From an uncultured Bacteroidales bacterium (GTDB lineage: Bacteria > Bacteroidota > Bacteroidia > Bacteroidales > VadinHA17): DNA of 39,828 bases. A program made the translations under genes and the position numbers. Of the stretch, positions 1 through 39,828 are shown piece after piece. The stretch covers positions 1-39,828 of the forward strand of contig CALMRD010000332.1 in NCBI GenBank assembly GCA_937871625.1, given 5' to 3'. The notes below the pieces were generated by a model. It saw only the letters and a list, made by a program, of their open reading frames with translations, made no database searches and was not told where the DNA came from. Positions within the stretch are counted from its first letter, which is position 1. Every line of letters starts with the position of its first letter.

Positions 1-149
1 AAGCTGCCAAATCCCCTGAGATAAACATTATTGCCTGCAACCATCGAGTCCTTAACTGATTCCATGAAAGCCTCAACGGTCTTCTGAACGGTCACTTTCT
101 CAATTCCAGTGTTCTTGGCAATTTCGTTAACAATGTCTGCTTTTGTCAT
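1..149 (-). CDS. hup: HU family DNA-binding protein, 3' end outside the window
   Basis: Manual minus-strand translation from ATG at 149: MTKADIVNEIAKNTGIEKVTVQKTVEAFMESVKDSMVAGNNVYLRGFGS, a typical HU N-terminus. Absent from the ORF track because it is truncated. Confidence 0.92.
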   Translation of the reverse strand, partial: MTKADIVNEIAKNTGIEKVTVQKTVEAFMESVKDSMVAGNNVYLRGFGS

Positions 150-203
150 TTTGCACGAATTTAAATTCAACAAATTATTTTGATGTTCTGTTTTTTCAAT
201 GTG

Positions 204-211
204 CAAATATA
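204..211 (-). promoter_or_regulatory. Bacteroidota -7 promoter element TATATTTG for hup (second copy at 225-232)
   Basis: Matches the TAnnTTTG consensus about 55 nt upstream of the hup ATG. Confidence 0.55.
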
Positions 212-420
212 AAATATTATTTGTCAAATATAGTTGATAAAGATTTTTTTCGCTCCGAAAATGCTGATTTTTTGATATCTATAAAATTATCGGCTCCGAT
301 GCATGTGATTCTTTACCCTTCCCGTGGCCTGCAGCGAGGGCTCCCATCAGCGACGGAGCTCACCCTCTCATTTTTTTTGTAACTTTACAATCTCCATCAA
401 AGAATAATATATTAAGAGGT

Positions 421-885
421 ATGTCATTCAATAAAGTAATACTAGTTGGCAACGTCGGGAAAGATCCCGAGATCAGGCGTTTTGAAAATAACAGCAAGGC
501 CTCGTTCTCTCTGGCCACCAGTGAGACCTATACTCCCAAGGGCGGCGACAGGGTAACGCAGACCGAATGGCACAATATTGTTGCATGGAGGAGACTTGCG
601 GATCTGGCCGAGAACTATATCCGCAAAGGCTCCCAGATACTCGTTGAGGGCAAACTGCGCTACCGCTCCTATGACGACCGGGAAGGCATCAAGAGGTATG
701 TAGTTGAGGTTGAGGCTGATGTGATTCAGCTTCTTGGCCGCAAGCCCGATGGTGGAAACCAGCAGTCGTCCGGCGGACAGAACAGCCAGGGCGGCACCGG
801 CGGTTATAATCAGCCCTCCCAGTCAGGGGATGAGATCAGCGATGATCTCACAACCCGTGACCCTGCTGATGATCTTCCCTTCTAG
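421..885 (+). CDS. ssb: Single-stranded DNA-binding protein
   Basis: NKVILVGNVGKDPE start, TEWHNIV motif, G/Q-rich linker, C-terminal DDLPF. Confidence 0.97.
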   Translation: MSFNKVILVGNVGKDPEIRRFENNSKASFSLATSETYTPKGGDRVTQTEWHNIVAWRRLADLAENYIRKGSQILVEGKLRYRSYDDREGIKRYVVEVEADVIQLLGRKPDGGNQQSSGGQNSQGGTGGYNQPSQSGDEISDDLTTRDPADDLPF

Positions 886-903
886 CAAACGAAAACCCTG
901 ATT

Positions 904-2232
904 TTGGAGACACTATTGTCAGGTTTTATCTGCGGCATCATGCCGACTGTGGCTGTCACCGGAAGCATTTTCACGCTGGTCCTGCAGATAGTCCTGCTGA
1001 TCCTGCTGATATTTGCTTCAGCCTTTGTATCAGGATCGGAGGTAGCTTATTTTTCGCTTACACCGACTGACATTGAGGAGCTGGAGCACAGCAGGAGCAG
1101 GAGAGCATCGACAGCCATGAAACTGCTCTCGCGGCCGGAGAAGCTGCTCAGTAGTATACTGGTGACCAACAATATCATCAACATCGCGTTGATAATCCTG
1201 GCAGCATTCATCAGCTCACGACTCTTTGACCTGAGCAACAACCCCATTCTTTCATTCATCATAGAGGTGGTGGTGATCACCTTCCTGCTTCTGCTCTTCT
1301 GTGAGGTGATGCCCAAGGTCTATGCATCGCGCAATCAGCTCAGGTTTGCACTTACCATGGCTCCCACCCTGGCACTGGTATCACGCATTGTCAGTCCGCT
1401 GGCCTCTGCCCTGTCGTTCTCCTCTTTCTTTGTAAGAAAGAGACAGCGGCCCAGGGACAGCAGCATGGACATCAGCGATCTCTCCACTGCCCTGGAGCTC
1501 ACATCCTCGGAGATGAAGGATGACAGGGAACTGCTGAAGGGGGTTGTGCGGTTTGGTAACATAAGCGTCAGCGCAGTGATGTGCCCGCGCATTGACGTGA
1601 CCGCCCTCGACATAACAAGGGGGTTCTCCTCCGTAATGTCAGAGGTGAGAGAATCAGGCTTCTCGCGCATTCCCGTATACTCGGGGTCATTTGACAACGT
1701 TAAGGGGATACTATTTGTCAAGGATCTGCTGCCCCACCTGGGCAAGCCTGACACCTTCAGGTGGCAGACGCTGATCAGGCCTCCCTACATGATACCCGAA
1801 ACAAAGAAGATCAGCGAATTGCTCAAAGAGTTCCAGGAGAAGAAGATACATATGGCCATTGTGGTCGACGAGTATGGGGGTACCAGTGGCATAGTAACGC
1901 TTGAGGATGTGCTTGAGGAGATAGTGGGTGACATCACCGACGAGACTGACGAGGAGATGCCTCTCTTCAGGGAGACGGGTGAAGGGAAATGGACATTTGA
2001 CGGGAAGATACTGCTGAACGACTTCTACAGGATCACCGGCGCGGATGACGGACTTTTCTCCGACATCAGGGGTGACTCCGAGACTCTTGCCGGTCTTCTG
2101 CTTGAGCTGCTCAGGGAGATACCCCTCAGGGGAAGGGTCATTACTGCAGAGGGTTTCAGGTTTACCATTGAGAAAGTGGAGAAGCGGCGGATAAGAGAGA
2201 TAGAGGTTGAAAAAATAAGTAAAAATTTATGA
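904..2232 (+). CDS. gldE: GldE / CNNM-CBS-CorC hemolysin-family membrane protein
   Basis: SAFVSGSEVAYFSL CNNM motif, EVMPK, CBS pair (FSRIPVY; AIVVDEYGGTSGIVTLEDVLEEIVG), directly upstream of gldD; TTG start. Confidence 0.85.
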   Translation: METLLSGFICGIMPTVAVTGSIFTLVLQIVLLILLIFASAFVSGSEVAYFSLTPTDIEELEHSRSRRASTAMKLLSRPEKLLSSILVTNNIINIALIILAAFISSRLFDLSNNPILSFIIEVVVITFLLLLFCEVMPKVYASRNQLRFALTMAPTLALVSRIVSPLASALSFSSFFVRKRQRPRDSSMDISDLSTALELTSSEMKDDRELLKGVVRFGNISVSAVMCPRIDVTALDITRGFSSVMSEVRESGFSRIPVYSGSFDNVKGILFVKDLLPHLGKPDTFRWQTLIRPPYMIPETKKISELLKEFQEKKIHMAIVVDEYGGTSGIVTLEDVLEEIVGDITDETDEEMPLFRETGEGKWTFDGKILLNDFYRITGADDGLFSDIRGDSETLAGLLLELLREIPLRGRVITAEGFRFTIEKVEKRRIREIEVEKISKNL

Positions 2233-2816
2233 GACAGACCGTTGCGTCATTCATGTTTGTTGCCGTACTGCTCCTTACCGTACTGCTCCCTGGCGGCTGC
2301 CGGCAGGCTGCCGTTCCGCGTCCGGCAGGCTATTTCCGCATCGATCTGCCGGAGAAGAGTTACATCCATTTTGATTCTCCGTGCTCATATTCCATTGAGT
2401 ACCCTGCCTACGGCAAGGTCAATCCCAGGCCGGCGGATGCCTCAGACACCTGCTGGATGGACATTGAGTTTCCCGGCTTCAGGGCGATGATTCACCTCTC
2501 CTACTTTGACCTTAAGGGCAACCTTGCCACCCTCACCGAGATGTCGCGCGAGCTGGCCTACAAGCACACCATCAGGGCTGATGCGATAGAAGAGAAGCTC
2601 TGGTCAGATGACTCATCACGCGTCTACGGCATACTGTACGACCTCAGGGGCAACACCGCCTCTGCGGTACAGTTCTTCGTCACCGACAGCACGCAGCACT
2701 ACCTGCGCGGGTCACTCTACTTCATGGCTCAGCCCAACGAGGATTCACTGATGCCGGTCATCAGCTTCCTCAGAGAAGATATCATTCACCTTATCGAGAC
2801 CCTGAACTGGAGGTAA
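2229..2816 (+). CDS. gldD: Gliding motility lipoprotein GldD
   Basis: Lipoprotein-type signal ending in Cys, PRPAGYFRIDLP, QFFVTDSTQHYLRGSLYF, PNEDSL; ATGA overlap with gldE. Confidence 0.9.
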   Translation: MRQTVASFMFVAVLLLTVLLPGGCRQAAVPRPAGYFRIDLPEKSYIHFDSPCSYSIEYPAYGKVNPRPADASDTCWMDIEFPGFRAMIHLSYFDLKGNLATLTEMSRELAYKHTIRADAIEEKLWSDDSSRVYGILYDLRGNTASAVQFFVTDSTQHYLRGSLYFMAQPNEDSLMPVISFLREDIIHLIETLNWR

Positions 2817-2818
2817 CC

Positions 2819-3463
2819 GTGGGCTGCATCACCAAGCACTATCTGAACAGGGAGACCATGCTGGGTGTCTGGAAGATCGAGGAGGATCTGCCAACCCTCC
2901 TGGAGATGGTGGAGCTGGGTCCGGAGGACAAAAAGAGATACTCTGTCTTCCGCAGTACATCCAGGAAGGTGGAGTTCCTGAGCGTAAGGGCCCTGCTGGC
3001 CGAGATGCTCGACAGGGACGCACGTATAGTCTATAATAAAAACAACAAGCCCTTCATAAAGGACGGATCGCATTTCATAAGCATCTCACACTCCAACAAA
3101 CTGACAGCCATCATTCTCAGCACCAACGAGAGGGTCGGCATTGACCTGGAGTACATGAGAGTGAACATCAACGCCTTTGCCTCACGGTTTCTCAATAAGA
3201 GGGAGAAGGTCACGCGGCGCTGGGCAGACCGCACCTATCATCTCTATATCCACTGGTGTGCCAAGGAGACCATGTACAAGATCTGCGACAAGGAGGGTAT
3301 TAACATTGTGAATGACATCACCATTGAGCCCTTTGACGTGAAGGAGTCGGGTGAGATAAGGGGATATGTAAAGAATGAGCGGATCGATGATCATTTCACG
3401 CTCTATTATTCGAAATATGACAATTACACGATTGTCTGGACCAAGAAGAGGCATGAGAGTTAA
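2819..3463 (+). CDS. 4'-phosphopantetheinyl transferase family protein
   Basis: ISISHS, VGIDLE and HWCAKETMYK motifs; GTG start. Confidence 0.88.
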   Translation: MGCITKHYLNRETMLGVWKIEEDLPTLLEMVELGPEDKKRYSVFRSTSRKVEFLSVRALLAEMLDRDARIVYNKNNKPFIKDGSHFISISHSNKLTAIILSTNERVGIDLEYMRVNINAFASRFLNKREKVTRRWADRTYHLYIHWCAKETMYKICDKEGINIVNDITIEPFDVKESGEIRGYVKNERIDDHFTLYYSKYDNYTIVWTKKRHES

Positions 3464-4193
3464 CATCCCATGGAGGGATAGAAAGGTAGTGGCTCAGCTC
3501 ATTGACCCTGACAGGGCAGGGGAAGAGACGCTGGTGGCGGCGGCGGGACATGCTGCCGAAGCCGGCGCTGATATGTTCCTCGTCGGCGGCAGCCTGACAT
3601 CTGTCAGTGCCGGCAGTGTGATCAGGAGGCTGAAAGAGCTCTCAGACAAGCCGGTTATCCTCTTCCCTGGCGACCTTACGCAACTGACAGCAGAGGCAGA
3701 CGCTATTTTTCTTCTGTCGCTCATCAGCGGCCGCAACCCCGAACTGCTTATCGGCAATCATGTCATTGCCGCCCCGCACCTCAGACATATACGTGACAGG
3801 GTCATTCCTGTGGGTTATATGCTCATCGACTGTGGCAACAGGACCTCTGTTGAATATATGAGCCAGACCTCTCCCCTGCCCTACGACAAGCTTGACATCG
3901 CCGTTGCCACCGCCCTGGCAGGTGAGATGCTGGGTATGACGGCCATCTACCTTGAGGGAGGCAGTGGCGCTGCCAGGCCTGTAGCCCCTGCCATGATAAA
4001 AGCAGTGCGGTCAGAGTTGCGAATACCGCTCATCACCGGCGGTGGACTGGACACCCCCGGCAGGATTGAAGAGGCCTTTGTTGCCGGAGCGGATATGGTG
4101 GTGATAGGAAACGGATGTGAACAGAATCCGATGCTGATACATGAGGCGTGCCGCGTCAGAGACCGGCTAAATCAAAGGACGGTTACTGCCTGA
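3453..4193 (+). CDS. Geranylgeranylglyceryl/heptaprenylglyceryl phosphate synthase (group II GGGPS-like)
   Basis: LIDPD, LVGGS, PVILFPG, LSLISGRNP, YLEGGSGA, TGGGL, VVIGN. Start moved from 3375 to the ATG at 3453 to reduce overlap with the PPTase gene. Confidence 0.9.
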   Translation: MRVNIPWRDRKVVAQLIDPDRAGEETLVAAAGHAAEAGADMFLVGGSLTSVSAGSVIRRLKELSDKPVILFPGDLTQLTAEADAIFLLSLISGRNPELLIGNHVIAAPHLRHIRDRVIPVGYMLIDCGNRTSVEYMSQTSPLPYDKLDIAVATALAGEMLGMTAIYLEGGSGAARPVAPAMIKAVRSELRIPLITGGGLDTPGRIEEAFVAGADMVVIGNGCEQNPMLIHEACRVRDRLNQRTVTA

Positions 4194-4259
4194 CCTGCTG
4201 CGTCCGGCTGGTTCACCGGAAAAATGTTCACCCGGCATCACCGCAGACTACCTGCCCTC

Positions 4260-5909
4260 TTATCTGAACAGTTCATGCAGCGGGTCGCCACTGGCAGCGT
4301 TGGGCAGTGGTATCCTGCACAGGATTGACAGGGTCACGGCAATATCCCTGGTGCTCACACTGCGGGTTACGGAGGCCTTGCTGGCTGTCCACCCGAACCA
4401 TATCAGCGGCACATGACTGTCATATTCATAGGGTGAATTATGCCCGGTGACATGGTCGGTTTTCTCCACCCAGCCCGGATTGAGGGCAATCATAACATCG
4501 CCCGACCGCTGCTGGCTGAAGTTGTTGCTCATCTTGAGCAGCAGCCCCGCAGAGAAGTCGCTCATCTCGAACGATGAGGTAGGCACCGCAGCTGCGATGC
4601 CGGAGAACTGAACCATAAAGCGCGCCACCCGTCTCTGCATCTCGCCGAGACTGATCTTTGCATCTTCAATGAGCGACCTGTTAAGATATATCTGGTTGTC
4701 AAAAAAACCCCTGACCCAGTCGCCCGTGCCGTAAATGGCGTTGAGATAGCTGCGCAGCAGCTGGAGCGACTGATTGACCCTGAAATATCCTGATGGTATC
4801 CGGCTGGCGGCCAGCACAGAGGGGATTTCCGAGATACCGTGGGCAGAGACGAAATAGACAAGCACATTCTTTTTGCCAAGTGATTTATCGATCTCCCTGA
4901 GAAGCCTGTTTATGTTCCTGTCGAGTCTCACCAGGGCATCTGAGCTCTCTACTGACGAGGGGCCGAAGCGGTGCCCTATCTGTTCCGTGGCAGAGTATGT
5001 AATTGCCAGATAATCTGTCACATCATCCTGTCCCATCTGCTCATTGCTGATGAGTCTGAGGGCCAGCTCGGTAGTGAAGTCATCAGCGAAGGGGGTTTCA
5101 CGGAGGATGGAATAATCCCTTACTGTCTTCAGCAGCCTGCCCGTTGTTGAAAGCTCCTTAAGGTCATAGGGAAACCAGCTCTGGCCGTTGAATCCTTTTT
5201 CCAGCTCACTGGAGTCTGGCTGGCAGCCAGGGTACAAGGCCGGGTCCATCAGCGGGGTCCATGACTGGTTCAGGTACTGACCCGGCATCATCATTGCGTT
5301 GAGGTCCATGAGCCACGACGGCAGGGCCGGCCCGTAATAGTCGCTGCTCATCCACGTTCCGGTGCGGTCGTCATACCAGTAGGCACCGTCGGCGGCATGG
5401 CCGGCGGTGAGGATGGCTCCCATCTCCTTCATGCCGATGCCGTAGACCTTTGAAACGCCGCAGGATGACATCTCCAGCTCATCGGCAAAGGTCGACGAGA
5501 GAAGATTCACCGGCGAGAAGAGCCCTGTCTCAAAGGTGCCTCCGATGGCGGCGGCTTCCGGGTCCTGCACGCAGTATATTATCTGGTCATTGAAGGGATG
5601 GAACCATGAGTCCGAAGTGATACCATGTTGCGAAGGAGTGGCTCCGGTGGATATGGTTGCATACCCTGGTCCTGCCTGCGTTGAGAGATAGTCGAGCGAG
5701 ACATTGCGGTAGTAGGTGCCCTCGCTGACCAGCCGCTTCAGTCCGTCATCGGGAAGATTTCCCCATATGCGTTCCAGCTGATCGAAGCGAAGCTGTTCAA
5801 CGACGATGCCTATTACCAGCCTGGGTTTCTCGGGAGGTATATAGGCAGACTGTGCTACGGTGAAAGCAGAGAAGAGAGACAGAGACAAGACCGTAAGTAC
5901 CTTTTTCAT
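4260..5909 (-). CDS. Exported alkaline phosphatase family (PafA-like) protein with substituted catalytic residues
   Basis: Signal peptide, KPRLVIGIVVEQLR, ATISTG, GHRFGP, HNSPYEYDSHVPL. Confidence 0.85.
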   Translation of the reverse strand: MKKVLTVLSLSLFSAFTVAQSAYIPPEKPRLVIGIVVEQLRFDQLERIWGNLPDDGLKRLVSEGTYYRNVSLDYLSTQAGPGYATISTGATPSQHGITSDSWFHPFNDQIIYCVQDPEAAAIGGTFETGLFSPVNLLSSTFADELEMSSCGVSKVYGIGMKEMGAILTAGHAADGAYWYDDRTGTWMSSDYYGPALPSWLMDLNAMMMPGQYLNQSWTPLMDPALYPGCQPDSSELEKGFNGQSWFPYDLKELSTTGRLLKTVRDYSILRETPFADDFTTELALRLISNEQMGQDDVTDYLAITYSATEQIGHRFGPSSVESSDALVRLDRNINRLLREIDKSLGKKNVLVYFVSAHGISEIPSVLAASRIPSGYFRVNQSLQLLRSYLNAIYGTGDWVRGFFDNQIYLNRSLIEDAKISLGEMQRRVARFMVQFSGIAAAVPTSSFEMSDFSAGLLLKMSNNFSQQRSGDVMIALNPGWVEKTDHVTGHNSPYEYDSHVPLIWFGWTASKASVTRSVSTRDIAVTLSILCRIPLPNAASGDPLHELFR

Positions 5910-6000
5910 GTTAAGAAAGTAAAATGGAGGAAATAAGCCCCAAAAATATCAGTTTTGGCTGTAACTGCAACATGAATGTTATAAAGATGTCATCTCCGGG

Positions 6001-7713
6001 TCACTGCGACTGCTGTCTGCTGATCACTGCCCTTGCGCGTACCGTGGGGCCATAGGGCTGTTTTCTTACAGCCACAATATATATTCCCGTGGAGAGGCCG
6101 CTGAAGTCGCACTGCAACGGCAGGCCGGGGTAGGCTGTGGTACGGTAGGTTCCGGCAACAGACCCCGAGGTGCTGCTTACGGTGACTGTCACCTCTCCGG
6201 TCAGCAGCTGTGGTGGCATGACACGGAACCTTCCGTCGGAAGGATTGGGCCAGATGAGCAGGTCTGACAGGGGAGGATCAGGCCATCTCTTATCCTGTTT
6301 CTGCAGCTGTACATCCACTGTAAGGCCGGCATCCCACGCTGTAAGGTCTGCTTCCATTGTGAACGACTGGTAGCCCGGACAGGAAAAAATGATATTGTAG
6401 TTGCCCGGCGCCGCCTGCCTGTTGTAATAGCCTGTCAGGGTGTCGGCGTAGACGTGGGAGGAGTCGGTGTCGTGTCCTTCAATGAATATCCTGGCGGGAA
6501 GCGGGTCTCCTGTTTCGGCATCGGTGACCCTGCCCCTGATGCCGTGGAGTGCTTCGGCCAGGAAGCGGAGCAGTGACCGGTGGTTCCATTGCCACAGCGC
6601 CTCGAGGTTTGATCCCTGTGTCATCTTTATATCATCGATCTCGATGGTCACCTCCCTTCCCCCGAGGCTCCAGGTGACGAAATCCTGCCTGCCGCCCCTG
6701 ACGGTATACCACTCCCACCCGCGGGTAACACCGTTATCCAGGAAAGTCATGTAGCCTTTTTCGGCATAACTGTGTACCGTATCCGCATATCGTCTGCTGA
6801 CCTGGTTAAACCAGTCGTCGTCAGCATGCAGTCTAGTCCATTTATCCCACGGGTAGTTGACCACCTCAGCGCCGGAGTGGATGTTTGCAGAGAGTACAAA
6901 CCGTTTCTCCTCCATGAATGAGATCATGTCAAGCGTCTCCTTCTGCAGCGGCGGCGGTGAGGCCACCTCCGGGTCGGGGAAATTGCGGTTGAGGTCATAA
7001 CCGTTGCTGTTGGCCCTGACAGGATAGATCATGGTGTCACTGTTGCGGTACATTCCGTCAGGGTTAGCCAGTGGATTGATCCATATCTCCAGCCGGGAGG
7101 TGAGCTCTGAGGCGAGGCCTTCATTCGCGCTCTCACAGGCGAGATACTCTGCCAGGCGCATGAGCAGCACAAAACCTGCCGGCTCATCACCGTGGATGGT
7201 AGAGCTGAGCATCACCCTGGGCCTGGGCTCATCGTCATCGGGGTCACCTGATATCTTCATCGCCAGGATGGCCCTTCCCATAATACTGTAACCGATGGTG
7301 TCCAGCGTGCAGAGCCCGGGCCACATGTCGGCCATCTTGTGCATGATGGTGTCATAGTGTTTCCAGGTGGGATAGGACTGCCACATCATTGCCTCGGCTG
7401 CCGAGCCGGCGGTGAAGAAGCCCTTCCTCTCCCCGGGCACGGCAAGCCTGTACTCTGTGCCGGAATCGATAAACGGACGGGCTGTCACCGGGGAGAGGCA
7501 GAGAACCGCGGCGATGCCGTCGCATGATGAGACAGAAAACCGCGAGGCAAGGTCTGTCATCGCGTCAAAGCCCGGATAGGCAATAATCACCTCAGCCTGC
7601 CCGTACTCTTTGACGGCGTTGAGTATGTCATCACCGCGGGCGGGATCCTGGCAGTATCCGTTCCCCCCTGCTGCAGAGAGCAGGAATAGCAGTATGATCA
7701 GCAGGTGTCTCAC
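6001..7713 (-). CDS. M14 zinc carboxypeptidase with regulatory-like beta domain and T9SS-type C-terminal domain
   Basis: HGDE, NPDG, DLNRNF, NIHSG, NYPWD; GIRGRVTD domain; IWPNPS...GIYIVAV tail; signal peptide; GTG start. Confidence 0.88.
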   Translation of the reverse strand: MRHLLIILLFLLSAAGGNGYCQDPARGDDILNAVKEYGQAEVIIAYPGFDAMTDLASRFSVSSCDGIAAVLCLSPVTARPFIDSGTEYRLAVPGERKGFFTAGSAAEAMMWQSYPTWKHYDTIMHKMADMWPGLCTLDTIGYSIMGRAILAMKISGDPDDDEPRPRVMLSSTIHGDEPAGFVLLMRLAEYLACESANEGLASELTSRLEIWINPLANPDGMYRNSDTMIYPVRANSNGYDLNRNFPDPEVASPPPLQKETLDMISFMEEKRFVLSANIHSGAEVVNYPWDKWTRLHADDDWFNQVSRRYADTVHSYAEKGYMTFLDNGVTRGWEWYTVRGGRQDFVTWSLGGREVTIEIDDIKMTQGSNLEALWQWNHRSLLRFLAEALHGIRGRVTDAETGDPLPARIFIEGHDTDSSHVYADTLTGYYNRQAAPGNYNIIFSCPGYQSFTMEADLTAWDAGLTVDVQLQKQDKRWPDPPLSDLLIWPNPSDGRFRVMPPQLLTGEVTVTVSSTSGSVAGTYRTTAYPGLPLQCDFSGLSTGIYIVAVRKQPYGPTVRARAVISRQQSQ

Positions 7714-7722
7714 CTGTCAGTA

Positions 7723-8811
7723 CTATACATTAAACCGTATGTGCAGAATGTCTCCGTCATCAACCACATAATTTTTTCCTTCCACCGATAGTTTTCCGGC
7801 CTCGCGGCAGGCATGTTCCGACCGGAGTGCAATGAAGTCGGCATATTTCATCACCTCTGCCCTGATGAAACCCCGCTCCAGGTCGGAGTGTATCACCCCG
7901 GCAGCCTGCGGGGCGGTCATCCCCGAGGTAATGGTCCACGCCCTTATTTCCTTGGGACCGACGGTAAAGAAGGTCAACAGGTCAAGCATCTCGTAGGCGG
8001 CCCTGACAAGCTTGTTCACTCCCGGTTCGTCGAGCCCGGCATCACGAAGGAACTCCATCCTGTCAGCCGCCTCGCTCAGGTTGGCTATCTCCGCCTCCAG
8101 GGCACCGGCGATCACCAGCGGCACAGCTCCCCTGGCCGCGAGATACTCCCTGACGGCAGAGACATATTGGTTACCCTTAACGGCAGAGGCCTCATCAACG
8201 TTGCATACAAAAAGAACCGGCTTCACCGTCAGAAGGAAGATGTCATCGACATATCTCTTATCCTCAGGCCTGACCTCCAGGGAAGAGGCATTCCGGAAGC
8301 CCTCCAGGTGCTCCCTGTACCGGTTCAGAACCTCGATCCCGTGCCTGGCATCCTTATCGCCTGTTTTGGCGGCTCGCTCAAGGCGTTGAATCTTTTTTTC
8401 CACTGACTCCACATCCTTGACCTGCAGCTCGAACTCAACATTCTCAAGGTCCCTCACGGGATTGACAGAGCCATTGATGTGCGGCAGCCTGTCGTCATCA
8501 AAGCATCGCAGGACATGTATCAGGGCATCGGTGTTTCGTATCTCTCCCAGCAGCCTGGCACCGGAGCTGTCGCCCTGTCCCCTGGCCAGGCCCGGAATAT
8601 CTACAATATCCACCGTTGTGTGTACCACCCTCTCTGTTGGCTGCAGCTTCTCAAGCTCATAGAGCCTCTGGTCAGGTACCTGTATCACGCCAAGGTTCGC
8701 CTTTACACCTGTACCGTAGGTATCCGTCTCACCGCGGGTGTTGGATATGCAATTGAAGATCGTGGTTTTACCTACGCTCATAATTCCTATAATGCCGCAT
8801 TTCAATGCCAT
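7723..8811 (-). CDS. ychF: YchF/OLA1-family ATPase with divergent G motifs
   Basis: KCGIIG...GKTT, VPDQRL, DIPGL, HVLRCF, NVDE, TFFTVGPKEIRAWT, IHSDLERGFIRAEV, RFNV. Start set at 8811 because a -7 element lies at 8834-8841. Confidence 0.85.
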   Translation of the reverse strand: MALKCGIIGIMSVGKTTIFNCISNTRGETDTYGTGVKANLGVIQVPDQRLYELEKLQPTERVVHTTVDIVDIPGLARGQGDSSGARLLGEIRNTDALIHVLRCFDDDRLPHINGSVNPVRDLENVEFELQVKDVESVEKKIQRLERAAKTGDKDARHGIEVLNRYREHLEGFRNASSLEVRPEDKRYVDDIFLLTVKPVLFVCNVDEASAVKGNQYVSAVREYLAARGAVPLVIAGALEAEIANLSEAADRMEFLRDAGLDEPGVNKLVRAAYEMLDLLTFFTVGPKEIRAWTITSGMTAPQAAGVIHSDLERGFIRAEVMKYADFIALRSEHACREAGKLSVEGKNYVVDDGDILHIRFNV

Positions 8812-8833
8812 TCCTGCTGATTTTTTGTTGCTG

Positions 8834-8841
8834 CAAAGGTA
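8834..8841 (-). promoter_or_regulatory. -7 element TACCTTTG for ychF
   Basis: Exact TAnnTTTG match followed by CA. Confidence 0.7.
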
Positions 8842-8894
8842 CCAAAAAGCTATAAGCAGGCACATGCCGCATCACCGGGGCCGATAGATTTTGC

Positions 8895-8902
8895 TATTTT
8901 TG
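8895..8902 (+). promoter_or_regulatory. -7 element TATTTTTG for the ECF sigma gene
   Basis: Exact TAnnTTTG match, divergent from the ychF element. Confidence 0.6.
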
Positions 8903-8911
8903 ACATCTGAG

Positions 8912-8937
8912 TTAAACCATTGTTGCTACAGTACGTC
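8912..8937 (+). promoter_or_regulatory. Putative ECF-sigma promoter TTAAACCA-N14-CGTC, copy 1
   Basis: AAC/CGT ECF-type motif upstream of the sigma gene; same motif and spacing at 9505-9530. Confidence 0.65.
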
Positions 8938-8965
8938 TTACTGTTAAACGGCTCCGGCCCTTGTA

Positions 8966-9508
8966 ATGTTACAGATCACCGAAGATGATATAAAGAAGAT
9001 CATCCAATCGGATGGCGAGAAGGCTTTCCGTATGATAGTCGACAAATACGGATCAAAGCTCTACTGGCATATCCGCCGCATAGTCATAACACATGACGAT
9101 GCCGATGATGTACTGCAGAACACCTTTCTCAATGCCTGGAGGAAAATAGGTTCATTCCGGTTCGAAAGCTCGCTTTACACCTGGCTCTACTCCATCGCCA
9201 CCAATGAGGCGCTGACCCTGCTCAGAAAGAGGGAGAAAGAGAGCAGCATACCGCTTGATGACCTTGAGTCCCTCCTGGGATGGTCAGCGGAAGGCAGCAG
9301 TTACTTTGATGGTGACGAGGCATCCGCCAGGTTGCAGAATGCGATCCTGAAGCTTCCGGATAAGCAGCGGGCAGTATTCAATATGAAATACTTCGACGAC
9401 ATGAGCTACGAGGATATGAGCGGAGTGACAGGCACCTCGGTGGGGGCATTGAAGGCATCATATCACCATGCCGTAAAAAAAATAGAGCAGTTTTTGCAGG
9501 ACGATTAA
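8966..9508 (+). CDS. ECF-type RNA polymerase sigma-70 factor
   Basis: HDDADDVLQNTF, SLYTWLYSIATNE (region 2); LPDKQRAVF, SVGALKASYHHA (region 4). Confidence 0.93.
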   Translation: MLQITEDDIKKIIQSDGEKAFRMIVDKYGSKLYWHIRRIVITHDDADDVLQNTFLNAWRKIGSFRFESSLYTWLYSIATNEALTLLRKREKESSIPLDDLESLLGWSAEGSSYFDGDEASARLQNAILKLPDKQRAVFNMKYFDDMSYEDMSGVTGTSVGALKASYHHAVKKIEQFLQDD

Positions 9509-9530
9509 ACCAACGAGGGCGGTTTGCGTC
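9505..9530 (+). promoter_or_regulatory. Putative ECF-sigma promoter TTAAACCA-N14-CGTC, copy 2, overlapping the sigma stop codon
   Basis: Same motif and spacing as 8912-8937. Confidence 0.65.
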
Positions 9531-9637
9531 AAAGAAACGTTATGAAAGCCACAGGCAACCGATATACAGGATATTTATAAACAATACATTTGATCAAACA
9601 GGTTCCGGCCGAAGTTGAGAGAAAAAATCAAACAGTG

Positions 9638-10138
9638 ATGAAACTCAATGATGAGATAAAAAAGAGCAATCCCTTTAAGGTTCCGGAAGGCTACTTTGAG
9701 ACATTGACAGAGAGAACGATGTCAGCCATCAGCAGGAGCATGGAGGAGGAGAAGGGTGCCGGGGCAACGGAGGCGCCTGTCAGACGCCTGAATCTGAGGC
9801 CCTTCCTCGCCCTTGCTGCAGCCATCGTGGGCGTTGCCCTCGTGACCACCTTCATCGTGAGGCAGGTATCAGGCGGTCCTGAGAGGGGCAAAGAGGAGCT
9901 TAACGGCAGCCTGTTTGCTGATCTTGAGGCGGAGCAGTTCGAGATCTACATGCTGGAAGATGAGCTGATGGAGGCAGTTTACGAAGAGGCAGCGCAGGCA
10001 GCAGGGGATACCGGATCAGAAGGCACAATCCGGGAAGCGGGAGAGCAGGCAACTGAAGGAGAGATATCAACCGACGCTATTATCGATTACCTCCTGATGG
10101 AAGATGTTGACATTAATGATATATATGAACTTTTATAG
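9638..10138 (+). CDS. Putative single-pass anti-sigma factor
   Basis: NPFKVPEGYFE motif, one TM segment (LALAAAIVGVALVTTFIV), acidic C-terminus, directly downstream of the ECF gene. ATG 9638 preferred over TTG 9590. Confidence 0.65.
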   Translation: MKLNDEIKKSNPFKVPEGYFETLTERTMSAISRSMEEEKGAGATEAPVRRLNLRPFLALAAAIVGVALVTTFIVRQVSGGPERGKEELNGSLFADLEAEQFEIYMLEDELMEAVYEEAAQAAGDTGSEGTIREAGEQATEGEISTDAIIDYLLMEDVDINDIYELL

Positions 10139-10145
10139 GAACGTC

Positions 10146-10670
10146 ATGAAAAGAACCTTTTTCGCGGTAGTCATTGTTATGCTTGCCGCAATTACCGGAG
10201 CCAGCGCCCAGGGTCAGAGAATGGGTCAGGGTCAGGGTCTGGCTGACAATGAGAGGCTGACAGCCTACAAGATAGCCTTCTTCACCCAGCGTCTCGATCT
10301 GACACCTGCGGAGGCGGAGAAATTCTGGCCGCTGTACAACAAATTCTCCGACGATAAGAGCAGCCTGCAGGCTGAACGGCTGTCGCTGATGCGTAATGCA
10401 GCACAGAATGAGTCGAAGATGAGCGACGACGAGCTCTCAGCCACGGCTGACAGGCTGGTGCAGACATATGCTGACGAGGCCGCCCTGATATCCTCATTCA
10501 ACAGGGACCTGAAGAAGGTGCTGCCACCCCTGAAGGTAATAAAACTGTTCCAGATTGAAAACCAGTACAAGCAGCAGCTGCTCAGGGAGCTTAACCAGAG
10601 GAGGCAGGGACAGACAGGAGTGCAGCCTGGCAGGGGACGTTTCAACCAGACAGAGAGTCCCGACCTGTAG
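10146..10670 (+). CDS. Exported helical Spy/CpxP-like protein, putative ECF accessory/sensor
   Basis: Signal peptide ending ASA-Q; KIAFFTQRLDLTPAEAEKFWPLYN and VLPPLKV repeats resemble LTxxQ motifs. Confidence 0.65.
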   Translation: MKRTFFAVVIVMLAAITGASAQGQRMGQGQGLADNERLTAYKIAFFTQRLDLTPAEAEKFWPLYNKFSDDKSSLQAERLSLMRNAAQNESKMSDDELSATADRLVQTYADEAALISSFNRDLKKVLPPLKVIKLFQIENQYKQQLLRELNQRRQGQTGVQPGRGRFNQTESPDL

Positions 10671-10695
10671 CCCTCATTATTGAGGCAGGAAGATC

Positions 10696-12072
10696 TCAGC
10701 GATTCTTCGCTTCCCTGATAAATTCCGGGAGAGCGGACAGCGAAACGGTTGTCTGTTCTCCCGTTTTCATATTGCGGACCGTAGCCTGAGAGGCTTTTAT
10801 CTCCTCGCTGCCGGCTATGATCACCAGGGGTATATGCTGTGTGTCAGCATAGCTGAACTGCTTCTTCAGCCTGACAGCATCGGGGAAAAGCTCTGTGGCT
10901 ACACCTGCCCCGCGCAATGCCGCGGCAATTTTTATCAGCTCCGGAAGCTCTTCACCTCCGAAGTTGATTACCAGTACCGATGTTGATGAGCCAGTCTGCT
11001 CAGGGAAGAGGCCCAGATTGAGCATCACATCATATATCCTGTCAGCACCGAATGACACTCCCACGCCTGAGACGCCCGGCAGCCCGAAGATACCCGTAAG
11101 GTCATCATAACGTCCGCCGCCACAGATGCTGCCGATGGCCATATCGGCTGCCTTGACCTCTATTATAGTCCCGGTGTAATAGTTCAGCCCGCGCGCCAGG
11201 GAGAGATCGAATACCACCTTTGCCTGCGACGGCTCCATATCGAGATAGGAGAAGAGCTCCTCCATCTCGGAGATTCCCTTTTCGCCTTCAGGTGATGCTG
11301 CTATCTCACGCTTCAGCCCGGCTATTTTCTCTGCCGCTGACCCCCTGAGGCTGAGGAAAGGGGTCAGCCGTCTGATCACCTCAGGCGTGATGCCCCGCTG
11401 CAGCAACTCCTGCCGGACACCCTCACTGCCTATCTTCTCAAGCTTGTCAATGGCAACCGTAATGTCGGTGATCCTGTCACCTGCCCCGGCTGTAGCTGCT
11501 ATGCCGGCAAGTATCTTGCGGTTGTTGACATTTATGATAACATTGATATTCAGTTCACTGAAGACGCGATCAATGATCCTTATCAGCTCAAACTCATTGA
11601 GCAGGGAGTTGCTTCCAATGACGTCCACGTCGCACTGGAAGAACTCCCGGTAGCGTCCCTTCTGGGGTTTGTCTGCCCTCCAGACTGGCTGTATCTGGTA
11701 TCTCCTGAAGGGGAAGGTGATCTCATCACGGTGCTGAACCACATAGCGTGCAAAAGGAACGGTGAGGTCATACCTGAGGCCCTTTTCACTTATATTCTGT
11801 GTGACGGCGGCAATATCAGCAGATGAGAGCGCTGACAGAGGCACATCAGCCAGGAAATTGCCCGAATTGAGTATCCTGAATATGAGCCTGTCACCCTCCT
11901 CACCGTATTTGCCCAGGAGCGTAGTCAGGTTCTCCATGGCCGGCGTCTCGAGCGGCAGGTAGCCGTAGAGGGAGAAGGTCCTGCGGATGGTATCAAAGAT
12001 GTAATTGCGGCGGAGCATCTCCACCGGGGAGAAGTCGCGTGTTCCCCTTGGTACGGACGGTTTCTGGGCCAT
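10696..12072 (-). CDS. hisS: Histidine--tRNA ligase
   Basis: PRGTRDF, LRYDLTVPFAR, KGRYREFFQCD, LARGLNYYTG, GGGRYD; start at MAQKP. Confidence 0.97.
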   Translation of the reverse strand: MAQKPSVPRGTRDFSPVEMLRRNYIFDTIRRTFSLYGYLPLETPAMENLTTLLGKYGEEGDRLIFRILNSGNFLADVPLSALSSADIAAVTQNISEKGLRYDLTVPFARYVVQHRDEITFPFRRYQIQPVWRADKPQKGRYREFFQCDVDVIGSNSLLNEFELIRIIDRVFSELNINVIINVNNRKILAGIAATAGAGDRITDITVAIDKLEKIGSEGVRQELLQRGITPEVIRRLTPFLSLRGSAAEKIAGLKREIAASPEGEKGISEMEELFSYLDMEPSQAKVVFDLSLARGLNYYTGTIIEVKAADMAIGSICGGGRYDDLTGIFGLPGVSGVGVSFGADRIYDVMLNLGLFPEQTGSSTSVLVINFGGEELPELIKIAAALRGAGVATELFPDAVRLKKQFSYADTQHIPLVIIAGSEEIKASQATVRNMKTGEQTTVSLSALPEFIREAKNR

Positions 12073-12090
12073 GTCGGATCTATTTCCCGA

Positions 12091-12098
12091 CAAAAATA
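12091..12098 (-). promoter_or_regulatory. -7 element TATTTTTG for hisS
   Basis: TAnnTTTG match 18 nt upstream of the ATG. Confidence 0.65.
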
Positions 12099-12166
12099 GA
12101 AAAAGGTGTGAAGGATAGGAAATGATTCTTCGGATCATTTCCCCGCGGGGGGCAGTCTTCACTCTG

Positions 12167-12201
12167 CAGTCGGCAGTCGGCAGTCGACAGTCGGCAGTTG
12201 A
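12167..12201. repeat. Tandem 7-mer repeat, 5 copies, consensus CAGTCGG
   Basis: cagtcgg cagtcgg cagtcga cagtcgg cagttga in the hisS-DUF4870 intergenic region. Confidence 0.9.
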
Positions 12202-12320
12202 GACTCAGACTAAACAGGAGGAGGCTCAATCCCGCACACGAACCTCTCCCGGGGAAGAGGGGAGTGTCGGGAAGGCAGAAATGTGCCGGGCTGCAGGGCA
12301 GCCCGTCTGCTGAGTATAAT

Positions 12321-12677
12321 CTACTGTATGAAAGGAATGGAGAGCGGGTACTTATAGACTTCTCCCTTTGCAGCCCTGATACTGGCAATGATAATGCAGA
12401 TGAACTCCAGCACCACGAGAGCCAGCAGTATGGGTATACCCACTATGATAATGCAGAGAGGTATAGCCAGCACGGTATAGAGAAGCATTGATATCTGAAA
12501 GTTGAGCGACGACTTTCCGTTGGCGTTGACCCATTCAGATTCATCCTTGCGGGAGATCCAGCAGATGATCGGGCCGATAATCCCGCCGAAGGGAAAGAAG
12601 TAGCCGGCAAATGCTGACAGGTGGCAAAACATTGCCCAGTCACGTTCCGATTGTGTGTATGTTTTTATCTCTTCCAT
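12321..12677 (-). CDS. DUF4870 membrane protein
   Basis: ERDWAMFCHLS, IIGPIICW, GKSSLNFQIS, YKYPLSI. Confidence 0.85.
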   Translation of the reverse strand: MEEIKTYTQSERDWAMFCHLSAFAGYFFPFGGIIGPIICWISRKDESEWVNANGKSSLNFQISMLLYTVLAIPLCIIIVGIPILLALVVLEFICIIIASIRAAKGEVYKYPLSIPFIQ

Positions 12678-12742
12678 CTGGCTTTTTTTTTAAAGACGGT
12701 GACTCACACCAAATGATGCATATTTATGTTTCAAAAACAACC

Positions 12743-13486
12743 CTATCTGCCGGAGGGGAGCATGGCGGGATTTCTCTCATTGAACTTCCTCAGGTAGACA
12801 AACATCATCTTCTTCTGATTCTTGTTGCGCATTGACACGAACTCCTCATAGAGCTCGGCGTCACGCATGAGCAGTGCTTCAAGATTCTGCAGGTCGTATT
12901 CATATACCTTACCGGTCTCGAAGTCTATCATATACATCTCGAGGTCTGTCCTGGTGGTATTCCGGTTGTAGGGATATCCGTACCCGTATGGGTCATAGTA
13001 GCTGCGGTAGGGACTGTAGTAGTACGGCGAGTAGTATGACCTGTAGGGCGAGTAGTAGGGGTCGTAGTAATTATACGGGTAGTTTCCCGGTGAGGTGGTA
13101 GTCACATCGGCCACAAAGTGGATGATTGAGCCGAAGAAGGTAATGCGGTTGTATGCGCCCTGTACCCTGACGTAGAGGACTCCGTTACGGGCAAAGCCCC
13201 ATATCTCATCCTGCTCTATCTCCTGCCTGATACCCATATTGTCATAGAAATATATCTTTTCCGAGGCAAGTACCTGGTCAAAGAAGTCCTTGTCATTGTA
13301 ATCAACAGAGGTGAAGAGTTTTGCCTTGGGAATAGGGTTGTTGGTCTTGACCTGGTCGAAGTTCAGGTAGATGCCGTCCCTGAAGTTGAAGTCGGGCGTA
13401 TATGCAACAAGAGTATCCCTCTCCTGTGCCCATGCAATGCCTGTGGCAATAAGTACGGCAATCAGTGTCATCATGCTCCTTTTCAT
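12743..13486 (-). CDS. Exported hypothetical protein with a Tyr/Pro/Ser-rich segment
   Basis: Signal peptide MKRSMM...AWA-Q. Start 13486 is supported by the -7 element at 13529-13536. Confidence 0.75.
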   Translation of the reverse strand: MKRSMMTLIAVLIATGIAWAQERDTLVAYTPDFNFRDGIYLNFDQVKTNNPIPKAKLFTSVDYNDKDFFDQVLASEKIYFYDNMGIRQEIEQDEIWGFARNGVLYVRVQGAYNRITFFGSIIHFVADVTTTSPGNYPYNYYDPYYSPYRSYYSPYYYSPYRSYYDPYGYGYPYNRNTTRTDLEMYMIDFETGKVYEYDLQNLEALLMRDAELYEEFVSMRNKNQKKMMFVYLRKFNERNPAMLPSGR

Positions 13487-13528
13487 CACACTCTTTTCAG
13501 ATTCTACCTCAAAAATTGTACCGTAAGG

Positions 13529-13536
13529 CAAAAATA
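13529..13536 (-). promoter_or_regulatory. -7 element TATTTTTG for the Tyr-rich protein gene
   Basis: TAnnTTTG match. Confidence 0.6.
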
Positions 13537-13589
13537 ATCTTTTATGGATACTGAGAGCAACCCCGGCTTTATCTTTATATAAATTCATG

Positions 13590-13597
13590 TATATTTG
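13590..13597 (+). promoter_or_regulatory. -7 element TATATTTG for the hybrid kinase/receiver gene
   Basis: TAnnTTTG match. Confidence 0.6.
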
Positions 13598-13670
13598 AGT
13601 GTCATATCCCTACTGTGCCCGCAATATGCCAAAAGTAACAAAACCTGTTTCGGTTACGCATTCAGAACTG

Positions 13671-14957
13671 ATGACGCGAAGGACGAGGGACAGGATACTT
13701 CTTCCTGTTGCTGCTGCCCTGCTGCTGGTGATCATAGCCCTCTCCACGGCCATTGCGGGGCTGGTATGGGTGCCCATGGCAGCCGGCATTCTCGCCGTAG
13801 TGCCCCTGGCACTCTCTGTTCACGAGATACGGCAACTGATAGGCGACAGCAGGTCGATCATAAATGAGATGTCATCGATAGCCGAGAGGAACGAGGATGT
13901 CATCAATTCATTCTCCCACAAGATAAGAGAGCCGCTGAACAACCTGGTACTGCTTGGCAGTATGCTGAAGGAGACAGCCGCCTCCGCCAGGCAACAGGAG
14001 CTGGTTGAGACCTTTGTTGCCTCCACCGGTACCATGGTGGATGTTGTCAATGACCTGACCATGGAGACGGCAGGCAACATCACCTTTGAAAGGAAGGGTG
14101 ACATCCGCTTCAGGCTGGGACCGATAATACATGACACCATCGGGCTGATGAAGCTTAACAGGAGCCATGACCAGAGCCTCATTCTGTATGATGACAAGGG
14201 TGAGGGAGAGACGGAGTACAACGGGGATCCCATTATTCTCAAGCAGATACTGATAGACCTTCTCAGTGCTGCCATCTCCGGCTCATCGGGAAAGGTCACG
14301 GTAAAGATACAGGCCAGGGAGGCGGGTGAGCGTGACAGCATGCAGAAGGTTGAGTTCACCCTGTCAACAAATAACCCGGTAGTTTTCATCCCTGAAGGAC
14401 GCCAGCAATTGCCTCTCTCCGGGAGGCTCATCAGCAACGCAGGAGGCAGCTGGAAAGAGACCACCGCCGGCTCCGGCTCCTATTTCGTCTTCTATGTCAA
14501 CCTGCGCAGGGCGGATAAGGTGGAGCATCCTGCAGCCGCCAGCGCACTTATGCAGGGACTGTCAGGGGTGAGGGAGAGGAAGGATCTGAAAGAGCTCTCC
14601 ATCCTTCTTGTGGAGGACAATCCCATCAACCTGCGCATCACCCAGCTGATGCTCGAGCCCCTGGTCAAACGCATAGAGACAGCCCGTAACGGCAAGGAGG
14701 CCCTTGACATGTTCGGCACCTCGAAATATGACCTCATACTGATGGATGTGCAGATGCCGGTAATGAACGGGCTGGTGGCTGCCGACAAGATCAGGGGTCT
14801 GGAGATGAGCACCCGGATGCACGTCCCCATCATTGCCATCACCGCCAATGCTATGCTGGGCGACAGGGAGCAGTGCCTGGCAGTGGGCATGGATGATTAT
14901 ATCAGCAAGCCGATAGACCCCGAGCTGCTCATTGAGAAGATCACCGCCCTCGTCTGA
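13671..14957 (+). CDS. Membrane-anchored degenerate hybrid histidine kinase with intact receiver domain
   Basis: Two TM helices, SHKIREPLNN H-box, GDPIILKQIL, receiver motifs LLVEDN...LMDVQMP...ITA...SKP. Start uncertain (13626 or 13671). Confidence 0.8.
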   Translation: MTRRTRDRILLPVAAALLLVIIALSTAIAGLVWVPMAAGILAVVPLALSVHEIRQLIGDSRSIINEMSSIAERNEDVINSFSHKIREPLNNLVLLGSMLKETAASARQQELVETFVASTGTMVDVVNDLTMETAGNITFERKGDIRFRLGPIIHDTIGLMKLNRSHDQSLILYDDKGEGETEYNGDPIILKQILIDLLSAAISGSSGKVTVKIQAREAGERDSMQKVEFTLSTNNPVVFIPEGRQQLPLSGRLISNAGGSWKETTAGSGSYFVFYVNLRRADKVEHPAAASALMQGLSGVRERKDLKELSILLVEDNPINLRITQLMLEPLVKRIETARNGKEALDMFGTSKYDLILMDVQMPVMNGLVAADKIRGLEMSTRMHVPIIAITANAMLGDREQCLAVGMDDYISKPIDPELLIEKITALV

Positions 14958-14959
14958 GC

Positions 14960-15940
14960 TCAGAAAGGTCTCACCCCAAGGATCATCATGTCATCAATCT
15001 GATCGTACTCTCCCATCCATGATGCTATCGTCTCGTCAATGATGCGCTCCTGGTCCGTCAGCGGGTACTTGCTGATGGTCAGCAACAGGTGCCTGAGCCT
15101 GCGGTACATGAACTTCTTGTTCTCCGGACCGCCAAACTGGTCGGCATAGCCGTCGGAGAAGAGGTACAGAATGTCTCCCTTCTGCAGCCTGAAGGTGCTG
15201 CGGTTGAATGATACCATGGCAAACGACTGTACAACATTCTTTTTGTCGCCCTTGATCTCAATGAGCTTGTCGTCACGGACAATGTAAACGGGAAGGAAGG
15301 CGCCGGAGAACTCCATCTCCCTGGTCCTGCGGTCAATGACGCAGATGCTCATCTCGATGCCGTCACGTATCAGTGCCTTGCCACTCTCCTCCCTGAAGAA
15401 GGCCGACTCAAGCTCCCGGTTCATGGTCAGCAGTATCTGATCGCTGTCGTCAACCTTCATGCCGGTAATGATTTTCTGTATCAGCTCCAGTCCTATCATA
15501 GACATCAGCGCTCCGGGCACACCGTGGCCCGTGCAGTCGGCGGCTGCGATGAAGTATTTGCCGTTTCTCTCACTGAACCAGTAGAAATCTCCGCTGACGA
15601 TATGCTTGGGCCGGTAATAGATGAAATAGTCGCTGAAGATCTTGTTGATATGATGCTCTGCAGGGAGGAGCGCAGCCTGGATCCTCCTGGCATAGTTAAG
15701 ACTGTCGGTAAGGTCCTTGTTGCGCAGCTGCAGCTCCGCCCTCTGGAGGTCTATCTCGTCATATGCTTTCCTGATCTCCCTGAGGTGCCTCCTGGTGCGC
15801 AGCAGGACCCAGAACTGCAATACGGCGAGGTAGATGACCGCCAGCACGACGAAGACCCAGAGGAGATAGTTGATGACACCGCTATCCTTCACCCCCTGTG
15901 CCAGTGCAGAAATACCGGCTATGAGCATCATGAGATTCAC
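14960..15940 (-). CDS. SpoIIE/PP2C-family Ser/Thr phosphatase with N-terminal TM helix and coiled coil
   Basis: SLNYARRIQ, VSGDFYW, ADCTGHGVPGA, FSDGYADQFGG, QIDD. Confidence 0.9.
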   Translation of the reverse strand: MNLMMLIAGISALAQGVKDSGVINYLLWVFVVLAVIYLAVLQFWVLLRTRRHLREIRKAYDEIDLQRAELQLRNKDLTDSLNYARRIQAALLPAEHHINKIFSDYFIYYRPKHIVSGDFYWFSERNGKYFIAAADCTGHGVPGALMSMIGLELIQKIITGMKVDDSDQILLTMNRELESAFFREESGKALIRDGIEMSICVIDRRTREMEFSGAFLPVYIVRDDKLIEIKGDKKNVVQSFAMVSFNRSTFRLQKGDILYLFSDGYADQFGGPENKKFMYRRLRHLLLTISKYPLTDQERIIDETIASWMGEYDQIDDMMILGVRPF

Positions 15941-17826
15941 CGTGTTGTGCTGTTGACTCTCTCCACCGATGCAGTGCCCGGCCTGACCAGGGGCAGCAGT
16001 TTCAGCGAAGGAGAGGTTATACGATCTCCGATATCGTATTCAGGCCATCTTCTGTCAACTAGCTCTATAGTCTCCCGGTCTGAACAGACCACGTTGGGCC
16101 ATTCTCTCGGGAAGGCCGGAAGTGAGAGTGTCTTGGCGGTGGCGTCGATGAAGAGAGCGCCGCTGTCGAGCCTGTAGAGATCGCGCGAGGGATCACTGTT
16201 ACCGGTGATTAGCCAGGTGATCATCCCGGGGTCATCGGCATCTGCTCCCTCATCCAGGGCAACAATGACAGTGCCGGGCATAGTCAGCGGAGCGGGCAGG
16301 GAGGTGGCAAAGTGTCGCATATCGAGACCCTGCGGCGGTTTTTTTATCGTGAGCACAGCCACCGGCAGTGATTGCTCGGCCATAGTCCTGATGCCTGTGA
16401 TGATATCACCGGTAACAGCGTCGTCGGTGAGGGGAAACAGGGGCAGTGAGTGGTACTCGCCGGTGCGCTCCTCGGGGAGTTTGACAGTGGCATCGATACC
16501 CAGCTTGCCTCCCATGCTGAAGCTGTCGGAAGAGTGATCCAGAACATCAAGCGGACCGCGTGTAAGCAGCAGGTCGGTCTCAAACCTGACATTGCCAAAG
16601 AGAGCCTCTGCCACCGCCAGGTAGTCAGTGACGGATACCCCGTTGCTGACCACAATGATGTATTTGCTGAGCATCATCTGTCCGGCGCCAAAGAGAGCAC
16701 TGAGAACCTTCAGGCCCTGACCCGGGTATCTCTTTTCTATGCTTACAATCACAAGGTTATGTGCCACACCGGCCACCGGCATGTGCAACTCCCTGATCTC
16801 TGGAGCTATGGCCAGCTTGATAGGGGCAAAGAAGATCTTCTCCGTCGCCTTGCCCATCCAGGCATCCTCCATGGGAGGCACGCCTACTACGGTAGCGGGA
16901 TAAACGGCATTCCTGCGGTGCGTGATGCAGGTGACATGAAGGCGGGGGTAGAGGTCAGACAGGGAATAGAAGCCGGTATGGTCACCGAACGGCCCCTCCG
17001 TCACCAGTGGTTCTGCAGGATCAACATAACCTTCAATGACGATGTCAGAGTCAGAGGGCACCCAGAGGTCGTTGGTGAGGCATCTGACAAGAGTGACGCG
17101 CCTGCGGCGCAGGAAGGCTGCCAGGAGATACTCACTGATATCTTCCGGCAGTGGTGCCGTGGCAGCGTAAGTATATACAGGGTCTCCACCCAGGGTTACA
17201 GTGACAGGCATCCGCTCTCCTCTCCTTTTCCACGCCTCAAAATGACGTGCGCCGGTCTTGTGCCTGTGCCAGTGCATGCCTGTGACATCCTTACCCATAA
17301 CCTGCATACGATACATCCCGAGGTTGGTCTTTCCCGTCTCAGGATGCCTCGTATGCACCAGAGGCAGCGTGATAAACCTGCCGGCATCATGCGGCCAGCA
17401 TTTGAGGACTGGCAGTATATCAAGGTCAGGGGCCGTTTCGACAACCTCCTGACACTCGCCTCTTCCCCCCTTTCTGACAGGGGCCAGCCGGAGGAGCTGC
17501 ATCATGCGGGGCAGCTTTGAGAGCTTGCCGGAGAGGCTGCGTGCCCCGCTCACCGATTCGATGAGTGAGAAGATCTCATCACCTGCATCATCCAGGGAAC
17601 TGCGTCCTATGGCTGCGGCCATGCGGCGGTCAGAGGCAAAGGCGTTGATCAGCAGCGGGAAGGCAGTGCCGGTATCCTCAAAGAGAAGGGCCTTGCCTCC
17701 GCTCTTCACCAGGCGGTCAGCGATCTCCGTGATCTCAAGCAACGGACTTACACGGCAACGGACGCGGGTAAGGTCACCGCGGTCATCGAGATAACTTGCA
17801 TATTGGGCCAGACCGTTAAAGGACAT
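15937..17826 (-). CDS. UbiD-family decarboxylase, menaquinone-biosynthesis type
   Basis: LEITEIADR, NLGMYRMQ, EGPFGDHTGFY, GAGQM, DVLDH, GIDAT, extended C-terminal region. Confidence 0.88.
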   Translation of the reverse strand: MSFNGLAQYASYLDDRGDLTRVRCRVSPLLEITEIADRLVKSGGKALLFEDTGTAFPLLINAFASDRRMAAAIGRSSLDDAGDEIFSLIESVSGARSLSGKLSKLPRMMQLLRLAPVRKGGRGECQEVVETAPDLDILPVLKCWPHDAGRFITLPLVHTRHPETGKTNLGMYRMQVMGKDVTGMHWHRHKTGARHFEAWKRRGERMPVTVTLGGDPVYTYAATAPLPEDISEYLLAAFLRRRRVTLVRCLTNDLWVPSDSDIVIEGYVDPAEPLVTEGPFGDHTGFYSLSDLYPRLHVTCITHRRNAVYPATVVGVPPMEDAWMGKATEKIFFAPIKLAIAPEIRELHMPVAGVAHNLVIVSIEKRYPGQGLKVLSALFGAGQMMLSKYIIVVSNGVSVTDYLAVAEALFGNVRFETDLLLTRGPLDVLDHSSDSFSMGGKLGIDATVKLPEERTGEYHSLPLFPLTDDAVTGDIITGIRTMAEQSLPVAVLTIKKPPQGLDMRHFATSLPAPLTMPGTVIVALDEGADADDPGMITWLITGNSDPSRDLYRLDSGALFIDATAKTLSLPAFPREWPNVVCSDRETIELVDRRWPEYDIGDRITSPSLKLLPLVRPGTASVERVNSTTR

Positions 17827-17843
17827 TGAGAAACAGGTTTACA

Positions 17844-17851
17844 CAAATATA
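17844..17851 (-). promoter_or_regulatory. -7 element TATATTTG for the ubiD-spoIIE unit
   Basis: TAnnTTTG match 17 nt upstream of the ATG, just past the eno terminator. Confidence 0.6.
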
Positions 17852-17852
17852 T

Positions 17853-17890
17853 AAAAAAAGAAGGTGGCATGTCAGACACCACCCTCTTCT
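17853..17890 (-). terminator. Intrinsic terminator after eno
   Basis: Minus strand GAGGGTGGTGT-CTGAC-ATGCCACCTTC stem-loop with G-U pairs, followed by a T7 run. Confidence 0.75.
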
Positions 17891-17966
17891 CAGTTTCAGC
17901 TATCGTCAGCGGTGAGATATGGTCAGGCCTGCTGTTGCAGCGCCCGGCACCGTCCGCCAAATGCTG

Positions 17967-19253
<1,287 letters not shown>

Positions 19254-19285
19254 TTATGTTTAAAAATGATCGGTTTGCAAGATAC

Positions 19286-19321
19286 AAAAAAAAGGGATAT
19301 GAGTGTTAGTCGGTATCCCTT
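19286..19321 (-). terminator. Intrinsic terminator after rplQ
   Basis: AAGGGATA...TATCCCTT stem followed by a T run on the minus strand. Confidence 0.7.
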
Positions 19322-19342
19322 AAATCATTGTATGAAGTGATG

Positions 19343-20017
19343 TTATTCCTTCTCTTTGTTTTCCGTTTCCTCTGCATCCTCTTCCGGTCCCACCTCCGGT
19401 GTGGTTTCGCTCTCCTCTGCAGTGGCGGTCACCTGCTCAGCTGCAGGCTCTTCTTCCTGTATGGACTCCAGATCAGTTACGGGCTGCTGTTCTGTCACAT
19501 CTTCAGTAACGGTTGCGGCTGCGGTCTCCTTCACATCTTCAGCCCTGGTGCCGCTCTTTGTCACAGCAGCAGCGGTGGCTGTCTCAGCGCCCTTTTTCTT
19601 CGTGCTGCGGCGGCGGCGTGTGGTTTTGGCTTTGGCGCCCTCGGCAGCAAGCATGTTCTCATTGAAGTCTACCAGCTCAATGATGCACATCTCTGCGGCG
19701 TCACCCAGCCTGTTGCCTGTCTTCAGTATGCGGGTATAACCACCGGGACGGGCAGCGATACGTGGTGCAACCTCCCTGAAGAGCTCAGAGACGGCATTTT
19801 TGTCTTCAAGATAACTGAATACCACCCTGCGCGAATGGGTTGAGTCATCCTTTGACTTTGTGATGAGCGGCTCAACATATCTTCTCAGTGCGCGTGCCTT
19901 TGCGGTGGTGGTTGTAATACGCTTGTGAAGAATGAGTGATGATGCCATATTGGCAAGCAGGGCCTTCCTGTCTGCACTTTTTCTTCCAAGGTGGTTTATA
20001 GCATTTAAATGTCGCAT
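19343..20017 (-). CDS. rplQ: 50S ribosomal protein L17 with long acidic C-terminal extension
   Basis: MRH...[21 protein letters not shown]; follows rpoA. Confidence 0.96.
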
Positions 20018-20039
20018 TTCTCTCTCTGCTTACCTGTTA

Positions 20040-21032
20040 TTAATCTTTGTCGAGTTTATATTTTGCCACATCCATCCCGAATGAGAGATTCATTGTCTCA
20101 AGAAGCTCGTCGAGTTCAGTAAGTGACTTCTTGCCGAAGTTGCGGAACTTGAGCAGGTCATTCTTGTTGAATTTGACGAGGTCGCCCAGTGACTCCACCT
20201 CTGCTGCCTTGAGGCAGTTGAGTGCCCTGACCGAGAGGTCAAGGTCAACGAGTTTGGTTTTGAGCAGCTGGCGCATATGGAGGATCTCTTCATCGAACTC
20301 CTCGTTGGCCAGTTTGTCTTCATAATCAATGGTGATCTTGTCTTCGGAGAAGAGCATGAAGTGGTAAATAAGTATCTTTGCCGCCTCCTTGAGTGCATCC
20401 TTCGGATGGATGGAACCGTCAGTGGTAATCTCCACTATCAGCTTCTCATAGTCGGTCTTCTGCTCAACCCTGTAGTTATCAATGGAATACTTCACATTGC
20501 GGATGGGGGTGAATATTGAGTCAATGGCTATGACTCCGAATTCAGCCTCTTCGGGCTGGTTTTCCTCGGCCGGGACGTATCCTCTGCCCTTGCTGATGTT
20601 GAGTTCTATCTGCAGTTTGACATCAGGTTCCATACGGCAGATGACCAGTTCGGGGTTAAGCACCTCGAAGCTGCTCAGTGAGTTGTTCAGGTCACCGGCT
20701 TTGAACTGTTCCTGGTCGGACAGTTTGACAACAATCTTTTCGTTGTCAATATCCTCTACCATCTTTCTGAATCGCACCTGCTTGAGGTTCAATATTATCT
20801 CAGTCACATCTTCCATTACCCCTGTGATGGTGGAGAACTCATGGTCAACACCTTCGATCTTGATGGTGGTGATGGCATAGCCTTCGAGTGATGAGAGGAG
20901 GATTCTCCGGAGGGCATTACCTACTGTTATGCCATAGCCGGGTTCAAGCGGGCGGAATTCAAATTTTCCGTACTGGTCGTCCGCTTCCAGTAATATTACT
21001 TTGTCAGGTTTCTGGAATGCTAATATGGCCAT
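20040..21032 (-). CDS. rpoA: RNA polymerase alpha subunit
   Basis: [37 protein letters not shown]. Confidence 0.99.
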
Positions 21033-21050
21033 ATGAATATTATTACTTTA

Positions 21051-21659
21051 TTACTTGGAATATAGTTCAACGATAAGCTGTTCCTTGATCTCCTCGGGTA
21101 TCTCCGAGCGTTCGGGGACGCTCATGTATTTACCGGCCATCTGTGTCTCATCCCATTCGAGCCATGCCAGCCTTGAGCGGCGGTTTGACTCCAGTGATTC
21201 GGTTATTGTCTCGAGCGATTTTGACTTCTCGCGCACACCAATGATATCGCCAGGGCGGAGCAGGAAAGATGGTATATTGACCACATTGCCGTTAACGGTT
21301 ATGTGACGGTGAGACACAAGCTGCCGTGCTGCTGCTCTTGTCGGGGCAACGCCGAGGCGGTACACCACGTTGTCGAGGCGTGATTCGAGCATCTGGAGCA
21401 GGACAAGTCCGGTGACGCCCGATGTGGATGATGCTTTCTCGAAGAAATTGCGGAACTGACGCTCAAGCAGGCCGTAGGTATATTTCACCTTCTGCTTTTC
21501 GCGGAGCTGCACGCCATATTCGGAGGTCTTCTTCCTCTTTTTTGTCAGGCCGTGCTGTCCGGGAGGAAAGTTCTTCCTGTCGAGGTTTTTGTCAGGGCCG
21601 AAAATGGGCTCTCCGAATTTCCTGGCGATCTTTGATCTTGGTCCTGTATATCTTGCCAT
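21051..21659 (-). CDS. rpsD: 30S ribosomal protein S4
   Basis: [31 protein letters not shown]. Confidence 0.99.
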
Positions 21660-21704
21660 TGAATTGAACTGTTTTTCGTTAATTAAAATGATAATTGGGG
21701 CCTT

Positions 21705-22094
21705 TTACACTCTTCTGCGTGAAGGCGGGCGGCATCCGTTATGAGGCATGGGAGTGACATCAACGATCTCGGTGACCTCCACCCCGCTGTTGGATATTGA
21801 GCGGATAGCTGATTCACGTCCCGATCCTGGTCCCTTGACAAACACCTTCACCTTGCGAAGGCCCAGTTCATAGGCGACTTTGGTGCACTCTTCGGCTGCC
21901 ATCTGAGCGGCATAGGGAGTATTTTTCTTGGAACCCCTGAAGCCCATCTTACCGGCCGAGGCCCATGATATAACCTGTCCTGAGCTGTTTGTCAGGCTTA
22001 TAATTATGTTGTTGAATGATGAATGAACGTGAGCCTGTCCCACCGGTTCAACCTTGACGACCTTCTTCTTCTGTGTCCCAGTCTTCTTTGCCAT
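21705..22094 (-). CDS. rpsK: 30S ribosomal protein S11
   Basis: [20 protein letters not shown]. Confidence 0.99.
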
Positions 22095-22101
22095 ATGTTA
22101 A

Positions 22102-22479
22102 TTATTTAGTAGCTTTTTTCTTGTTGGCAACAGTCTTCTTGCGTCCCTTGCGTGTACGGGCATTGTTCTTGGTGCTCTGTCCGCGTACGGGAAGCCCGAT
22201 ACGGTGACGGATACCGCGGTAGCATCCTATATCCATCAGCCTTTTTATGTTGAGCTGTGTCTCGGAGCGCAGTTCGCCTTCCAGTTTATAATTCTCGGCC
22301 AGGACCTGACGGATAGCGTTTATGTTATCGTCATTCCACTCATCAACCTTCATGTGGCGGTCAACGCCAGCGCTGTCAAGCACTTTCTGTGCCGTGCTGC
22401 GTCCTACCCCATAGATGTAGGTAAGAGCTATTTCGCCCTGCTTGTTCCTCGGTAGGTCTACCCCATTAATACGTGCCAT
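22102..22479 (-). CDS. rpsM: 30S ribosomal protein S13
   Basis: [22 protein letters not shown]. Confidence 0.99.
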
Positions 22480-22501
22480 ATACCTCTTTTAATTTGAAGT
22501 G

Positions 22502-22509
22502 CAAAGTTA
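22502..22509 (-). promoter_or_regulatory. -7 element TAACTTTG, internal promoter for the rpsM (alpha) operon
   Basis: TAnnTTTG followed by CA, between rpmJ and rpsM. Confidence 0.7.
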
Positions 22510-22516
22510 ATCAAAT

Positions 22517-22633
22517 TTATCCCTGCCTCTGCTTGAACTTGGGATTTTTCTTATTTATCACATACAGACGCCCGTTACGCCTCACTATCTTGCAGTTGGC
22601 TGAGCGTTTTTTGACTGATGCTCTTACTTTCAT
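22517..22633 (-). CDS. rpmJ: 50S ribosomal protein L36, zinc-independent type
   Basis: Manual translation [38 protein letters not shown] (38 aa); too short for the ORF track. Confidence 0.97.
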
Positions 22634-22647
22634 CGCTCTGTTTCTTT

Positions 22648-22866
22648 CTATTTAAATCTGAATGTTATTCTTCCTTTAGTCAGGTCATACGGAGACATCT
22701 CCACCTTGACCTTATCTCCGGGCAGGATCTTGATATAATGCATTCTCATCTTGCCTGAGATGTGTGCGGTTATTATATGTCCGTTTTCGAGCCTGACCCT
22801 GAACATCGCGTTTGACAACGCCTCGATGATCGTTCCGTCAATCTCTATTGATGGTTGTTTGGCCAT
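22648..22866 (-). CDS. infA: Translation initiation factor IF-1
   Basis: [18 protein letters not shown]. Confidence 0.99.
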
Positions 22867-22870
22867 ATTG

Positions 22871-23650
22871 TTACCTCTTTGTTAATACTTCTTCTATATA
22901 TTCAAATGTTGTCAGCTGGTCGGCCTTACCCTCCCTGACTGCAACAGCGTATTCATAATGGGCTGACGGCTTGCCGTCGCCGGTACTTACCGTCCATCCG
23001 TCGGCGGCGACCTTTGTGTTCCTCGTGCCCATGTTTATCATCGGCTCTATGCAGATGACCAGGTTCTTTTCAAGTCGTGTGCCGCTGCCTCGTTTGCCGA
23101 AGTTGGGCACCTCAGGACCCTCGTGCAGGTTCCTGCCAATGCCGTGCCCCACCAGGGTGCGCACCACCGAGTAGCCTCCGCTTTCGGCCTTCTTCTGCAC
23201 TGCATGGGATATGTCTCCCACGCGGTTGCCGGCCACTGCCTCCTTCACTCCGGCCTCAAGAGAGGCACGTGTAAACTCAAGCAGGCGCATGATATCGGGG
23301 CTCACCTCTCCCACCGGGAAGGTATAGGCACTGTCGCCATAGAAGCCGTCCAGTATCACCCCGCAGTCTACGGAGATGATGTCACCCTCCTTCAGGGTGT
23401 AGTCCGACGGTATTCCGTGCACCACCCTGTCATTGACAGATGTGCAGAGCGTATTCGGGTATCCGGCATAGCCCTTGAAGCCTGGCAGGGCGCCGTGATC
23501 ACGTATGAAGGTCTCGGCGATGCCATCGAGATGAAGTGTTGTCACTCCCGGCCTGATATGCCGTGCCAGCTCTGCCAGCGTTTGCGAAACGAGCTGATTG
23601 CTCTGTCGCAGGAGCTCTACCTCCTCATCTGTCTTAATATAAATCATCAA
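22871..23650 (-). CDS. map: Methionine aminopeptidase type I
   Basis: CTSVND, VHGIP, GHGIG, HEGPEV, IEPM, SAHYE. Confidence 0.97.
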
Positions 23651-23664
23651 AGAACGAAAAGGAA

Positions 23665-24993
23665 TCAGATAGCCGTTACGGCTCCGGTCCTGCCCTTGAT
23701 GCGGCCCGACTTCATCAGGCCGTCATAGTGGCGCATGAGCAGATGACTTTCTATCTGCTGGAGAGTATCAAGGACGACGCCCACGAGAATGAGGAGCGAC
23801 GTACCTCCAAAGAACTGTGCGAACTCACCGCTGACGCCAAAGTTAACGGCGAAGGCGGGGAGGATGGCTATGATAGCCAGGAAGATAGATCCAGGGAGGG
23901 TGATCCTTGACATGATGGTGTCAATGAACTCGACGGTCTTGCGCCCTGGTTTGATACCGGGAATGAAACCGCCGTTCTTCTTCATGTCTTCAGCCATCTG
24001 TACCGGGTTGATTGTAACCGCGGTATAGAAGTAGGTGAAGAGTATTATGAGCAGGGCGGTGACCATGTTGTACCAGAATCCGTACATATTGGTAAAGGCC
24101 ACCACGAAGCCCGACCCCGATTCGCTGAAGCCGGCGAAGATGATGGGCAGCATCATGATCGCCTGGGCGAAGATGATGGGCATAACACCGGCTGCGTTCA
24201 CCTTGAGGGGTATATACTGTCTGACGCCGCCGTACTGCTTGTTGCCTACGATACGCCTGGCATACTGCACGGGAATCCTTCTGGTGCCCTGCACCAGCAG
24301 CACAGAGCCCAGTATCACCAGGAAGAGGAATACTATCTCTATCAGCAGTGCGATGAGGCCGCCAGAGCCGTTGATGCGGGTACCTGTCTCAAACACGAAT
24401 GCGACGGGGAAGCGGGCAATGATGCCCACCATGATTATAAGTGAGATTCCGTTACCTATACCTTTATCCGTTATTCTTTCGCCAAGCCACATGACAAATA
24501 TTGTGCCGGCGGTGAGAATGATTACCGAGGAGATCTTGAAGAACATCCCCTGGAGCACAAAGGCTTCCGGAGGCAGGATGGCGTGCAGGTTGGCCAGGTA
24601 TGTGGGCGCCTGCAGGACCAGGATGGCCACGGTGAGATACCGTGTGTACTGGTTCATCTTGCGTCTGCCGCTCTCACCCTCCTTCTGCAGTTTCTGGAAG
24701 TAGGGAAAGACGATGCCGAGCAGCTGTATAACGATTGAGGCGGAGATATAGGGCATGATGCCGAGGGCAAAGATGGATGCCTGTGAGAAGGCGCCGCCGG
24801 AGAACATGTCAAGCAGTCCCATAATCCCGCTTGATGTCTGGCTCTGCAGGTTCTCAAGCATTGACGGGTCTACGCCCGGCAGCGTGATATATTTACCCAG
24901 ACGGTAGAGGGCCACGATGCCAAGGGTGTAGAGTATCCTTGCTCTCAGATCCTCAATCTTGAAAATATTCTTTATGGTCTGTATGAATTTCAT
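23665..24993 (-). CDS. secY: Preprotein translocase subunit SecY
   Basis: SIFALGIMPYISASI, GIGNGISL, FIPGIKPG, GGTSLLI. Confidence 0.99.
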   Translation of the reverse strand: MKFIQTIKNIFKIEDLRARILYTLGIVALYRLGKYITLPGVDPSMLENLQSQTSSGIMGLLDMFSGGAFSQASIFALGIMPYISASIVIQLLGIVFPYFQKLQKEGESGRRKMNQYTRYLTVAILVLQAPTYLANLHAILPPEAFVLQGMFFKISSVIILTAGTIFVMWLGERITDKGIGNGISLIIMVGIIARFPVAFVFETGTRINGSGGLIALLIEIVFLFLVILGSVLLVQGTRRIPVQYARRIVGNKQYGGVRQYIPLKVNAAGVMPIIFAQAIMMLPIIFAGFSESGSGFVVAFTNMYGFWYNMVTALLIILFTYFYTAVTINPVQMAEDMKKNGGFIPGIKPGRKTVEFIDTIMSRITLPGSIFLAIIAILPAFAVNFGVSGEFAQFFGGTSLLILVGVVLDTLQQIESHLLMRHYDGLMKSGRIKGRTGAVTAI

Positions 24994-24996
24994 GCC

Positions 24997-25443
24997 TTAC
25001 AGTTTAACTGCGGTTCCCTGATTAGCTTCTATTGCTGCCTGGGCTGACTTGCTGAAAGCATGGGCATGCACCTCGAGCTTCTTCGTCAGCGTACCGTTGC
25101 CGAGTATCTTTACCAGTGAGTTCTTGTTTATCAGACCGGCGGTGAGCATCGTCTGTATGTCTATGCGGTCACTCTTGAGCTTCTCGGCAAGTTTGTCGAG
25201 CGTGCTGAGATTGATGCCCTTGTATTCAACCCGGTTTATGTTTTTGAATCCCGACTTGGGCACGCGTCTCTGCAAAGGCATCTGACCGCCTTCAAAACCG
25301 ACCTTCTTGCTGTAGCCCGAACGTGACTTGGCACCCTTGTGACCGCGTGTTGAGGTACCGCCCCGTCCTGATCCTTCACCGCGGCCGATGCGCTTCTCTT
25401 TTTTCACCGACCCTGGTGCCGGTTTTAAATTGCTTAAATCCAT
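24997..25443 (-). CDS. rplO: 50S ribosomal protein L15
   Basis: GRGEGSG, FEGGQMPL. Confidence 0.99.
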   Translation of the reverse strand: MDLSNLKPAPGSVKKEKRIGRGEGSGRGGTSTRGHKGAKSRSGYSKKVGFEGGQMPLQRRVPKSGFKNINRVEYKGINLSTLDKLAEKLKSDRIDIQTMLTAGLINKNSLVKILGNGTLTKKLEVHAHAFSKSAQAAIEANQGTAVKL

Positions 25444-25472
25444 TTTACAATATATGTAATGCAGTTAATATC

Positions 25473-25652
25473 CTATATTTTCTCCATCCTGACCAGGTGT
25501 TCAAGCTTCCTGACCATACCCATTACCTGCGGGGAGTCGTCATGCTCTACTGTCTGATGCATCTTCTTCAGGCCCAGTGCGTCGAGTATCCTCTTCTGTC
25601 TCTCGGGCTGGCCTATCCTGCTTTTTACCTGGGTTATCCTTATTCTTGCCAT
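25473..25652 (-). CDS. rpmD: 50S ribosomal protein L30
   Basis: Manual translation MARIRITQVKSRIGQPERQKRILDALGLKKMHQTVEH...GMVRKLEHLV (59 aa), between rpsE and rplO. Confidence 0.96.
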   Translation of the reverse strand: MARIRITQVKSRIGQPERQKRILDALGLKKMHQTVEHDDSPQVMGMVRKLEHLVRMEKI

Positions 25653-25666
25653 TGGTGCAGATCTTT

Positions 25667-26182
25667 CTAACCGTTAAATACTTTTTCCATTGTTACTCCC
25701 CTGTGGTCAGCCACGGTGCTGGCATCACGCATCTCGAGCAGTGCAGCTATGGTAGCCTTTACAAGGTTGTGCGGGTTTGATGAGCCCTTTGACTTGGCCA
25801 GCACGTTTCTTACGCCTACACTCTCAAGGACGGCACGCATGGCGCCTCCTGCCTTGACACCGGTTCCTTCCGATGCGGGCTTGATGAATACGTATGCCCC
25901 GCCGAACTTGCCGTACTGCTCATGAGGTATGGTTCCCTTGAAAACCGGCACCTTGATGAGGTTCTTCTTGGCATCTTCTATGCCCTTGGCAATGGCAGTG
26001 GTAACCTCGCTTGCCTTACCGAGGCCGTGACCTACTATACCTTTCTCATCGCCGACGACGACGATGGCCGAGAAGCTGAATGTGCGGCCTCCCTTTGTCA
26101 CCTTGGTTACCCTCTGGATGCTTACCAGCCTGTCGGTAAGTTCAAGATCACTGTTCTTAATTCGCTTTGTTCCGTATGCCAT
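25667..26182 (-). CDS. rpsE: 30S ribosomal protein S5
   Basis: [17 protein letters not shown]. Confidence 0.99.
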
Positions 26183-26187
26183 ACTGT

Positions 26188-26547
26188 TTAAAATTTTAAG
26201 CCGCCTTGACGTGCTCCGTCAGCTAATGATTTTACTCTGCCATGATATTGGTAACCGTTCCTGTCAAAGACAACGCTCTCGATGCCCTTCGCCTTGCAGA
26301 CCTCGGCAAAATGCTTGCCCACAAGGGCAGCCACCTCGATCTTCTTCTTGCCAGTGACGGAGGCTATCTCCTTCTCCCTGGAACATGCCGATGCAAGTGT
26401 CACACCATTGACATCATCAACAGCCTGAATATATATCTGCTTGTTACTGCGGTATACCGTTATCCTTGGTTTCGCCGGCGTGCCTTTTATGCTCCTGCGG
26501 ATCCTCAGTTTGATCTTTTCTCTCTTTTCTGTCTTTGTTAAAGCCAT
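26188..26547 (-). CDS. rplR: 50S ribosomal protein L18
   Basis: [21 protein letters not shown]. Confidence 0.98.
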
Positions 26548-26567
26548 GACATCACTGTTTAATCATG

Positions 26568-27122
26568 TTATACACCAGCCGATTTGCCGGCTTTTCTCCT
26601 GAGTCTTTCACCCACGAACTTAATCCCTTTGCCTTTGTAAGGTTCCGGCGGACGCAGCGATCTGATCTTTGCTGCCACATGCCCTATGAGCTGCTTGTCA
26701 ATGCTCGACAGGGTGATGACGGGGTTGCTCCTCTTCTCGGTCTTGGTTTCGACCTTTATCTCCTGCGGCAGTTCTATTACAATATCGTGTGAATAGCCAA
26801 GGTTCATCTCGAGACGCTGACCGTTGGCCTCGGCACGGTAGCCTACGCCCACCAGCTCCAGGTCCTTCCGGTAGCCTTTGGAGACACCTACAACCATATT
26901 GGCTATCAGGGCCCTGTAGAGGCCATGAAGCGACTTGAGTCTCTTCTCGTCATTCGGTCTTGAGAGCACCAGCTCATTGTTTTCAACCTCAACCCTTATG
27001 TCACTGTCAATCTTCTGTGACAGCGTTCCCAGCGGACCCTTGACAGTTACCACATTGGCGTCATCCACTGTAACAGTGACGCCTGATGGCAGGGATACCG
27101 GCAATTTTCCTATTCGTGACAT
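26568..27122 (-). CDS. rplF: 50S ribosomal protein L6
   Basis: MSRIGKLP start, PEPYKGKG. Confidence 0.99.
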   Translation of the reverse strand: MSRIGKLPVSLPSGVTVTVDDANVVTVKGPLGTLSQKIDSDIRVEVENNELVLSRPNDEKRLKSLHGLYRALIANMVVGVSKGYRKDLELVGVGYRAEANGQRLEMNLGYSHDIVIELPQEIKVETKTEKRSNPVITLSSIDKQLIGHVAAKIRSLRPPEPYKGKGIKFVGERLRRKAGKSAGV

Positions 27123-27128
27123 TTGAAT

Positions 27129-27137
27129 CCTCCTCCT
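27129..27137 (-). promoter_or_regulatory. Strong Shine-Dalgarno sequence AGGAGGAGG for rplF
   Basis: 6 nt upstream of the rplF ATG. Confidence 0.7.
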
Positions 27138-27139
27138 GT

Positions 27140-27535
27140 TTAATAAACATAACAAATTACTTCACCCCCGACATTCTCTTTTTTGGCCTCCTTCTCGGTC
27201 ATGACACCGGCAGAGGTTGAGAGAATGGCTATTCCCAGTCCGTTGAGGACTCGCGGGAGCTTGTCAACGCCTACGTACTTCCTGAGGCCGGGACGGCTCA
27301 CCCTGCGTATCGACTTGATAGCCGGCAGCTTGCTCTTGGGATGATACTTGAGGGCGATCTTTATCTTGCCCTGGAGGTCATCATCAATGAACTTATAGCT
27401 GAGGATGTATCCTTTTTCGTAGAGTATCCTGGTGATATCCTTCGTCAGACCGGAAGCCGGGGTCTCGACAACCTTGTGACCGGCTTTTACGGCATTTCTC
27501 ACTCTGGTAAGAAAATCTGCTATTGGATCTGTCAT
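27140..27535 (-). CDS. rpsH: 30S ribosomal protein S8
   Basis: MTDPIADFLTRVRN, SRPGLR. Confidence 0.99.
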   Translation of the reverse strand: MTDPIADFLTRVRNAVKAGHKVVETPASGLTKDITRILYEKGYILSYKFIDDDLQGKIKIALKYHPKSKLPAIKSIRRVSRPGLRKYVGVDKLPRVLNGLGIAILSTSAGVMTEKEAKKENVGGEVICYVY

Positions 27536-27572
27536 CTTATTGTAGTTAATAGTTTATATCTCTGTCGGGTTG

Positions 27573-27842
27573 TTACCAGCTTGCCTTTCTTACGCCCGGG
27601 ATGAGTCCTTTGGAGGCCATCTCCCTGAATGTGATCCTGCTGACGCCAAACTGTCTCATGTAGCCTCTGGGTCTGCCGGTGATCTTGCACCTGTTGCGCT
27701 GCCTGATGGGGTTTGAGTTGCGCGGCAGGGTGCTCATAGCGATGTAGTCTCCTTCTGCTTTGAGGGCTGCCCTTTTGGCGGCGTATCTTTTTGCAAGTCT
27801 GGCGCGTTTGACCTCGCGGGCTTTCATTGATTCTTTAGCCAT
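27573..27842 (-). CDS. rpsN: 30S ribosomal protein S14, long zinc-independent type
   Basis: [26 protein letters not shown]. Confidence 0.98.
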
Positions 27843-27854
27843 ATTCCGATCTGT

Positions 27855-28400
27855 TTACTTGTTTTTAAAGGGTATTCCGAATTGTTTGAGCAGGGCGTAG
27901 GCCTCTTCATCGCTCCGGGCGGTGGTGACAAATGTTATCTGCAGACCCATGATCTTGGCGATCTTGTCAATATCGATCTCCGGGAAGATGATCTGTTCCG
28001 TGATCCCCAGGGTATAGTTGCCGCGGCCGTCAAGTTTGGCGCCGACACCCTTGAAGTCGCGTATGCGCGGCAGGGCAACGGATATCAGCCTCTCGAGAAA
28101 CTCATACATGCGGTCTTTGCGGAGTGTGACCATAACACCGATGGGCATTGCCTTGCGGAGCTTGAAGTTGGATATGTCCTTCTTCGATACTGTCTGCACG
28201 GCCTTCTGTCCGGCGAGGTCACTCACCTCCTTCGCTCCCATCTCCAACAGCTTCTTGTCGGCAATAGCCTGACCTAGTCCCTGGTTGATGACTATCTTTT
28301 CAAGACGCGGCACCTGCATCACACTCTTGTAGTTGAACTGCTTCATCAGTTCAGGTGTGATCTCACTCTTGTATTTTGTTTTTAAAGCTGGCGTATACAT
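27855..28400 (-). CDS. rplE: 50S ribosomal protein L5
   Basis: LPRIRDF, DGRGNY, IFPEI. Confidence 0.99.
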
Positions 28401-28723
28401 TACTTGATCTCCTCTCCTGATTTTTTGGCAAAGCGCACCAGTTTGTTCTTCTCATTCAGTCTGCGGCCTACACGTGTGGGCTTGCCGCTGGCCGGGTCTA
28501 TGACCATGAGGTTGGAAATATGCACGGGGGCCTCCTTCTTGATGATGCCTCCCTGCGGTGCCTTGGCGTTGGGCTTGGTATGTTTCGATACCATGTTCAC
28601 TCCTTCAACCAGGGCCTTGCTTTTATCCCTGTTAACCTCCAGGACCCTTCCCTTCTGTCCTTTTGATTCACCGGCAATGACAGCCACTGTGTCTCCTTTC
28701 TTGATGTGTAATTTCTTCTGCAT
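28400..28723 (-). CDS. rplX: 50S ribosomal protein L24
   Basis: IKKGDTV KOW motif, EAPVHISN. Confidence 0.99.
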
Positions 28724-28741
28724 CGGGTGTCCGTTTAAATA

Positions 28742-29107
28742 TTATAACACTTCAGGTGCAAGTGAGACTATCTTCATGTACTTGTCGCGCAGTTCCCTGG
28801 CAACAGGACCGAAGATACGGGTGCCGCGCACCTCATCCTGGTTGGTGAGAAGCACCACGGCATTGTCGTCAAAGCGGATGTATGATCCGTCAGCGCGGCG
28901 TATCTCCTTTTTGGTTCTCACCACGACAGCCTTGCTTACCGATCCCTTCTTTGCTTCACCTGAGGGCATGGCGCTCTTTACGGAGACAACGATCTTGTCT
29001 CCCACGCTTGCATACCTCTTCTTGCTTCCGCCGAGCACCCTGATGCAAAGAACCTCCTTGGCACCTGTGTTATCGGCAACAGTCAACCTGCTTTCCTGCT
29101 GTATCAT
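28742..29107 (-). CDS. rplN: 50S ribosomal protein L14
   Basis: [22 protein letters not shown]. Confidence 0.99.
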
Positions 29108-29109
29108 AA

Positions 29110-29367
29110 TTACTTAGCTCTTTCAATTATTTCAACCAATCTCCAGGCTTTATTCTTGCTGAGAGGCCTGGTCTCCATTATGCGTACCGTATCACCAATA
29201 TTGCAGGTGTTCTCCTCATCATGAGCCATCAGCTTCTTCGTCCGGTTGACGAACTTGCCGTAGATGGGGTGCTTTACCTTTCTGCGGATGGCAACGACGA
29301 TGGATTTGTCCATCTTGTTGCTGACGACAACACCCGTACGCTCTTTTCTAAGTTTCCTTTCTTCCAT
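29110..29367 (-). CDS. rpsQ: 30S ribosomal protein S17
   Basis: KMDKS, HPIYGK, ETRPLSK. Confidence 0.99.
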
Positions 29368-29378
29368 TGTGATAGCGG

Positions 29379-29582
29379 CTATTTTGTTTTGTCATTCATC
29401 TCTCTCTTGCGCTTCTCAGTCATGAGCCTGGCGATCGACTTCCTGCTCTCCTTTATCTTCTGGGGATTATCCAGCGGGGAGATGGCGTGGTTAAGCTTCA
29501 TGCGCACGAGTGCGGTCTTCTCGTTGTCAATACGCTCGAGAAGCTCCTGGTTGCTTAATTCTCTTATCTCTGAACTCTTCAT
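29379..29582 (-). CDS. rpmC: 50S ribosomal protein L29
   Basis: EIRELS, LDNPQKI, IARLMTE; operon position. Confidence 0.96.
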
Positions 29583-29594
29583 TGCTCTTGTATT

Positions 29595-30017
29595 TTATTC
29601 CTCGGCGTAATCACGGCGTACCACAAATTTTGTTGCTACAGGCAGTTTCTGCGCTGCAAGGCGGAGTGCCTCCCTGGCCACATCAAAGGGAACGCCCTCG
29701 GCTTCGATGATTATACGTCCGGGTGTCACCGGAACGACAAAGCCTTCAGGAGCACCTTTACCTTTACCCATTCTCACCTCTGCAGGCTTCTTGGTTATGG
29801 GTTTGTCGGGGAAAACGCGGATCCATATCTGACCCTCACGTTTCATGTGACGGGTGACAGCCTGGCGTGCAGCCTCAAGCTGACGGCCGGTGATCCATGC
29901 CTCCTCCAGGGTTTTGATGCCAAATGACCCGAATGCCAGCTGATTGCCTCTCTGGGCATTGCCTTTCATCATGCCCTTCTGGCTCCTCCTGAATTTGGTC
30001 TTCTTCGGTTGTAACAT
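29595..30017 (-). CDS. rplP: 50S ribosomal protein L16
   Basis: [14 protein letters not shown]. Confidence 0.99.
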
Positions 30018-30051
30018 CGCTCAGTTATTATTAAAATATTGTATAATTCAG

Positions 30052-30786
30052 TTACCTGGAATCCTTTTTATTGCCGCCTCTTTTCCTGAAGCCTCCGGAC
30101 GGGGGTCCGCCCTTTGCTCCCTTGAGGTTCTTGGCTCCGATATTGGGACTGAGGTCACGCTTGCCGTATACCTCGCCGTTGCATATCCACACCTTGATTC
30201 CTATCAGGCCCACCTTGGTGAGGGCCTCAGCCAGTGCATAGTCGATGTCCGCACGGAAGGTGTGCAGAGGAATCCTGCCATCCTTGTAGCTCTCGTTGCG
30301 TGCCATCTCAGCACCGCCGAGCCTGCCGGATATCACCACCTTGATGCCTTCGGCACCCATGCGCATCGTTGAGGCAACGGCCATCTTGATGGCACGGCGG
30401 TAAGAGATCTTGCCTTCCACCTGGCGGGCTATGTTCCCGGCAACTATTGCTGCATCAAGCTCAGGACGCTTCACCTCGAAGATGTTAATCTGAACCTCCT
30501 TTTTGGTGATCTTCTTGAGCTCCTCCTTCAGTTTGTCAACCTCCTGGCCTCCCTTGCCGATGATGATGCCCGGGCGCGCCGTATTGACGGTGACGGTGAT
30601 GAGCTTGAGGGTACGCTCAATGATGATCTTCGAGATACTTGCCTTTGCAAGCCTGGCATTCAGGTATTCCCTGATTTTTGTGTCCTCAACAAGCTTGCTT
30701 GAGAAGTCACTGCCACCGTACCAGTTGGAGTCCCATCCCTTGATGATCCCTACTCTGTTGCCTATCGGATTTACTTTCTGTCCCAT
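30052..30786 (-). CDS. rpsC: 30S ribosomal protein S3
   Basis: [24 protein letters not shown]. Confidence 0.99.
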
Positions 30787-30789
30787 TGT

Positions 30790-31209
30790 TTACTCTGAAA
30801 TGTTTGCTGTTTCCTGTTTCCTGCTACCCAGCACAAGGGTTACATGGTTTGATCTCTTGCGTATGCGGTAAGCCCTTCCCTGGGGGGCGGGACGGATTCT
30901 TCGCAGTATGCGGCCGCCGTCGACCTGCACCTCCTTGACGTAGAGGTCGCTCTCCTCAAGGCGCAACCCCTCGTTCTTGGCCTGCCAGTTGGCAATGGCC
31001 GAGAGAAGCAGTTTCTCAACCCTGCGGGAAGCTTCCTGCTTGCTGAACTTCAGTATGTCAAGAGCCCTGTTGACCTCCTGACCCCTGATAAGATCAGTTA
31101 CCAGTCTCATCTTGCGCGGTGAGGTGGGGACGTTCTTCAATACGGCCCTGGTCCTCTCTTTTACGGCTTCCTTCCTCTTTTCCGCGCTTATTCTTTTTCT
31201 TGCACCCAT
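30790..31209 (-). CDS. rplV: 50S ribosomal protein L22
   Basis: [20 protein letters not shown]. Confidence 0.98.
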
Positions 31210-31243
31210 ATCTAATTCTTTTTCAGTTGTTTAGATACATTAC

Positions 31244-31510
31244 CTATTTCTGTTTCCCGCCATGACCGCGGAAGGTACGGGTAGGGGCAAACTCTCCCAG
31301 CTTATGACCAACCATATTTTCGGTAATGTATACAGGTATGAATTTGTTTCCGTTGTGCACTGCCAGGGTGTGTCCCACAAAGTCGGGGGAGATAACCGAT
31401 CTTCTTGACCAGGTCTTGATCACGGTCTTCTTTCCGCCATCATTCATTGCGTCAACCTTTTTGCCAAGGTGAAGGTCAATGAAGGGGCCTTTTTTAATGG
31501 ATCTGCTCAT
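31244..31510 (-). CDS. rpsS: 30S ribosomal protein S19
   Basis: [16 protein letters not shown]. Confidence 0.99.
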
Positions 31511-31518
31511 CGTGTCAA

Positions 31519-32343
31519 CTATTTTTTCCTTCTTTCAATAATGTGCCTGTTCGAATACTTGGTACGGCTCCTGGTCTTGTACCCTTTGGCGGGCATGCCG
31601 TTGCGTGACCGCGGATGGCCTCCCGAGGCTCTTCCTTCACCACCGCCCATGGGGTGATCAACGGGGTTCATGGCCACACCCCTGGTTCTGGGTCTGCGTC
31701 CGAGCCAGCGGCTGCGTCCCGCCTTGCCTGATCTCTCCTGGTTGTGGTCGGTGTTGGATACTGTTCCTATTGTGGCTCGGCATATGGTAAGCACCATCCT
31801 GGTCTCACCCGAGGGGAGCTTGATGGTGGCATACTTGCCCTCACGGGCCGCCAGCTGTGCAAAAGTGCCTGCACTGCGTGCCAGGGCTGCACCCTTACCG
31901 GGCTTGAGCTCTATGTTGTGCACTATCGTTCCCAGTGGTATGTCCTCAAGGAAGAGAGTGTTGCCCAGGTCAGGCGTGGCGCTCTTACCAGACATGACCT
32001 CCTGTCCCACCTTAAGTCCGTTGGGAGCAATGATATACCTCTTCTCACCGTCAGCATAGGTCAGAAGAGCTATACGGGCCGAACGGTTCGGATCGTATTC
32101 CACGGAGGTGACCCTGGCGGCAATGCCGTCCTTGTCCCTGCGGAAGTCGATCACACGGTACATCCTCTTGTGACCGCCACCCAGATACCTCATGGTGCGC
32201 CTGCCGTTAACATTCCTTCCCCCTGACTTCTTCAGCGGCGCGAGCAAGGATTTCTCCGGCGTCTCGCGGGTGACCTCGGCAAAGGTACTCGCGATCTTAT
32301 GTCTCTGGCCTGGTGTTACAGGCTTAATCTTTCTGACTGCCAT
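31519..32343 (-). CDS. rplB: 50S ribosomal protein L2
   Basis: [22 protein letters not shown]. Confidence 0.99.
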
Positions 32344-32349
32344 ATAGTG

Positions 32350-32640
32350 TTAAATGTTGCTGTAAAAATCAATCGTCTCTCCTTTGGCGAGAGTGACAAC
32401 AGCCTTCTTCGTTGCTGTCGTGCGTCCCTTCATCATGCCCGACTTGGTATAGCGGGTCTTGTTCTTGCCGGCATAGTTGATGGTGTTCACCGATTCAACA
32501 TTGACGCCGTAAAGATCCTCAACCGCCTTCTTTATCTCGAGCTTGTTGGCCTTGCGTGCGACCAGAAAACCATACCTGTTGAACTTCTCGCCCTGGCTGG
32601 TCATCTTTTCGGTCACTATGGGTTTAACTAAAATTTCCAT
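32350..32640 (-). CDS. rplW: 50S ribosomal protein L23
   Basis: PIVTEK, ANKLEIKKAVE, KKAVVTL. Confidence 0.98.
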   Translation of the reverse strand: MEILVKPIVTEKMTSQGEKFNRYGFLVARKANKLEIKKAVEDLYGVNVESVNTINYAGKNKTRYTKSGMMKGRTTATKKAVVTLAKGETIDFYSNI

Positions 32641-32654
32641 ATCTATCTCCCGGT

Positions 32655-33278
32655 TTATAATGTTGACTGCAAAACATCAACTGCGCTCTCCGTAAGCACC
32701 AGAGTTGAAGCTTTCATTATACTGTAAGTGTTTAAATCACTGATAGTTACAACTTCAACTCCCTGCAAATTTCGAGATGACAAATATATGTTTTTATTTT
32801 GTTCCGGTAAAACAAAGAGTGATTTTTTATTCATTATATTGAGGTTTGCGCTTACTCCGGCCATTTTTGCGGTCTTCGGGGTCTCCAGCGAAAAGTCCTC
32901 AAGAATGATAATCCTGTTCTCCTTTGCCTTGTATGAAAGGGCTGATTTTCTGGCCAGCTGTTTCACCTTTTTGTTGAGCTTGAAGCCGTAGAACCTGGGC
33001 CTGGGGCCGAAGATGCGGCCGCCGCCCCGGAATTGCGGGTTCTTGATGCTGCCGAAGCGTGCTGTTCCGGTGCCCTTCTGTCTCTTAAGCTTGCGTGTGC
33101 TGCCCATGACCTCGCCGCGCTCCTTGGCCTTGTGAGTACCCTGTCTCTGACCTGCCAGGTACTGTTTCGTATCGAGGTAGATAGCATGGTCATTGGGTTC
33201 AATGCCGAAGATGGTCTCGTTGAGAGTAACCTTTCTTCCGGTCTCTTTTCCGTCTATGTTGAATACTGCTACTTCCAT
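32655..33278 (-). CDS. rplD: 50S ribosomal protein L4
   Basis: [24 protein letters not shown]; start MEVAVF overlaps the rplC stop (TAATG). Confidence 0.98.
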
Positions 33279-33895
33279 TACTTTGTTATTATTACGTAAC
33301 CACCCCTGGGGCCCGGTACGGCTCCTTTGACAAGGAGAAGGTTTGATTCTGGAATGATCTTTATCTTCCGCAGTTCTGTCTCCTGCTGCCTGCCGCCGGT
33401 GCGACCTGCCATGCGCATGCCCTTCATGACCCTTGACGGCCATGATGAGGCGCCGATGGAACCCGGAGCCCTGAGCCTGTTGTGCTGGCCGTGGGTCGTG
33501 CCTCCCACGCCGCCGAAGCCGTGACGCTTGACAACACCCTGGAAGCCCTTGCCCTTGGTCCATCCTCTGACATCAAGGTATATATCCTCATCGAACAGAT
33601 CCACGGTGATGACATCACCTATCTTGTATTTGTCCTCTTCGAACCCGACGAACTCGGCCACCTTTCTCTTGGGACCGGTGCCGGCCTTCTTGAAATGGCC
33701 TATCTCAGCCTTGTTGCTCGATTTTTCCCTCTTATCGTCAAAACTGAGCTGCAATGCCGCATAACCGTCGTTCTTCACAGTCTTCACCTGGGAGACGACA
33801 CACGGGCCTACCTCCAGGACTGTGCATGGGATGTTCTTTCCATTATCATCGAAGATGGAGGTCATCCCAACCTTTTTTCCTATTAATCCCTGCAT
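33278..33895 (-). CDS. rplC: 50S ribosomal protein L3
   Basis: [26 protein letters not shown]. Confidence 0.99.
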
Positions 33896-33917
33896 AATTC
33901 AGTATATTTTCCGGTTA

Positions 33918-34223
33918 TCACACTTTAATTTCCACCTCTACTCCGCTGGGCAGTTCAAGCTTCATGAGAGCATCGATGGTTTTGGGTGTGGAGCTGTATA
34001 TGTCAAGCAGACGCTTGTACGATGATAGTTCAAACTGCTCTCTTGATTTCTTGTTCACGAACGGGGAGCGGAGCACCGTATAGATCCTTTTGTGGGTAGG
34101 CAGCGGAATTGGGCCGCTGACCACTGCACCCGTCGATTTGACGGTCTTGACGATCTTTTCTGCCGATTTGTCGACCAGGTTATGATCGTAAGACTTGAGT
34201 TTGATGCGAATTTTCTGACTCAT
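33918..34223 (-). CDS. rpsJ: 30S ribosomal protein S10
   Basis: [22 protein letters not shown]. Confidence 0.99.
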
Positions 34224-34225
34224 CT

Positions 34226-36331
34226 TTACTTAAAACTTTTTCCTGTTGTTACTTCAATAATTTTCTTCGCTAATTCTGCAGGCACCTCTTCAAAATGGGA
34301 GAACTCCATCGTGGATGTAGCCCTGCCCGAGGTAAGGGTACGCAGTACTGTAACGTATCCGAAGTTTTCTGCCAGAGGTACTTTTGCCTTTATAACCCTT
34401 GAACCTGCTTTCGATTCCATACCTTCCACCTTGCTCCTGCGCTTGTTGAAGTCGCCGATGACGTCACCCACGAACTCTTCCGGGGTAACCACTTCGGCGT
34501 TCATCACCGGTTCAAGGAGCACCGGGCTGCATTTTGGCGCCGCGTGGCGGAATGCCTGCCTGGCTGCTATCTCGAACGAGAGCGAGTCGGAGTCGACGGG
34601 ATGGTAGGAACCGTCCTTGAGAATAACCTTAAGGCTGTCGAGGGGGAAGCCGGCCATGGGGCCGTTGAGCATCGCCTCGCGGAAACCCTTTTCAACTGAG
34701 GGTATAAACTCCTTCGGCACATTGCCTCCCCTGATCTCATTTACAAAGGTGAGTCCCGGAACAGAGTCTTCGGCAGGCATGAGCTCCACGGTGATATCCG
34801 CGAACTTGCCCCTGCCGCCTGTCTGTTTCCTGAACAGCTCCCTGTGAGTGTATGATTTTGTGATGGCCTCCTTATAAGCAACCTGAGGCCTTCCCTGGTT
34901 GCATTCTACTTTAAATTCCCGCTTCAGGCGATCAATAAGAATCTCCAGATGAAGCTCTCCCATGCCGCTGATGATCGTCTGTCCGCTGTCGGGATCGGTT
35001 TTGACCTTGAAGGTGGGATCCTCTTCGGCCAGTTTGCCGAGTGCCTGTCCCAGTCTGTCCATGTCAGCCTGTGTTTTGGGCTCCACGGCTATCCATATCA
35101 CCGGTTCCGGGAACTCCATTGATTCAAGGAGAACAGGCTTGTGAACGGCACAGAGGGTGTCACCTGTCTGAAGGTCCTTGAAGCCGACGCCGGCACATAT
35201 ATCTCCTGCGGAGACTGACGGCACCGGGTTCTGCTTGTTGGCATGCATCTGGAAGAGGCGGTTGATGCGCTCCCTCTTGCCGGTACGTACATTCAGCACA
35301 GTATCACCGGCATTGATGGTGCCTGAGTAGACCCTCATGAAGACCAGCCGGCCTACATACGGGTCCGTTGCTATCTTGAAGGCGAGAGCCGAGAAGGGCT
35401 CGTCAGCCCTGGGCTCCAGGATTATCTCCCTGTCGTCGCGCGGGTCTTTGCCTTTGACGGCTCCCACATCCGTGGGTGAGGGCAGGTAAGCCACCACGCC
35501 GTTCAACAGCCGCTGCACCCCTTTGTTCTTGAAGGCGGCGCCGCAGAAGACGGGGACGATCACTCCCTCAACGGTCTCACGGCGGAGGACCGTCATCAGC
35601 TCCTCGGAGGTGATGCTGTGATGGTCTTCCAGGTATCTTTCCAGTATTGAGTCATCCATCTCGGCACAGGCCTCCACGAGCTTCATACGCCACTCTTCAG
35701 CCTCCTCTGCCATCTCTTCCGGGATGGGCTGGACGGTGAAGTTTGTCAACGGGTCGGCTCCGTCCTCGAAGATGATAGCCTTCATCTCAATAAGGTCTAT
35801 CAGACCCTCAAAGTTCTCCTCGGCCCCGATGGGTATCTGCACGGGCACGGGATGTGCTCCCAGCTTATCGATCATCTGCTGCACCACCCCGTGGAAGTCG
35901 GCGCCGGCGCGGTCCATCTTGTTGACGAAGGCTATGCGCGGCACGTTGTATTTGTTTGCCTGCCGCCAGACGGTCTCCGACTGCGGTTCCACGCCTCCCA
36001 CGGCGCAGAAGACCGCCACGGCTCCGTCAAGCACCCTGAGGGCCCGCTCCACCTCCACGGTGAAGTCGACATGCCCGGGGGTATCGATGAGGTTGATCTT
36101 ATAGAGCTGATCCCTGTATTTCCAGAAGGTGGTGGTGGCAGCAGAGGTGATGGTGATGCCCCGCTCCTGCTCCTGTACCATCCAGTCCATGGTGGCATTG
36201 CCGTCATCGACTTCCCCGATGCGGTGCACACGGCCCGTATAATAGAGGATGCGCTCGGAAGTGGTTGTCTTCCCGGCATCGATGTGGGCCATAATGCCAA
36301 TGTTTCTGGTATGTTTGAGATCGCTGCTCAT
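34226..36331 (-). CDS. fusA: Elongation factor G, str-operon copy
   Basis: [33 protein letters not shown]. Confidence 0.98.
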
Positions 36332-36360
36332 CTGTTGCTGGTTGTTCTCCCGAGGTCAGA

Positions 36361-36837
36361 TCAGAACCTGAAATGGGCGAAGGCTTTGTTGGCCTCGGCC
36401 ATACGGTGTGTATCCTCTTTCCTCTTATAGGCTCCGCCCTCCTGGTTATAGGCAGCCATGACCTCGGCGGCAAGCTTCTCGGCCATGCTGTGGCCGCTGC
36501 GCTTGCGGGCGAAGAGTATCAGGTTCTTCATGCTTATGCTCACCTTGCGGTCGGGACGAATCTCAAGCGGCACCTGGAAGGTGGCGCCACCGACCCTGCG
36601 GCTTTTGACCTCAACGTGGGGAGTGATATTGTCGAGTGCCTGTTTCCAGATCTCGAGAGGACTCTTCTCCTCATTCTTCATCTTGTCGGCCACTATTTCC
36701 AGTGAGTCGTAAAATATTCTGAAGGCAACGGTCTTTTTACCACTGTACATCAGGTTATTGATGAAACGGGTAACGTACGGATCGTTGAATTTCGGGTCCG
36801 GTAGGAGGATCCTCTTCTTTGGTTTTGCCTTTCTCAT
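36361..36837 (-). CDS. rpsG: 30S ribosomal protein S7
   Basis: [19 protein letters not shown]. Confidence 0.99.
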
Positions 36838-36858
36838 ATCGTGTGAATCCTTTAACTG

Positions 36859-37233
36859 TTACTTCTTTGGTCTTTTTGCACCGTATTTTGACCTTCTCTG
36901 CTTACGGCCATCAACACCGGAGGTGTCAAGTGCGCCACGGATAAGGTGATAGCGGACGCCCGGAAGGTCCTTGACCCTGCCGCCCCTGATGAGCACGATG
37001 GAGTGCTCCTGGAGATTGTGTCCCTCACCCGGAATATAGGCGTTGACCTCCTTCTGGTTGGTCAGCCTCACCCTGGCTACTTTTCTCATGGCTGAGTTAG
37101 GTTTCTTTGGCGTGGTAGTGTAGACACGCACACAGACTCCCCTCCTCTGCGGGCATGAGTCAAGCGCAGGTGCCTTGCTTTTGTCTACCAGCTTCTTGCG
37201 GCCTTTTCTTACTAACTGCTGAATTGTTGGCAT
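36859..37233 (-). CDS. rpsL: 30S ribosomal protein S12
   Basis: [23 protein letters not shown]. Confidence 0.99.
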
Positions 37234-37522
37234 AATTCTCTTTTAATTAATTTTCCTTTTCTATATACTGGTCTGCAAAAAAATCATTCTTCACCGTCAC
37301 AACAGGCAATCTTCATTGCCTCCCGTTACGCACGCTGCTCCCGCGTGATGCGTCAACGGCAGTCCGTCGGCACAATGCTGCGGGGGCAAAGTTTTCTGAA
37401 GATGTAACTTATGGTTTGTAAGTTATTTACAGGAATTTCTTCCCGACCGCTCCCATCGACCTCTTTTCTAAACTTACACTCTGAAGAAGTGACCGGTACT
37501 CCTGTTTTTCAAAAAACCGGTG

Positions 37523-37530
37523 CAAAGATA
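37523..37530 (-). promoter_or_regulatory. -7 element TATCTTTG for the rpsL operon
   Basis: TAnnTTTG followed by CA, about 290 nt upstream of rpsL. Confidence 0.65.
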
Positions 37531-37583
37531 AAGAAATATTTTTCAAACAACAGCTACTTTTATGATCTCTTTTGAAAATTTGT

Positions 37584-37591
37584 TATTTTTG
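37584..37591 (+). promoter_or_regulatory. -7 element TATTTTTG for the EF-G paralog
   Basis: TAnnTTTG match 49 nt upstream of the ATG. Confidence 0.65.
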
Positions 37592-37640
37592 CGCTCCCTA
37601 CGAGATCAACACACATATAATAAAATAATTAAAGCCGAAG

Positions 37641-39797
37641 ATGAAGACTTACTCAACAGACCACCTCAGAAACATAGCTCTGCTGGGAAACTCGGGCTCA
37701 GGAAAGACAACCCTTGCAGAAGCGATGCTGTTCAACGGGGGGGTCATTGAGAGACGGGGTTCAGTGGAAGCCAGGAACACCGTCTCTGACTATAAGCCTA
37801 TAGAGCAGGAGAACCGTAACTCAGTATTTTCCACAGTGCTCTACGCCGAGTACAACGACAAGAAGGTAAACATACTTGACACCCCGGGTCTGGATGACTT
37901 CTCCGGCGGGGTAATATCATCGATGTATGCTGCTGACACCGTCATGCTGGTCATCAACGTTCAGAACGGCGTTGAGGTGGGGACGGAGATCCAGTTCAGG
38001 CATGCCGACAAGTTTCACAAACCCCTCATCATAGTCGTCAACGGCCTCGATCACGAGAAGGCCAACTTTGAAAAGACGGTTGAGATGCTTCATGAGAGGT
38101 TCGGTAGTGATGTCACCCTGGCACAGTTCCCGGTGAATGAGGGTCTGGGCTTCAACACCATCATTGATGTTGTAAGCATGAAGATGCTGCGTTACGGCAA
38201 AGAGGGAGGCAAGGCGGAGGTTCTTGATATTCCCGCCGAACACCAGCCGAAGGCTGAGGAGCTTCACGCCGCGCTCACCGAGAAGGTGGCCGAGAGCGAC
38301 GAGGAGCTGATGGAACTCTTCTTTGCCAATGACAAGCTTACCGAGGAGGAGATCAGCAGGGGCATACGTGAGGGGCTGCTCAAGAGGGGCATCTTCCCTG
38401 TCTTCTGCGTCTCTGCCAAAGGCAATGTGGGGGTCGACAGGCTGCTGCAGTTCATCACTGCTGCCGCACCGTCGCCGTCTGACATGCCGGCAGTGAAGAA
38501 CTCGAAGGGGAATGAGGTTAAGTGTGATGCTTCCGGCGCTGCCTCGGTATTTGTCTTCAAGACCACCATCGAGGAACACATAGGAGAGATCAACTATTTC
38601 AGGGTCATGTCGGGCAAGATCAACGAGAACCTCGACGTGGTCAACACCAGCAACGGCACCAGGGAGCGACTCTCCCAGATCTTCATATGTGCCGGCAAGA
38701 ACCGCACCCGTGTTCCGGAGATACATGCCGGTGACGTCGGCGGCTTCGTCAAGCTGAAGAACACCAAGACCAACCACACTCTCAATACCGTGGGCAACGA
38801 CTGGGTCTATAACAATATGCAGTTTCCCGCTCCCAAGTATCGCACAGCCATCAAGCCTGTGAATGAGAGCGACGAGGAGAAGCTGGGCGAGGCGCTGAGC
38901 CGCATGCACCAGGAGGACCCGACCATCATCGTCGAGTATTCCAAGGAGCTGAAGCAGATCATCATCCACGGCCAGGGCGAGTATCATCTCAACATCCTGA
39001 AGTGGCATCTTGACAGCATATTCAAGATTGAGACACAGTACATTGCCCCCAAGATACCATACCGTGAGACCATCACCAAAACCGCACAGGCCGACTACCG
39101 TCACAAGAAGCAGTCGGGCGGCGCCGGTCAGTTCGGTGAGGTTCATATGATCATCGAGCCGTTTGAGGAGGGTTCGGAGGCCAAGTCGATGATGAAGATC
39201 GCCGGCAAGGAGATCAAGCTGGCCAACCGCGACAAGGAGGAGATCGATCTCCCGTGGGGCGGCAAGCTCATCTATATGAACTGTATTGTTGGCGGCTCCA
39301 TTGACGCCCGTTTTATGCCGGCCATCCTGAAGGGCATCATGGAGAAGATGGAGGTAGGTCCTCTTACAGGCTCCTACGCCCGTGACATCAGGGTATATGT
39401 CTATGACGGCAAGATGCACCCGGTTGACTCAAACGAGATATCCTTCCGTCTGGCAGGGCGTAATGCCTTCAGCACCGCCTTCAAGAATGCCGGTCCGAAG
39501 ATCCTTGAGCCGGTCTATGATGTTGAGATCATGGTTCCCTCCGACCGTATGGGTGATGTCATCAGCGACCTGCAGGGGCGCCGTGGCATGGTGCTGGGCA
39601 TGACCAGCGACAAAGGTTTCGAGGTCATCAAGGCCAGGGTTCCCCTTGCTGAGATGAACAAGTACTCTACCGCTCTCAGCTCGCTCACCGGCGGCCGCGC
39701 CATGTACACCATGAAGTTTGCCGAGTACGCCCAGGTCCCCGGCGAAGTCCAGGATGCTGTCATCAAGGCCTACGAAGCCGAAGAGGAAGAGGAATAG
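37641..39797 (+). CDS. fusA2: Elongation factor G paralog, EF-G2 type
   Basis: Full EF-G architecture with GNSGSGKTT, no RGITI, DTPGLDDF, NGLD, GQGEYHL and a domain IV insertion ending LPWGGKL. Confidence 0.9.
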   Translation: MKTYSTDHLRNIALLGNSGSGKTTLAEAMLFNGGVIERRGSVEARNTVSDYKPIEQENRNSVFSTVLYAEYNDKKVNILDTPGLDDFSGGVISSMYAADTVMLVINVQNGVEVGTEIQFRHADKFHKPLIIVVNGLDHEKANFEKTVEMLHERFGSDVTLAQFPVNEGLGFNTIIDVVSMKMLRYGKEGGKAEVLDIPAEHQPKAEELHAALTEKVAESDEELMELFFANDKLTEEEISRGIREGLLKRGIFPVFCVSAKGNVGVDRLLQFITAAAPSPSDMPAVKNSKGNEVKCDASGAASVFVFKTTIEEHIGEINYFRVMSGKINENLDVVNTSNGTRERLSQIFICAGKNRTRVPEIHAGDVGGFVKLKNTKTNHTLNTVGNDWVYNNMQFPAPKYRTAIKPVNESDEEKLGEALSRMHQEDPTIIVEYSKELKQIIIHGQGEYHLNILKWHLDSIFKIETQYIAPKIPYRETITKTAQADYRHKKQSGGAGQFGEVHMIIEPFEEGSEAKSMMKIAGKEIKLANRDKEEIDLPWGGKLIYMNCIVGGSIDARFMPAILKGIMEKMEVGPLTGSYARDIRVYVYDGKMHPVDSNEISFRLAGRNAFSTAFKNAGPKILEPVYDVEIMVPSDRMGDVISDLQGRRGMVLGMTSDKGFEVIKARVPLAEMNKYSTALSSLTGGRAMYTMKFAEYAQVPGEVQDAVIKAYEAEEEEE

Positions 39798-39828
39798 GAA
39801 GAGGTTTCCAGAACGCTATATGGTTTTT

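What the first reader, a model, noticed from the sequence alone, without database searches (positions are those of the whole stretch)
8834..8902. Three unrelated divergent gene pairs have back-to-back -7 promoter elements exactly 53 bp apart
Seen by manual count: ychF/ECF (CAAAGGTA 8834-8841, TATTTTTG 8895-8902); Tyr-rich gene/hybrid kinase (CAAAAATA 13529-13536, TATATTTG 13590-13597); rpsL/fusA2 (CAAAGATA 37523-37530, TATTTTTG 37584-37591). Each is CAAAnnTA-N53-TAnnTTTG. The spacers show no obvious sequence similarity, so this is conserved geometry rather than a repeat. 53 bp is about five helical turns and would bring the two -33 regions close together. Inference: a fixed-geometry bidirectional promoter in which two polymerases cooperate or exclude each other. 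I do not know of a description for Bacteroidota. Caveats: n=3, and the fourth divergent pair (hup/ssb) does not fit.
Basis: partly seen in the sequence, partly recalled or inferred. Interest (0 to 1): 0.75.

Follow-up and report, generated by a model that had tools for sequence, protein, structure and literature searches.

The report
Helically phased back-to-back Bacteroidales promoters
Three pairs of opposite-facing promoters in this uncultured Bacteroidales genome really do sit exactly 53 bases apart, but 53 is not a fixed design: it is one favoured step in a weak spacing rule that repeats once per turn of the DNA helix.

Summary
CAAAnnTA-N53-TAnnTTTG occurs at 8834-8902, 13529-13597 and 37523-37591, each between divergent genes.

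A fixed 53-bp geometry is not supported.
- The rest of the 3.48-Mb genome holds only 2 more strict cases.
- Orthologous spacers vary: ychF/ECF gives 53, 53, 52, 52, 12, 109 and 61; the rpsL-side pair gives 52 in 23 of 29 relatives.
- In 150 other Bacteroidales genomes, spacer 53 is only 9.5% above its eight neighbours.

The same counts do show helical phasing. Per-bp counts:

| Spacer | Count per bp |
|---|---|
| 32-33 | 478.5 |
| 37-38 | 370.5 |
| 42-43 | 447 |
| 47-48 | 351.5 |
| 53 | 420 |
| 57-59 | 366.3 |
| 62-64 | 411.7 |

A cosine fit gives a 10.5-bp period with peaks at 32.6, 43.1, 53.6 and 64.1. Peak bands exceed trough bands 1.21-fold (CI 1.12-1.30; Wilcoxon p = 9e-6 across genomes). 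A composition control over five bands is flat at 1.04.

These are therefore ordinary back-to-back primary-sigma promoters. The triple 53 is largely coincidence on a favoured helical phase. This scan noted similar phasing before on other DNA (e1-5267470). No transcription start site was mapped, and the mechanism is inferred.

The parts
8834..8841 (-). -7 box (TACCTTTG on the minus strand) of the ychF promoter, 22 nt upstream of the ychF ATG at 8811
   Evidence: PWM 13.8; YchF by Pfam
8842..8894 (.). 53-bp spacer of pair 1. Each box has a TTTG one base upstream. No TTTG at the -33 position.
   Evidence: Orthologous spacers are 53, 53, 52, 52, 12, 109, 61.
8895..8902 (+). -7 box (TATTTTTG) of the ECF-type sigma factor gene, 63 nt upstream of the ATG at 8966
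   Evidence: (PWM 11.9)
13529..13536 (-). -7 box (TATTTTTG on the minus strand) upstream of the Tyr-rich secreted-looking protein. It lies inside the longest ORF form (start 13588), which is therefore probably not the real start.
   Evidence: PWM 11.9. One relative (L008) lacks that ATG and has a TAA there.
13590..13597 (+). -7 box (TATATTTG) upstream of the HisKA+receiver protein, 28 nt from the ATG at 13626. Weak by PWM (7.4). A rival plus-strand hit at 13570 scores 8.3.
   Evidence: The spacer is 53 in the 5 related loci that hold a strict pair there.
37523..37530 (-). -7 box (TATCTTTG on the minus strand), 289 nt upstream of rpsL. It is followed at once by a roughly 140-nt element that is nearly invariant across the genus.
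   Evidence: (PWM 14.7). A strict box is present in only 3 of 29 relatives.
37584..37591 (+). -7 box (TATTTTTG) of the EF-G paralogue, 49 nt upstream of the ATG at 37641
   Evidence: PWM 15.1. Invariant in 29 of 29 relatives aligned.
37276..37283 (-). second, proximal box-like site 42 nt upstream of the rpsL ATG. Candidate proximal rpsL promoter.
   Evidence: PWM 9.5. TTTTGCAG is conserved in the 12-species alignment, and the position reads TACTTTTG in L105, L108, L109 and L110.
204..387 (.). fourth divergent pair (HU / SSB): boxes starting at 204 (minus) and 380 (plus), spacer 168

Best explanation
The three sites are ordinary back-to-back promoter pairs of the Bacteroidota primary sigma factor (-7 box TAnnTTTG). 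Each pair serves two divergent transcription units that share their upstream DNA. There is no dedicated 53-bp module. Across Bacteroidales the spacer between two back-to-back -7 boxes is broadly distributed, but it is modulated with the period of the DNA helix (10.5 bp), with maxima near 10.5n+1 (32-33, 42-43, 53-54, 63-64). Spacer 53 lies on a maximum, so three identical values in one window are a coincidence made somewhat more likely by this phasing.

Shown: the boxes and their positions; the non-conservation of 53 in orthologues; the order-wide periodicity and its absence in a composition control.

Inferred: each promoter prefers A/T-rich patches at one-turn intervals upstream of its -7 box, probably bending or polymerase contacts on one face of the helix. 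When two promoters share that DNA, the same patches, including the partner's own A/T-rich box region, can serve both only if the boxes are in helical register.
For: Promoter identity:
- Strict TAnnTTTG is 9.4-fold denser in intergenic DNA, and its final G peaks 20-30 nt before predicted start codons.
- An EM motif search recovers the box in about 59% of 1762 upstream regions.
- Divergent-orientation strict pairs outnumber convergent ones, 88 to 36, at spacers of 8-120 bp.

No fixed 53:
- 5 strict cases in 3.48 Mb, 3 of them in this window.
- 0 of 77 pairs in distant loci L010-L080.
- Orthologous spacers: site 1 gives 53, 53, 52, 52, 12, 109, 61. Site 3 gives 52 in 23, 53 in 5 and 54 in 1 of 29 relatives, with the left box degenerate in 26.

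Phasing, from the same 150 Bacteroidales genomes (148 families), strict pattern, counts per bp:
- 32-33: 478.5; 37-38: 370.5; 42-43: 447; 47-48: 351.5; 49-52: 375.8; 53: 420; 54-57: 391.5; 57-59: 366.3; 62-64: 411.7.
- Cosine fit: period 10.5, peaks at 32.6, 43.1, 53.6, 64.1, amplitude 0.11. Chi-square is 5.8 with the cosine and 61.5 without it.
- Per genome, peak bands exceed trough bands in 93 genomes, fall below in 53 and tie in 4. Ratio 1.21, bootstrap CI 1.12-1.30, Wilcoxon p = 9e-6.
- The backwards-pattern control over five bands has ratio 1.04 (CI 0.96-1.14). After subtracting it, peaks are about 1.4 times troughs.

Own genome: Rayleigh R at period 10.0 is 4.5 (n = 88 strict pairs) with phase 3.2.

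A/T patches:
- In 325 strong boxes whose upstream neighbour is co-directional, A+T peaks near -5, -15, -37 and weakly near -27, -48, -58. The top period is 10.5, power 4.9.
- Shared register then predicts spacers near 41.5, 52 and 62.5. This is my arithmetic, and it falls within about 1.5 bp of the fit.
Against: - The modulation is small: 11% of raw counts. Strict-pattern counts include many chance matches, with the control at roughly half of the forward counts.
- In this genome alone the periodicity does not survive a search over periods. The jitter null gives P = 0.2-0.3 for the PWM sets, and the strict set peaks at 15.3 bp instead.
- The A/T-patch signal is weak: power 4.9 here and 3.3 in 517 boxes of distant loci. 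Its predicted phase is about 1.5 bp off the fit.
- Site 2 keeps exactly 53 in all 5 related loci that hold a strict pair, with about 20 variable central bases and no indel. That could reflect a local length constraint.
- No transcription start site is mapped. The public RNA runs were held only as contigs.
- None of the six boxes has the canonical -33 TTTG at 19-21 bp.
Confidence: 0.72

Rival explanations
1. Pure coincidence on a flat spacing distribution. The promoters are placed independently, and neither 53 nor any helical phase is favoured.
For: - In the own genome the chance that some single bin reaches the observed maximum is 0.12.
- Only 2 strict 53-bp cases lie outside the window.
- 0 of 77 pairs in distant loci have 53.
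- The scan reads very many windows, so a triple coincidence somewhere is expected (inference).
Against: The order-level counts alternate high and low over seven bands with a 10.5-bp period. Chi-square is 61.5 for a smooth trend against 5.8 with a cosine. The per-genome Wilcoxon p is 9e-6, and the control is flat.
Confidence: 0.1
2. One reading: a dedicated bidirectional promoter module with the two -7 boxes held exactly 53 bp apart, so that two polymerases cooperate or exclude each other.
For: - Three exact cases in one window.
- 53 is the modal bin in the own genome.
- Site 2 keeps 53 in 5 of 5 related loci with a strict pair.
Against: - There is no sharp peak. Spacer 53 is 9.5% above its eight neighbours in 150 genomes, and 32-33 and 42-43 are higher.
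- Sites 1 and 3 change spacing in relatives, including 12, 61 and 109 bp.
- The spacers share no sequence.
Confidence: 0.03
3. The phasing is real but comes from the polymerases rather than from A/T patches. Two holoenzymes, or their alpha C-terminal domains, bound back to back fit without clash or touch favourably only at certain rotational settings. Selection therefore acts on the relative face of the helix.
For: - The period equals the helical repeat (10.5).
- The per-bp excess is largest at the shortest spacers measured: 478.5 at 32-33 against 411.7 at 62-64. Contact-dependent effects would behave this way.
- The A/T-patch signal is weak.
Against: - Phasing persists at 62-64 bp. There, box centres are about 70 bp apart and core footprints should no longer touch. 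This rests on recalled general knowledge of roughly -55 to +20 footprints, not on a test here.
- No structural or biochemical data were available.
Confidence: 0.25
4. At sites 2 and 3 the spacer is conserved because it holds binding sites for a regulator, or for another promoter element, shared by the two genes. The equal length is a by-product of sequence conservation.
For: - Site 2: blocks of about 23 nt and 10 nt next to the boxes are conserved in five relatives.
- Site 3: the whole spacer is highly conserved in 29 relatives, with only +/-1-bp changes.
Against: - No repeat or palindrome was identified, and no regulator is assigned.
- Site 1, with the same length, is poorly conserved and changes length freely.
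- This reading does not explain the order-wide periodicity.
Confidence: 0.25

Closest known systems
Bacteroidota primary-sigma (sigma-ABfr) promoters: -7 TAnnTTTG and -33 TTTG (B. fragilis consensus; confirmed by dRNA-seq in B. thetaiotaomicron). Seen in passages and section 8 of PMC7366714.
   Same: All six elements are exact TAnnTTTG boxes, in intergenic DNA, oriented towards the flanking genes.
   Different: None of the six has TTTG at 19-21 bp upstream. Genome-wide only 56 of 954 strong boxes do, while a TTTG 1-2 bp upstream is as common. That paper's text as read says nothing on spacing of divergent pairs. Its supplements, which hold the TSS tables, were closed.
Back-to-back divergent promoters, one of the three classical classes alongside overlapping and face-to-face (Beck and Warren review, recalled, not read here)
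   Same: Two non-overlapping promoters on opposite strands fire away from each other and share upstream DNA.
   Different: As far as I recall, the classical description carries no general helical-phase rule for the distance between the two promoters.
Symmetry-based bidirectional promoters (Warman et al. 2021). Seen only as described in passages of PMC10268837.
   Same: Divergent transcription from one short region, found most often between divergent genes.
   Different: There the two start sites are 7-25 bp apart (mode 18), because one near-symmetrical -10 element serves both strands. Here the boxes are separate and 53 bp apart, so this is not a member.
   Same: Same motif pair, same idea and the same phase. 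My fitted series, 10.5n+1.1, gives 11.6, 22.1, 32.6, 43.1, 53.6.
   Different: That note describes spacings occurring only at those values within one genus. Across 150 genera I find a weak modulation (about 1.2-fold raw, about 1.4-fold above control), not an exclusive rule. I did not re-examine its genome.
Phased A-tracts and UP-element-like A/T-rich DNA upstream of bacterial promoters (recalled general knowledge, no paper read here)
   Same: A+T-rich patches recur about every 10.5 bp upstream of the -7 box, even where there is no divergent partner.
   Different: The signal here is weak and unassigned to any contact. No alpha-CTD or curvature data exist for this sigma/polymerase in what I read.

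Membership tests
Bacteroidota sigma-ABfr promoter | -7 element TAnnTTTG | tested here: met
   Six exact boxes. PWM scores are 7.4-15.1.
Bacteroidota sigma-ABfr promoter | Placed in intergenic DNA, a short distance upstream of the gene it serves | tested here: met
   9.4-fold intergenic enrichment, with a peak 20-30 nt before start codons. Box-to-ATG gaps here are 22, 63, 28 and 49 nt, about 42-50 nt for the Tyr-rich gene, and 289 nt for rpsL.
Bacteroidota sigma-ABfr promoter | -33 element TTTG 19-21 bp upstream of the -7 box | tested here: not met
   0 of 6 boxes. Genome-wide, 56 of 954 strong boxes have TTTG at gap 19-20. [quoted passage not shown]
Bacteroidota sigma-ABfr promoter | Transcription starts a few bases downstream of the box | not testable with these tools
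   The public RNA runs were held only as contigs. RNA-library contigs cover 37099-37453 and 37310-37497, upstream of rpsL, which is compatible with a start near the distal box but does not map it.
   5 of 88 strict pairs in the own genome, 3 of them from this window. In 150 genomes: 420 at 53, against 375.8 and 391.5 per bp beside it, and 447 and 478.5 per bp at 42-43 and 32-33.
   Site 1: 53, 53, 52, 52, 12, 109, 61. Site 3: 52 in 23 of 29 relatives. Site 2 alone keeps 53, in 5 of 5.
Symmetry-based bidirectional promoter (Warman type) | One near-symmetrical -10-type element serving both strands, with start sites 7-25 bp apart | tested here: not met
   Two separate boxes with 53 bp between them. 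Definition taken from passages of PMC10268837.
Helically phased back-to-back promoters (scan note e1-5267470) | Spacers cluster at one phase of a roughly 10.5-bp period | tested here: met
   Order level: period 10.5, peaks at 32.6, 43.1, 53.6, 64.1, ratio 1.21, p = 9e-6, control flat. All three spacers of the window (53) lie within 1 bp of a fitted peak.
Helically phased back-to-back promoters (scan note e1-5267470) | The same periodicity detectable within this genome alone | tested here: inconclusive
   Rayleigh R is 3.4-4.5 at period 10.0 with phase 2-3, but P = 0.2-0.3 for the PWM sets after searching periods 6-16. G000 strict counts are 14 in the 8 peak positions against 5 in the 7 trough positions.

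The most novel reading that the evidence does not exclude
Throughout Bacteroidales, back-to-back primary-sigma promoters obey a face-of-the-helix rule. The distance between their -7 boxes is biased to 10.5n+1 bp over at least 32-64 bp. The reason would be that two polymerases share, and must both be correctly oriented on, the same phased A/T-rich upstream DNA. That would be a general, undescribed layer of promoter architecture, and it could couple the expression of divergent neighbours.
Probability: 0.55. Interest if true: 0.6.

Novelty: new variant of a known kind. Interest (0 to 1): 0.45.

Why it matters
Divergent gene pairs make up a large share of bacterial operon boundaries: 376 of about 2990 predicted gene junctions in this genome. 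If the two promoters of such pairs are rotationally coupled, three things follow.
- Spacer length becomes a design parameter for Bacteroides synthetic biology, for example dual-reporter or dual-expression cassettes.
- Spacer length becomes a useful prior for promoter prediction in the many uncultured Bacteroidota that lack transcriptome data.
- It hints that upstream DNA shape contributes to recognition by this unusual sigma factor, whose -33 element is weak or absent in many lineages.

The negative result matters too. A striking triple coincidence in one window is not evidence of a dedicated element.

Tried and rejected
- Whole-window dinucleotide shuffles give 0 expected matches. I set this aside as the wrong null, because the boxes are promoter elements concentrated in intergenic DNA.
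- The first genome search with a wide gap (40-70) lists too few matches to build a histogram. I switched to narrow bands and used the whole counts.
- -33 element geometry as the cause of a preferred spacer was rejected. The six promoters lack -33 TTTG, and adjacent or interdigitated -33 boxes would predict 38-48 bp by my arithmetic, not a periodic series.
- The long ORF form of the Tyr-rich gene (start 13588) could have explained the indel-free site 2 spacer as coding sequence. This is unlikely: one relative (L008) has no ATG and an in-frame TAA there, and the box at 13529 would lie inside it.
- Rfam over the whole window gave no match at gathering score, so the conserved region upstream of rpsL is no described leader.
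- RNA evidence: 4 runs were laid, all as contigs. There are no starts or strands, and one run (X1) is probably DNA. None of the three RNA runs laid anything on 37498-37660, which proves nothing.
- The A/T periodicity in distant loci is weak (power 3.3) and does not add much.
- Literature searches for a described helical-phase rule of divergent bacterial promoters found none on that point among the titles and abstracts listed. Only listings were seen for those hits. Subscription journals are not covered.
- A paper reading failed on a term beginning with a minus sign. I repeated it without that term.

Full report
**1. Observation**

- CAAAGGTA 8834-8841 and TATTTTTG 8895-8902
- CAAAAATA 13529-13536 and TATATTTG 13590-13597
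- CAAAGATA 37523-37530 and TATTTTTG 37584-37591

The pattern CAAAnnTA-N53-TAnnTTTG matches three times in the window and never in 100 dinucleotide shuffles. Pfam confirms the flanking genes:
- YchF and an ECF-type sigma factor
- a Tyr-rich protein without a family, and a HisKA+receiver protein
- ribosomal protein S12 and an EF-G paralogue
- the fourth divergent pair is HU/SSB

The organism is an uncultured Bacteroidales bacterium. This follows from the titles of the closest YchF loci. The genome is 3.48 Mb in 411 contigs with 50.8% G+C.

**2. Are these promoters?**

I made crude gene calls: 2993 genes, 91% coding.
- Strict TAnnTTTG is 9.4 times denser in intergenic DNA than in coding DNA, and it peaks 20-30 nt before start codons.
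- An EM search recovers the box in about 59% of 1762 upstream regions.
- The -33 TTTG is weak in this genome: 56 of 954 strong boxes have it at gap 19-20. A TTTG 1-2 bp upstream of the box is as common.
- None of the six boxes here has a -33 TTTG at 19-21 bp.

- The left box of pair 3 lies 289 nt from rpsL. A second box-like site at 37276 lies 42 nt from the ATG.
- The kinase-side box of pair 2 scores low, at 7.4.

No start site could be mapped. RNA-library contigs from two studies cover 37099-37453 and 37310-37497, upstream of the proximal box. That fits use of the distal box but does not prove it.

**3. Is 53 special in this genome?**

- Strict motif: 5 of 88 divergent-orientation pairs with spacers of 8-120 bp have 53, and 3 of those are this window's. 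Spacer 55 has 4.
- PWM, best box per side in the 376 divergent regions: 7 of 169 pairs with spacers of 0-150 bp have 53, against about 2 expected from a smoothed distribution.
- The chance that some bin reaches 7 is 0.12. Without the window's contig the count is 5 of 166 (P = 0.047).

This is suggestive at best.

**4. Is 53 conserved in orthologues?**

- Site 1 (ychF/ECF), among the nine closest loci: 53 (L001, L002), 52 (L003, L004), 12 (L005), 109 (L006) and 61 (L009). L008 lacks a strict ECF-side box, and L007 has another neighbour.
- Site 2: the 5 of those 9 loci that show a strict pair all have 53. The flanks are conserved and about 20 central bases vary without indels. I did not examine why the other four show none.
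- Site 3: 29 species of the genus were aligned.
  - The EF-G-side box is invariant.
  - The left box is strict in only 3 relatives (53, 53, 54).
  - The other 26 read CAAAGAAA or CAAAGTAA, with one base fewer.
  - By my reading of the alignment the spacer is 52 in 23 relatives, 53 in 5 and 54 in 1.

So exactness is not maintained at two of the three sites.

**5. Other Bacteroidota**

In 1.09 Mb of more distant loci (L010-L080), 0 of 77 strict pairs have 53.

I then counted the strict pattern in the same 150 Bacteroidales genomes, which come from 148 families. I took the whole counts from the genome search and always excluded the own genome.

| Spacer (bp) | Count per bp |
|---|---|
| 32-33 | 478.5 |
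| 37-38 | 370.5 |
| 42-43 | 447 |
| 47-48 | 351.5 |
| 49-52 | 375.8 |
| 53 | 420 |
| 54-57 | 391.5 |
| 57-59 | 366.3 |
| 62-64 | 411.7 |

Spacer 53 is only 9.5% above its eight neighbours. There is no sharp peak, and 32-33 and 42-43 are higher.

**6. What the counts do show**

A note from an earlier agent of this scan (e1-5267470) reported spacers of 12-13, 22-23 and 32-33 in another Bacteroidales genus. That led me to choose bands at predicted peaks and troughs.
- The counts alternate as predicted.
- A cosine on a linear trend fits with period 10.5 bp, peaks at 32.6, 43.1, 53.6 and 64.1, and amplitude 0.11. Chi-square is 5.8 with the cosine and 61.5 without it.
- Per genome, peak bands exceed trough bands in 93 genomes, fall below in 53 and tie in 4. 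The ratio is 1.21 (bootstrap CI 1.12-1.30), Wilcoxon p = 9e-6.
- On five bands the ratio was 1.18, and 1.13 without the five largest contributors.
- The tool's composition control is the pattern read backwards. Summed for five of the seven test bands, it has a ratio of 1.04 (CI 0.96-1.14). After subtraction, peaks are about 1.4 times troughs.
- In the own genome the same period and phase appear weakly: Rayleigh R = 4.5 at period 10.0, phase 3.2, n = 88. They do not survive a search over periods for the PWM sets.

Caveats:
- The genomes are related.
- The counts mix real promoters with chance matches.
- Bands rather than single bases were counted, apart from 53.

**7. Mechanism (inferred)**

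I took 325 strong boxes whose upstream neighbour is co-directional, so that no divergent partner is present. There, A+T content peaks near -5, -15 and -37, and weakly near -27, -48 and -58. The strongest period is 10.5, power 4.9. The same period is weakly on top in 517 boxes of distant loci, power 3.3.

If each promoter prefers such patches on one face of the helix, two promoters sharing upstream DNA satisfy both preferences only at spacers near 10.5n-0.5. This is my arithmetic, and it falls about 1.5 bp from the fitted phase. A direct polymerase-polymerase effect is an open alternative. Neither mechanism was tested.

**8. Comparison with what is known**

- The boxes are members of the Bacteroidota sigma-ABfr promoter class in their -7 element, but not in the -33 element (passages and section 8 of PMC7366714).
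- The arrangement is the classical back-to-back class of divergent promoters (recalled).
- It is not the symmetry-based bidirectional promoter, in which start sites are 7-25 bp apart (passages of PMC10268837).
- Three full-text searches (listings only) turned up no paper describing helical phasing of the distance between divergent bacterial promoters. Subscription journals and supplements were not covered.

**9. Verdict**

The interpretation as a fixed 53-bp module is wrong. The remark about helical turns points at something real but weak and general. The window's triple 53 is best read as coincidence on a favoured phase.

Noticed in passing
window 37234-37516 (minus strand), with L082-L110: The 289 nt between the distal box and rpsL are conserved across the genus. 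The whole rpsL to EF-G-paralogue stretch aligns at 76-96% identity in 29 species. The first roughly 140 nt after the box are nearly invariant, with invariant hairpins, one of them right at the predicted 5' end. A variable hairpin follows, with compensatory changes among the 7 pairs that show them. There is no Rfam match. It may be an undescribed leader or small RNA of the S12 operon.
   Followed up: partly
window 37276-37283 (minus strand): A second, conserved box-like site lies 42 nt upstream of the rpsL ATG. It reads as a strict TAnnTTTG in four of the aligned relatives. rpsL therefore probably has a proximal promoter of its own, and the distal box may serve a separate upstream transcript.
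   Followed up: partly
genome-wide (G000): In this genome a TTTG 1-2 bp upstream of the -7 box (66 of 954 strong boxes) is as frequent as the canonical -33 TTTG (56 of 954). The positions just upstream of the box are strongly T-rich. This looks like an extended -7 element.
   Followed up: no
window 12743-13588 (minus strand): A protein with no Pfam family. It has a signal-peptide-like start at an internal Met and a Tyr/Pro/Ser-rich repeat region (YYSPY-type). The annotated longest ORF start at 13588 is probably spurious.
   Followed up: no
G072 (order-level tables): One genome shows the phasing far more strongly than the rest. Its counts are 33, 8, 30, 8, 9, 16 and 39 in bands 32-33, 37-38, 42-43, 47-48, 53, 57-59 and 62-64. 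It would be a good subject for a single-genome study. Dispersed repeats could contribute and were not checked.
   Followed up: no
window 13630-13637 (minus strand): A strong minus-strand box (PWM 11.2) lies just inside the 5' end of the kinase gene, facing the kinase promoter. It could be an antisense or face-to-face promoter.
   Followed up: no
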